Positions 1 through 64,000 of a stretch of 64,000 nt of DNA are shown in pieces. The DNA lies in contig JAHLWZ010000826.1 of the NCBI GenBank assembly GCA_020536535.1, positions 36,615 to 100,614 on the forward strand. The letters are read 5' to 3'. Origin of the DNA: Pelomyxa schiedti (lineage: Eukaryota > Protista > Evosea). The first letter of the stretch is position 1. Every line of letters starts with the position of its first letter. The notes under the pieces were generated by a model. It had not been told where the DNA came from. It did not search any database and saw nothing but the letters and a program-made list of their open reading frames with translations. The translations under genes were made by a program, and so were the position numbers.

Positions 1-452
1 GGGGAGTGGAAGTTTTCCGGGCCGACACCGTGATTCCCTTTTTCGGGAAGTACTCACTTTCACAGAGAAGGAGCGCGATGTGTGAGTTCCTTCCTTGCAG
101 CACAAGAAAGAACCAACTTGGAGTGATGAACTTCACCGAAATTGATTTCCGAAATCACAACAGAGGTAGAACCACACCGGATAAGCTGTACTCTGTTTTT
201 AATAACGGTTTTTTCACTCAGGTGGTGGAATGAACGTCCCCCTCCTGGCAGAGATGCCTTGTTTCAATGGGATTGACTGTGGTAAGAACAAGCCTACCAC
301 ATGTGACAGCTGACAGGACCTGTACTGGGTCTACCTCTTCGCGCACTATGATAGGAGCGGCGGTGGCAACAAATGACCGAGAGGAATACTGCTGACTCCA
401 ATTTAAATCCACCCCACGTACTCAGTATCCACAAAACAACAAGTTGTTGCTA

Positions 453-3444
453 CTAGTCGAACCAATTCACAGGGGAAAGGAAAGAAAGGATGAGGCGGAC
501 AGTGGACAGTGGCAGCCTCCCAATAAAATGTGGTTGTTGGTGTCCAATGTGCCCTGACGATGGTGATGGTGATGACGATTGAACATTGGCGTTGCGCAGC
601 CAACAGAGGAGAACAGTCCTGAGGATGTGTACCTTGAACCACCATGGGAACATTCTGTGCAGTTGTGGGTCCCACGTTGGTGTGTTGTTGAAGAACCGCC
701 GCACACTCGGGTGATGTGAATCAACTGGTTCCCCACGTACCTTCAGTGTGTTGCCATCGCCGAGGGTCGATTTGGGAATGGAAACGCCATGGCACCACAG
801 CAACTCGGCAATGTCACGGAAGCCACGTTCCATAGCAACTAAAAGGAGTTGAGAGGGAATGTGTTCTGGTTCACACAACGGCAGAAGGTTACAAACAGCC
901 CCATAAGCACCATCGTTCACTACCGAGGCCAAGACCTCGGTTTTAAACACCCCTGGCCACATCGCCATGAGTCGGCATACTTTGCTGTAGTCAGCGTGTC
1001 CATCAACTTGGTGCTGCAATAACCTCAATACTGTGACATAGCACTTTGTTACTGTTGGGCACTGCAGAACCTCTTGGATTTTCTCCTGATTGCAGGCACC
1101 GGCATGCTGATTGGAGCACAGTGACCGAGGCAACTTCCTTGGCTCAGATGGGGCAATTGGTTGAATTTCACTGATCAACATTGCTTTCAGCAGTGGAACC
1201 CACTTCATTGGGTCGTTACGTGATTTCCCAAGGATTTCCTGCATGCATTTCCTTCTGTCAGGGGCATGACTCCAAAGAGATGCCACAGAACATTCATTCT
1301 CCTCAATCATAGACGGAGGTGACAGACAGCACAACTGCGTTAAAGAGGAGAAGCAACTAGAACTGAGGGTTTGTGCAGTTGTTACAGGGGGCTCTGATCC
1401 CAGCAGCATAAAACTGGAAGCGAAGCATGATGATAAATCTATTGTGATGGTCTTCACTCTCATCCCAAAGTGCGAACGGTACCGGTAATTCACGGATTGG
1501 AGGTGGGTGGATAAAATGTCAAGGGAGTATACAAAGGAGAGAGGCCTTCCTTCCCGCAATTTCTCTCCTGCTGCTCTGACTTGTTGTTCTTGATTGTATT
1601 GGGTGATGTATCGCCTGGCTGCAACTGAATAAAGAGGATGGTCTTTCACTCTATCAGAACAAAACTTCAACATCTGAAACAGCAATCCATCGTACCAGTA
1701 GTGGAGGCACTTGGTTTCCAATGACTTCTCAAACAAAAGTTCGACTGACCGGGAGCTCAACTGTTCAAACAGTTTCTTGATACTGAAAAGAATCCCGAGA
1801 ATTACTGTTGAACAACCATTTGGAAGTGTGAGGGCCTGCATTGCCAGACTCTCACTGACATTTCCTCCTGTGACAATTACCGGGATCATCAACAACGCTG
1901 AGACGACCTTGAGAAGCTGCTTGTCACTTCCAAGGTGATCCTCCACAAATTGGAGAATAACCTTGTGTCCGCTCACTGTGTCAACAGAGCACAACGTGGT
2001 GACTCTGGAAATAACATTCGGCACGAGCCAGTGGAGCCTGGTGCTGAAAACTTCCTGCAATCCAAAGCGTTCACAAAATTTGAGAAAGCCTGTGATGAGA
2101 CGAGCTGTGATATTTCTCTGTCTGAGAAATTCAACGACGTCGTTCGAAGCGTGCAGAGGCAAAACATCCCACCCATTCATCCAACGAAATGGGGGATTCA
2201 AGCCTCGAGCTTCCGAAAGCTTTGATACAAAGGTGTCACAGAGCTCATTGACAACCTGTGGCAGCAGTGGCCCCAGGTTCACACAACACGTGAACAGTTC
2301 TTGCTGAGTATTATGCGACTCCTTGTTGAAAATAACCTGCAATTTGTGTCCAAATGGAACGAAAAAGTGCCTGCAGTTTGGAAGCCACATCAACTTCTTC
2401 AGAACACTCATAACCAGCTCATCAAGTTCCTCATTACCATTCCTGCAGGCAATCTCAAACAATCTGCCAAAGAATGGCCCTGCACCAACAGGCACCAAGG
2501 CGTTGAAGTCATCAAACTCTGAGATGAACAACTCGGTAATGAGATTCACACACTCACAAGCCACCATGTCGTAGTGGTGCCTGCTACAGCCACTCCCACA
2601 ATCTCCTCGGTCTCTGCCTACCAGCGAACCATGAGTGGGCCTCACTCATGGTTCCTGCTACAGCCACTCCCACAATCTCCTCGTTTCGGTGCCACACAGT
2701 GAATATTTCCTCGGAACTGTGGCCAAGTGCCCTCATGTACTTCCAGAAACGATGGACGAGGTCGTAAAAGCCATGGTCGTAGTAGTCATCATCAGTATCT
2801 GCATCAAGCATGGACAGCACTTTGGCTTCCGCTATGGCATCAATGTTTTCCAGGTTACGCAGCATTTCATCAGTGCACCGCTGGTAGGCAGAGACCGCTC
2901 CGTTTATTCTGCTCCATTCATTATCCTTCTCCCCAGAAAAACTTTGGTGCTCACCTTGTGTTGCTGTTGCTGTTGTGGTTGCCACTGTGGTTTCCCCTGG
3001 TGCTTCTTTCAGGACTTCTTCTGGATTTTTCATCTTTCCTCCTCCCCCCACTGGCACAAGTGCCTCGTCTTCCAGTGCCTGGTTGATAACGCCCTCTATC
3101 TCCGACAGCATAGCTGCCCTTTCCACCTCGGCCGCGGAATTCATTGTTTTCCTCAGATTGGCCAGCTCGCGGCGCAGGGTCTCGCACAGCAGCTTCTTCT
3201 CTCGCCGGATCACGATGTCCTGCCACCACACCGGGTCCTCGTCTTCCTCCATCTCCTCGCCCTCCAATCCGCTGTTGTAGTCGTCGTCGTCGTCGTCTCC
3301 ATCGTCGCCGCGAAGTTCCTCGTCGATGAACTCACCCACGTCGCCGTAGTCCTCGTCGTCGTCGTGGCCATTCTTGTCCTTGTCTTCTTCTTGGCTGCTG
3401 TTGTCATCGTCGTCATCCTTGCCATTCTTGTTGCTTTTTTCCAC
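453..3444 (-). CDS. Large helical-repeat protein with C-terminal ankyrin-like repeats and an F-box/SOCS-like tail; reading frame broken near 2580-2630 by a 52-nt insertion (possible pseudogene or assembly error)
   Basis: ORFs 2584-3444 and 453-2645 both align by eye to the single ORF 52569-53609 (EEIVGVAVAGTMSEAH|RHHYDMVAC vs KEIVGVGVTDGMSNVH RRNYDLVAC). Ankyrin-like 'LLVAMERGFRDIAELLWCHG'. Tail 'WDPQLHRMFP...IGRLPLSTVRLILSFL'. Start codon uncertain. Confidence 0.7.
2579..2683. repeat. 30-bp direct repeat enclosing a 12-bp-stem hairpin (templated insertion scar)
   Basis: cctgctacagccactcccacaatctcctcg occurs at ~2580 and ~2654. gaaccatgagtg (2626-2637) and cactcatggttc (2643-2654) are reverse complements with a 5-nt loop. 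Confidence 0.9.
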
Positions 3445-3506
3445 CCCTCAGTGATCAAATCTTTTTTGTCTGGAGAACCGCTTTACGCACACCCCACGAA
3501 CGGGCA

Positions 3507-5255
3507 ATGTTCCAACAGCGAACACCGACGGTTGAGCAGGCGGGAGCCAAACCGCCAGACGAGAAAACTCTGCTTTTGCAAAAACGTCACCGCCAAGCGA
3601 CACACCATGGTGGCCTCTGTGAAAAGTATGGTACAAAAAAAGTTGTCTTTGTCTCCACTGTGGTTTTCTTTGTGGTAGCGATTGGGGCCTCAGTTTTTGC
3701 CGCGTGCTGGTTTTTAATTGACTGGCAGGGATTGACCAAGTGTGTTTTCTCTTCTCTTTTTCTTGTATTTTCACAAAATTTTAAAATTTTACCACCCAGG
3801 TTGAAGATACCAGCCCCATCTGGGTTTTCAAATCCAAGTGTGGTTGTTCAAGGGAGAGACTCTACAATTTCCGTTCATACAGATATCAATCTCTTCTCAC
3901 TTGTTGTACCCCACCGTCTCGACAAACTGGTCAGTTTGGATGACGGGAGTCTACACTATGTTATGCAAAGTGATGGGTCTCCTGAGGGCACAACTGTGAC
4001 CATCGACATCGATGGCGACTCTGCAACGGGGCATGCCACGTGCACTGTGAGTAGTGTTTCCTCTCTCACTCAGGGTTCTGTAAAACTGGACATTTCTTGC
4101 TCCGGGAAAGCGGCAGTGAGAAAAGACGGCTTTGAGACAGTGAGAAGAGGCCACACTCAGATCGCAGGTGACTTTGCGGCAACTTTATTCTGCACCGTTG
4201 CAGTCAGCCTCACAAATGACTGGCGTCTTATTGGCAATCCCTCAGTGGATGTGGCCTTAGGAAGAATGATATCTCATGATATATTTGGGGACTCTTTTCC
4301 AGGTATTTTTGGAGGTTGGATGAAATCAAAGACCCCACAGGTGAGATTCTCTTTCAATCTCACATTTTACTCAGTCACATGATAGATTGAAGCTTGGATG
4401 GCTGAAAGATTCTCCCAGTCTCCAATGCGTGAGAGGTTAAACCGGATGTGGCAACGTCTCAATGATGCTATTCAGATAAACACTGTTGAGCTGCCAGACC
4501 ACAAAGCTGAAGGTGTGTGGCTGCAACTAAATCCGAACGCATTGTCAGTGTCACCACTCACATTCTCTGGAGTGTGGATGCATGTTTCCATGGACCTTTC
4601 CTGCAAACCGGTCATTGCCCTTGGTTATAAACCAGCCTCTAGCTCTCCTGTTGCGGGGTGCCCAAGCTTCTCTTCCGTGATCTCTGACCGCGGAATTGAT
4701 GCAGCACTGGCATTTCACCTTCCTTACACTGCATTACACATGGAAGCATCGAGACTGCTGCCGTTTGTGATCACACCCGATTCAATTTATCGAGCAAAAA
4801 TAACAGTGAAATCTGTGCAACTTTACCCTTCAGGGAGAATGATTGTTGTCACAGTTGATGTTGATGCCCTCAGCCGAGTTGGCAATGCCACTGGAGTACT
4901 TTATCTCTGGGGCGAACTACAATGGAACTCAGCCAGCAGTACACTCTCTGTTACTGATGTTGACTTCCACCCTGAAACCAAGCAGTACATCAACAAGGTG
5001 TTTTTATGCACTGGCTGGTTGCTCCATGACAGTCTCAAGGAATTTATTTCAAACCAACTCAGTTGGAACCTGGGCCCTCACCTTGAGAAACTCAGGCAGC
5101 ACCTGTCTGAAAACCACAGATCCTACAGCTGGGTGGACAACAACTTTGATCTCCACAATTTGGATCTCCAGAGTGTTGTTGCTGATGACTCTGGAATCAC
5201 TCTCATGGGTTCCATCACAGGCCAAGGTTCCCTTTCTCTCAAGCCGCTGCGCTGA
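3507..5255 (+). CDS. N-terminally membrane-anchored DUF4403-like protein, copy 1 (apparently intact, spliced)
   Basis: Hydrophobic segment VVFVSTVVFFVVAIGASVFAACWFLI. DUF4403-like motifs WLQLNP..LS, PY..L...A..LL, LYLWG...W...S.TLSV.DVDF.PETK, WLLH..L...I...L.W.L. An intron gtgaga...gatag (~4341-4385) joins ORFs 3507-4382 and 4398-5255 in frame (TPQ|IEAWMAE), and the same intron is present in copy 2. Confidence 0.75.
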
Positions 5256-5971
5256 GACCCTGAGACCTATGGGTCGGTTCAGGGCAACGGTCCCGCCGCT
5301 GCACAGCACCAACACATTGTTACAAAAAAATAACCCAAACAAGATCTCTGATCTGTTAGCGGAACGAATGGTTTTTTCTCCTAGTGATGGCACAGTTATG
5401 GTCGCGAACCACAGTGTAGAGTTCGACCCAGCAGGGCACGTAAAATGCATGCGATGGCGTGTTGGTAATCCTGAATATTGTTTTTTTGGCTGTTTGTGAG
5501 GCCAGCGCGGGTGGACTGTTTTCACTTGTGGCAAGGAGTGCCAGGCACTGAAACATCAACCAAGGAATGCAACCTTTTCCGATGAATCTGAGTGTTTTTC
5601 TCCTCCACCGACCATTTAGCTGGCGCCACCAAGACTCCCCTCCCGGTATGTCCTTCTTCCGGTTCCACCAAGCTCTGGGGGCCTCTCCCCACATCGCACC
5701 AAGAAACTGCCTCACGGCAATTGGGCTCCTTTCCTTTTTCCCGGTCTCCTCTGGGTGTGCCCTCAACTATCTCCTCCAGCTAACCAATGCACAGATTTTG
5801 TGACGGGCTGCTGTTATGTTCATGACTTCAGTGAGTCGGCAGCAAACCTGGTTTGTCCCATTTATCGTCTTTCTGCTTCTAACATCCACCAGGTTCACAT
5901 GACAATTATTTTATGTATGCACCTTGGTCCCTTTCCGAATAAATTTTTTTAAAAAAATAAAGCACACTTTA

Positions 5972-8839
5972 CTAGTCATTAACATCTGTGTAATGGTACT
6001 TCTCTGTTTGAAGGTTTACATCCACAACCGGTTTCTCAGCTTGGATTTTGTCTAGTGCTTGTATTTTATTGTTGTAAACCAACACTTCCCTGTTGATGTC
6101 ATCTCTCTTGATCTGAATTTCTGTTGTCAAGGCTGTTATTCGTGTCTGAGTTTGCTCCAAAGTTGCCTTGTGGCAATCCAGTTGCTGCCTTGTACTGTTG
6201 ATGGAAGAGTCAAGCTTATCCATATCCTTTGTCAGTGCATGAATATTTTTCTGTATTCTCTTTTCCTGCAACTCCAAATGAGATTTGTCCTGCTGAAGCT
6301 TGTCAAGCTGTGAGTTAAGCTTTGAAATATTTGCATTCACTTGGGTGATATTTTGGGTAACTGTGGTTATGGCCTTGTTTATAGATGATATACTGTGTTT
6401 TACATCAGTCAACTGTGACTCCACCTGAGCCTTCTCGTGACGAAGTTCATTGCACTGATGTTGTAAGTCCCTAATATTCCGTGTCACTCCCTGGATATCC
6501 TTCTGAATTCTTTGAACCACACTCTCAGTCCGTTCCACCTTTTCTTGTGCTCGCTCCAGCTCTGCCTTTTTTGTTGTGACCTCACCTCTGCATCTCAACT
6601 CTTGCTCAGCGCATTTGTTCTTCACCACCTCTGCAGCAGCTTTATCCTCCATTACTTTGTGCAGATTGCGCTCTGCAGTGGTCAGTTGTTGCTGTACATT
6701 TCTCTTCTCTTCCAGCAGCTGTTCCCGTGTCATCTGAGCATATTTGTATTTCTCCTCTGCAGCACTTAAACCCTGCTTTGCCGCCTGTAGCTCTCTTTTT
6801 GCTGCTGAATCCCTGGCAGAGGACCTTGATTCTGCTTCTTTTCTATTCTGCACTTTTTCTCTACACACGTTCACCTTCTTGTTTATTGCTTCTGTTTCTT
6901 TTCTCTGTGCAGTTTCATTACGCTCTGCATTTCTTGCTTCCTTTTTCTTCCTTTCTTCGTCACCCTGGTTTTCTGATAACTCCTTCTTGCTAGCTTCCAA
7001 TTGCTGCTGTGATGTTTGAAGGGCTTTCGATTGTGCTTCCCACTTAGATTTTGCTTCTTCCACGTCCTTCTCACATCTCTGTTGCCTCTCTTGTGCTTGC
7101 TGGTGCTGTTCAGTTGCTGCCCTGTGTTTGTCTTGTGCACTCTTAACATCTCGTTGCGCTTGTTTTTCTGCATTCACAGCTTGCTTGCTTTTGACATCGA
7201 CGTCACGTAGAGCAGTCTGTGCTTGGGTGTTTCTCTGAGTGCATGCTGTCAGTTGGTTGTTTGCATTTACTGTGGCCGTTCTTGCAGCATTGACCTTTTG
7301 GTCACAAGCTAATTTCTGTTGTTGCGCCGAATGTAAGGCTGTTGTGGCTTGGGCAAGCTTTGCTTGAGCAGCCATAAGGTTCGCTTGGGCAGCTGTGTGA
7401 GCAGCCGCTGTGGCCGGCAAACCAGCAGCAGATGCTGCAACTGATGCCTGGGCAGCAGCAACTTCGGCAACAGCAGCTTGCTGCTCTACCGTAGCTGTGG
7501 CAAGAATTGTGGTTGCTTGGGCCAGTGCTGCCTCGGCTGCCCTCTGCTGTTGAACGCAGTTCTGGTACTGTTGCCTGGCGTTCTCCATTGCTTGTTTGGC
7601 TTCAGATGCCCTCTGAGTAGCCTCACGGAGGCGCTGTTCTGCTTCCAGCTTCTCCTGAGTCTTGGTCTGCAGGTTGGCTCTGGCAGATTCTTCAGCTCTC
7701 TTTGCTTGTTCAAGCGCTTGATTTTTTTGGGTCACTTCTTGTTGAACCTGTCTCAAAGCTGCTTCTTTATTTTGGTGAGCGGCCTTGGCTTGGTTTGTTG
7801 CTTCAGCAGCTTGTTTTGTTGCTTCTTGCCGCTGACTCAATACTCTCTTCGCAATTGCCACGGCATCCTTTGCCATTTTCCATGTTTGAGAAAGCCTCTG
7901 TGCAAGTTGCATTGCCTGTTGCAGCAGATTTTGCGCTTTATGTAGCTCTTGCGAGAGAGAAGTGAACTTCCCCATTGCTTTCCTGAGAGCCTGTTCGGCT
8001 TTATGGTGTTCTTTTCTGCATCGATCGGCCTGAATGTCGGCATGCTTTTGCTGCTCCCGGAAAACTGCAACAGTTTTCATTGCTTTTTCTCTCACGTCCT
8101 CTGCCCTGGCTTCGTTAGCGCTGACCAGCTCAAGGTGGTGTTGTACAGTTTCCATCAAGTCCTGCACTTCTTCCACCCTCTTGGCCGCCAATTCCACACG
8201 ATCCACTGTTTCTCTATATTGCTTCTCTGCTTCCCTCAAGGCAAGTTCCGCGACGTTCAGCTCAGCTTCGACCCGAATCACTTCTTGCACTGCCTTGTCT
8301 CTTTGTCTCAGTGCTTCTTCCAGCTCAGCTTGCATGCGCTCAAGTTCTCTTGTAAGTTGTTGGAGTTCGGCTTGTTTCTCCTGTATTTGCCTCTTAAGTT
8401 CCTCCTCGTGCTGCTTGAGCTGCTCCAGATGCTTTTCCAGTTCCTCCTTTTTCTCTTCCAACTGTTGCTTTTGCTCCTCCATATTCTGTTTCTCCTCTTC
8501 CAGCTTTCTAAGCTCCTCCTGTTGTTTGCGGAGGTCTTCTTCAACTCGTTTGATCTCTTGGGCTTTGTGTTCCAGTTCCAATTGATTGTCTTGAAGCTCC
8601 ATCTCAAGTTCGTCAAGTTGTTTTTGCAGTTCCCTTTGCTTCTCCTCCAGCTGTTGTATTACTTCATTCAGCTTGCCAATCTGAAGCTGCAGAGCGGCTT
8701 CCCTCGTTTTTTCTTGTTGAAGCTGCCTTTCCAGTTTCGCGACATCGGTCTGAAGACTGTCGAGATGTTGTTGCATTTTCTGTACATCCTCTTTGAGTTG
8801 CTGTTGCCTTTGCTGTTGAAAGTTAAGGTGAGCCGCCAT
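5972..8839 (-). CDS. ~955-aa continuous coiled-coil protein with an uncharged Ala/Thr-rich centre
   Basis: Long ORF with heptad E/Q/K/L composition. The only internal Pro lies in 'SAAGLPATAAA' at ~7415. First ATG at 8839. Further 3' exons are possible but I could not resolve them. Confidence 0.85.
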   Translation of the reverse strand: MAAHLNFQQQRQQQLKEDVQKMQQHLDSLQTDVAKLERQLQQEKTREAALQLQIGKLNEVIQQLEEKQRELQKQLDELEMELQDNQLELEHKAQEIKRVEEDLRKQQEELRKLEEEKQNMEEQKQQLEEKKEELEKHLEQLKQHEEELKRQIQEKQAELQQLTRELERMQAELEEALRQRDKAVQEVIRVEAELNVAELALREAEKQYRETVDRVELAAKRVEEVQDLMETVQHHLELVSANEARAEDVREKAMKTVAVFREQQKHADIQADRCRKEHHKAEQALRKAMGKFTSLSQELHKAQNLLQQAMQLAQRLSQTWKMAKDAVAIAKRVLSQRQEATKQAAEATNQAKAAHQNKEAALRQVQQEVTQKNQALEQAKRAEESARANLQTKTQEKLEAEQRLREATQRASEAKQAMENARQQYQNCVQQQRAAEAALAQATTILATATVEQQAAVAEVAAAQASVAASAAGLPATAAAHTAAQANLMAAQAKLAQATTALHSAQQQKLACDQKVNAARTATVNANNQLTACTQRNTQAQTALRDVDVKSKQAVNAEKQAQRDVKSAQDKHRAATEQHQQAQERQQRCEKDVEEAKSKWEAQSKALQTSQQQLEASKKELSENQGDEERKKKEARNAERNETAQRKETEAINKKVNVCREKVQNRKEAESRSSARDSAAKRELQAAKQGLSAAEEKYKYAQMTREQLLEEKRNVQQQLTTAERNLHKVMEDKAAAEVVKNKCAEQELRCRGEVTTKKAELERAQEKVERTESVVQRIQKDIQGVTRNIRDLQHQCNELRHEKAQVESQLTDVKHSISSINKAITTVTQNITQVNANISKLNSQLDKLQQDKSHLELQEKRIQKNIHALTKDMDKLDSSINSTRQQLDCHKATLEQTQTRITALTTEIQIKRDDINREVLVYNNKIQALDKIQAEKPVVDVNLQTEKYHYTDVND

Positions 8840-8996
8840 TATTGCCAAAAAATTAATAACTCAATAGAGAAAATCGGTTGTGCTTGCATGTACCTCGAAA
8901 ACGAAAAGTTGGTACCAGTACCAAGTAGCAACTTTCACCAACAACTTCGTGGATAAGAAAATCTAACGACAATCAAAAACAGTAAGCAACACGCGA

Positions 8997-11900
8997 ATGT
9001 CGGAATTGTCTGCCGTGTGGGATTTGGTGTCACTCAACCGGGAGTTGGACCCAGGCTCACATTTGGACGTGGACTCGCTGTACGGGCTCTTCGCAAAAAA
9101 TTGCACCAGTTTCCAGTGCACCAAGGAGCAAATGAAAGTATGCATTGAATCTAAAACGCTGGAGGAGGCCGAATCCAAGTGGAGAGAAGAACACCCAGAA
9201 ATTCCACAGCCACCCGCACCTCCGTGCTCCAGAACCTCCACCTCTGCAACAACCTCCAGCCCAACTGCATTCACGCCTACGTTGTCGGCCGTCGTTCCAC
9301 TACACACCGTAGCAAACCACACGGTGGCGATTGAAGTGTTCCACCACTCGAGAGTGTCCCACACTTATTTCTCCGCCAACCCCGCCGAGGACACATACCT
9401 CCGCCGCGCAGTTACTACCCTTATTTCAAGCGGCGATCAGTACACCCCCCGCGAAGTCGACAGGTATGCCCCGGTGCAGGTAGTACGCGGCGCCGACCTG
9501 CGCGGCGCGTTCTCCTTTGATCCACTGGAAGGACTCATGGAGATATTTGTGCGGCGCAGTGATGGCGGCTCATTCTCTGGATTTTGGAGGGGCCGAGTGG
9601 CTGACGGGAGGGTCACGCACACTCTGAAAGTTGTTGAGAGTGATGACCCCGATATCGTGCCGCTACACCAGCCGGTTATTGCCGAAGTCCCCCCTTCTGA
9701 GCAGTCGGAACCAACAATGCTGCATCCACGGGAGCCATCCAAAAAAAAACCACGTGTACAACCACAATTACCTCCAAGACAGAAACAGTCATCAGATCAG
9801 ACACTGACAGAATGGGTTGATAACTGTTATGCCCTGCACCGCCGACCCAACGCCGAGAGCGCTGTTAGAGCTCTTGAAGCTGCGGCAATTTTCACCATTG
9901 AACAACTCTTGGCCATTCCAACCACATTGCTTCAGAGCGTTCCGAACCTGTCAAGGGGCGACTGCGCATTCTTGCTTGAACAACGTGTTATGCACCAGAA
10001 GATGATTACGCGGGACTCGCCCTATAAAGATGACGACCAGTGCAAGGAAATCGTGGTCCAAGCCAAGCTACACAGAGTGAGACGCTATCTCCACTACTAC
10101 AGTGGCGGAAAGGCCATCGACAACTTACGCCTCCTGGATCCGGATTGCGTTCGGCGGGGTATTGAGCAACTGGAGCACACATTCAAGAACCCACCTGTTA
10201 TTGCGGCAGTACGTGAGTTCATGGATACGTTCACCTGCACTTCAGCCCCCCCGATCAGAGGGATGTTATTATATGGGCCCCCCGGTACCGGTAAGACATT
10301 AATCATTGAAGCTCTGTCAGAGATGTGTGGATTGGTGATGGTGGAGCCAATAATGATGGCTGCGGAGCTGAACCGGGGGATTGTTGGTGAGACAGAGAAA
10401 CTCATCCACGACATCTTCTGCCGTGCTTTGAAGCTCCCGTACCTTCCCTGCCTTGTATGCATTGATGAAATTGACTCTGCTGTTCCAAAGCGAGACGAGA
10501 GTGGTTCCGGTGGCGGCAACCAACATGCTGCTGATAAGGTGGCTGCGATTTTAGGCTTGATTGGAGGTGGCACAGATGTTGCCAACTTGTACATTATTGG
10601 AGGCACGAATCGGAGGGAGGCCATCGACACCGCAATTCAGCGCCGCCTTCCAAAACAAATATACGTTGGGTATCCCGATAGGTTGAGCAGGTTCCAACTT
10701 CTCGACAAGTGGTTGATCACCTCCAAGTTTAGCGAACTGCTTCGAACAGAAGCCCTGTCTGATCGACTGGAAGCAAGACCGAAATTCTTCTCCATCACCC
10801 TTCTAGAGTTGATTGCTGACCTCACACTCAACTTCTCAGGTGCGGCTCTGAGAGAATTGTGCAATGCCCTGATGCGCAACTTTGAGGGGTGGGCCCTAAA
10901 CACCAGTCCATCGTTTGGCAGAGTATCCTATGACGTCTCTGGTGATAAGCACACTATTCGTCAGTCTGGGCAATTTGTTGCCTTCATGCACCACGCTCGT
11001 GATGTCTCCACCACCTTCAACCTCAAGGTTGGGTCAGTGTGTTTGGTGGACTTGCTTTCTACAACCACTGAGTTGACCACTGAGACAATCCGACGCCAGG
11101 TGTGGATAGCACCCCAATTCGTGTCCAAAAGGGTGTCACCTGAAAGGAGAACCCCACCACCTACAACAACCGCCCCAACACTTACAACAACAACACAGTG
11201 TGGTACATCTCTTGTAGTGAAAAGAACATCTACACCATCCCTAACCGAGAGAAGATCATGGGTGGAAATGACAACAGGGCTGATTGTCGTCAGACCAAAT
11301 GAAGGTCTCCTATTCCAGTGTGAGGTGCTGAAGCTTGAGGGGGCAGGCACGTTGCTGCACAAGTTTATTCCATTGAGACCTCTGTGCCCAGACTGTAAGA
11401 AATATGCTGTGGACTGGTGTGTGGTCGAAGGACGCAGGTGGATCCGCGAGCATGTCCTGCGAATTGGGTTGGAGGTATTTCCAGCAGTGAACGAGGAGGA
11501 TGACCACATGCTGGAGGCCACATATAAAAAACGAAAAAAGCTGGCTGAGAGGCAAGACCAAACAATTATCACGAGCAAAGTTGACACGATATCAACGGAG
11601 GATATCCTGAGGGAAGTCACAGCACTTGCCACACTCCGTGGGTTGTGCCGCGTGATCTACGTGGAGCTTTCCAGCTTCATCCTTCACAGCGGCGCCAACA
11701 CTGAGTCCAAATACCTTGAGGAATTCACCATCCTCGTCAAGCAAGCCATCGCACCTGGAAGCCGGTGCGTTCTCGTTCTAGACATGGACTCGCTTGCAGG
11801 TGCTCAGTGGAGTTCCAGCGAAGGCAGCTTCGGCTCCCGCACCTTCAGCATAGGAAACAGGCAGCTTTTTGACCTTGCCGTGAGCACATTCCTCAACTGC

Positions 11901-12398
11901 CGCCGGCGAATTTCCGCAGAGAGCAACGTGGTGATACCTTTGGCCCCTGACCTCCAGAAAGGGGAGTGCTGGTGCGTTGCCGTGGTGAGAAGCCCAGCGC
12001 TAATGGAGATGTTCAGGGAGAAAACCACCTGGGCACTCGGGGTTGAGGAGGACGCCAAGCGCCGGCAGGAGATATTGGACAACAAACCCCACCAGTGCGC
12101 CCGCTGCGGAGTTACATACTGCGAGAAGGACAACAAGCAGCTCCCTGGCTCCTGCAGTTACCACCCCTGCGGAGTGTACGAGATAGTGCAAGGGCAGGAT
12201 TCCCCCCGCTTGTGGCTCCGCGACCTTGTCGCCATCAGGAAAAGGCAGAACGAAATCGCACAGGACCCAGAGCTGTCCAAGAAGGTGCGGATGGAGTGGG
12301 GGTGCTGCCTGCAGGCTCCAGGGCAGAACGTTGGCTGTCGGGCCACACTTCACACAACCGCGCCATCTTGTGCTGTGGAGAAGTCACCTTACTATTGA
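8997..12398 (+). CDS. Intronless 1133-aa AAA+ ATPase: SAM-like region, active AAA domain, degenerate second AAA domain, C-terminal Cys/His zinc motif
   Basis: Walker A GMLLYGPPGTGKT; Walker B CIDEID; sensor/second region of homology GGTNRREAIDTAIQRRL; degenerate 'VLVLDMDSLAG'; C-terminal CARC..YCEKDN....C.YHPCG...WGCC....GC...H. Confidence 0.85.
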   Translation: MSELSAVWDLVSLNRELDPGSHLDVDSLYGLFAKNCTSFQCTKEQMKVCIESKTLEEAESKWREEHPEIPQPPAPPCSRTSTSATTSSPTAFTPTLSAVVPLHTVANHTVAIEVFHHSRVSHTYFSANPAEDTYLRRAVTTLISSGDQYTPREVDRYAPVQVVRGADLRGAFSFDPLEGLMEIFVRRSDGGSFSGFWRGRVADGRVTHTLKVVESDDPDIVPLHQPVIAEVPPSEQSEPTMLHPREPSKKKPRVQPQLPPRQKQSSDQTLTEWVDNCYALHRRPNAESAVRALEAAAIFTIEQLLAIPTTLLQSVPNLSRGDCAFLLEQRVMHQKMITRDSPYKDDDQCKEIVVQAKLHRVRRYLHYYSGGKAIDNLRLLDPDCVRRGIEQLEHTFKNPPVIAAVREFMDTFTCTSAPPIRGMLLYGPPGTGKTLIIEALSEMCGLVMVEPIMMAAELNRGIVGETEKLIHDIFCRALKLPYLPCLVCIDEIDSAVPKRDESGSGGGNQHAADKVAAILGLIGGGTDVANLYIIGGTNRREAIDTAIQRRLPKQIYVGYPDRLSRFQLLDKWLITSKFSELLRTEALSDRLEARPKFFSITLLELIADLTLNFSGAALRELCNALMRNFEGWALNTSPSFGRVSYDVSGDKHTIRQSGQFVAFMHHARDVSTTFNLKVGSVCLVDLLSTTTELTTETIRRQVWIAPQFVSKRVSPERRTPPPTTTAPTLTTTTQCGTSLVVKRTSTPSLTERRSWVEMTTGLIVVRPNEGLLFQCEVLKLEGAGTLLHKFIPLRPLCPDCKKYAVDWCVVEGRRWIREHVLRIGLEVFPAVNEEDDHMLEATYKKRKKLAERQDQTIITSKVDTISTEDILREVTALATLRGLCRVIYVELSSFILHSGANTESKYLEEFTILVKQAIAPGSRCVLVLDMDSLAGAQWSSSEGSFGSRTFSIGNRQLFDLAVSTFLNCRRRISAESNVVIPLAPDLQKGECWCVAVVRSPALMEMFREKTTWALGVEEDAKRRQEILDNKPHQCARCGVTYCEKDNKQLPGSCSYHPCGVYEIVQGQDSPRLWLRDLVAIRKRQNEIAQDPELSKKVRMEWGCCLQAPGQNVGCRATLHTTAPSCAVEKSPYY

Positions 12399-12555
12399 TA
12401 CCTCAGATGCTCTCACAAGCGCCACTAAAGGAAAAACCCATCTCTCTTTCAGATAGGGGGAAAAAACCATGAAACAAAGATTTTTTCCCTTCACATAGTA
12501 ACTCGTTTTGAGTTTCAAGAACAACAAAGCAATAACATTGTGCATAAAGAGATTG

Positions 12556-14235
12556 TTAAATGCTAGAAAGTACAAGCCTCTTAATGGATTGGGCCAAGGT
12601 ATCTGCAATTTCCTGGAGGTGAGTGTATACCATGATCATAACTTGTAAGGAACCCGCGATGGTACCACACCACATGATCGGGTCGCGTGGTGTGAAGTTC
12701 TTCCCACCGGCAGTGAGTAAACTGGAGACACGGAAGAGGCTCCTTGGATTGTCTCCAGCTTCGTCGATCCCGAACTTGGTGCCGGCATCTCCCATGCTGG
12801 AAATCTGTGAACATAAGTTTTGTGAGAAGCTTTTGATTTGTGTTGTTGATTGTGGGTGTGGGCGATTACCATCACGTTCAGAGATTTGGGGTTGAAGTCA
12901 ACCATTGGGGTGTAGTCAGGCCCCAAAAATAGCTCACTTGAGTGCTGATGGATTGGGCCACCTGGAACGGATTGTGCTTGATGTGCCTGTGTCATCGCTG
13001 TGTGCCACTGGCGTGAGACTTCCCATAAACATGCGGTTTGCGCCTCTGTGGTGGATGAGGTTGGAACAGCGGGTTGGAATGGTGGTATAATGATATGTGA
13101 CACAGTAAATGAAAGCCCCATATCATCAGGTGGATGAAGGTTGACTGGGATACATCCAGTCACTGTGGGTGGGCATCCCAGTGCGAGGGTTTCCGCTGCC
13201 ATCAAAAGGCATGTTACGGTGGTGGAATTCAGCTTGCAGGCCTGGATAAAAGGATTACAAAATACCATACGGGTCAGCCAACACACCTTCAAAATTGCTG
13301 TCGTTTCAGCAACCGATAATTTGAATGCTGATTTAGTGTTTTTAACGATGGTACGATTGCGCTCAATAATCGGCAGATATTTCGCGTCAAAGGCATCCCA
13401 ACTTTCAGGCTCCAAAAATGAGGAACCTCAAGTGGAAGGAAGTCAGTGTCCAATATGAATATTAACTTCTCTCTGCCGAGTCTCACCAACGTGTCTGCAT
13501 TCGTGAGGTTGTGGAATGGGGAGTGGTGCAAGTGTTTCACCATTCAGTGCTTGTAAAAGGTCTCTGCACAAATTTGCAAGTGAAACTCCATCCTTGATCA
13601 AAAAAATCAAAAAGGGAATCAAAAAAGACAAAAGAAAACGCACGATGATGCTGTGAGAGAAGAGGAAATTCAAGAAAATGGCCTTGGAATCCCTGCAGGT
13701 GCTGACCACACACTTCCAAGTTCGTTGAAAGACCCAATCCTCACTTGAGTTTTTTTTAGTACGTAAATCTACTGGCACGAAACTACTTTGCGTGAGCCAT
13801 CAGTATTTGTTGGGCTTCAGAGGAAGACTCTAAATCACGGAAAGACAGAGGCAGCTCTTCATTTGAAATCGAAGGTGAAATCTTCAGGTATCTTGTTCCG
13901 CGTAAAATAATCTCGAGCACCACCAAGCAAATGGCCACAACAACAAAAAAAGAAGAAAAAGAACCTGTCAGAAGGAGGCCCAAACCGAGCCCGCAAAAAC
14001 GGGTGCCGAACACAGAGACCCGAAAAAGCAGCGATTGCACGTTGTCGAATTTCAGATGTCGGTAACGCGGGGTCGCTCTTGCACTCCACCTCGATGAGGC
14101 ACGACACCGTCCACAGTCCAAGACGATGTGGTATGAACTACAAAGTGCACGTGTAAGATCTCTACTAACGCATTAAAAGATTGTGAGGACCTCGGGTATC
14201 GACAGGCGGAACTCGACCACCTCGTGACTCGCCAT
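12556..14235 (-). CDS. Uncharacterised multi-exon gene, tandem copy A
   Basis: Begins MASHEVVEFRLSIPE. Peptides conserved with copy B include IEVECKSDPALP.SEI, SFRDLESSSEAQQILMAHAK, EPESWDAFDAKYLPIIERNRT and GDAGTKFGIDEAGDNPRSLFRVSS. Substitutions between the copies preserve these frames. Confidence 0.6.
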
Positions 14236-14439
14236 TTCCGAAACGTCAAAAAGAAAAACCTTGTTTCTTTGAAAGAGCAAAAAAAGAAAAGAAAAGAAAA
14301 AGGCCAACAGATCGGTTCTATTTATTGTGGGTGTGCTGGCTTTTGTTTGCTGCCGGCATGTGCCGTAGGATTCTGTTGGTTATGGGATGCTAAAGAGACG
14401 AGGGTGTTTGCTAGTCACACGTGAGTGTGAGTCCCAAAT

Positions 14440-16127
14440 TTAGATGCTAGAAAGTACAAGCCTTTTAATGGATTGGGCCAAGGTATCTGCAATTTCCTGG
14501 AGGTGAGTGTATACCAGGATAACAAACTGCAAAGAGCCCGCCAGCGTTCCACACCACATGATCGGGTCATGCGGTGTGAAGTCATTCCCACCAGCAGTGA
14601 GTAAACTGGAGACACGGAAGAGGCTCCTTGGATTGTCTCCAGCTTCGTCGATCCCGAACTTGGTGCCGGCATCTCCCATGCTGGAAATCTGTGAACATAA
14701 GTTTTGTGTTCGGTGAGAAGGATTTGATTTGTGTTGTTTGTTGATTGTGGTTTGGGCAATTACCATCACATTCAGAGATTTGGGGTTGAAGTCAACCATC
14801 GGCGTGTAGTCGGGACCCAAAAATATCTCACTTGAGTGCTGATGGATTGGGCCACCTGGAACGGATTGCGCTTGATGTGCCTGTGTCATCGCTGTGTGCC
14901 ACTGGCGTGAGAGTTCCCATAAACATGCGGTTTGCGCCTCTGTGGTGGATGAGGTTGGAACAGCGGGTTGGAATGGTGGTATAATGATATATGACACAGT
15001 AAATGAAAGCCCCATGTCATCAGGTGGATGAAGGTTGAGTGGGATACATCCAGTCACTGTGGGTGGGCATCCCAGTGCGAGGGTTTCAGCTGCCATAAAA
15101 AGGCACGGTACGGTGGTGGAATTCAGCTTGCAGGCCTGAATGAAAGATTACAAAATGCGCGAGTCAGACAAAGCACCTTCAAAATTGCTATCGTTTCAGC
15201 AACAGAGAACCTGAAGGTTGATCTGGTGGCTTTAACGATGGTACGATTGCGCTCAATAATCGGCAGATATTTCGCGTCAAAGGCATCCCAACTTTCAGGC
15301 TCCAAAAATGAGGAACCTCAAAATGGAAATCAGTGTCCAATTTCAATGTTTATCTTCTCTCTGCTGAGTCTCACCAACGTGTCTGCATTCATGAGGTTGT
15401 GGAATGGGGAGTGGTGCAAGTGTTTCACCATTCAGTGCTTGTAAAAGGTCTCTGCACAAATTTGCAAGTGAAACGCCATCCTTGATCAAAAAAATGAAAA
15501 AGGGAATCAAAAAAGACAAAAGAAAACGCACGATGATGCTGTGAGAGAAGAGGAAATTCAAGAAAATGGCCTTGGAATCCCTGCAGGTGCTGACCACACA
15601 CTTCCAAGTTCGTTGAAAGACCCCACCCTCACTTGATTTTTTTTGTAAGTGCGTAATATCACAGGCAACACAAGGCTACTTTGCGTGAGCCATCAGTATT
15701 TGTTGGGCTTCAGAGGAAGACTCTAAATCACGGAAAGACAAGGGGAGCTCTTCATTTGAAATTGAAGGTGGAATCTTCAGGTATCTTGGTACCCGGGAAT
15801 AAGCTCAAACACATATCACAAATGGTAAACAACAACAACAAAGAAGAACCTGTCAGAGGGAGGCCCAAACCGAGCCCGCAAAAACGGATGTCGAACACAG
15901 AGACCCGAAAAAGCAGCGATTACACGTCGCTGAATTTCGGATTTTGGTAACGCGGGGTCGCTCTTGCACTCCACCTCGATGAGGCACGACACCGTCCACA
16001 GTCCAAGACGATGTGGTATGAACTACGAGAGAAAAAAAGAAGAAAAATCCAAGGTAAACGTAAGATAGTAATGAGTGCTGACCTCGGGTATCGACAGGCG
16101 GAACTCGACCACCTCGTGACTCGCCAT
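14440..16127 (-). CDS. Uncharacterised multi-exon gene, tandem copy B
   Basis: Nucleotide duplicate of 12560-14240, offset by ~1.89 kb. Exons are much more similar than introns. Confidence 0.6.
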
Positions 16128-16403
16128 TTCCGAAACGACAATTGGAAAAAAAAATGCAATTACGGCGTTTGATCTCCCGGAGATCAAGCAGAGACAATTC
16201 TGCAGAGGAGTGCACTTCAAAGTTGTGTCAGGAAGACCAGTGCTTCAAGACAAGTATCTTTAGAAAGAGCTTGAGACAGGGCGTGATGACACACCGTTCT
16301 CTTAGATTAATCCGAATCCCTCACCCTGGCGCACTGGTGGAGTTGTATTTGATCGTATTCACCTAAGTAACCTTACTCAGACGTTACGAGAGTTTAGTTT
16401 GAA

Positions 16404-18601
16404 ATGACTACGATACCCACCAAGGAAGGGAGGGTTGTGTTGTTTGGGCCTGGTGGCGTTGGAAAATCCACACTCATGGAATCGTGCGTTGTTGCGTGTT
16501 TGTCACAGTCTTCGTGTTTATTGCTCTCCGGGACTAGCTTTTGTTCTTATCTCTTTTCTTTTTTTGCAGGTACTGCAGTGGGCGATGGTGTGAGTATCTT
16601 TACGAGGGTTCGCTGGAAGTTTCTGTGGGTCTCCCAGCCATTCGTGACGTTTCTTTTAATTCGTTTAATCACGATGGAGTAGTATAGAAAAGTGTTGGCT
16701 GTTGATACCGTTCAAGTGATCTTGGACTTTTGGGATAGGTAGGAGGTTACTTGTTATCAACATTGTGGGGAAAAAAAAAAGTGCAGGGCAAGAAGAATAC
16801 TCTGCGATACGGCAGCTCTAGTAAGTAAATCAAAAGTGAGATCTTTATAATGCTCTTGGCAAACTCTCTTCAATCAGTCTCGATAGAGCAAATGTGATCC
16901 TTTTATGCTTTGCTCTAAATGATCGAAGTACCTTTGATGAAGCTTTGACACAATATTTACCTGAAATTAGGAAAGTAGCACAGGTACTCAATAAGACTGG
17001 TTTCCCCATTCGTCTTCTAAGTTTCTTTTAGGTGGTAGTCATACTGGTTGGCCTCAAACTGGACCTTATAGACCCGGCAGCAACCACCAGTGGCGTATGT
17101 ACTTTACTTTGCATGGAACCTCTTACTCATTGAGATCTGCAGTCACCTCTAGGGACCTATGTATCATTTCAAGAGGGCACTTCTGCAGTCATAAAAAATG
17201 CGCTGTATGGCTATTTTCAATGCAGGTAGGTGTGTGGGTCTATCTTTTTCCGTAACATTATTACCAATCAAAATTTTAAGTTCAAAGCAGTATGTTGGTT
17301 TGGACAACCTCTTTGAGGAAGTATGCAGAGCTGGGATGTTTTCTGATGCAAAGTCTGTATCCAAGTCTACCATGGTAGCCAAGAAATCTGGATTCTTCAG
17401 CTTTTTTTCCAAAAAATCGCATAACAAGCCAACACACTCTACAAAACCGTAAGTGTGCCGCCTCACAAGGGTCTTTTCCTCATTTTATTCAGTGCTCACC
17501 ATATCACGGTGGATATAGCAGCGGCAACTGCTGTGCAAAGCTCACTGAGTGTCATCCCGAACTGCATTTGGCTTCGTATGCAAAACGCAGGCCAAAATGA
17601 TTCTACCTCACCACTCAATAGTTGTAATGGAATACCTTGACTTTGTTGCACTAATCCGGGTCTCTCGAACATGCAAGCTATTATACCACCTGGCCAAGAC
17701 AGAGCCAATATGGACAAATGCATTCCGTGGAGTTTGGATTTACCCTGGTTGTGTTAAAGGATTGAGTTGGAAAAACACCACATTCACGTGGGATCTAGCA
17801 AAGTGTTTCCAGAACTATGTTCCCCCTCCACCGAGACGCCGGCGTGTAAGTTTTAGCAAGATTGTCCAATTCTCAGATTGCGCAGTCCAGTTCAGATGAC
17901 ATTGTATGCTTTGGGCCAAATACGAGTATCTTGCTGTTCAACAACAAGTATTGTCCAATGAAAGACCTGACTGTTGGTGACCAAGTTCTTGCTTTCTATC
18001 CCACTGACGGAGATAATGGTGGCTTCTTATCTTCTACTATCGTTCATTGCATTTGGAAGTGTGCACTTTACAATACTATAAAATCTCACTCCGACTTAGA
18101 TGTCCGGTGCGTAAACCAACTCCGATGATTGTTATTAGCAGCAAATCGGCGACACCGCCAACCACTGAGCCAATTCTTGAAATCACACCGGACCACCCTA
18201 TCCTACTTCTGAACGGCCGCTTTTCGCGGCACTCTGTTGTATCACAAGCAACCAATAATCCCTACAAGTGGTGCCTGCCAACATCTGTTGGTGAACCGCA
18301 GATGGTTGATGTGGAGTATGTCTACAACCTGGCCCTGCAGCCACTCCCACTCCCACAGCAACAACAACACAAAACACCTTCACCATGCATCAACAGCAGC
18401 CAGTCCAACTCACACCGGAACGGTGATGACACACAGAGCCGTGGGGGTGTGATAGTTGGTGGATGGTGTTGCTGCACACTTGGGATGAGTGTTCCTGGAT
18501 ACCCTGACGACTGGTGGGGCACGGACCGGGTCATCCAGTGGCTAGAGTCCAGGCCCGACTTCCCAAATGTGCAATCACAGCCCCCGCACAACAAGAGCTA
18601 A
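16404..18601 (+). CDS. Spliced fusion gene: Ras/Rho-like small GTPase + F-box + Hint (Vint-type) domain
   Basis: G1 GPGGVGKST; YRK...LDFWDSAGQEEYSAIRQLY (G3); VILLCFALNDRSTF; G4 VGLKLDL; G5-like YFQCSSK. F-box LSVIPNCIWLLVMEYLDFVALIRVSRTCKLLYHLAKTEPIW. Hint CFGPNT...DLTVGDQV...LEITPDHPI...VYNLAL...GGVIVGGWCCCTLG...WWGTDRVIQWL. Joined in frame by GT-AG introns at 17449-17492, 17576-17621, 17846-17876 and 18059-18099. Confidence 0.8.
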
Positions 18602-18676
18602 AAAATAAAATAAAAATTGGTTGTTAAAGTAGCCAAGTTGGTAACGGTTTTGGTTTTTTTCTCTCAAAACAGACAC

Positions 18677-20316
18677 ATGGAAGAACAGAGAAGGCGTGCG
18701 TCCCACGGCGGCACCAAACAAACACAAGAAACACGCGACGAGAAGGTTTTCCGCTCAGAGGGACGTTGCACACGGAAATGTTTTTGTTTTTTGAAGTACT
18801 TTCTTCTCTTTTGTGGCGCTCTGATCTTTTTTCTGGCGACTTTGCTTGTTACTTTGGAAGCATGCGTATATTTCCACCGAGGGTTTTCCAGGTAGGTTTC
18901 TCTTTTTCGTCACCAATTCAAATTTTAAGGTTGGAGATTCCTGCCCCTGTTAAATTTTCAGATGCCAGTGTGGTGCAAGGGAGAGACTCCTCAATTTCAG
19001 TTCATACAGATTTCAATCTCCTCTCACTGCTTGTACCCAGCTCTGAGTACCACTGGACCTACGAAGATGAAGATTAATCGATTTTATATATTATTCGCTG
19101 AAAAGTGATGGGTCTCCCGCGGGCACAACTGCGACCATCGAGTACGACAGTTGGTTCGGCACTGTGCAGGTCAGGTGCCATATGACTGATGTTTCCTTCT
19201 CTCAGGGTTATGTAACACTGGTCCTTTCTTGTGCAGGGTCAGCGACAACTTACCAACGCAAAACTCACACAACCGGCGATGTTGAAGCAACCTTAGTTTG
19301 CACTACTGCCGTCAGCCTCACAAATGACTGGCGTATTGTTTGCAATCCCTCAGTGCAGGTGAGATGGACCCACCTGGAATATGGAGGTTATTTTCAAGAG
19401 CAGTTGGAAGCTTGGAAAAACTGGATCATAGAGCCCTGGCGAGTGAGCTTCTCTTTCAATCTCACATTTTACTCAGTCACACTGTTAGATCGAATCTTGG
19501 ATTTCTGAGAAATTGTCCCAAGTTCCAATACGTGAGACGTTAAACCGGATGTGGCAACATCTCAATGATGCTATTCAGATAAGCACTGTTGAGCTGTCAA
19601 ACTTCAAAGCTGAAGATGTATGGCTGCAACTAAATCCGAACGCATTGTCGGTGTCACCACTCACATTCTCTGGAGTGTGGATGCATGTTTCCATTGACCT
19701 TTCCTGCAAACCGGTCATTGCCCTTGGTTATAAGCCAGCCTCTAGCTCTCCTGTTACGGGGTGCCCAAGCTTCTCTTCCGTGATCTCTGACCGCGGAATT
19801 GATGCAGCACTGGCATTTCACCTTCCTTACACTGCATTACACATGGAAGCATCGAGGCTGCTGCCGTTTGTGATCGGACCCACTGGATTTTATAGAGCAA
19901 AAATAACAGTGAAATCTGTGCAACTTTACTCTTCAGGGAGAATGATTGTTGCCGCAGTTGATGTTGATGCCAACAAAGTGAGCAATGCCACTGGAGTACT
20001 TGATCTCTGGGGAGAACTACAATGGGACTCAGCCAACAGAAGGCTTTCTGTTACTGATGTTGACTTCCACCCAGAAACCAAGAAGTACATCGAAGGAATG
20101 TTTGCATGCACTGACTGGTTGCTCCATGACAGCCGTCTCAAGGAATTTATTTCACGTGAACTCAATTGGAACCTCGGACTTCAACTTGAAAAACTGAGGG
20201 AGCATGTGTCAGAAAACCACAGATCCTCCAGCAATGCGGACTACAGTTTTGGTCTGCACAGTTTTGACGTACAGAGTGTTGTTGCAGATGACTCGGGGAT
20301 GATCAAGTCACTCTGA
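18677..20316 (+). pseudogene. DUF4403-like gene, copy 2 (frameshift near 19075-19090, altered 3' end)
   Basis: High similarity to 3507-5255 with the same intron positions. The frame 'YEDED*' shifts to 'YYSLKSDG' across 14 nt with no GT-AG intron. Confidence 0.7.
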
Positions 20317-20626
20317 GACATAACTGGATAGGCTGTGATTTCGTCCAAAGTTGTTGAAATTAAAGAACATTTTCAAGCGGGCCGAATCAAGATCAGTGAG
20401 TGTAGCGTTGGGTAGAATCGTTCATCTTAATCGCCTCGACATTGGCCTGAAAGGCTGAGAGTTTGTACCCCATCCTTGAACCATCACTTCCGACACATTC
20501 AACATTGTGAAAACGAGGCGAACGCGGCCCAGTGGAAGAAAAAATTAATTATATTTGCCTCAAGTGCCATTCCATGTGAAAGCACAACAAAATAAGTACA
20601 CTTAGCACGGTGATCTTCAGTTGGAC

Positions 20627-21495
20627 TCAGAGCATCAAAGCAGCAGCAATTACGCTCCAAGACAACAGTGCAGAGACAAGGTGCACGCCCAAAGGTGAAG
20701 CACCAGAGGTTTGCCCAGAGTTCCCTGGAATTGTGAAAGAGAACCCCGCTGGCTCCGTATACTTTGTCACAGAACCCTGGTACAAGCGGCTGCGAGGGGT
20801 TTCTACCTCGACCTCAATCACCGCGAGGAGCACATCTGCTGTAGAGTATGTTGTTTTGCTGACATCAATGGAGTATGTCACCATGATGTTCATTTCGAAG
20901 TCAGAGGCAGTGGAAGCTTCTGAGGAGACCGAGGAGGATGACCCAGAGTAGGCAATGAGAACCTCTGCGGCAAGAATGACAATTGAAGACTGAGGGACAC
21001 CAAACGCAGTGCTAATGTCAACAGTGAACACGGAAAAGAAGTTCCCATTTGTCCAGGTTGAATAAGCTGTAGATTATTATGTAAGTCATGATTCCCAGTT
21101 CAACAAGGGAGAAACTTACGCATATTTGACAAGGTGTGATTGAAGTACACAAGGTTGGTGGCAGAATTGTGCGTAGTTGAATCTCCAGTTGGGGTGTTGT
21201 AGTAGTAATAGTAGTAGTAGTAATAGTTGTTGTTATTGTTGTTATTGTTGTTGTTGTCATTGTTGTTGTTGTTATTGTTGTCATTGTTGTTGTTGTTATT
21301 GTTGTCGTTGTTGTTGTTGTTATTATTGTTGTTGTTATTGTTGTTCCCAGTGCAGGATGTTGTTGGCATCGAAGCCGTACTGGTGGAAGTTGTTGTGTTG
21401 GTTGTATTGGTGGTGTTGGTTGCAGAAACAAGGATTATCTCGGTGCTCAACACTGCACATAGAATGCATACGATACTGAAGGTTGTGGAGTTCAT
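20627..21495 (-). CDS. Secreted, probably GPI-anchored surface protein with Thr-, Asn- and Tyr-rich low-complexity N-terminus
   Basis: Signal-peptide-like MNSTTFSIVCILCAVLSTEIILVSA; poly-Asn followed by 9 Tyr. The second exon (20627-21031) ends in the hydrophobic tail GASPLGVHLVSALLSWSVIAAALML*. Confidence 0.65.
21197..21347. repeat. Coding trinucleotide microsatellite (AAC/AAT/GAC, then TAC/TAT on the - strand)
   Basis: (GTT/ATT)n and (GTA)n runs are visible directly in the sequence. Confidence 0.95.
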
Positions 21496-22550
21496 GTTGG
21501 TTGTGTTGGTTGCTTGTGGTTTTTTCTGTTTGTGAGCTTTTGGTTATTCAGGCCTGAATAAAAAGCCTCGTTCCCCAAAATTGGGTTTTCTCTGGTTCTG
21601 CGTTTTTCATAACAGAAATACATCGTGAGAGAAAACCAAAAAAATCTTTCGGTGGCAGAAACGACGGTGTTTCTTCGATGACATGATCACCCACAAGAAA
21701 ATCGATTCCTTGTTGTTGACAGCAGTTTGATTTCTCACATCAATCACCGTGTTCATAAGAATGTGCGCGGTGCACCACGATGGCTGTGTTTTGGAAACAG
21801 CCACTCACTGAGCTACAAGTCCATCAAAGTGCTACCACAGACGGTCGCAAAAATTAATCGGAGAGAAAGTGACTGAAAGACAATCCAAGAAACGACTTTA
21901 CCACACGCACGCCATCAGCTTTCTCTCCTTGAGGATTTGTTTTCAAACCCTAACCTCTAGGTTCACCCTTAGCTGACCGAATGTGGGACGGGGTTGTAGA
22001 GACAAACCGCGGCGTAGGAATCTTCGGGTACGATTTAGCAAGTAGTTTGGCACTCGGGGATCACCAGCATTTCAATGCGCCTTTCTTCTATTGAAGCCTA
22101 GTAACTATAACTCCGTTGTACCAGGATGCCAAACTGCTCATGCTTTGCAAACGAGTAAAAGATGATTGCGGACCAGACAAGGTCCCAATCAGTGACATAT
22201 AGGCAGGAAATATCATTGATGAATAACTGAATTTACTTTCGTCATCACACCTTGATACCTGTGAAATGACTTGGATGTTTTACATACATTCTTCCACTTG
22301 AAGCACTTCCAAAACAGCACCAATAATATCAGACAAGATTTACCTCTATAACTGTAGCTCATTGGTGGCTTAACTCAGAGAATCAATCAGGTCGGCTCTT
22401 CCAAATTGGAAAAAATCTGTTTTCTCATCAGATTTCATTTCCCTGGAAAAATTTGGAGGAAATTAATTCTGGTGGTATACCCTCTCTTTTTTTCGGAATG
22501 CGTTGTCACTCTTGCAATACAAGGCCATTCAGAGCTACTTCTCATCTGCC

Positions 22551-23580
22551 AAGGCTATGGAAATCTTCCCAGTGCTTCAAAATAAAATACAGTTACAAAG
22601 TCATGTGTGAGTTTGTCAAACTCTTATTTGAAGTCTTGTCCAAATTTTATTGCTGTTCATACTATCAACTCCTTTGCTAAAAAGTATCAGGCTCCTATTA
22701 TTATTACTATCTCATAGGGTTTAACATATAAATTTAAGCAGATTTTAATTAGGCAACCTTAGCAACATCAGCTATTTTAAAGATAACTCCAAAGCGGATT
22801 ATTTTTTGGAAAAAACCACAAAAGCTTTTCCATTTGGAAGAAACATGACTCCACATTCTATTAGACACCCCCAATCAACAAATATGGAGAATAATCACAC
22901 TACCTCTTCCCGTGACTCTGCTGGATAAACCATCTGTTACGATTACTCCGACTTGCGATCAAAGAGCTTTGGCAATACAAAGAAAGTCCAGAATATAGTG
23001 CAATGTGCATTGGATTCAATATCTCTTTCGGTGGCATAAGTGTGGATGATGAGCAACAAGAAAATTGGATTTCTCACATCTTTCATCACCGTGAACAGAA
23101 GTATGGGGGAGTACAAGTACAGAAGGTCAATGTTTTTCTATTTTTCGGCTAAATACCGAATTGCTGATTTACATCTGCTCTAAGTGCTGTATTGCTATAG
23201 TTCCTTTCGGTATGATCTTCAAGACTATGAAGATCTTCCCAATGCTTCAAAATAAAATACAGCTACAAAGTCAAGTCGGCTCTTGTATTTGTTAAAATCT
23301 TATTTGAGTTCTTGTCCAGATTTTATTGCTGTTCATATTTTCAACTTCTTTGCTACAAAGTATCAGGCTCCTACTAGTATTATTATTACTATAGGGTTTA
23401 ACATATACATTCAAGCAGCATTTTTATTAGGCGACTGATAACCTTTTCAGCTATTCTGAAGCTAACTCCAAAGCAGATTATTTTTGGATGTAATCCACAA
23501 AATCTTCTCCATGTGGAAGAGAAAGTCCAGAATATAGCATAATGCGCATTCTGTGCCACCATTTGGATTCAATATCTCTT
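22551..23580. repeat. Degenerate direct repeat, ~300-bp core at 22551-22844 and 23221-23523, with no intact ORF
   Basis: Shared blocks such as cttccca.tgcttcaaaataaaatacag.tacaaagtca, aaagtatcaggctccta, tagggtttaacatata and aaagtccagaatatag (22983 and 23523). Confidence 0.85.
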
Positions 23581-23889
23581 TAAATATTCTTTCACAAATA
23601 AGAAGAACAGGAGCGGTACACTACCAAAGGCCGCATTACGCAAGACTGATTGAAACAATAAAATTTGCCCCACGTATGTCAGGAAGCTCAGGTGGCAAGG
23701 TTACTAGTGATCAGATATACATTGGGAGGATACAAGTACCCAGCGTTTTTATGGACTACGTCAAACGCATTTTACTGGACTCTGCATGAGGCCACATGGG
23801 AGAATAAAAAAAAACGAGACAGCGTTCCGGTCTGTTGATTATTTACATTTCTTTCTCCTTTGCTGTGTCCGTGTGTTCTTATCGGGATA

Positions 23890-24050
23890 CCTATGCAGAG
23901 CGAACGAAACATCTGCTGTTGGAAAGAGCCAAGGCGACCATTCCAGCCGTACGGCTGTCCGTTGTGCACCAACCATTACAAGTGCGGCAGGTTCGAGACG
24001 TCATGCCGTCTGTAACTGGTACTATCACCAACAGTTCCCAAAAGAAATGT
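23890..24050 (+). pseudogene. Frameshifted fragment of the long-loop zinc-finger family found at 48-49.5 kb
   Basis: Three frames read KHLLLERAKATIP / QPYGCPLCTNHY / SRRHAVCNWYYHQQ, matching NHLLWQRAKETVP / LYKCPLCTDY / SRQHAVSDLYHHLQ. Confidence 0.6.
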
Positions 24051-24257
24051 CAATGGGATCCAAGCGAGTTCAGAACGGCTCCACGACCTCACGTTGGTCA
24101 GGTCTGAAGCTCCTGCAAATAAAAATAAAAACGAATGTAATGTACATAGAGAGTGACAAATGTTTTAAAAACTGGTTTTCCACACACGGTTCTTACTTGA
24201 TGTTAGGTTCCGCAATTCAAAAAAGGTTTGTGTATGTCTTAACAAGCAGTGGTGGAT

Positions 24258-26716
24258 TTACGGGGTACCCTTGACCACACTAGCAGGCAGGAAGGCGCAG
24301 GACGTCGCCCAGGGTGTTTCATCCCCGGGCCAGTCTGCTGATGCTGTGCACTCCATCATACACAAAAGGTCTTCCCCTTTCGGCACTTCCTTGAGATGCA
24401 CACGGTCCAGTTTCCCTTTGTGTGTCACATTTACAACCTGAAGAACCGTGTTGGGTGTGAGGAGGGTCTCTTCCTCGGAATGTATCACAGACAGAGCACT
24501 GATATCAACACCGGAGACTTGGTCAATTTCAAAAAGAGTTTTGGGACTCTTTGTGGCCTTGTTAGTGAACATACTTGCTGTGGAGAGTTTTCTACTGCAG
24601 CTCGTGAAGGACACCCAGATGACATACTTTCCTTTCACATACTGTGTGGTGGGATCAGATGCCGCTTGAAAGTTTTCCAAGCCCCGGTACACCTTTCCTG
24701 GTTTTAGAGGGCATTTCTTGAGTGCTTGCAGGAGATACCCCGTGATATCAATGTCTATTGCGGTGGGTTTCCTATGGTGAAGTGTGTAGTTCAGGCTCTG
24801 GAAAAACAAGTCTGTGGTGTACAGTGAAACGATGCGGATTTCATCATCACTGAGCCCATACAGCCCTCTGGACCTGTTCACAACGCTCTCTACTGCAGTA
24901 TTTCTGAAGTTTGGGCTGGTCTCGAGCAGTGCTCTCAGGGGAATTGTGGGACCTTGTTCAGGGAGAGGGAAAGAGAACTTTCCTCTCACTGTGTCACGAA
25001 CCTTGACCACACATGTATCACTGTGGTTCCATCTTCTCAGAGTTATCAGTGCCCTGAAAGCTTCCGCAATGCGGGGATCGACAGCAACTTGAACTTCAGG
25101 CGTTTCTCGGCTGTTGAGGTGCTGCTGAAGGTTTTCGTCGATAGGTGAGTCCTGTACGTCAACCCTTTTCTCAAAGCGTTCCCATTTGGTTGTCCATTCT
25201 TCTGGGACAGGCACAGGAGCCATGTTTTTCCATGCAATGGTTCTTCCACAGGGTTTGGTGAGCTCTGGGTGGCGCCCTTCTGTTGTTCGTTCGTAGTAGC
25301 ACGCCAGTTGGTATTCAAAGCACAGTTTAAGCTCTTCAATCCTGAACAGTTGATCCTCTGATGGTGACCACCAGCTTGTTTCATTTCGCCGATTGTAGTG
25401 GTCCTGGCACAAGCCTTTCAATTCTGCCTTTCTTGTATTGTCCAGCTTGGCAATCTCTTGGTTCACTGCTTCTTGGTTTGGTTGCGGTATCAGGGTGCGC
25501 AGTATTCTCATTGCCCTGCCAGTTTTTGCTGGCGTTTTGGGGTCTGATAGGTACTTTTCCACTTGTATGTCGGTGAACCGGCACGTCCGAGATGTTGTGG
25601 AGCTTGCGGACCAGTCGAAAACAGTGCTACTTGGTCCAGAGATCTTGTTAATATCCCATTCAAACACGTTGAAAGAGCTCCAAGTTTCCGCAAATAGTGG
25701 CCTCTTTCCACACACAGTGTTTCCTTCGCAACCTTCAACAAGAACCCACACATTCTGACAGTGAGGGCAGCGCCTGAATGGAGAATTGTGGTTGAGATAC
25801 AGCTCGCCCTTACAGTGGTTCCTTATCTCCAGCAGTTGCCTCTTGAACTCTTTCTTCATTTCGCCACTGAAGAGGAGGCTTCCTTCACTGCCTCCCAATT
25901 CTTCTGAGAACTGGGCCTGATACTTGGGAATGAGATCGTACATTGTAGCTTTGAAGGAAAATGCAAAATCCCTCTTCGTAGCTCCCTCCATTGTATTCAT
26001 TCGTTGGGTTCCTGACTCGGTCAATTTCTGAAAGTGGCTGACGTACTTGTTGTAGATAGCTCTCATTTTCAAGTCATTTGGGGCCAAGTTGAAGTACGAA
26101 ACGAGCTGAGCCGGCGCGATTCTTACGTCGATTGGTTGGATTACATCAAGTGATTCCAGGAAAGTCATCAATTCAGCCTTTGAAGTGTCTCTGGCAGTTA
26201 CCAGAATATGGTTCAGACCCAGATCACCCGCTACGCCCATGATTTCCGCAGCAGTGATCGAAGGTATCAAGTCGCTCTTTGTGACAATCATGGCGATGTT
26301 GTGTTCAAACTCCTCAATGAATGGGGTTACGAGATCGCTGATGGCTTTCTCTACACCATCGAGGCGGTCTTTGAGGGAGCAAACCATTAAAAGGCAAGTA
26401 ACTGGCTTGAATCTCAAAGCTCCTAACAGATCCAGAGCATGATCAACACGTCCTTTTCTGGAATTGAGCCCTGGTGTATCTGCGAGCCAGTATCTATTCT
26501 CAACAGGGAATACCTGTAATTTCTGGTGTTAAAAAAATAATGTGTCAACCACCTAACCTTCGATTTTAGGGTGAATGATTCTGGAGCGTTTGAGCTGAGC
26601 CCAGTCCGTCCCGTTAGCTTTTCACACAGAGTGGACTTCCCTGAACCAACATCTCCCATCAACACAAAAAACGGAGTTGTGCCCTTGCCTCGTCCAGAAA
26701 CCACAGCCGCACTCAT
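24258..26716 (-). CDS. TRAFAC (AIG1/GIMAP- or MMR_HSR1-like) GTPase + CPHC..GC..CG module + C-terminal R-S-E mono-ADP-ribosyltransferase
   Basis: Exon 1 has G1 LMGDVGSGKST. The intron at 26514-26557 joins it in frame to YWLADTPG (G3); G4-like VTKSD follows. RRCPHCQNVWVLVEGCEGNTVCG. ART motifs: SLYT..FF..LN, VYRG, WVSFTSCS, SEEETLLTPNT.L.V. Confidence 0.85.
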
Positions 26717-27095
26717 CTTTTTTCAAAGTAGTAAAATTCTGTCTTGGTCTGTTTAAAAAGTATCACTCGAGTACCAAGTTGGAAGACTAAGTAGGTCAAC
26801 TTGTGAAAACTACCTTTTTGCAGATTTAGTGTGCGAAGGTGATGATTACTAAATTGTGGGTCCTTTTAAGGCCACAGACCGAACATAATAAAAGAGAATT
26901 CTCCGCACGCCTCTTCACGACCTCCGCATATTTAGCGATGTATTTTGCCAAACATACAGGCCTGGCCTGGGTGTGCTTGATTTAATGTGTTCGCTGCAGA
27001 AGAAAATGTTATGAAGTTTGGTGTTAATTGAGAGTAAGTACACAAGTCTGTGTAGTTCAGTAATTTGCTTGTGGATAGGGCACTTCATCCTACCT

Positions 27096-29334
27096 TCATT
27101 CACAGGGCATCCACGCATCTGTACACACGTCCTCTGCCTCTACGTCGGTGTCAGTGATTCCCAGCATTTTCTTCGATGCTTTGACATGTAAGTCCGATGC
27201 AACAACGAACTTCATCATGTGCTCCTTGGCAAACGAGGCCGTCATTTCAGGGAACAGTCGCATGAGCATCTTCCACGTGCCAACTTGTGATCGTATTGTC
27301 TGTGGGTATATCGGGTCGGTCATTATGCCAATCTTTATGGTGGGTTAAGTATATTATGTATGAGAAGAAAACCATCATAATACCTGATGCAATGTCACAT
27401 GGAACTTGTTGATCAACCACTCTGCACAACTTTTCTTGTTATAGGTAATCAACTCACCAAGTAATTGGTTGTTATTCTTCGTCACCTGCTCTTCATCCAA
27501 GTGGAACCGCTGAATGAGCCACTTCACAACTTTCCCTGAACGAACAGAGGATGACAAGGCCAAAGAAACGTTAAATGAAGAGAAGTTGAGATGCCATGAA
27601 ATCTGCCTGGCTTGTGAGACATCACTCCTAAACAAAAGTTGGGAAATTGCATGCTCTCTGTCAGAGCTTGGGACATATGCAGAGCCAAATGTTTTCATCA
27701 GAAGCAGTGCAAGTTCCATGTATCCTTGGCGGAGTATGCAGTGAACAGCCTGACCCACAGTTTCTTCACTGATGTTCCTCACTGAGCAATTTTCCAGGAA
27801 CCATTGAATTCCACCGATTCCACCACCGTTAGAGTAACACAAAATGTCACTGAATATTCCAGCAGTCTCCCAGGAGTTTGCATTCACGAGGTCCATCACA
27901 TGGAATTTGTTGTTCAGCCAGTGCGCAACAGATGTGTTGTTATGAGAAAGGGCCTTTGAAAGGCACTGCCTCTTGTCATATTCTGTAATGCGCAGGGTCA
28001 TTTTTGTCAACAGGCACTGAAGTACTGCAACACTGTCTCTCTTGTTCCCACATACCCAAATGAATGTGGAAGGTTCCACTGTTCCAACACTGTCAGGGAA
28101 ACAAAGTATCAACCACTCGACGAGTTCTTCATCTGCAATGTGTTGCGCTACCCAACGCAGAGTGTCTTGTGTTGGTTTGATTGAAAACGCGTTTATCCAC
28201 CACCTTAGGCCTTTTGCATTGGTGATGCACTCAAGGTTGACACTTGACAATGAAAATCTTTCCTTGATCCACTGGCAGCCTTCCTCAAATTCAAACCCCG
28301 TCGATGGAGAGGATTGTATAAAATCCTTCAGTATGGTATTCCCATATGTCTGAGCCTGCCCATAGAACAGCTCTGTACAAAACCTCACAAGTTGCAAGCT
28401 AGAACTGGAAACAAATTGATGGCAATAGGGTATATCTGAGCGGTGCCTAAGAAGTTCATTGCATGCAGTAACTGCACAAGTGGAAGATGCCAGCCACTTC
28501 ACCAAATCAATGTGCCCACACCTAACAGCTGCACGAAACGGCAAAGGAAATTCCCACGGCTCTGCGCCCACTCCAAACTTTGACATCACCCACTTAACAA
28601 CCTCCAGGTGGCCGCCTTTGCATGCATCATACAACAGGCTGTACGGAACGCTCTCACTGGAGCGAATCTCCCTGATGTCATCAATCAAGTCGGGGTCGTT
28701 CACTGGCCACCTCAGTAGTGAGCAACCGCTCCAGTGTGCGCCACCACTCTCAACAAGTTCCTTTGCAATCTCAATGTGCCCTCCTATATTTGAAAAATGT
28801 AAAATAAACAAGTTATTAGTAAATACAAAGAGAGGAATACAAGAAGAATACAAGAACCTAAACAAAATAAATAAAGAAAAAAAAAGTAAAACATAATTAA
28901 CTTAATGCAAACAAATACAGAAATATTATAAATACAAATAACAGACAGAATAGACCTGCACATAAGCCCCTTAGAACAGTAATGCACTCTTTCCTGTTAT
29001 TCCTCGTTTCCTTGTTTCTCAGAATCCAATCAATGCATTTTTTGCTCCCAGCCTCTGCCGCGCACTTGAGTGCGAAATACCGCGACGTCTGAATCCTCCC
29101 ATAATCTTGGGGACACACCTCCCACAAAGTCACCTTCACTCCGCCCATCAACACGCGGCACACCCTCGGCACGAGAGGGAAGAGCGCGTCCGCAACACCC
29201 ATCAGCCAAGTGCACTGCGACGCCGTGAGCGGCACCCCGCGATTATGGGACGGCAGCACCATAGTGGCCTCTACGACGTACTCCCAAGCAATCTGAGACA
29301 CAGTCACTACGTTTCGCAGGGTTTCGTCGCACAT
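27096..29334 (-). CDS. Lineage-expanded ankyrin-like repeat protein (3 exons)
   Basis: ECITVLRGLCAG|GHIEIAKELV; LYDACKGGHLEVVKWV; AVRCGHIDLVKWL; C-terminal TWKMLMRLFP after an in-frame intron. Confidence 0.75.
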
Positions 29335-29433
29335 TAAAACCCAATGACAACTAACACTACGATGATCAAAAATCGGGAAAAAGAAAAAAAAACTGCTGTA
29401 CAACAAGCCGATTGATTACGGCACATTATCTAC

Positions 29434-32032
29434 TTACTGCCATCTGACCATCCAGCTCTCGTTGGTCACCCCAGTGGGTCCATACTCCTCATAGAATGAG
29501 CGGGGGAGAAGCATATCTTCAAACACGGGAAGACTGCACAAGGTGGAACCACCAATCCAGGCAGAGTGGGCACGACTTCTGGCGTCTGGTGGCACCACTT
29601 GGATATTCATCTGGGTCGGTCCAAAAATACCCTCAAGCTCTTGTTTGAGCCTCTCATCAAAACCAGGAGCATTGCAGGTTCCACCACAGGGAACAATATT
29701 TCCAAGCAGGTTAGTTTGAATGCTTGTGTCTGTAAATGTGTTTATTACATCCCACACTGCGGTGTGCAAACCCACATGTTCAGTTTGTGCTCCAAACAGA
29801 AGGCATGGATCATAAAGTAGCTCCATGCATTGAGTCAGTTCATTGGGGGCGCAGGACGGTTCTTTTGTGGTCCCAGAAGGAAAATACATAACACTTGCCT
29901 TCTCGATTTTAAGGTTCTCAATATAACTCAGTTGAGGGCACCCAGTCCAAAGAATCCGGCACATAAGGGAATCAAAGGAGTGGAGGTAATCAGTGATATC
30001 CTTTCCCCCAAACTTCAAAACCCTGCCTTGCACGGGGGTTCCGTCAATAACGGGAACGCACTGTATGGCACCATGACCAACATCAACCGCGATCCCAGTA
30101 GTTGTACCATGTGCCATAAGAGCCAATGCATGTTGCGAAGCAAAGTAGAGTGCTGGCACTTTGAAACACTCAAACATGATTTCAGCCATCTTAGCGCCGC
30201 TTTCCTTCGTGGTATTCACATATTGAGTAAGCAGGACGGGCTGGTCAGTTGGCTCAGCTCTGAGCTTCTGCAAGAATTTATTCAGTAAGGCTTCAAAATA
30301 TTAAATTGGGGTTTCTCTCACCTTGTAGCCTTTTCTCAATACATTCTCAACTTCCTCCCAATTTTGAATCACGCCGCGGTCAACAGCGTTTGATGCATAA
30401 TCACCATCGTAACGATGATAGGCCATTGGAGCTTCGTAACCAGCATAACCAAACTTGGAAGAATGGCTGCCTATGTCAATAACTACAGTGTGACCTTCCC
30501 CAGCATTGCACGGCTCAGAAAAAACTTGGTTTGTTGGAAAGTGGGGTTCTTCAGTAGTACAGCTATTGCGAGCCTGACGTGTCTCACACTGTTGTTGAGC
30601 TTCCATCTCACAAGCAGAACGTATTTCTTCCGCAAGAATCTCCGCCAAGGTTCCACCTGGCACTGGCCATATAAACCGCTTTCTGAAGAATAGTAAATCC
30701 TCAAGTTCTTCCCTTAATTCCGTTGACCCCAATGCAACAGCTTTTTCAAAGTATATGATTGCTTTGTTTATGTCATCCACACCTGGTACACCATTTCCGT
30801 CACGGTAAAGTACCCCAAGCTAAACATTGTTAGCAACGTAAAGTGAGATTAAAGAACTACACACCGCTCCAATGCTCCTCACATCTCCTTTGTCAGCGGC
30901 ACTTAGAAGAAGCCCAATGATATGATCAGAAAGTGAAGTTCTGTCAGGATCTGAGGCGCACGAAGATTGCACCGCCTCGGTCAAAGAGTACCCTGCACCC
31001 ATGAGAATCACATTATGGAACAGGATATCCGCAGCTGCGACATCTCTTTCAAGTGTATAGTCCCCACAGAATAGAGCGCATGCAAGTTGCGACATGGCCT
31101 CTTTGGAACCAAGATCTGCAGCTCTTCTGAGGTGCTTGAGGAATTTAGATTTGCTTCCACTGATTTTGTAAAACATTCCAAGTATAAACTCGGCCCCGGC
31201 ATGCCCCCTCGCTACTGCGGCCTTTGCCAAGAATTCGAAGTCGGGAGACTTACGGTGAAAGAGAACTGCTAGGAAAATAGGCTCAAGAAGCGCCTGGATG
31301 AAGAACAAACGGTATTCTGGGGGAACAGAATAGTGTAGGAAGTCCTCAAAATCTGAGCCTGGTTCTTGAAAGAAGTTTTTGAGGCGAGTGAAGAAAAGAA
31401 GCTGTAGAAAGTGCTTTCCTTCGTAGCGCTCACATGCCCTGTTCAAACAGCGCTGTATTTCTTCCTGGAACAGAAGTCACCAAAGACAGGAACGAGATTG
31501 GAAAACCTTGCTGTAAGTAAGGGCAGAAAGACCCAATTCCTCATATCGGAGCAAAATGAGTGGGCTAAAAGCCTCTTTGAAGAAGTTGAGGCCCTTCCCC
31601 GGTATCAACAATGAAAGAAGCACTCCTGGTAGCGGAAAGTCGATATCGCACACTGCAGCATCCAAAAGTGACTGCACAGCTTCAATGTACTGTCCAGAAC
31701 ACGCTTGCCATAGTCCCTCACAAGTGAGCTCAATCTTGTCCACTTTTTTTTTGTTTTTTTAGCTTTAGTACAACAGACAAGATGTACACACAAAAGGTGA
31801 TCGTGACAATTATCCTCCTTATCTCCGGAGGTAAGTCCCAGCGAAGGTTCGTTGCCATAGCCGTCACAACAACTCCATCAACCTGTGGGGTATGTCCTTG
31901 TGTTGTGGGTGTTGGCGTGCAGCACAGCAGGAATGAAACAGCTCGAGTCCTCCATGGCTCAGGTGCACAGTCCTGTGGCCAAACTGGTATGTCTTTTTGG
32001 GGTGTCATAAGAAGCGGATACAATGCATCCAT
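29434..32032 (-). CDS. Spliced fusion gene: F-box-like N-terminus + Sel1 repeats + divergent actin/ARP domain
   Basis: LPPEIRRII. Sel1 repeats AEFILGMFY...LRRAADLGSKEAMSQLA and GA|LGVLYRDGNGVPGVDDINKAIIYFEKAVALG (intron 30820-30864). The same exon continues into actin VVIDIGSHSSKFGYAG. Intron 30268-30321 leads to PVLLT...KMAEIMFECFKVPALY...TGIAVDVGHG...WIGGSTLCSL. Confidence 0.8.
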
Positions 32033-32281
32033 TGTTTGTGGTTGGAGTGGTTTTTCCTTTCGAGACTGTGCTTCAATTAAAAAAAGGTCATTGTGTGAAC
32101 TTGGTTGCAGTTATATCAGTTGTTGCTGCTGGTGGCAAGTTGGGTTGAGTTGGCCGCAAAATTTTTCTTAGCAAGTTGTTCGGGAAGTGGGCCCCATAAA
32201 TGGGTGTGTTTGTGCGTTCGACCGCTTGTTGTTGATCAAAAAACTACTTTCGAAGAAACCACGCGCGAATCAGCTAGTTTG

Positions 32282-33931
32282 ATGGCCAACATCACCTGCA
32301 GGTCCAACGAGGTCAAGCGCGTACTGGCAATCTCCCGCGTACTATGGGAGAATGTAATCGCCCCCCGCACCGCGATGGCGTCGCGTGCCTCGACGAGGGC
32401 CAACAACTACGCGGAGCCCGGCGCCCCGCGGCAGGTCCTGGCGCTGCGCGACGAGTGCATGTGGGTGATGCGAGCAGCCGAGGCCCTGTTCCCCCTGGTC
32501 CCCCGCGCCTGCTCCGCCGTGGTCGCCGGGGCCGGGGAGCCGCCTCAGCCTACGTCGCCGGCGGCCCAGCGCCCCCCCCTCGCGGCTCCGCGTCCGGGCG
32601 GCCTGGGGCAGCTACTGGCGGTGCACCTCGTCCTACTCGGCTGGAGTGGGCGGCGATGGCAGGGGGGGGGAGGGGAGGTGCGTGGCGTGGCGTGGATGCT
32701 GGGGCGGAGGGAGAAGGCCCGGGCCAGGCCGGGGGACCCGATGGGTCACGGGGGCAGGGTCAGGACTAAGGAGTGCATGGCTGTGCTCAGGGGGCTGTGT
32801 GGGGGCCACATGGATTCCGCTGTTAGGTTCGTGGGGCCTGGCGATGGAGGTGCAGCTACTCCCAGCACCGGTTCGACGCCGGGGGATTCTGTTTCTGTTC
32901 AGGGTTCTGGGGAAGCGGTCTGCAAGGTTCCTGGGCGGAATTCCATGTGGGGGTTGTGCTGGGAGGATCATGTTGTGGGGTGTGGGGCTGAGTGTGAGGT
33001 GAGGGACTGGATGGGGAGGAGCGGACTGGGGGATTCACGGCTGACCTGTGTGTGCAGGGAGGGCAGCTACAGGTTGCGAAGTGGATTGTGACAAGGTTCA
33101 GGGTGGAGCAGTGGGAGCTATGGTGGCCGCTGTTGGAAGCTCTGATAAGTGGTCGCCTGGAGGTTTGCAAGTGGCTTTCCGGGTGTTTCGATGTGAGGCT
33201 TGCTGCTGAAGCTGTTGGATCGTTCCCATTGCAGCAATGCGCCTTTGTGAGCGGCAACGTTCAAGCGCTGGAATGGCTTCTTGACATCTTCCCAATGGAA
33301 GGAACCCCTACCAGTGCTTTGGTGGAATATTTTCTACGAAACAACACCACAGCCGTTGGCCTTGAATGGATTACAAAGAAGTTTCCATTGGCTGCCTGGG
33401 GCTCCTTGTACCTGACCGAGGGAAAAACTCAGAGAGCCCTGATCCAGAAAGGCTTGGTGAGGGCTTCACATCCCTTTTCCCGAAAAACTTGTGAGTAGTG
33501 TTTTCCATAACGTGAAGGACAACGTCCCCGTGGTGCAGCTTATTTTACAGAGGATTAGTCTCCCAGAAAAAATTATGGAAACTGCCGTTGATGTTGCACT
33601 GTCTGTTGGAAACGTAGCAGTTGCTGACTGGTTGGAAGGCAGATATCACATCACAGCAAACTTGAGGCCAGGTTGTCTGAGAAAACTAACAAGCGCAGCC
33701 TCTGGTGGGCGTGAATCGTTGAAGTGGCTGTTTCAGCATGCACCTGCTGACATATTTGAGCGAGATGAAGTCTGTAGGGCAGTCCAGAGCTGTGCCATGT
33801 CTGAAGACACCCAGGGGGCACTATTCCTTCTGCAGAGGTTTCACATTCCATGTACTGATAGGAGTCTAGCAACCAAATGGCTACAAAACCAAACCATAAA
33901 AAAAAACCCACCCATCACCCATTTCATCTAA
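32282..33931 (+). pseudogene. Ankyrin-like family member with several frameshifts
   Basis: ISRVLWENVI, AAEALFPLVPRAC and KECMAVLRGLCGGH. Frame changes at ~33060 (CREG|QLQVAKW) and ~33490 (|HNVKDNVPVV). Confidence 0.6.
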
Positions 33932-34020
33932 CCCGTAGCTTGAGCATCTTGGTATTGCTTTTTCACTCTACTGATTTTTTTTTTCTTCCTTCACTTATTG
34001 ATTTTCATACCCCATACCTT

Positions 34021-36450
34021 ATGCCAGCCAATTTGAAACCATTGAAACCCAGGTTCGACACTGGGCCTTCGAGGTTTCCATTATTGGGAGAACTAATGCT
34101 GGGAAGTCTACACTGTTAAATGCTCTACTGCGGAAACAAGTACTTCCCTCCTCAGTGCAAACGCAGACTGGGCCATGGCTACATATAAGGCATGATGAGT
34201 CCAGAGAGCCGGCGCTATCTCTAAGTAGAGAACTAACACCACAGTAAGAGAAATTGGTGAAGCAGGCCTTTAAGATTGAAGAGATTACTGTAACTGGGTG
34301 CTCCAAAATCACTCATCAGTTGCAGTAATTAAATGAAAACTTTCGAGATGTGTTCAACTCTGAGAAGCTTGTCTTACGATGCCCAATCCCTTGCTTCCAA
34401 GGGTTGTCGTCTAACACGACGTTTGAGTTTGTTGACACTGCTGGATTCACTGAGAACGGCTTATCCAATTACTCTTTGCGCCGCCTTCTATCAAAAACGT
34501 TGCCCCATTCTGCCATTGTTCTTTACCTCTTTACAACACAATAAATAATTATCTCACCCAAACAACATTTTAAGGTAAAAGAGCAAATAGCACGGGAGTT
34601 TGGGGGAACAATCGGGCAGAAGAGACTTTTAGACAATCCAAAAGAGCTCATGAAATATGTCCTGTCAGGATCTTGAAGAACAGAAGGAGATATTCGGAGT
34701 CGAGGCCTTGGAGAAAGTGCTGCGCACTTACTATGGCAATCTATCAAAGGACCTCATCTTAATGTAAGTAAAGGGGACCTGCAATTGGTTCATCGTGACC
34801 ACCAGCGCGTTACCGCCATCCTCTCACAGTTAAAGGCAATCAACCAAGTTATTTTGAGCAATGGCTGAGGCTATTGAGCACCAGTTGGCTGATTTTCTCT
34901 GCAAAGTTACATCTTTGATTACCCAGCAAAAGGTGAATTAACAGGAAACTTGATGACAGCTTAAACACAATTTGCGAATACCTTCAAACCCACGATGTAC
35001 ACATGTACCAATCAGTATGATTATTGAAAGCATGTAGCAATCAATAAGCTTATTTTGCTTCAGTTTCGAACCATTCAAGTCGATATCTCGCGCAAGGATT
35101 TGGCACTTTTTGACTGTTTCTAAAAAAGCAAATTTTCAGCAATAAGTTCCACCCCACATAACAATAACCATCAAAAAGTGCCAAAATCCGTCGGCGAGAA
35201 AGACTTTGCAGTCGAGCGCATCAGTGAGCTTTCTCATTCTGCTTCGATTCAAGCAGACCTCGTTGCCAAGTACATCAATGAGAACTTTTTGCTCGAAAGC
35301 GGGCAGATCCGCATTTACACCCACTGACATATCCAAACATGATCTTGTTCTGTCTGCAGACTCGTGGCAGGCTCTTTCCAAAGTTATGGTATCCCACTGG
35401 GACAAAGACATAACTTTACAAATTACTGCCGATATTAGCGTGGAGAAAGTGTGTATGAGGAGCTGGTTTTACTGGTGTGGAAAATTGGCAAGTTCCACAA
35501 CTAGAATTAATAGCGAAGCCAAAATGAGGGAGTTTCCTGTTTCTCAACTGCAGAAGGTGAGGCAAATGTTCCAAAACAGTTTTATAGATGCCCTTACAAA
35601 GTGGAAAGAGTACCTGATCCAGAAGAGTCAGGAACATTTTTAGGGTGACAGCTCTGGTCAACACTTCTGAAGAAGTTGGTGTTAAACTAGATGAATATGA
35701 TCGGGCTTTTGAAACCCTTACATCCCGGAAATGCTGTCCTGCAGAAGAGGTTTGGACTCAACAACTACATCCCAACTGATGTAAGCGCACTATCAGAAGC
35801 TCTTCCCTCTCCTCCCAATCTCCTCACACATCATTATTGTCTCGCAGACATTGAAGTTTTCTGATCATCTCACTTGCCATGGGCTACTTGGAACTGGAGG
35901 TACATCTCTGGTATTTGAAGTTGAATCCAAAGACTTTCCCAGCAAGAAGTTGGCCCTCAAAGCCACGCCGATGTGCCTGAAAGGAAGGGCAACGGCGCGA
36001 GCTGTGATGAAGACAAGGATCGGCCCGGTAACTTCCGCAACCGATCCTCGAATTCTCACTCAAAAAACAGAGATATCAAGCTGGCGAACAGCAGGTTCAA
36101 CACGAGTAACAGGTCGACTTTGGCTGTGCCGCCCAAGTCGGAAGCAACTGGGAAATCCTCGTTTACCAACCCTGGGGGAACCCCAGAGCCTCCCACCGGA
36201 GTTACACCAAGCCATCAACACCAGGCGGACCGGGAGCCCACTGATCATCAACTATGACAAGTGCGACCTGTATGCGCTCGCCATGGCGTTCTACAACCTT
36301 GTGGGACCACCCGGCAATGGAGTACCAGTCAGGCCTCCCCTCATACCGCAGTTCTCGTGCCGCGGGTGATGGCCGGGATGTTACTGACTGGCAAGAAGTA
36401 CGAGAGGTTGTCTGTGGGTGACACCATCAGGTCATTGGCTCCCCTGCTTT
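34021..36450 (+). pseudogene. Dynamin-N-type GTPase followed by a protein-kinase-like domain; in-frame stops and frameshifts
   Basis: G1 IIGRTNAGKSTLLNALL...LPS; G3 FEFVDTAG. TAA stops at ~34245, ~34326 and ~34542. Kinase remnants LLGTGGTSLVFEV...LALKA, RDIKLAN and YDKCDLYALAMAFY lie in different frames. Confidence 0.6.
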
Positions 36451-36582
36451 AGAATGGAAGCCAAAATCCCTGTGTTTCAAGAGTGGGACGCAAGGGTTAT
36501 TTTTCCTTCACAATCGCAGAACAGGAAAAAAAAAGCCACCAAGAAACAACCATTTTTAAATCGATTCGATTTAATTTGTGAT

Positions 36583-37992
36583 TCAGAGCAAGAAGGAGAA
36601 CTCAGTGAACATACGGACAGTTACAGGTTTATGGTCATGATATGTTACCTTCATAACTTGTGCACCAGTGGCATAGTCAGTGACCAACACATCACCAGCC
36701 CTTGTGTGGAACATGAACCCTCCACTCCCAAAGTCCTTGTCATAGTCCATCAAGCCATGGCATTGACTACCACTCTCAACAACCCGGAGTGCCTTGGAGG
36801 GAAAATTGTAATCCCAAATCTCAAGTGCACTAGAATGCGAAACGCAGTAAAGCCTGTCACTCAGCTGTGAAAGCTCCACCCATCCCGGGAAGGCATTTCC
36901 AGACACAAGCATTTGCTGCTGCTGCTGTTGGTGAGGCTGGTCAGCAGCAAATTGCGGTGGTGTTGAAGACGATGGTGGGGATTCAGCATACTGGAGAATG
37001 AAGACAGGGGGGCCAGTGACCCAAACCATAATGATGAAGGCCCGTGCCTTTGATTCTGTCAGGAGAACCAAACACTTGTGGATATCGATAATGTGCTCTG
37101 TAAGATCCAGTGGGAGGAGGCACAACGTCGAGCTGAGTGGGAGTGCAATGGAATTGGTCTCGGAGTGTTCCAGTTGTTCCAGGTTGAAAACGGCGAGTTC
37201 AAGCTTGTCAACACGCTGGCTCTGCTTCATAACAAGCAACACCTCATCATGGTGGCACTTATTCATGAAAAGGGCAACAAGAATCTCCTTATGCAGGTCA
37301 AACAGCCGGGGTTGTCTTTCTTGCCCAGACCCCCCAGCTGAGAGATTCACAACACAAACCTCACAACTCTCACACAGAGCCACCAACCACTTGTGATTCA
37401 CACAATACTTCCATGAAGCTCTTGCAATCGCCCTGCCACTCTGTGATGCAGCGAGCGGCTCAGACAGTGATGGAACTCTGGTAATCTGGTACTTGTTGCA
37501 GCACCCACCATCTGGTACAACATCAATCAGGTGTGTCTGATTGGCCCCAAGCATTGAACAAAAGCAGGACACCTTTCTCTCACGGACCCAGAGCCTCGAG
37601 TGGCGAGGGAAAACGCCCAGTGTTGCCTCTGAAACCGCAAACGTGAACAGAACTTCGTGCTGCAGACCCCAAACCTCACGCTGAGGGCCATAACTCACAC
37701 TGAAGAACCTCACAGGGGCCTCGTTCCTCACCCAATCCCACACAGTCTTGATGGCAATGATGATGGACACGCCATCTAACAACGTCGAGAATAATAAGGT
37801 GCTTCCAGATTGGTCAGTGCCCCTGTGTTTGATTTTTGCACGCCTTGGGCGCGAAATGGAAATACACAAGAGGGCGGCGAACTGCAAAGCGACGTCGACG
37901 GTCGGCACAACAGCGACTTGTGGGAGGTTGTCATTATTTTCTTCAGTCATTGTTGTTCTTAGTAGTGCTGTTTGATGTACAGTAGATGGCAT
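36583..37992 (-). CDS. Intronless member of a lineage-specific family ('LPQVAVVPTVDVA.QFAALL'), tandem copy 1
   Basis: ~470-aa ORF, collinear with 38058-39503 (VWDWVRNEAPVRFFSV, NHKWLVA, VLLTESKARAFII, TDYATGAQV). Confidence 0.75.
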   Translation of the reverse strand: MPSTVHQTALLRTTMTEENNDNLPQVAVVPTVDVALQFAALLCISISRPRRAKIKHRGTDQSGSTLLFSTLLDGVSIIIAIKTVWDWVRNEAPVRFFSVSYGPQREVWGLQHEVLFTFAVSEATLGVFPRHSRLWVRERKVSCFCSMLGANQTHLIDVVPDGGCCNKYQITRVPSLSEPLAASQSGRAIARASWKYCVNHKWLVALCESCEVCVVNLSAGGSGQERQPRLFDLHKEILVALFMNKCHHDEVLLVMKQSQRVDKLELAVFNLEQLEHSETNSIALPLSSTLCLLPLDLTEHIIDIHKCLVLLTESKARAFIIMVWVTGPPVFILQYAESPPSSSTPPQFAADQPHQQQQQQMLVSGNAFPGWVELSQLSDRLYCVSHSSALEIWDYNFPSKALRVVESGSQCHGLMDYDKDFGSGGFMFHTRAGDVLVTDYATGAQVMKVTYHDHKPVTVRMFTEFSFLL

Positions 37993-38057
37993 TGATGTTG
38001 ACGTTGTCCCGCCAACAATAAATAATAAAAACAAGTTTTGCTACACCAACCAAAGAA

Positions 38058-39503
38058 TCAGAGCAAGAAGGAGAAACCGTACAAACTGGTTACCCTGGAA
38101 CAGAGCTGGGGTTGGTCATCAAATGTCACCCTCAAGACTTGTGCACCAGTGGCATAGTCAGTGACCAGAATGTCACAAGACCTTGTCTGGAACATGAAGC
38201 CACCATACCCAAAGTACTTGTCAAAGTTAATGCCATGGGATTGCTTTTCGACAACCTGGAGTGCCTTGCAGGGGAAGTTGCAGTCCCAAATCTCGAGTCC
38301 CCGGTAATATGAAACACAATAAATGCTGTCACTCAGCTGTGAAAGAGTCAGCTCGGGCCGGTGTTTGCGCTGGTGAACAAGCTCTGACAGAAAGATTTGG
38401 TGCTGCTGATGGTTATGCTGATCAGCAAATTGTGCTGCTGCTTTTGAGGACAGTGATGGTGGTTCGGCATACTGGAGAACAAATGAACAGTAACCGTCAC
38501 CGACCACAATAATGAAGGCCCGTGCCTTTGATTCTGTCAGGAGAACCAGACACTTCTCGTACTTCAAAAAAGGTGACGGGATGTGGCACAAGGTAGAGCT
38601 GATTGGAAGTACAAGGGAATTGGATTCAGAGTTATCCAGTCGCTCCAGGTTGAAAATGGCAAGTTCAATTTTTGCATTGCCCACATTCTCCTGCAGAACC
38701 AGCACAACCTCATCAGGGTGGCACTTATTCATGAACAGAGACGTCAGAGACTTGCCATGCAGGTCTATGGCCCTGGGAGGTCTTTCAGGCCTGTCCTCAA
38801 CTGACAAGAGGTTCACAACACATACTCCTTTCCCACACCGGGCCACAAGCCACTTGTGATTCACGCAAAACGTCCAATCACATTCACGCAACAGAGCAGT
38901 GCAATTCTGAGTGAGCAGTGATGATGGCGACATAGTTCCAGAATACCAGTAGCTCATTGAACTTGTACGACTGTCCAATCCGCACCAAATCAAGTGTGTT
39001 TGATTGGCTCCAAGCATTTCACAGAATATGTCCAACTTTCGAATCCAGACCCTCATGTGGCAAGGGAAGACGCCCAGTGTTGCCATTGAGACCCCGAACG
39101 TGAGCAGAACAGCTGACTCTGATGGATTCCTGCCATGCACAGGCAGAAACTTCACGCTGAAGAACCTCACAGGGGCCTCGTTCCTCACCCAATCCCACAC
39201 AGTCCTGATGGCAACGACAATATCGTCCAAGTTCAACGGCCAGGTCGAACACGAGGAAGACCCTGCCAGTGCGAATCTGAATTTGGGCTGTGGCTTCCGG
39301 TTTCCAAGAACAACGCGGCGTTCGTTTTCGAACGCGAAGCTGGCGATCTTGCGCGGAATGGAAATGCACAAGAGGGCGGCGAACTGCGACGCGACGTCGA
39401 CGGTCGGCACAACAGCGACTTGTGGGAGTACGTGCTCATTTTGATTGCACCTTGATCTCTTGGTGTTGGGTCCGCTCGGTGCTTCGTTATCTTCGTCGCT
39501 CAT
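38058..39503 (-). CDS. Intronless member of the same family, tandem copy 2
   Basis: 481-aa ORF with an ATG start, sharing the motifs of the neighbouring gene. Confidence 0.8.
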   Translation of the reverse strand: MSDEDNEAPSGPNTKRSRCNQNEHVLPQVAVVPTVDVASQFAALLCISIPRKIASFAFENERRVVLGNRKPQPKFRFALAGSSSCSTWPLNLDDIVVAIRTVWDWVRNEAPVRFFSVKFLPVHGRNPSESAVLLTFGVSMATLGVFPCHMRVWIRKLDIFCEMLGANQTHLIWCGLDSRTSSMSYWYSGTMSPSSLLTQNCTALLRECDWTFCVNHKWLVARCGKGVCVVNLLSVEDRPERPPRAIDLHGKSLTSLFMNKCHPDEVVLVLQENVGNAKIELAIFNLERLDNSESNSLVLPISSTLCHIPSPFLKYEKCLVLLTESKARAFIIVVGDGYCSFVLQYAEPPSLSSKAAAQFADQHNHQQHQIFLSELVHQRKHRPELTLSQLSDSIYCVSYYRGLEIWDCNFPCKALQVVEKQSHGINFDKYFGYGGFMFQTRSCDILVTDYATGAQVLRVTFDDQPQLCSRVTSLYGFSFLL

Positions 39504-39603
39504 CAGCAGCTGTGATTTCTGCGGAACAAGTTTTTGAAAGAAATTTGAGCTTTGGAATTGAGTGACCCTTTTCGGTTGTCACTCGCACACCAGTCACTGC
39601 TTT

Positions 39604-42005
39604 TTAGCCAAAGAGGTCCATAGATAGTAGGTCTATCTGTTCCTCTGTATTTTGGGTTGTTGGTGGCTTTCTCTTGAGGAGGAGACCTTGATCCTCCAAC
39701 CACCAAATGGTTTCCCGCATGTCGACATTCGTAGCGGCTGCGAGATATTCTTCAGTTGACATGATATCAGGCCACCACAGCACCAGGAGCGGTGAATACG
39801 CAACAGTGAACAGGAAGTGGTCAATGACAACTTTTTTGGTGATGTCCGGGAACAATCTTAACATCAAACTCCAGCCTGCAAAATCAGCTCCTCTGGGTTC
39901 AAACCATCGCAGGTGGAAAACCTTTGGGTTCTGAGGTTAGTGGTTTTTTTGCAGCAGGTGAATGAATATACATCATCAGCGGTCACAGAAAACTTGTTGG
40001 CAAACCATAGTGCGCAACTGCACTTGCTTCTGGAAATTAAGGAAATCAGAATTTTCCCCTTATGTTTTGAGGTCATTTCCTTTTCCAAGTTGAAATGTGA
40101 AATCAGCCACTTGAGCACTTTGCTGGAGTCTGCATAATGAGTCAATAGCCTCAGAACATCAGAGGGAGCCAGCCCAACTTGAGTTTCAGCAAGGTGCACA
40201 ATCTTTTTGACTTGAAGGAGGTCAGCATCATTTTCCATTGCCTCCTTTAGAAAATCCAGGGATGAGAACCAGTCTCCCAAATGTGGCCTGAACTTCTCAA
40301 TCAGAAACAACGCCAGGTACATGGCGGTAGGGTCAGAGAGGGCACGGGTTATGATATCCTTCAACGCACCAACAACTTCACTCTCTGGGATGTCAACGAC
40401 TCCTGGATGTTGCCAGTTGAACGCCGGTCCATTGATGTAGTTGTAGTCCAAAAGCTTGCTCAGGGAAAGAGTTGGTGTTGTTTTGGTGAGACTGAAGAAG
40501 CACTCCTCAAGAAACTGTGCAATACGCATGTTGCCGCTTGCGAGTGTTATGTGGAGAGAATCAAGGACGTCGTCACGGCTTAATGGGGGGAGCTTTTCAC
40601 ACACCAATTTGGCGATGGCCACGTTGTCCTTTCTGTGTCTGCATGCACTCTTGAAATCATATTCGGTTGGGGTTGCTCTCTCCAACAACCACTCTGCGAA
40701 CTGAACATCATCTGCATCCTGAAGGAGACTCCCCAATCTGGGTTCGAGAAGGGAAGAGTTCACACCTTCCAGTGCCCACTTGACCACTTCACAGTTCCTG
40801 GAGTCGGTGAAATCCATCTCCTCCGATGGAAACCTCTGCATCAGCCACTCGCACACTTTTATGATCTCGTCTGCTGGTCCCTTGCAGTTCACTGCACTCC
40901 GTGCCATGCCACTGGCATCGAAGTGCCACTCTGGAAACGTTTCAATGAGCCTCCTGATGTCAGATGCTCGGCGAGGCACTCCCCACCACCATGCCTCAAA
41001 CTGCAAAGATAGCCTCTCTGTGGCATTGATTGTGTTCGCCAGCCACACAATCGTGTCAACCTGGAACCCTTCGGCAGCAAATAGAAGTCGTTTCAGCAGA
41101 AACCAAGACTCGTCAGTACCACCGAAGCGAGACAATGCCCACTTGAGTGTGTCGAGGTGCCCTCGTCCGGCCACGATGTCCAGGAGCTTTGGGAGGCCCT
41201 TGTCACCCCAGAATTCACTCTCCAGCCTCCCAACAGTCAAGTCACCACTTAAAATAACCTGGCGATCATGATGATCACCACCATCGTAATCTCCCCCAGA
41301 GTACTTGTGATAACAGGTGGGAAGTGGATAAAACACAAACCCCCTTCCGCCTTCGCTGCTCGTTGCTGTTGAAGCGCATGTGGTGGAATCACAAGGGACA
41401 GCAGGAGCCCTGTCGCGAGGCCACAGCAACGAGCCCCAGGGTGCCCCTTCGTCCACAAACCTCCTGGCAGAGTCCAGGTGCCCCCCGGCGCACAGCCCCG
41501 TCAGCACGGCCATGCACTCCTTCCCCCACCCCTGCCTCCTCCACTCCCCCTCCTCCACCTCCCCCACCTCCTCTCCCTCCTGAGGGTGTGCATTTCTTGG
41601 GCCGCTTGTGATTGGGAGGGGGTGGGAGCCGTGGGGGAAGTGGGACAGGAACCAGCGGCAGCAGGAGGGTGCCTGGGCTTCCCCGCAACAGCGGAGGAAC
41701 CATCGGCGGGAGGCCCCTCTGGCCCGCATGAGGGCCCGGCAGGCCAGCCCTGCGAGGGGGAACATCGCCTCGGCCACTCGCAGCAGAGTGAGTGCGTGCT
41801 TGTCCTTTGGCCTTGGGCCGAGGAGGAAGTACTCTGGTCCAAGTGGCCAATCGAAGTCCCGTGTGTTGTTGTTGTTGTGTTTGTTGCTGTTATGATGAAA
41901 GAAAATGAGGGTGTGGTGGGATTGTGGGATCACCCACGGGACCATCACCCATTCCCACACAACTCGCGAAACTTCCGTAACCCACAAGCTGCTTCCGCTC
42001 GTCAT
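39604..42005 (-). CDS. Lineage-expanded ankyrin-like repeat protein, duplicate of 53923-56363
   Basis: KECMAVLTGLCAGGHL; AGRGHLDTLKWAL. An intron near 39930-39971 restores the frame into WSLMLRLFP. Confidence 0.75.
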
Positions 42006-42194
42006 CCCTTTCCTTTATCCAATCAAAAACCTCTTCGCAGTCTGGATCAGCCACAAGAACAACCAATGAGCGACAAGGAAGCGGTGGCTCAGGAACTGAA
42101 ACAGAAGATGCTTGACAGGCGCACAAAGAGAGAATCCCACTATTTCTATTTCCATTTCTATTTCTAAATCTGCAATAAACGCGAAGCGCGGAAA

Positions 42195-45100
42195 CATGCG
42201 TGGCCGCCGATTTCACAGTCGCAAGCTGTTCAACCGTGGCTTTGACATGTCTGCTCAGTACACCTCGCCCTCTCAATCTCTGCGCTTTCTTGCTGAAGCT
42301 CTACGTCGACAAACACCCTTTTCGTCGGCGTCGGGCGCCGGCGACTCACATGTGGCTCCGACGGCTACCACTACACCTACGACAATTGCGACGACCTGCA
42401 CTACAAGCGGCAGTAAGGCGTCCCCGCCTCGCGATGACGATGGCGACGACCCCAGGGGCACACCCCCTACTAAACCCCTGGGTGCTACCCTTCCCGTTGC
42501 CGGATTCCCCGGTATGCATAAAAGAAAAGAAGGGGGTTTCTTTCTTTTTCTGAGCATGTCATAGGCACAGACAGCTTCCTAATTTCCCTGGAGCATGAAG
42601 TAGTTCCCATTCCACCGCTTCTTCTCCATTATAATTACATCAAATCCGACATCATTGGAAAAGAAGTCCCTCTGTCAAAAGAGGACATCGAACAAGTTTT
42701 CAACTTCCTTAGCCATCATGACCTACATCACTTCGACCTTTCCAAAGTTTTCCTGTTAGTGTTGAAAAAACAATGGAAATAACAAAAAAAAGATTCAATT
42801 ACTCAGTGACCATCCTGCCCCAATGATTATTGCAGCCCAGGCCACAAAAATATCTGAGCTGACTTCTGAAGTTAGAAAACAGACTGAACCCATTCCTCTT
42901 TCAGGTTAACTATGTATTCTTGTGAGTAACAAGTGACATTTTTTTTAGATATTAGATTAGCTGACGAGAATGGCGTTATTATGCAGTACTTTAAAACAGG
43001 TGAGGCAATGTTGGCGGACCAATCAGGACAACAGACTCTACAACATTTCGTAGACTCCATACAGAACCTCAAAGAAAAATACTGGACAAAGTATCATAAC
43101 AACGATATGCCTTTTGTAATCCTGGATGGTAGCTCTGGAATGGGAAAGACCCAGATGGCATTCTCGTTAAATTCCGATGTTATGTATGACAACCTACCCA
43201 TATCCCCCATAATTACTTTAAACAGATATATCGTATGGTCCTTCCAGAAGGAACAGCCTATTTACAAGTGCTGGACACCCCTATCTGCCAGCTTCCTAGA
43301 GTGCATGCAGAGAGACGTTGGGAACTGGATTCAGAGAAAGGGAACCCTATGGCCATTCTGCGAACTCATGCGTCCATCAGGAATGCGTTTCTGGACAGTG
43401 GCGTGGCTCAACTTGCTCCAAAAGTTCCAATATAATGAATGCACCTCTTCACCATCTCCAGTTGAATCCCAGTTCCCCAAACGGCTTCCCTACTCCCTTT
43501 TGGAGAGGAATTTTGACTCCATTCCTGGCCCAATGACTATTGCAGAGTTCCAACAAGCCTGGCCTGATACAGAGGGTGCCACTAATAAGCCTATAGTGTT
43601 TATCGACGAAATACCTACCAAAAAAGCAGTGAAAGAACTGATTTTTATCCGAAACCTCTGCCGTGTACTGGGCTTTATCGTCGTTTTATCAGGCACCAAT
43701 TCCAGAGCTATCAACTTAGTCAAAGGCTTTGAGGATAACCCTTCTCGTTATGAAAGCCCACCATACCTATGGTGCTACCTATTCTCACACCCATCACTGC
43801 CATCCCCTCCAAGTCTGGGAGTATGCTGGGTTCCTGATAGGCAACAACTCCTCGAAAAGTGCCATGCATTGCACCGCAAATTTGGTCAATTTGTTGAGTA
43901 CTGTGCACAGCACAGCCGTGCTCTCTTCGTTATCACCATGTTTGATAAGCTCAGAGAATTACTGCCCCAAGGTGAGGGTGGAGATGACTTCACTTTATCC
44001 TGTTCATCAGCCTCTTCGAGGCCAGAACCCCTCTCGATCTTGAATGCCTTATTTGTTAAGCTGCACAACATCTTGCTTGATAAGAAGCCTGCAATCTATG
44101 AGGACAGAATTGGCCAAGCAGCTCAGCTTGTATCATATTTTCCAGGACATAAGGCCCACATTACTCAATTTATTTCCCATCACTTCGCGCACCTATGGAT
44201 CCCTGGTAGCGAAGCTGCTTTTTGGAAAGTATATAATGAATGTGGCACTTTGTCCTATCATCCAGAACATCCGAAACATGACCCTCAAAAACAAGTAACA
44301 CCAGGATGTTGCTTTCCACATCTAGTTCAGGAACCTTTGCTCTTTCTAAGCCTCTGTGGCAATATGGAGGTCTCATCTCCATTTTTGAAAGGGAAGAAAG
44401 AGCATCAAGTACCACTCATCGAAGCGTGGCCCTCCATCTACCAATTTGCCACTTCGATTGTTGATACAAGCAAACCTCAAACAGAAAACTCCGGAAGTAA
44501 TGGCCTTATGCTTGAGCAATTTGGGGGTGTGGCTGTGTCAGCTGCATCCCATAGTGGAGGTTTTGGGGGACAGACCTTGTCCAATTTTATGCACTCTTTA
44601 TTTTTCCACCTGTATGGCAACTCAAACAATCCATGCTCCCGTGGGCAAGTACCATCAGAGGTCACAGACAACAGCAACTTGTGCTGCAGGTTGTGGCAAA
44701 ATATCTGCAACGCTGTGGATGAGGCTATACTTGAGCAAAGGGTACCATTTTTTCCAGCACAGAACGATCCCATCACTGAAGAGCTTGAGTGTCTCAAAAC
44801 AATTCCTGGTGTGTTTATGGAAGATTTAACCCTGTCAAAGAAAAAAGATATGATCGATCTCCGAGGGGGCAATGTCATCGTGGAATGCAAGGACTGGGCA
44901 AACTTGTTCACATCTGACAAACTCCAAAAAGTGATTTCGAAGTTCCTAAGACAGGCCAACTGGACACTAGGGCTTATTCTTTGCCGGAAAACGCCGATCC
45001 AATTCCGCTCTCTTCCCACCAAGTCCTACGCGAACCTTGCCCTCTTCTCAGTACGAAAACCGAACCAGTACCATCCAGTGGAACCAATTTTCACCACCCT

Positions 45101-45363
45101 GGTGACAACCCCTGAAATTCACCACATCATCGTGATTGTCCAGCTGGGGGTGTGTGAACCCTTGTCCAGTCCTCTGCCCTTTGTCACTCTTCAAAAAACG
45201 TGAAAATCCTCCATCCAACAACGTTGAAGAGCAACAAGAAGAACAAAAAACAGATTACACTGAAACCAATGAAGAAGACACACCTGATGATGGGGAGCAG
45301 ACGACTTCTATGGATGATGATAGTAGTGTCTCTTCCGATGCATCTTCTGACGAAGAAGAGTAA
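42195..45363 (+). CDS. Crinkler (CR)-effector-like P-loop NTPase + C-terminal PD-(D/E)xK-type nuclease; probable extra 5' exons and an acidic last exon
   Basis: Main exon 42933-45203 has Walker A PFVILDGSSGMGKTQMAF, Walker B IVFIDE and RNLCRVLGFIVVLSGTNSRAINL. C-terminus DMID...VECKDW...LGLILC. The outer exon boundaries are tentative. Confidence 0.7.
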
Positions 45364-45740
45364 AGACAAACAAATGGCGCTTTGAGTTGTAATGTGGGAT
45401 TCAGGCTGTTGGGATTAGGATGTTCTTAAGGGATAAAATGAATTTCCAAAATTCTTCTTTGCAAGTCTCTGGAAGTTCGTTCTTTTGTTGTGCACCAAAT
45501 GAACCTCAAATCCACAGGACAAACAGCTTCGTCTTCCAGTCAACCTAACAACGGACCCTGGTTGAAGTGAAGAAAAAGTTACATTAGGGGAAGTATCTAA
45601 TGGGGCAAGCTGCAGGTACTGCCGCCTGCAGCGAGAGGTCAAATGCCCGCACCGTCAATCAACCATCCGAGCGCTACCTCGAGTGTCAGTCCAGCCTCCT
45701 CGCCGCTGTCAAGGGCAACAAGATCCTCACCGCGGCCGCT

Positions 45741-47138
45741 ATGGCCCAGACCTCCAAGCTCGCCAAGCTAGCAGCCGCGACCCCGCGAGGGCGCGAGCCC
45801 GCCGCCGCCGGGCCCGTCGAGGTGCCCGCCGGCGGCGCGGCGCCTCCCCCGCCCCCGTCGCGCCCGCGCACGGGCTCCGCCGCGTCCGGCAAAAAACTGC
45901 GGGCTGCCACGAGACTGAGCCTCGCGTTTGTGTGCGCGGTGCTCGGCCACGCCGAGGAGCTCAGGGCCGTGCACGACGCGTGGAAAGAGAGGGGGTTCGA
46001 GAGCTACTCGTGGATGGTGGACTCTGCGTGCACCTGGAACGAGTGGGAGGAGGGAACCCCGCTGGCCTGCGCCGTGCACGAGGGGCATGTGGAAGTGGTC
46101 AGGCTCTTGCTGGAAACCTTCCGGGCGAACCCGCTGCTGCGGTGCCAGTGCATGCTGTACGGCCCGAAATGCACAGCGCTCCACATTTGCATAAGCAAGC
46201 ACCAGCCCGAGGTAGCTGATATGATCCTCTCGGCTTGCGACGAGACTGCTCTGGCTGCCCTGATGTGCGGAAGGGATTATCCTAAACTCCCTCTTGACAT
46301 GGCCTTGAAGGAAAAAGATAATATGGACCTGATAGAGGTTCTGGCGAATCCAAAGTGGGGGACTGAGCTCATGGATATGCTGGATAGCAAGTTCCCAATC
46401 GCTGTATACTGTGAGCTTGAAGGAGCTCGCCCAAATGTTTTGCGGTATCTTTGTCAAGTATTCCGTAAAGGCCTTAGTCCTGCGTTCTGCCATGCTACGA
46501 TGACTCCCTATTGGAATACAACAAACAAAGAGATGCAAGATATACTGATTAACCATCCGTACTTCTCTGAGTGTCTCAATTCAGGAGAGAGTCTGCCGAC
46601 ACCCCTTTTTATGGCAACGTGGAGAAAAAACCAAGAGCTAGCCATGCAGTTTTTATCCCTTGGTGCGAACCCAAATGCCCCGTGCAAATGGCGGACGCTT
46701 TGTGAACACTATTTTTTCACTCCAATGATTCTTGCTGTTCTCTTCGACCAAAGGGAACTGGTGGCAGAAATGGCCAAACACGGGGGACTACTGCCAAATA
46801 AAACAAACAAACTCTGGGGGGAATTCAAGGGTCCGGAATATGTTCATATACATGGTTTCTCTCTTTTTTCCTTTTTGTCTTTTTTTGCTGAACGAGACCT
46901 TCAGTATACTTGGAGTTGTATCCAAGTCAAATTGTATCCCTCATGGCTGTATCAAAATACTCTGAAATCTCCGATTCAGTGGACATGCTCCGCGCATCTA
47001 TGCCGGCAATGGAATTCAAGACGCCGTCTCCAAATAGATTTACGGAACCACCACCCATGGTTTCAGCGGCCATTGAGTAAAGCACCCCAAATTTACTATC
47101 CGTCTCCCACCACCCTCTCAGGATTGATGACTCTATAA
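45741..47138 (+). CDS. Ankyrin-repeat protein (3' end uncertain)
   Basis: GTPLACAVHEGHVEVVRLLL, TALHICISKHQPEVADMIL, TPLFMATWRKNQELAMQFLSLGANPN, TPMILAVLFDQRELVAEM. Confidence 0.75.
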   Translation: MAQTSKLAKLAAATPRGREPAAAGPVEVPAGGAAPPPPPSRPRTGSAASGKKLRAATRLSLAFVCAVLGHAEELRAVHDAWKERGFESYSWMVDSACTWNEWEEGTPLACAVHEGHVEVVRLLLETFRANPLLRCQCMLYGPKCTALHICISKHQPEVADMILSACDETALAALMCGRDYPKLPLDMALKEKDNMDLIEVLANPKWGTELMDMLDSKFPIAVYCELEGARPNVLRYLCQVFRKGLSPAFCHATMTPYWNTTNKEMQDILINHPYFSECLNSGESLPTPLFMATWRKNQELAMQFLSLGANPNAPCKWRTLCEHYFFTPMILAVLFDQRELVAEMAKHGGLLPNKTNKLWGEFKGPEYVHIHGFSLFSFLSFFAERDLQYTWSCIQVKLYPSWLYQNTLKSPIQWTCSAHLCRQWNSRRRLQIDLRNHHPWFQRPLSKAPQIYYPSPTTLSGLMTL

Positions 47139-47859
47139 CGTCGATGCTTGTGCAGTACCAAGCAGAAACCGCGCGAGTGTTAGGGTTTCTTGATATCCAG
47201 TCCCTTGGAAGGATACAACAAACTTCCCGATTTTGGTTCAACCCTCCATCAAGTTTTACATGATCTGATTGAAATACTGTTTTTCCAAGGTACCATGTGG
47301 GACGATCCAATTCCTCTTGGAAGGTATGTTGCTGCTTGCTTTCGTTTCTAAGCACACTCAAAACAAAAAAAAAAAAAAAGCAAGTTTTGTTGAACAACAG
47401 TACAACATGGAGTGAGAATGCCAGAAGTATTTTTAAGCACTATATGAGCGAACTCAATGATAACGATGAAGAAATCAAGGTACCCTTGGTCTTACAATTT
47501 TCACAACTAAGCCAAAAATACAGTGGAAACACGTCTGTTTTGTTTGGGTGTCACGTAACATATGCAAATGGTGTGGAAAAATATTCCGGAACTGTGACGG
47601 CATTAAATGCACTGACACTCATGCACAATGTGCGCAGCACCGCGGTGCTGTTGAACACTTAAACCTTGAGATTTACTACCGAGCGTACAGCCGTGCTTGT
47701 ATGTTGAACAGTTGAACATAAATTCATCTGGGATGTTGGAAAGAAAAAGAGGCGAAAAAACCCATGTAGAGAAAACAAGGGGATTTCTTTTTTTACATTT
47801 GTGGGGTAAAGGTTCCCTACACAGGACACATACATTTCGCCCTGTGGGTTCAGGTGGCT

Positions 47860-49480
47860 TGGTGGGTATCTTGGTTTTGATATGAAGGTTGAAATTGACA
47901 CTTTGGCACAGTGTTACCATCATCTGGTACTTGAGGTGGGTAAAGCTCACACACCCATTTCTTCTGCTGAAAAGAACGCAGCACCTGGAACTCATCGGCT
48001 GTGGTTGTTGCCTTCGTTAATGTTGGGTTCGACTGCAGTGCATGGGCTTCAGAATTGCTCTGTGAACAGTGTAAGGTCCGAGGAAAAATCCCGCAAAATG
48101 CATACGTACATCGACAGGGAGCTCAAGTGAAGAAAAAGCCGGAGCAGATGCTTCTCGTGCTGAAAAATCCTGCTGCTGCATTGTGGATGTATTCACTTCC
48201 TCAGATTCCTTACTGCAACCACAGCAGCCTCTCAGGTGCTGATACAAGATATTAACGGTACGTTCTCTGGTTGACTTGTAATTCCGTTGTGCGGCGAGAT
48301 TGTTCCGGCAGCATGGAACAACACCTCCGGCAAAAGCCGGTGCCATCAGAACTGCTCGGAGCATTGCAACTTGATCGCTCAGCGTCGCTTTTGGGCTGCG
48401 AGGGTCACTATGTGTTCTCGTCTGGTGGATGTGCTGCTGGAAGTGCTGCTGGAGGTTGTTTATGGCACTTTGGCGTGAATTATAGAATTTCCACCCAGGC
48501 CTGCTGTAGCTTGCGCACAGTGGGCATGAGTATGGTTCGTCCTTCTGGGTTGGTACAATAGATTGGACTTTTCCATAGGTCGTCCTGATAAACTGTGGGT
48601 CTCCTATGGAGGTTGGCAATTCACTCTCCTCTTGCTCAGACTCTGTGTCAGAGTCACAAGATCCTAGTGCTGTGGAATTCAAATGACAGGTCTATAACAA
48701 GGTGAGAACAAAAATATGGAAGCAATCACGTACATTGTCGGGCAAAAGTGGAGCACCCCCAGAACAAGCTTCTGTAGCCACGAAAGATATCACTTGGGGA
48801 GACTGATTATTACTTTGAGTCAAGCCCCTGTCGATTTGAGGTGTTGAGTGCAGCATATCTGCCTGATACGTCCCAACATGTGCCTGATGCGGAGGAATCT
48901 CGCTTCTGTGCATGTCCTTTCCGCCGTGGTTCTGCAGATGATGGTACAGGTCTGACACTGCGTGCTGCCGTGATTTGTGATCGATCCAGCAGTGCTTTAC
49001 GTAGTCTGTGCACAATGGGCACTTGTACAACTCACGCGAGTCATCTGGCACTGTTTCCTTGGCTCTCTGCCACAAAAGGTGGTTTCTCAACTCTACATGA
49101 AGAAGAGTCAACAAAAAAAAAATTAATTAAACTTTAAATACCATTATGCATTATATGCGCGTTTGTGTCAGTGGGAAAGGAAACGCACTCTGCCTCACGT
49201 CGCTATCGCAAGTTTCGTAGCGCGGGGCTTCGCTTTGCTGCCGCGATGCACGCCGACAACAAGGGCGGCGCGGTTTGGGTGTTGATGATGATTTATGGGA
49301 CAAATCGTAGTCGTGGTCGGAGTGGGCTTGCAAGTGCGAAAAAAGAGAACCGATTGCTTCGTTTCTGGACTCGTAGATGTTCCACCCGCTACGTCGGAAA
49401 TGTTTCTTGCACGTAGGGCACTCGTAAGCGGCATCGGGATCGATTGGTACAGTAAATGTTGCCAGATGGAACATGTTCAT
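47860..49480 (-). CDS. Multi-exon protein with three clear and 1-2 degenerate atypical C2H2-like zinc fingers
   Basis: YECPTC..FRRSGWNIYESRNEAIGSLFSHLQAH; YKCPLCTDYVKHCWIDHKSRQHAVSDLYHHLQNH; YSCPLCASYSRPGWKFYNSRQSAINNLQQHFQQH. Confidence 0.65.
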
Positions 49481-49823
49481 CCTTCATAAATATAAGGGAA
49501 CAAAGCATGTTAGAGTGGAAATAAACGTGGACACGCGTCGTAGTCGTAGCGAGGGTTACCTTACGGCGTCAATCTCGTCTCGTAACTGAGTTTTTTTTTG
49601 GTGTTTTCTTATCACAACAAGTTGCAGGACTAAAAAAAGCAGAAATTCTGTTTTGATTTTTGTCTCGAGTGATGGCATCTGGCGGGACTAGGCCACGTCA
49701 ATTTTGTAGTATGCATTTAATGGAGAGAGGGTTGTTTGGAGATTAATGAGCTTCTTGAGATGGTGGTCTCTGGTGTAAATTGGGCCACTTTGGGCACCCT
49801 GAGTGGCATAGAAATGTACTTAC

Positions 49824-49980
49824 CTCTTTGAGTTTGTTTTTTTCCACTATTTCTCCAACAGGGCCTTTGTTTCCATGGGTTGTGTTGTTGGGTGTTGTCA
49901 ATCAACACCCAAGGGCCCTAGTGGGGCACCCAACAACCTGTTGTTGTCGAAAAAAATCGATTTAACCCAACTGGGAAAAT
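49824..49980. mobile_element. Degenerate relative of the 63274-63501 MITE (one TIR retained)
   Basis: Starts ctctttgagt. Shares ccatgggt..gtgt.gttgggtgttgtcaa, cccaaggg(g)ccct..tgggg and aatcgattt with the reverse complement of the MITE. Confidence 0.6.
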
Positions 49981-50552
49981 TATCAATACACAGAATCAGA
50001 CTATATAAGTGTATCATACTTCTGTGTGATTCATTAGAATACACAAGCAAACTGAGGCAGGGAATAGATCAACACTTTTAAACATGATACATCACAATTA
50101 CAAACACAGTGAAAGACCACCAGATACCTGTGACATCTGTGACACAGGGAAGAATATTAGTTGTGAGTGACAACAAGACAGAAATACTGGGACATTGTGT
50201 CCTATGTATTGCGCAACGATGCCACTTTTGTACAAATGGAGCAGTAACTGAATACACTCCCAGACTTCAGAAACAAGCAACCATACTTCTTACACTGAAC
50301 AGCAGGGTCAAGAAGACCACAGCCACCACCACAACGCCAGCAGTATACCCAGCAACACAACAACAGCGGCTGCAAGCACAAGCACAGGCCCTCAACACTT
50401 TGCCAGTTGCACGTATGGCAGCACAGCCCACTGTCATCACCACACCCCCACCACCACCTTGCACTTACACAGGGTGATGAGGTGATGAGGTTCCCCTGCA
50501 GTCTTTCTCACCATCAGCAAAAAAAAGACAAAAACATTTTGGGTTCAAGGGA

Positions 50553-52128
50553 TTCCCTTGAGAGAAAGAGAACCTTGGCCTGCAATGGAACCCACAAGAG
50601 TAATTTCCGAATCATCTGGATGTCCAAATTGTTCAGAACCAAACTGTAATCTAGCCAGCTGTGGGAAGCACGGTTGTAAGAGAGGTGCTGCTTGAGCTTT
50701 TCAAGGTGAGCACCTAGATCCCAAGTCAGTTTGACTGAAATAAGTTCCTTGAGACTGTCATGGAGCAACCAGTCGGCATTGCATAAAACACCTCTACTAA
50801 TGACAAAGTACTTCTTGGTTTCTGGGTGGAAGTCAACATCTGTTACTGAAAGTGTACTGCTGGCTGGGTTCCATTGTAGTTCACCCCAGAGATAAAGTAT
50901 TCCAGTGGCATTGCCAACTCTGCTCTGTGCATCTACCTCAACTGTGGCCACAATCTTTCTCCCTGAAGGGTAAAGCTGCACTGATTTCACTGCTATTTTT
51001 GCTCCATAAATTGAAGCCGGCGTGATCACAGTTGGGAGCTCTCATGATGATTCTCTATTTAATACAGTGTAAGGAAGATGGAATGTCAGTGCTGTGTCAA
51101 TTCCCCGATCTGCGGTCATGGCAGAGAAGCTTGGGCATCCCGTAACAGGAGAGCTTGGGGCTGGGTAATAACCAAGTGCAATGACCGGTTTGCAGGAAAG
51201 GCCAATGGACAAGTGCATCCAAACTCCAGAGAATGTGAGTGGTGATGCAGACAATGCGTTTGGATTTACTTGGAGCCATACATCTTCAACTTTGAAGTCC
51301 AGCAGCTCCACAGGGGGTATCTGAATTGCATGATGGAGACAGCCAGGCCTGAATCTAACCTCGCAACTGAGTAAAAAGGGAGGATTGAAAAAGAAGCTCA
51401 CGTGTGGTATCTTGGGCCTGATCACAGCCTCCAGCATTACTCTATAAGAAATCCCTAATATTCCTTTGGCTCTGGTTACTGACACTTGCACTGAGGGATT
51501 GATTACAATTCCCCAGTCATTTGTGAGGCAGTGCAAGATAAGGTTCCTGCAAAATCACTGGTTTTCTTCACGAAACTTATTCTCAGTCTCACTTTCCCAG
51601 CGCAAGAAATATCCAGTTTTATGGAACCTGGAGTGGGAGAGTAAACGCCACTCACGGTGCACGTGGCATGCCCGTTGTCAAAGTGTACATTGTCCCACTT
51701 GCCACTGAAGTCGATGTTCAAAGTTGTGCCCTCAGGAGAGCCATCACTGTGCAGTGAATAGTAAAGACTCCCACCATCCAAACTGACCCATTGTTCCAGA
51801 TTGTGGGGCACAGCCAGTGAGAAGAGATTGAGATCAGTATTAACTGAAATTGTGGAGTCTCTCCCTTGAATAACCACACCTGCATCTGAAAATTCAGCGG
51901 GGGCTGGTATTTCCAACCTTAACAAATTAATTTGATGATGAAAGAAAGAGAACCACACTTGGCAAATCCCCTGTGGGAAAAAATGCACAGGATCCGTAAA
52001 ACTGCCGGTACCATCACAACCAAAACTGCAACACCCGCAGCGGCCATAAGACATCCGTGAGTAACTGGTGGTTTTTGTTTTATTGGTTTGTTGGTGGTGA
52101 GAAGCGGCTGGCACTCTTCCTCTTCCAT
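50553..52128 (-). pseudogene. DUF4403-like gene, copy 3 (deletions, frameshifts, in-frame TGA)
   Basis: Homologous to copies 1 and 2. A 10-nt deletion near 51530, RESS* at ~51045 and a deleted SVVAD segment disrupt it. Confidence 0.8.
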
Positions 52129-52309
52129 GTGTCTGGTTTGCAAAAAAAAAAGCAACTACCAACTTGGGAGACTTGCCTACCACCCAACACACAAAAAAAT
52201 AATCAACACCGGGAAGTTAGTGTAGGGGAGGTCTGGTATTTAAAAAATTTAGCCAAATAATAGAATCCTTAAATAATATATTAATATATTTATTTAAATT
52301 AATTTATTA

Positions 52310-53609
52310 TTACCACTTACCAAAGAGGAAAGACGTTGTGCCATCTCCTTCCTTTCTTCCAACAACCGTTTTCTGGGTGCACCTTCTGCTTCTTCTTCGT
52401 TGCTTTGAGTTCTCATTCATGAATTCCGTGGCAGCATTTCCGAAAAGAGCAAGGTTTCTGATTCGAACAGCACAGAACTTCAACATCTGAAACAGCAATC
52501 CTTCACTCCCTTTTCTGTGTTTTTCCAGTGCCTTCTCAAACAAACGTTCAACTGAGCTTATGTGACATTCAACCACCGTTGGAACGCATCATGTGAAAGA
52601 CTTGCTTCAATGAGAAGAGAACTTCCAGAATTGATGGTGAATCATCGCTGCATGCAAGCATGAGGGCCTTCATCACAAGGTTCTCTTCGACTGTGCCTCC
52701 TGTGACAAGCAGCGGGATGATCATCAATGCCGAGACTGACTGGAGGTACACGTTGTTTCTATCAATGTGATCCTCAATGAACTGGAGAACAACCCTTTGT
52801 CCATTTGGTGGATCAACAGAGCACAACATTGTCAGCTTTGAAACAAGTTCTCCAGTCATCCTCACCTCAATTCTGGCTTCCTGCAAGGAAGACCTCTCAC
52901 AAAATTTTAGGATGCCTTTGATCAGGAGATTTGTGATAGGTTTGAGGAACTCCACAGTCTCATTAGAAGCGTGGAGCTTCAAAACGTCCCATCCGTCAAT
53001 CCAGAAAAGAAGAGGCTCCAGCAGTGTGAATTGAGTGATTCCATCCAGCTTCCCCACAAATGAATCGCAAAGATCGCGAACAAACTGCGGGAGTACTTGA
53101 ACCAAGTTGATGCAACAGGTGAACATTTCTACCTCCTGTGAACGGCCTGATGCTTTGCTGACCATCAAGTGCAGTTGATTTGAAAATGGAACAAACAGGT
53201 GCCTGCACTCAGGAACCCACGTCAACCCCTTCAGAATGCGTGTTGACTGCTGTGATGCAGTCAAGTTTGGTCCCTGTATGGGGTCCCTTGAAGCCATCTC
53301 AAACAACCTCCCAATGAAGGGCTCAACGCATAAAGCCACCATGTAATTCAGCGCCTCAAACTCCGAAATCGAGCGCGAAATCACCTCAGTGCAAGCACAA
53401 GCCACCAAGTCGTAGTTTCTCCTGTGGACATTGCTCATCCCATCAGTCACACCAACTCCCACAATCTCCTTCATCTGTGTCACCCACGCCCACATCTCTG
53501 GGCCGTGACCAATCTCGTGCATGTACATCCGGAATCCCTCAACCATGGATTTTACAACGATGTAGGAGTGTGCCTTTTCAGTGAAGTTGAGAAGAGCCAG
53601 CGCTTCCAT
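52310..53609 (-). pseudogene. Truncated paralog of the 453-3444 gene, frameshifted by a 31-nt insertion
   Basis: Aligns by eye with the 453-3444 product (GLLFQMLKFC in both). atgtga is duplicated at 52560-52565 and 52591-52596, and removing the insert restores the frame. Homology ends at ~52310. Confidence 0.75.
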
Positions 53610-53922
53610 CTCTCCAACGGCTTTATGGTTGGCGACTGCCTGTGACTTCGACTTGGCATCTGTTTCATGTGTATCAGCACGGTCCTCCCCACACCCTAGG
53701 TCTTTCTCGCCGTTGCCGTCTATTTTTTATCCCGTTAGTCTTCAGCAAGCTCCTATTATTAAAATAAATGCTGTCTACTATTACTATTTTTTCCGCACAC
53801 ACCAGCCCCCAGCCTTTCCCGTTCCTCTATTTCGGTGCCATAAAAGGGGAGAGGAATGTGTTTTTTTGAAAGTTCTTGTTGTTTCGTTTTTTTTCCCTCA
53901 ATGGTGGTGTCAACATTTATTT

Positions 53923-56363
53923 TTAGTCAAAGAGGCCACCACTGTAATCGTCAGGGTCATCGTCATCTGTGTTTGGGGTTGTTTCTGTCGCGGGCCTTGG
54001 GAGGAGACCTTGCTCTTCCAACCACCAAATGGTTTCCTCCCGCCTGTAATGGTGTCCCACTGTGAGATACTCTTCATTTGCAACGATGTCCGGCCACCAC
54101 AGCACCAGGAGAGGTGATGATGCAACAGTGGGCAGGAAGTGGTCAATTACATCTTCTTTGGCGATGGTTGGGAACATTCTTAACATCAAACTCCATCCTG
54201 CAAAATCCAGTCCAAGAACCAGAAACCATGGCTGCTGGAAGACCTTTTGTTCTGAGGGTTAGTGGCCGGCAGCAGATGAATGGAACGTACATCGTAGGGA
54301 AAACCTTCTGTAGTCACAGAGAACTTGTGGGCAAACCACTGTGCGCAGGTGCACTTGTTTCGGGAAATCAAAGTCACCAGAATTTCCATCTTCTGTTTGG
54401 ACGTCATTTCCTTTTCCAAGTTGAAATGTGAAATCAGCCACTTGAGCACTTTGCTGGAGCTTGTGTAATGTGCCAAGTACTCCAGAACATCAGAGGGAGC
54501 CAGCCCACCAGCTTGAGTTTCAGAAAGGTGCACAATCTTTTTGACTTGAAGGAGGTCACCCCTTCCCATTGCCAGCTTGAGATACTCCAGGAATGAGAAC
54601 CATTCCCCCAAACGTGGTCTGAAGCTCTCGACCAGGAGCAAAGCCAGGTCCCTGGTGTCTGCATCGATGTGGGAGGAAGCACAAATTTCCAGCAGTAAGT
54701 CGACAACTTCGCTCTGTGGAATGGTGGATCCCACAGCCCCTAAATGCTGCATGGCCCACTTGAACGCTGGTTCATTGAAACACTCTAGCGCATCGAGGGC
54801 ATTCACTGCCAAAAGCTTGCTCAGGGAAAGAGTTGGTGTTGTTTTGGTGAGGTTGAAGAAGCACTCCTCGAGCCACTGTGCAATGCGCCAGTTTTTACCT
54901 TCAAGTGCCGAGTGGAGAGCAACAAGGATGACCTGAGAGTCACTGGTGGTGATTGAGATTCTTCCACGCACCAGTTTGGCAATGGCCAAGTTGTCCTTTC
55001 TGTTTCTGCACGCGCACGTGAAATCAGATTGGTTTGGGGTTGCTCTCTCCAACAACCACTGTGCGAACTGAACATCATCCGCGTTGTGAAGGATGTATTT
55101 TAATTTGGTTTCGAGAAGGGAAGAGTTCACACCTTCCAGTGCCCACTTGACCACTTCACAGTTCCTGGAGTCGGTGAAATCCATCTCCTCCGATGGAAAC
55201 CTCTGCATCAGCCACTCGCACACTTTTATGATCTCGTCTGCTGGTCCCTTGCAGTTCACTGCACTCCGTGCCATGCCACTGGCATCGAAGTGCCACTCTG
55301 GAAACGTTTCAATGAGCCTCCTGATGTCAGATGCTCGGCGAGGCACTCCCCACCACCATGCCTCAAACTGCAAAGATAGCCTCTCTGTGGCATTGATTGT
55401 GTTCGCCAGCCACACAATCGTGTCAACCTGGAACCCTTCGGCAGCAAATAGAAGTCGTTTCAGCAGAAACCAAGACTCGTCAGTACCACCGAAGCGAGAC
55501 AATGCCCACTTGAGTGTGTCGAGGTGCCCTCGTCCGGCCACGATGTCCAGGAGCTTTGGGAGGCCCTTGTCACCCCAGAATTCACTCTCCAGCCTCCCAA
55601 CAGTCAAGTCACCACTTAAAATAACCTGGCGATCATGATGATCACCACCATCGTAATCTCCCCCAGAGTACTTGCGATAACAGGTGGGAAGTGGATAAAA
55701 CACAAACCCCCTTCCGCCTTCACTGCTCGTTGCCGTTGAAGCACATGTGGTGGAATCACAAGGGACAGCAGGAGCCCTGTCGCGAGGCCACATCAACGAG
55801 CCCCAGGGTGCCCCTTCGTCCACAAACCTCCTGGCCGAGTCCAGGTGATCCCCCGCGCACAGCCCCGTCAGCACGGCCAGGCACTCCTTCCCCCACCCCT
55901 GCCTCCTCCACTCCCCCTCCCCCTCCTCCAACTCCGCCGCCTCATCCCCCTCCTGAGGGTGTGCATTTCTTGGGCCGCTTGCGATGGGGTGGGAGCCGCG
56001 GGAGCCGTGGGGGAAGTGGGACAGGAACCAGCGGCAGCAGGAGGGTGCCTGGGCTTCCCCGCAACAGCGGAGGAACCATCGGCGGGAGGCCCCTCTGGCC
56101 CGCATGAGGGCCCGGCAGGCCAGCCCTGCGAGGGGGAACATCGCCTCGGCCACTCGCAGCAGAGTGAGTGCGTGCTTGTCCTTCGGCCTTGGGCCGAGGA
56201 GGAAGTACTCTGGTCCAAGTGGCCAATCGAAGTCCCGTGTGTTGTTGTTGTTGTGTTTGTTGCTGCTATGATGAAAGAAAATGAGGGTGTGGTGGGATTG
56301 TGGGATCACCCACGGGACCATCACCCATTCCCACACAACTCGCGACACCTCCACAACACTCAT
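53923..56363 (-). CDS. Lineage-expanded ankyrin-like repeat protein, duplicate of 39604-42005
   Basis: Near-identical 5' half to the 39.6-42.0 kb gene. The 3' exon has MLRMFP...SSPLLVLWWP. Confidence 0.75.
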
Positions 56364-56512
56364 GCGGTTTTCCACGAAACACAACTGTAGAGTCATGGGA
56401 CTGACCTGGATTTTCACAAGATACGTACGACAAGGAGCACAATGTACTTCTCAGCCCTCGTTAGCTTGTATTTTCGGATCAATCTCCCAGTGATGATTGA
56501 AGAAAAACAAAA

Positions 56513-58623
56513 ATGTCCACGACGCGAGGTGGGTATTCGTCTGCATCTGGATCTGCGGCCGCAACAACGCCTACTGCCTCTGCTGCAACCGCGTCTAGAT
56601 CTGCGTCTGGCGCTGCTACCACTTCCGCATCGTCAACGCGCCAACAGCCGCCGCCGCCGCAACAACCTCGGGAGCCAGCCCAATACGAAGACGACGGAGA
56701 TGATGACGACGACGACGACGAGGTTTTGGTCGGCGACAGCCCGTATTCGTCCAAGCTTCCTTTCGAAGGGCTGGGATTGTAAGTATTGCTTTTTTTTTTT
56801 TTTTTTGCTTGGGTGTATGATGTATTCGCTACGGCAGCTGCCTAATCATTCACTAATGATAATGGAAAGGTCACAGGCGTTACTGGATGGAATTTACAGG
56901 AAGCGGTTCAAAAGACCCAGCAAGATTCAAGGGGTAACAATACCACTGATACTTGACTCGAGGTTTGTGCCGCAATGTAAGTCATTTGTGAAGTCCTTCG
57001 TTTACAGATATACAGGCGACTCAACTTGTTGGGCCAAGCACCATCTGGTTCCGGTAAAACTGCCGCATTCACATGTATGCATTCTCTACTTCATTAATAA
57101 GAACAATCCACTTTTGACGCTAATTGGCTGTGATGTGCAGTGGGGATTCTATCCAAAATAGATGATAATGTGAGAGCACCACAGGTATCGACTACTTCCC
57201 TTTTTTTTATTGTTTTTGAGGGAAATTCCCTTTTAGGCACTGTGTATATGCCCTACCAGGGAGCTTGCCTTACAAATTGACCAAGTCATACGTGAATTTG
57301 CCTTTTTTACCACAATCAAGATTTATGCATGTGTCCCTTCTCCTCCTGGACAATCCACACGAAGTACGCACATGTTTTTCATTTCCTATTTTAATTTATG
57401 TTCCTTGTGGCAGACAGACACATAAAAGAGCATGTCGTTGTTGGAACTCCTGGAAAAATCATTGATTCCATCACAAGGAGGGACTTAGATGTCTCCCACA
57501 TCAAAATATGTGTTTTGGATGAGGCTGATGCTCTACTTTCAGCTCAAGGGATGGCTGATCAGACTATTCGTATCAAAACGTATATCTTATTTGGTTTATT
57601 CCAAGTCTGTTACCAAAATTCAAGGTTTTTGCCGCCCTGTCAGTACTTATTGTTCAGTGCCACTATTGAGCCCGAAATTAAAGAATTTGCAACCAAATTC
57701 ATGCCTAAACCTAGTGTGTCAATAACGTATGGGACCTGTTCGTTTTTTATCTTGAATTTGTTTATGCACTCAACAGAGTAAAGCCAAGAGAATTAGTTTT
57801 GACTGGAATATCTCAGAACTACATCAGATGCCCATCAACGGAATTGAAACAGAAGACAATACATGATATTTATTGCAATGTCTCAGGGATTGCACAATCA
57901 ATCATATTTATGAAGGTAAAGTCAGTCAATTCTCAATCTGCACTTACGGCACTGCAGACTATATCCGGAGCACAAGATCTTTGTGAGTGGATGCGTGCCA
58001 AAGGTTATACTGTGTCTCTATTGCATGGAAAGAACATGGAAGCTCAAGAACGTGATGCCGTACTTAAAGATTTCCAAGATGGTATTATCTTCCTAGTCTG
58101 TTGCAGAAGCAATGGATTGGCTCACTTTGCGTGAACAGGGAATACTCGAATTCTCATATCAACGAATGTTTTGTCCCGTGGTATTGATGTCTTCCAAGTA
58201 GTGCTTGTTATAAACTATGATCTGCCCGAGGATCCGAGTTCGAATACTGTAGACTGCACAACATATCTCCACAGGCACTAATATCCATCCCCTCTTCAAA
58301 AACTAGGCAACTAACCACGCAAAAGAATTGGACGAACAGGCCGGTTTGGCAGATTTGGAGTTGCCATAAATCTTGTGGCCAACGAGGCCGACATGCAAAT
58401 GCTACGAGTCATAGAAGCTACTTTTGAAATGGCACCCGGCACAATCAAGGTAGTGTTTTGTCCCTTAATCCCAACTGAAACTGATCGATCGCAGGAAATG
58501 CTACCAGATGACATCAGGGGCCTCCAGAGCGTTTTGGTTGACTGCACCAAACGGAATCAGCAACAAATCAAGACCTATCTTCTCCCTCCGCAGTCAACCA
58601 ACACCACAGCCAGCAGCTCATAA
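56513..58623 (+). CDS. DBP5: DEAD-box RNA helicase of the DBP5/DDX19 mRNA-export family (multi-exon)
   Basis: Exons encode F.RPSKIQ...[90 protein letters not shown] and [20 protein letters not shown]. Confidence 0.88.
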
Positions 58624-58728
58624 GAGGATGGATTTACAATGTCGGCTTCTAAGCCTTTCAATTTGTTTCTCCTTGCTCAATATGTTTCAAGACCAAGAAT
58701 TTTTTTCGGTTTCGATCTATCCGCAGGT

Positions 58729-59934
58729 TCATGAACCGGTGAGGAACATGGTGAAGTGCTTGTACTGGGGGTGCCTGATTGTCTGCTTCCACAACAGAGT
58801 TCCCCTCAGAGCGTCCAGGAGGAAAATCTCATCGTCATACTGAAACGCAACCAGCATTCGGGCACACTGGATGCGTTTCGGGATGTCAGGGCAGCGAGAC
58901 GGGAATACTCGCAGAGGGTGCTCAAAGTCATCTGTGGAGAACACACTGAGGGCGCCGGCAGAGTCCGCCACAGCGAAATGAGTTGTGTCCAGCTTGTGCA
59001 GTGTGCCTGTTCCGAGGTCACATAAGACCTCTTCCTGGGGGTACAGAGACCTAACGTCGTTTGCTGCTGTTGGGTTGTGGGCATCGAACACTGAGACAAT
59101 GAACTTGTGGGTTCTTGAACGAAGGAACATGGGCCTCAACGGGGCAGATACACGCACAGTGTGAGTGATGACCAACTGTGACGACTCGTAGGAATTCTTC
59201 AGGTCAATAAGGCACAGCTCCTGGTAATTTCCATCCTGATCTTTACTGAGAAATGCAGCCTCATCCATGTTGTCAGTGAGGTCCAGCCACAGCGGAAATC
59301 GTGTGACATCGATTTCGCGGGCTTTTTCAAGCTGTCCTACAGGCCAGATTGCAATAGAACCAGAGGGATCCACGCTCTCGCTAACCATGACCACCCAGCG
59401 CTTGTTTTTGTGCACCTTGGAAAAGAGGCAGCTGTTACGGAGCCGCACGCGACTCGGCACCTCCATTCGGGTCGGGAAGGTCAACACAGACAGATACGGA
59501 CCGCTCGACCACGTCCACAAGGCGCACCCGTTGTCGACCCACCCGCCGTACCCGCCGTCAAAGCCGAGATAGGCAGCCCTGAGGTAATCGGCGCGAGGGT
59601 CGCCCGCGTCCCACAGCTCGACGACGCCGACCGTGTGCGAGACGCCCGCGAACTGCAGCAGCTGCAGGTCCAGGTCGGAAGCAACGGGGGGGACTTGCCC
59701 GCCGCCGCTCCCGCTGCTCGTGCCGTCGGCGCACATCACCACCCTCCTGTCGACACTCGTGACCCACTTCCTCCCGATCTCGTCCGCCAGAACCAGCGAG
59801 GGCAGGACCCGGGCGGGGCTCCTCGCCCCGCAACGCGGATCCAGGCACGTCGCAATGGCAACAAATTGATCGCGTGCCCACATCACGCACCGTGGGGCTT
59901 CTTGGTTGTAGAGCCTTCTGCGACGATTATGCAT
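58729..59934 (-). CDS. Lineage-specific family protein ('ARDQFVA...PRCGARSPARVL...VSHTVGVV')
   Basis: Intronless ~400-aa ORF with a GC-rich 5' half. Its motifs are related to those of the 36.6-39.5 kb genes. Confidence 0.7.
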   Translation of the reverse strand: MHNRRRRLYNQEAPRCVMWARDQFVAIATCLDPRCGARSPARVLPSLVLADEIGRKWVTSVDRRVVMCADGTSSGSGGGQVPPVASDLDLQLLQFAGVSHTVGVVELWDAGDPRADYLRAAYLGFDGGYGGWVDNGCALWTWSSGPYLSVLTFPTRMEVPSRVRLRNSCLFSKVHKNKRWVVMVSESVDPSGSIAIWPVGQLEKAREIDVTRFPLWLDLTDNMDEAAFLSKDQDGNYQELCLIDLKNSYESSQLVITHTVRVSAPLRPMFLRSRTHKFIVSVFDAHNPTAANDVRSLYPQEEVLCDLGTGTLHKLDTTHFAVADSAGALSVFSTDDFEHPLRVFPSRCPDIPKRIQCARMLVAFQYDDEIFLLDALRGTLLWKQTIRHPQYKHFTMFLTGS

Positions 59935-60050
59935 AATTGCACAGCACCAGAGAACTGATGAACGAGGGATGAACGATTCCCGATTTTTTTTTATCTGAAT
60001 CACGAATCGCAGCGCTCATTTCAGAGTTTTTTTACCTATGTCTATGTTTC

Positions 60051-61477
60051 TCAGGCATAGAGCACGGAACACTTGTGGAGGGAAGGACCAGAGGGTGACA
60101 CTACAAGGGAATAGCCATTGCGTGCATGTATTGTGAACAAATTCCTCCCACAGCTAACATCAAACACCTGCACTGTTGTGGCCTCCAGCCTTTCGAAGGC
60201 TTGTCTGAATCTTCCTGTGCTTGATGACGTTGCCACAGCCAGGAAGTCGCCAGAACATGACACAACAGCCTCTCTGGGAATCTCAATGACGCAGCGTGGC
60301 TTGGCCAAGTCCTGGAAGCTCCACGCCTCCAATTTCTGCTGATGATGTTGTGCTGGTGATTGTATGACAAAGAAAGATTCGAGAAGGAGAACCGAGGTTG
60401 GGTCTCCTGTGGGAATGGTGCGAACTGTGCCTGATGCGTCTGCCGTGAACAGCAGCTTCTTTGTCCACGATGCTCTGGGCTGCTTCAACGCAAAGATGGT
60501 CCTTCTGTCCCAGCAGCAAGACACCTGCTTGATCACGAACTCCAGCTCCTCCAAAACCGTGACGGAATCCATCACTGCCCAGCTTCTATTTGCAAACGAC
60601 CTCTCCACGTCCACCAGCTTGCACGTGAACCTCACGCCGGTCTCCTGGCACACCACAGACATCACGTTCTCGCTCACAAACCTCTCGCTCCTCACAGCCT
60701 CCCGCGGGTCCATGCCACCCACCTCCACCTTCCCCCCAAACAGTGCCGCACCATCGCAGCCGCGGCGCCGCGACTCGCGCAGGTCCGCCACCCAGGCCCT
60801 GCCCCACACCGTCCTCAGCACGGCCCAGTGCCCGTTGCTCACGGCACTCGACATGCCCTGGACGCGCAGGTCCTCCTGCCTCCCGGTCACGCTGTCCACC
60901 ACGAACGACGCACCCATTCCGTACCCGCTCATGATCACGTGCCTCCTCGGGTCGATCCAGTCGCACCTGCACCCGCACACCCTCGGCCCCTCGATGACCC
61001 CCTCCCCCGGGCACCCCTCCTCATTCCCCCCAACTTCAGCCATGAACGCCACAGCCTCCATCCCTCTGCCGCTGCTACTACTGCTACTACTCCCCGATGG
61101 GTCCACCGTCTCCAGTGATGATGGGGGGGGGGCTTTGCAGTGTACTCGAGGACGAGGACCAGCCGCGGGGTCGAGGGGGCGAGCCAGCGGCGAACCACGA
61201 GGGCCACGAGGGGCGGGCACAGGCACAGGGGCCTCGCGGGGCTCGCGGAGCCGCAGCGGGGGTGGCTGCCGGCCAGCAGCGCGGCCATCGCGTTTCTGCC
61301 CCAGTCCTCCCCGACTTCAAAGGCCCAGTTCGAGGGGACCACTTGCAAGTGTTGGGCACCACCATCGTGCTGATGATCCTTGGCTGTGGTGGTGGGTTTT
61401 CTGGTCTTTCTTCTCGATTTTTGTTTGGAGGCGGCATTGTTTCCGTTAGAAACGTCGCCGTCACGTTGCTGGCTCAT
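60051..61477 (-). CDS. Same lineage-specific family; frame broken at a G10 run (61123-61132)
   Basis: The 5' frame MSQQRDG...GRNAMAALLAGSHPRCGSASPAR switches to the 60051-61226 frame. One extra base in the homopolymer restores a single ORF. Confidence 0.6.
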
Positions 61478-63273
61478 CACCAAGGTTCCTTGAAAACAAA
61501 CATTCCCCTTATGGGTCAAATAACTCTCCAGTCTAGTTCTATGGTGCCATAAATTGTGATAAGACTCTCGTTCCCATTTGAGTTGTGTGTGTGATAGTGT
61601 CTATCAGGAAGAATTATTTTTGTTATTATTCCTTTTTACAATCTTTCTGTAGTACCATGGTGGGGGATTCAAGGAAAGGCCATTAGAATGAACACTCCAG
61701 CTGTTCCTGTGAATGGCTGGCTCTGTCCCAAACGAAGTTTCCCAGTGATTCTTGGAGCTTGCTCTCTGACAATTGTTGGTAATACTTGAAAGGTTATTTA
61801 AACAACCATTTAAAGCACCATAGAAAAAGTGTTGTAACAATACGTTCTTCTCTAGTCTGTCAGACACATGCACTTGCTTGTTTTCTGGGAAAAGTACAAT
61901 ATGTCCAGTGGTTACCAGTAAAACTCAGATTTCATCTTCTGTGTGGTTCAGTGAATCCACAGGCAAACTCTTCACTGCAAACCGCTGAAGCAACGCAGGA
62001 CTGAGAGACTCAGGTGCTGAGTCAGCAGCGCGGACTTAACGAATTTGGAAATCAACTTCACGGAAATCTCCATGATCATTTGACTCGATTTCAAGGCCTT
62101 TAGAAGCTTGACGCTCCAAGCTCAGAATCACATCGAAAAACACACAAACGCAAACAAATAAACAACAAACACAAGGCAAACAATAGAACCCTTTATTCCA
62201 ATCGAATTCATCTCTTTCTGTCTTCCGTTATTGAGTGAGTATCCCCACATTAGTTCAAACGCAAGATACACAGAAGCATACACTTCTGAAAGTAACTAGT
62301 TACCACCAACCAGGTAGTAGTACTTGTGTAAATTGAAAAGGAAGCTTTGAAACAGCACCAGCAAAATGATGCTCCTTTCTCCAAAGGAGGCACCATTTCA
62401 GTGGTTACCACTTCGATTCCTCATATGCCCTGGAACGAATTTCCAAACCCCCCAGAAAATGTTCACCTATTATTACCACATTCAAGGGCTGAAAACAATT
62501 GTGTGTGGAGCTCCCAATCTTGCACTCCACACCTGGATTTGATACACTTCCCCACCTCCCAGTGCCCTTCCGCACAGACACAAGCCAGCAGTGTCGTCCC
62601 TCTCTCACATCTGAAGTCATACTTGTTGTCACCTATCACATATCATCATTCTCCCATAACCATCCTCATCAGCGTAGCCCTGGCTGCGACCACCTCCCCA
62701 GAGTTGCTCCTGTCCACCTTCGACACCGAGGGTGGGAATTGAACAGGCAAGTTGTGGTATGCAGCCGTGACAGGCAGTCGTTGGGCCAACATAGAATGAA
62801 CTACGGTGAAAAGGTTCGGTCGTGGTTTTGAGGTAACATAAAGTTCACGCAACACACGAAAAAAAGGAACAACAGACGTCCTGTATTACATTTTTCTTGC
62901 CCACAGCATACTACATCGTTGTCCAACAAGCCATAGCTATGCCACATCATCGAACTAGGGCTAGTACTTTTTCGTGAAATCCGAACCTGCCAAAGGTCAT
63001 TCCCTCCTTTACCCAGCACCCAGTGACACAGCATACAAAGAACAATCCCGTGAGGGAGGCAGACCCAGATTCAATATATTCTTTCAGCAGAAGAGAGGTG
63101 CCCGGCAGATCAATCACAAGCCAAATGTGACTTGGTGCTGCGCAGGGAGTTAGGGGGAGGACGGGGTGGCGTGGGGAGCGCGCGGGGCAAGATATGGGCG
63201 TACCGCTCGTCGTAATCGAAGTGGTCGAGGTGAACATTTTCTGGGGGGTTTGGAAATTCGTTCCAGGGCATAT

Positions 63274-63501
63274 CTCTTTGAGTTGGATAGCACAATTTCA
63301 CTGTTTGGGGAAAATCGATTGTTCTTGTGAACAGCAGGGTTCTGGGCCCCCCAGCAGGGCCCCTTGGGCAATGCTTGACAACACCCAACGACACAACCAC
63401 ACACCCATGGGCAAGCACACCCAGTTGGTGAGATATCGGAAAAAAAAATTAAATTTCTCAGTCTTTTTTTACGGTAAAATTGTGTAGTACAACTCAAAGA
63501 G
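63274..63501. mobile_element. 228-bp MITE with ~25-bp imperfect TIRs and an ATAT (or TA) target duplication
   Basis: TIRs ctctttgagttg(gatag)cacaattt and aaattgtg(tagta)caactcaaagag are flanked by atat at 63270-63273 and 63502-63505. The empty site cctcATATgccc is at 62419-62430. Confidence 0.9.
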
Positions 63502-63523
63502 ATATGAGGAATCGAAGTGGTAA

Positions 63524-63564
63524 CCACTGAAATGGTGCCTCCAAAGGAGGCACCATTTCAGTGG
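63524..63564. repeat. Perfect 19-bp palindrome with a 3-nt loop
   Basis: ccactgaaatggtgcctcc-aaa-ggaggcaccatttcagtgg. The duplicate at ~62380 has only one arm. Confidence 0.95.
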
Positions 63565-63893
63565 AGAAAGGAGCATCATTTTGCTGGTGCTGTTTCAAAG
63601 CTTCCTTTTCAATTTACACAAGTACTACTACCTGGTTGGTAGTTTGGGACAGAGCCAGCCATTCACAGGAACAGCTGGAGTGTTCATTCTAATGGCCTTT
63701 CCTTGAATCCCCCACCATGGTACTACAGAAAGATCGTAAAAAGGAATAATAACCAAAATAATTCTTCCTGATAGACACTATCACACACACAACTCAAATG
63801 GGAACGAGAGTCTTATCACAATTTATGGCACCATAGACTGGAGAGTTATTTGACCCATAAGGGGAATGTTTGTTTTCAAGGAAGACCTTGGTG

Positions 63894-64000
63894 ATGAGCC
63901 AGCAACGTGACGGCGACGTTTCTAACGGAAACAATGCCGCCTCCAAACAAAAATCGAGAAGAAAGACCAGAAAACCCACCACCACAGCCAAGGATCATCA
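63894..64000 (+). CDS. 5' start of an inverted paralog of the 60051-61477 gene (runs off the window)
   Basis: ATG AGC CAG CAA CGT GAC... gives MSQQRDGDVSNGNNAASKQKSRRKTRKPTTTAKDH, identical to the - strand copy. Confidence 0.7.
   Translation, partial: MSQQRDGDVSNGNNAASKQKSRRKTRKPTTTAKDH

Follow-up and report, generated by a model that had tools for sequence, protein, structure and literature searches.

The closest described systems

Tre1 of Serratia proteamaculans, a type VI secretion ADP-ribosyltransferase (ART; PDB 6DRE/6DRH), modifies Arg174 of FtsZ and stops bacterial division; its catalytic motifs are YRG, STS and ExE, the last being the form usually seen in ARTs that modify arginine (PMC11606950). 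This secreted toxin has a PAAR-type part for delivery and is paired with a cognate immunity/hydrolase gene. The ART fold and the catalytic motifs are common to Vis, HopU1, XopAI, C3 and the Pseudomonas aeruginosa effectors ExoS and ExoT, of which the last two carry a G-protein-signalling domain and a C-terminal ART on one chain. Vertebrate ecto-ARTs, the founders of Pfam family PF01129, also have R-S-ExE motifs; they carry conserved disulfides and occur in secreted or GPI-anchored form. GIMAP/AIG1 GTPases form a lineage-specifically expanded family with a patchy distribution and have neither a zinc ribbon nor an enzymatic effector domain. A nucleotide switch with a toxic enzyme output, together with diversification, characterizes NLR/STAND and IRG/GBP proteins as well as bacterial GTPase-centred conflict systems (PMC7159879).

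Here, we describe a gene on a 64-kb stretch of Pelomyxa schiedti DNA (the window) that encodes a GTPase/zinc-ribbon module and an ART in one protein. The ART has the same R-S-ExE set as Tre1, its nearest relative by sequence and fold, but it is located at the C-terminus of a eukaryotic, intron-bearing GTPase and is only ~22% identical; a PAAR/Rhs delivery module or an adjacent immunity gene was found neither in the protein nor among its neighbours (an ankyrin-repeat gene and actin). Unlike ExoS/T, injected effectors whose GAP domain targets GTPases of the host, the protein carries a predicted GTPase of its own. Membership of the XopAI family was excluded (19.7 bits vs a cut-off of 300). The gathering score of PF01129 was passed, but unlike the vertebrate ecto-ARTs the protein lacks a signal peptide. 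Its family shares the lineage-specific expansion and patchiness of GIMAP/AIG1, whereas the zinc ribbon and the enzymatic domain set it apart. By analogy, the architecture resembles the switch-plus-toxic-output systems, and IRG, GBP-like and atlastin structures were among the Foldseek matches of the N-terminal module (N-module) model. Unlike NLR/STAND proteins, it has neither NACHT/NB-ARC nor a repeat sensor (LRR, WD40, TPR), and its G domain is a small TRAFAC GTPase; searches for NACHT/NB-ARC in the window protein and its paralogues gave only sub-threshold P-loop cross-matches. PADLOC returned no match for the exon-2 protein, a query from which the P-loop exon is absent; for a paralogue (P0001) and a bacterial homologue (P0008), its LeoA/LeoBC/TRIP13 matches covered the P-loop region and were too weak to be meaningful. 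A literature search gave no description of such a GTPase–ART fusion or of ADP-ribosylation in Pelomyxa.

Gene structure and expression

The spliced minus-strand open reading frame encoded 804 aa, as read from the sequence and with a script. The features of the gene and its product, in window coordinates, with the evidence in brackets, are:

24258..26716, minus strand: whole coding region from ATG to TAA, GTPase/zinc-ribbon/ART protein (sequence, script, paralogues)
26558..26716, minus strand: exon 1, 53 codons, with a short N-terminal tail, the P-loop GDVGSGKS (G1) and switch-I Thr49 (sequence; P-loop family matches)
26514..26557, minus strand: intron, 44 nt, GT..AG, phase 0 (paralogue position, gap-free spliced alignment)
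24258..26513, minus strand: exon 2, 751 codons plus TAA at 24258-24260 (sequence, script)
26103..26680, minus strand, intron inside: G domain, residues 13–190, with G1 GDVGSGKS, G3 DTPG and G4 TKSD (profile, fold)
25785..26102, minus strand: three-helix stalk, residues 191–296 (AlphaFold2 (AF2) model of paralogue P0001; paralogue conservation)
25698..25784, minus strand: zinc-ribbon knuckles CPHC-x8-GC-x5-CG, residues 297–325, with C302, C305, C315 and C321 (alignment)
25278..25697, minus strand: fast-diverging, mostly helical insert, residues 326–465 (paralogue identity, Cys spacing)
25197..25277, minus strand: second half of the zinc module, PELTKPCGRTIAWKNMAPV, residues 466–492, with C475 and W481 (alignment)
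24873..25196, minus strand: linker, residues 493–600 (paralogue conservation)
24378..24872, minus strand: R-S-ExE ART domain, residues 601–765, with R663 in VYRG, S-x-S in FTSCS and E733-x-E735 in SEEE (Pfam, PDB, Foldseek)
24261..24377, minus strand: C-terminal tail, 39 residues, with Cys-rich DLLCMMEC and terminal FLPASVVKGTP (paralogue comparison)
24153..24257, minus strand: 3' UTR, at least 105 nt (RNA-seq contig L003)

The ATG was at position 26716, with an in-frame TGA 9 nt 5' of it. When the 44-nt intron was kept, the frame terminated after 97 aa. The paralogue introns were in phase 0, 44–85 nt long and at the same site in five of the six annotated models; intron lengths elsewhere in the P. 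schiedti genome are 40–60 nt. In tblastn searches with the paralogues, the alignments broke exactly at 26555/26516, and the junction between residues 53 and 54 of the spliced protein had no gap relative to the intronless bacterial P0008 or to the metagenomic and cnidarian homologues. The original prediction that this intron joins G1 to G3 in frame was borne out by the shared site and the gap-free spliced alignment. The gene has the GC content of its surroundings and is flanked by actin and ankyrin-repeat genes on a eukaryotic stretch. Since the intron is canonical and at a shared position, the neighbours are actin and ankyrin-repeat genes and the paralogues are named Pelomyxa schiedti, the gene model is that of Pelomyxa, and the source DNA is the P. 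schiedti nuclear genome.

An RNA-seq contig (L003, from the Logan assembly of SRR23919869) matched window positions 26163..24153 with 99.95% identity over 2011 nt; this run belongs to the P. schiedti transcriptome set (PMC10579272). The contig ran from residue ~170, in the last part of the G domain, across the ART into the 3' UTR and ended short of the intron; in principle it could derive from genomic DNA carried into the RNA library. It placed the last part of the G domain on a single molecule with the ART. The GTPase–ART gene was confirmed as real, expressed, two-exon and nuclear.

Domain layout of the protein

In spliced numbering, the GTPase motifs were at residues 21 (GDVGSGKS), 49 (T49), 65 (DTPG) and 131 (TKSD), those of the zinc module at 302 (CPHC, then x8-GC-x5-CG) and 475 (CGRTIAWKNMAPV), and those of the ART at 661 (VYRG), 688 (SFTSCS) and 732 (SEEE). 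All motifs quoted in the original prediction were recovered with the script, and its reading of one in-frame gene for a P-loop GTPase, a helical region, a zinc module and an R-S-ExE ART was supported. For the domain scan the exon pieces were searched separately, while the spliced 804 aa were compared locally with the exons joined.

The stalk was modelled by AF2 in the 72%-identical paralogue P0001 as three helices (197–223, 226–255 and 259–289; pLDDT >90), and its mean identity among paralogues was 74%. The insert within the zinc module had a mean pairwise identity of 38% among paralogues, compared with 70–74% in the flanking modules. In Pelomyxa it has ~100 residues more than in typical family members, with a Cys-to-Cys distance of 173 aa vs ~65–80 aa. 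The linker (mean identity 57% among paralogues, low model confidence) had no match in Pfam or the PDB for residues 493–600. The C-terminal tail was 79% identical in P0001 and P0003, 45% in P0004 and 10–15%, in a poor alignment, in P0005 and P0006. In the AF2 model of full-length P0001, the N-module reached pLDDT >90 and the ART half <50, and the model contained no usable information on GTPase–ART contacts. Neither a signal peptide nor a membrane segment was predicted in the 804-aa protein, so that a cytosolic location, as originally proposed, is likely.

A distinct GTPase/stalk/zinc-ribbon family

Judged by sequence, the N-terminal ~490 residues are a member of a distinct, unnamed GTPase/stalk/zinc-ribbon family and not a GIMAP. 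At a limit of E ≤1e-3, the N-module had 350 relatives among the cluster representatives, and at E ≤1e-10 it had 147, which puts the family at a minimum of 147 clusters at 50% identity. Its members are mostly ~450 aa long, mainly eukaryotic (among them Tetrahymena utriculariae, Clytia hemisphaerica and EukProt entries) and have a common G1/G3/CPxC/CGxxIxW layout. The window protein fits this layout, with a G domain, a ~100-aa helical stalk, CPxC-x8-GC-x5-C and a later CGxxIxWxxM, and BLASTP connected it to P0011 (1.8e-123), P0008 (6.9e-63) and a Clytia protein (P0053, 4.3e-16). It retained nine of nine invariant and 14 of 14 near-invariant positions of a 54-sequence family alignment. Three cysteines (C302, C305 and C321) were invariant in all 54 sequences, C475 was present in 53 and C315 in 52, whereas the His of CPHC was found in just 26. 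The 'Cys/His module' of the original prediction is in fact a Cys5 module. Outside the G domain, the family had no match among the Pfam models of the library used. A scan with a seven-sequence N-module alignment matched one bacterial metagenome-assembled genome and one metagenome contig, and no viral contig. N-module relatives were in a tandem array at one locus, and the contig of one relative also carried a LINE-type reverse transcriptase.

The G domain has G1, switch-I Thr49, G3 and G4 in the canonical order of TRAFAC-class GTPases. Four of the six Pelomyxa paralogues passed the cut-off of Pfam MMR_HSR1, and P0007 came within 0.2 bits of it. For Pfam AIG1 (PF04548), five of the six paralogues scored 16.9–24.1 bits (cut-off 27), P0007 had no match at E ≤0.01, and the separately scanned exon pieces of the window gene had none. 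A profile search of PDB sequences placed EngA/Der (3e-13) ahead of GIMAP4 (2e-8) and also retrieved IF-2, FeoB and Era, whereas the best named non-family matches of the family profile were GIMAP8-like/AIG1 proteins; the sequence-based assignment of the G domain is hence ambiguous between Era/EngA-like and AIG1-like. In fold, the nearest structures were human GIMAP7, GIMAP5 and GIMAP2 (E=2.9e-7 to 5.8e-5, over the G domain and the following helices), and GIMAP7, GIMAP5, GIMAP2 and GIMAP1 occupied ranks 1–7, 9 and 13 of the Foldseek search with the P0001 model. The 'GIMAP-like' of the original prediction therefore holds for the fold and for the profile match to GIMAP8-like/AIG1 proteins, but not for family membership: because AIG1 stayed below its cut-off and EngA/Der ranked above GIMAP4, we assign the module to a distinct unnamed family.

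The ADP-ribosyltransferase domain

According to its motifs and profile matches, the C-terminal domain is a true ADP-ribosyltransferase of the R-S-ExE type, with intact catalytic motifs. Pfam ART (PF01129), which stands for the cholera-toxin-like (ARTC) R-S-E enzymes, matched the window protein with E=3.2e-10 and 40.2 bits (cut-off 22.3). Among the five ART-bearing paralogues three passed (23.6–46.2 bits), P0006 scored 20.8 bits and P0004 had no Pfam ART match at E ≤0.01. The best PDB sequence match was Tre1 (6dre/6drh; E=2e-4 with the single sequence, 6e-9 with a profile), and VYRG, FTSCS and EEE aligned with the YRG, STS and ExE of Tre1. Together, the Pfam match and this alignment agree with the earlier reading that VYRG, SFTSCS and SEEE are all intact.

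The AF2 model of the window ART was of moderate confidence (mean pLDDT 53.5, core 55–80, one of five models). An ART fold was predicted for the region ~24390-24860, where it had been expected, and Foldseek placed Tre1 first (TM 0.70–0.77, E=7e-11), with Vis, ExoT/S, XopAI, HopU1 and C3 next. In total, 118 PDB chains matched at E ≤1e-3; the best 50 of these 118 were all ADP-ribosyltransferases, with no vertebrate ART among those 50. A word search with the 227 aa of the ART region found no stand-alone ART relatives, nor did pattern scans in which the ART alignment was run against viral and metagenome contigs. As the catalytic residues are all intact, the most likely activity is transfer of ADP-ribose from NAD+ to arginine of protein targets, the arginine specificity being deduced from the motif.

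Paralogues and distribution of the fusion

Six annotated P. schiedti paralogues, some of them in tandem, were 57–72% identical to the window protein over the whole length. The ART catalytic residues were intact in the window protein, P0001 and P0003 and degenerate in P0004 and P0006. The annotated product of P0005 stops within the ART domain, and P0007 carries a different C-terminus in place of the ART, for which no match was found in Pfam or the PDB. With regard to the proposed search for homologues with exchanged effectors, P0007 provided one such case, whereas the C-terminal extensions of ten long family members contained no Pfam domain. Pfam matches to STAND, AAA and ABC in long family members look largely like P-loop cross-matches and do not count as evidence for NLR-type fusions.

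So far, the fusion of GTPase/zinc ribbon and ART has been seen only in P. schiedti, in the window gene and the annotated paralogues. A word search for other fusions with the family profile was dominated by generic P-loop words and returned only Pelomyxa paralogues, two metagenomic relatives and GIMAP/AIG1; because of this saturation, it says little on other effector fusions. In the neighbourhoods of the window gene and its paralogues, no ADP-ribosylhydrolase or macro-domain partner gene adjoined any copy; the neighbours of the paralogues were glycosidases and uncharacterised genes.

Proposed mechanism and alternative explanations

The protein consists of two units. Residues 1–492 comprise a TRAFAC-class G domain, nearest in fold to GIMAP/AIG1-Toc GTPases, a stalk of three helices and the Cys5 zinc ribbon. 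Via a linker of ~100 aa, this unit is connected to a bacterial-toxin-type mono-ADP-ribosyltransferase (residues 601–765) of the kind found in Tre1, Vis, ExoS/T and HopU1. In the working model that we consider most likely, the G domain would dimerise or oligomerise upon GTP binding, as in its nearest structural relatives, possibly on a membrane or particle that is recognised via the variable insert and the zinc ribbon, and the state of the G domain would set the place and time of ART action. GTP binding and hydrolysis, oligomerisation, GTPase–ART coupling, the targets and the biological role are steps that we infer. By analogy with known switch-effector systems, a GTPase-gated sensor-effector role is plausible, and the protein would then be one of a small, diversifying family directed against, or controlling, intracellular microbes. 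The circumstantial case for a role in conflict comes down to the lineage-specific expansion with tandem copies, the fast-diverging insert, the degenerate or swapped effectors and the toxin relatives of the ART. This immune reading is drawn from analogy and family dynamics, and we see roughly even chances that the protein is a GTPase-switched ART that acts as a sensor-effector to fight or control intracellular microbes.

Alternatively, the GTPase module might place an endogenous ART on a membrane, the cytoskeleton or a vesicle, where reversible modification of the amoeba's own proteins would serve ordinary signalling and have no part in conflict. The N-module family is broad and mostly without a recognisable effector, which means that it need not have started out with an immune function; relatives of the GIMAP, Toc, septin and atlastin type work on membranes and organelles, and the gene has the GC content of its surroundings and is expressed without known challenge. 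We nevertheless regard such a housekeeping role as unlikely, since the expansion, the fast-diverging insert and the catalytic loss or domain replacement in paralogues are unusual for an enzyme of this type, and the nearest ART relatives are all toxins or effectors, not eukaryotic regulatory ARTs. Bacterial contamination, a mis-joined model or a decaying pseudogene would be compatible with the single intron, given a mean of 7.43 introns per P. schiedti gene (PMC8887013), with a protein database search that did not return the full-length 804-aa product, and with the degeneration of some paralogues. An artefact is extremely unlikely, however: the 751-codon open exon 2 lies between actin and ankyrin-repeat genes, the intron is canonical and at a shared position, the GC content matches the surroundings, a 2-kb RNA-derived contig exists, and the family-invariant and catalytic residues are all retained. 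These features largely refute contamination, a pseudogene and a locus of prokaryotic origin.

Two narrower readings specify what the ART would do. It could be a domesticated Tre1-like enzyme, aimed by the GTPase/zinc-ribbon part, that modifies proteins of cytosolic endosymbionts or escaped prey and limits their division. Ca. Syntrophus and Ca. Methanoregula are free in the cytosol of P. schiedti (PMC10579272), the protein is predicted to be cytosolic, and Tre1, the nearest solved relative, modifies FtsZ Arg174. Yet Tre1 is a distant relative (22% identity; E=6e-9 with a profile), so that target specificity cannot be transferred, and the ART-bearing family is so far from one species only, which makes this reading distinctly unlikely. 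The other possibility is that the activated ART acts chiefly as an NAD+ hydrolase, or modifies a host protein that is essential, and so kills the infected cell, comparable to TIR/SIR2-type effectors. NTPase-gated NAD-consuming effectors are a recurrent design, and NAD-glycohydrolase side activity is frequent in R-S-E ARTs. The intact ExE ARTT-type motif and the Tre1/ExoS/HopU1-like relatives point instead to protein-arginine transfer, and altruistic death has no obvious benefit for a solitary amoeba; a suicide effector is thus very unlikely.

Implications

The analysis brought to light a large unnamed eukaryotic protein family. For this N-module family, which is otherwise without a function, the ART fusion is the first readable output domain and a hint at the role of the module. 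The fusion is also a further case of a bacterial toxin domain in a predicted eukaryotic nucleotide-switch protein, with a design logic like that of NLR- and TIR-type immunity. Pelomyxa, whose consortium with bacteria and a methanogen is obligate, is one of few eukaryotes with several prokaryotes free in the cytosol, which makes a host-encoded relative of an FtsZ-targeting toxin an obvious candidate for host–symbiont control. In the boldest version, to which we give a slim chance, a domesticated Tre1-like interbacterial ART wired to a GIMAP-like module would police the division or numbers of endosymbionts, and the ~450-aa family would be a widespread module of eukaryotic cell-autonomous immunity. 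If true, the protein would be a host-encoded, toxin-derived enzyme of symbiont control.

Gene structure and genomic context

The window gene was modelled by reading the reverse strand and translating the pieces:

26716, minus strand: start codon (ATG)
26716-26558, minus strand: exon 1, 53 codons with a phase-0 end following ...SFTLKSK
26557-26514, minus strand: intron, 44 nt, GT...AG ends
26513-24258, minus strand: exon 2, 751 codons and TAA

The two predicted exons, joined unaltered, translated into an 804-aa product. The ATG is preceded by an in-frame TGA 9 nt upstream, and intron retention would stop the frame after 97 aa. The 44-nt intron of the original prediction was corroborated by several lines of evidence. 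The tblastn alignments of relatives to the window were interrupted at 26555/26516, and a phase-0 GT..AG intron of 44-85 nt was present at the homologous codon in five of the six annotated paralogue models (P0001, P0003, P0005, P0006 and P0007). Across residues 53|54, the spliced protein aligned without gaps with the intronless bacterial homologue P0008, the metagenomic homologues P0010, P0011 and P0012, and a Clytia hemisphaerica protein. The remaining introns at Pelomyxa family loci were 40-60 nt long, so a length of 44 nt is typical for the P. schiedti genome, where 98.4% of introns are GT-AG (PMC8887013). The model of the sixth paralogue, P0004 (L010 5427-7958), placed its intron 13-17 codons later and ran through the common position, which added residues absent from every relative; this junction is probably an annotation error. 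With one intron, the window gene is intron-poor compared to the genome mean of 7.43 introns per gene (PMC8887013).

All sequence motifs quoted in the original prediction were recovered in the spliced protein, together with a complete GTPase motif set.

Motif positions in the spliced window protein
Residue 21: GDVGSGKS
Residue 65: DTPG
Residue 131: TKSD
Residues 302-322: CPHC-x8-GC-x5-CG
Residue 475: CGRTIAWKNMAPV
Residue 661: VYRG
Residue 688: SFTSCS
Residue 732: SEEE

The locus is read as one expressed gene. Contig L003 (Logan assembly, run SRR23919869), the only RNA-derived contig recovered, matched window positions 26163..24153 with 99.95% identity over 2011 nt. It joins the last part of the G domain to the conserved stalk and zinc module, the ADP-ribosyltransferase (ART) domain and a 3' UTR of 105 nt or more. 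It begins within exon 2 and spans no intron, and carried-over genomic DNA would look identical. The run belongs to a series of P. schiedti single-cell transcriptomes (SRR23919866-SRR23919877; PMC10579272).

The six proteins closest to the window protein were all annotated as 'hypothetical protein Pelo_...' from Pelomyxa schiedti. Two neighbours were found upstream on the same strand:

27375-28865, minus strand: ankyrin-repeat ORF, 496 aa (Ank_2, E=1.7e-13)
29434-30273, minus strand: actin fragment, C-terminal part (E=4.7e-47)

Together with the equal GC content of the gene (48.4%) and the whole window (48.1%), these matches and neighbours indicate nuclear DNA of the amoeba and not that of a prokaryotic partner. 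Elsewhere in the window, a 267-aa ORF (19513-20316, plus strand) matched positions 163-405 of the 425-position DUF4403 profile (E=1.8e-31) and could represent a single exon of a longer gene.

ADP-ribosyltransferase domain

By sequence and predicted fold, the C-terminal part of the protein is a true R-S-ExE ADP-ribosyltransferase, as originally proposed. The Pfam family ART (PF01129) scored 40.2 bits (cut-off 22.3, E=3.2e-10). The best solved sequence relative was chain B of 6DRE/6DRH (2e-4 with the single sequence, 6e-9 with a paralogue profile), followed by Vis (4e-4) and, non-significantly, ExoT (E 0.2). The entry 6DRH contains Serratia proteamaculans Tre1 paired with Tri1. Tre1, a toxin of type VI secretion, has an R-S-ExE site and modifies FtsZ by ADP-ribosylation of Arg174; arginine-modifying ARTs typically have an ExE motif (PMC11606950). 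In HMMER alignments, YRG, STS and ExE of Tre1 paired with VYRG, FTSCS and EEE of the window protein, which has the full arginine-type catalytic set.

An AF2 model of the last 299 residues was of moderate confidence only (mean pLDDT 53.5, core 55-80). With this model, Foldseek retrieved ARTs exclusively, in agreement with the ART fold expected for ~24390-24860; Tre1 ranked first (E=7e-11, TM 0.70-0.77), followed by Vis, ExoT/ExoS, XopAI, HopU1 and C3. The nearest ART structures were bacterial toxins or effectors throughout. Neither a word search of the ART region nor pattern scans of viral and metagenome contigs recovered close relatives of the ART outside the Pelomyxa family.

The ART is followed by a tail of 39 residues (24261-24377, minus strand) with a Cys-rich DLLCMMEC stretch and the terminus FLPASVVKGTP, which was 79% identical in two paralogues with intact ARTs. 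In ExoS and ExoT, the corresponding position is occupied by a cofactor-binding motif.

The GTPase/zinc-ribbon family

The window protein is a novel domain architecture on a widespread, unnamed GTPase/zinc-ribbon family. P0008, which has no effector, served as query for a full HMMER scan of 1.84 billion cluster representatives; 350 proteins were retrieved with E<=1e-3, 147 of them with E<=1e-10. The majority were ~400-480 aa long and aligned over the whole N-module (G domain, stalk and zinc ribbon), sharing a layout of G1 at residue ~15, G3 at ~60, CPxCGxVWxKxEGCDGxTTC at ~305 and CGxxIxWxxM at ~385. In a 54-member alignment, the P-loop Gly and Lys, the G3 Asp and Pro, and three Cys were invariant, and two further Cys, the switch-I Thr, the G4 Thr and Asp, and two Trp were conserved in at least 90%; the window protein kept all of these residues. 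The predicted Cys/His module is better described as a Cys5 zinc module, since the His of CPHC occurred in just 26 of the 54 members.

The named members include proteins of Tetrahymena utriculariae and Clytia hemisphaerica as well as EukProt entries, and further members were located on megabase-size contigs or on contigs with a LINE-type reverse transcriptase. On a 155-kb, probably eukaryotic ENA contig (ctg56552; L005 46-18871), five genes were arranged in tandem within 19 kb. At least three of the five were family members in the representative search, the rest being annotated with G-domain matches only, and some had duplicated G domains (956-1193 aa). The family's local expansion hence extends beyond Pelomyxa.

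A pattern scan of prokaryotic species-representative genomes found at least one carrier, a MAG of 31% GC labelled 'uncultured Myxococcales'. Its N-module gene (L001/L007 2959-4320, contig CAZBMJ010000014.1) encodes an N-terminal hydrophobic segment and adjoins a biotin operon (bioB/F/D/A-like) and an ankyrin-repeat gene. By GC content and gene set, the MAG resembles an intracellular associate of protists more than a typical myxobacterium. The bacterial protein P0008 and its 63%-identical relative P0009 shared 34-41% identity with the Pelomyxa clade and less with other family members, which suggests transfer from a eukaryote into a bacterium.

Affiliation of the G domain

The G domain had been predicted to be GIMAP-like, which was upheld for the fold but not by the sequence criterion for AIG1; the four comparisons made gave differing answers. 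In per-sequence Pfam searches, MMR_HSR1 was above the cut-off in most paralogues, while AIG1 was found but remained sub-threshold (16.9-24.1 bits versus 27); AIG1 membership was therefore rejected and the window protein left out of GIMAP. Against PDB sequences, the family profile matched EngA/Der best (3e-13) and GIMAP4 next (2e-8), with lower matches to IF-2, GIMAP2, FeoB, Toc, Era and septin; beyond its first ~185 positions, there were no matches to solved structures. The best non-family matches of the family profile in a large protein collection were GIMAP8-like/AIG1 proteins (1e-18 to 5e-13). The AF2 model of P0001, which is 72% identical to the window protein, comprised a G domain and three long helices (pLDDT >90) and a zinc region of pLDDT 60-90. 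Foldseek placed GIMAP7, GIMAP5 and GIMAP2 on top; lower ranks went to a GBP-like protein, FeoB, Toc34, atlastin, GIMAP1 and IRGs. In our reading, the G domain probably works like the GIMAP/AIG1-Toc branch of the TRAFAC GTPases, which is also the branch nearest to it in fold.

Paralogues in P. schiedti

P. schiedti encodes six annotated paralogues in addition to the window gene, two adjacent on one contig and three adjacent on another. By their sequences, they form a small diversifying family with intact, degenerate or swapped effector ends.

C-terminal regions of the copies
Window copy, P0001 and P0003: Arg, S-x-S and ExE all kept
P0005: Arg, S-x-S and ExE kept; annotated product stops inside the ART domain
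P0004: Arg and ExE absent
P0006: ExE absent
P0007 (L010 8066-11301): N-module, ~350-aa low-complexity Ser/Lys-rich stretch, unrelated ~250-aa C-terminal region

The C-terminal region of P0007 contains seven introns of 40-60 nt and had no match in Pfam or PDB. P0007, either a true swap or a merged gene model, is a candidate for the homologues with exchanged effectors that the original prediction proposed to look for. Among all relatives recovered, the ART was joined to the N-module only in P. schiedti.

Regional identity averaged over pairs of six copies
G domain: 70%
Stalk: 74%
Zinc parts: 74% and 71%
Linker: 57%
ART: 52%
Insert, residues 326-465: 38%

Between the fourth and fifth Cys, the Pelomyxa proteins are ~100 residues longer than typical family members. 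A gene for NAGLU (alpha-N-acetylglucosaminidase) follows both P0001 and P0003 (L008 8246-11637 and L009 10916-13886), indicating a segmental duplication that took in paralogue and NAGLU gene together; for the window copy, the ORFs scanned gave no NAGLU match. The tandem pair P0005/P0003 is preceded, at a distance of about 4 kb, by a 1785-aa gene (L009 1-962, JAHLWZ010000863.1) with Metallophos, LRR and caspase-like Peptidase_C14 domains, a possible further switch-effector protein near the family.

Proposed function

GIMAP, Toc, septin-like and dynamin-like GTPases dimerise or oligomerise upon GTP binding. By analogy with these nearest structural relatives and with other nucleotide-switch effector designs, GTP binding would drive self-association of the window protein, perhaps at a surface to which the zinc ribbon and the variable insert direct it, and self-association would set the place and time at which the ART modifies arginines of target proteins. 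The full-length AF2 model of P0001 was uninformative over the ART half. We give about an even chance to such a GTP-gated sensor-effector in a conflict or symbiont-control setting. A special case of it, a domesticated Tre1-like toxin specifically controlling cytosolic endosymbionts, is improbable, although the similarity of the ART to Tre1 in fold and the lack of any signal peptide or membrane segment in the window protein count in its favour.

An ordinary endogenous regulatory ART appears rather unlikely. A suicide effector that depletes NAD is highly improbable; the catalytic motifs are those of the arginine-modifying type. That the gene is an artefact or dead is hardly credible in view of the RNA-derived contig and the retained catalytic residues; the degenerate ends of P0004 and P0006 count the other way.

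The window protein has its closest named likenesses in GIMAP/AIG1 GTPases for the fold, in Tre1 and other R-S-E toxins for the ART, and in switch-effector immunity proteins of the NLR, IRG and GBP types for the logic. It belongs to the R-S-E ART superfamily and to the TRAFAC GTPases; it is neither a type VI secretion toxin nor a STAND NTPase. In the literature, we found no account of this GTPase-ART architecture or of ADP-ribosylation in Pelomyxa. The design principle is familiar, and it is the biology of the host and the unannotated family that give reasons for further interest.
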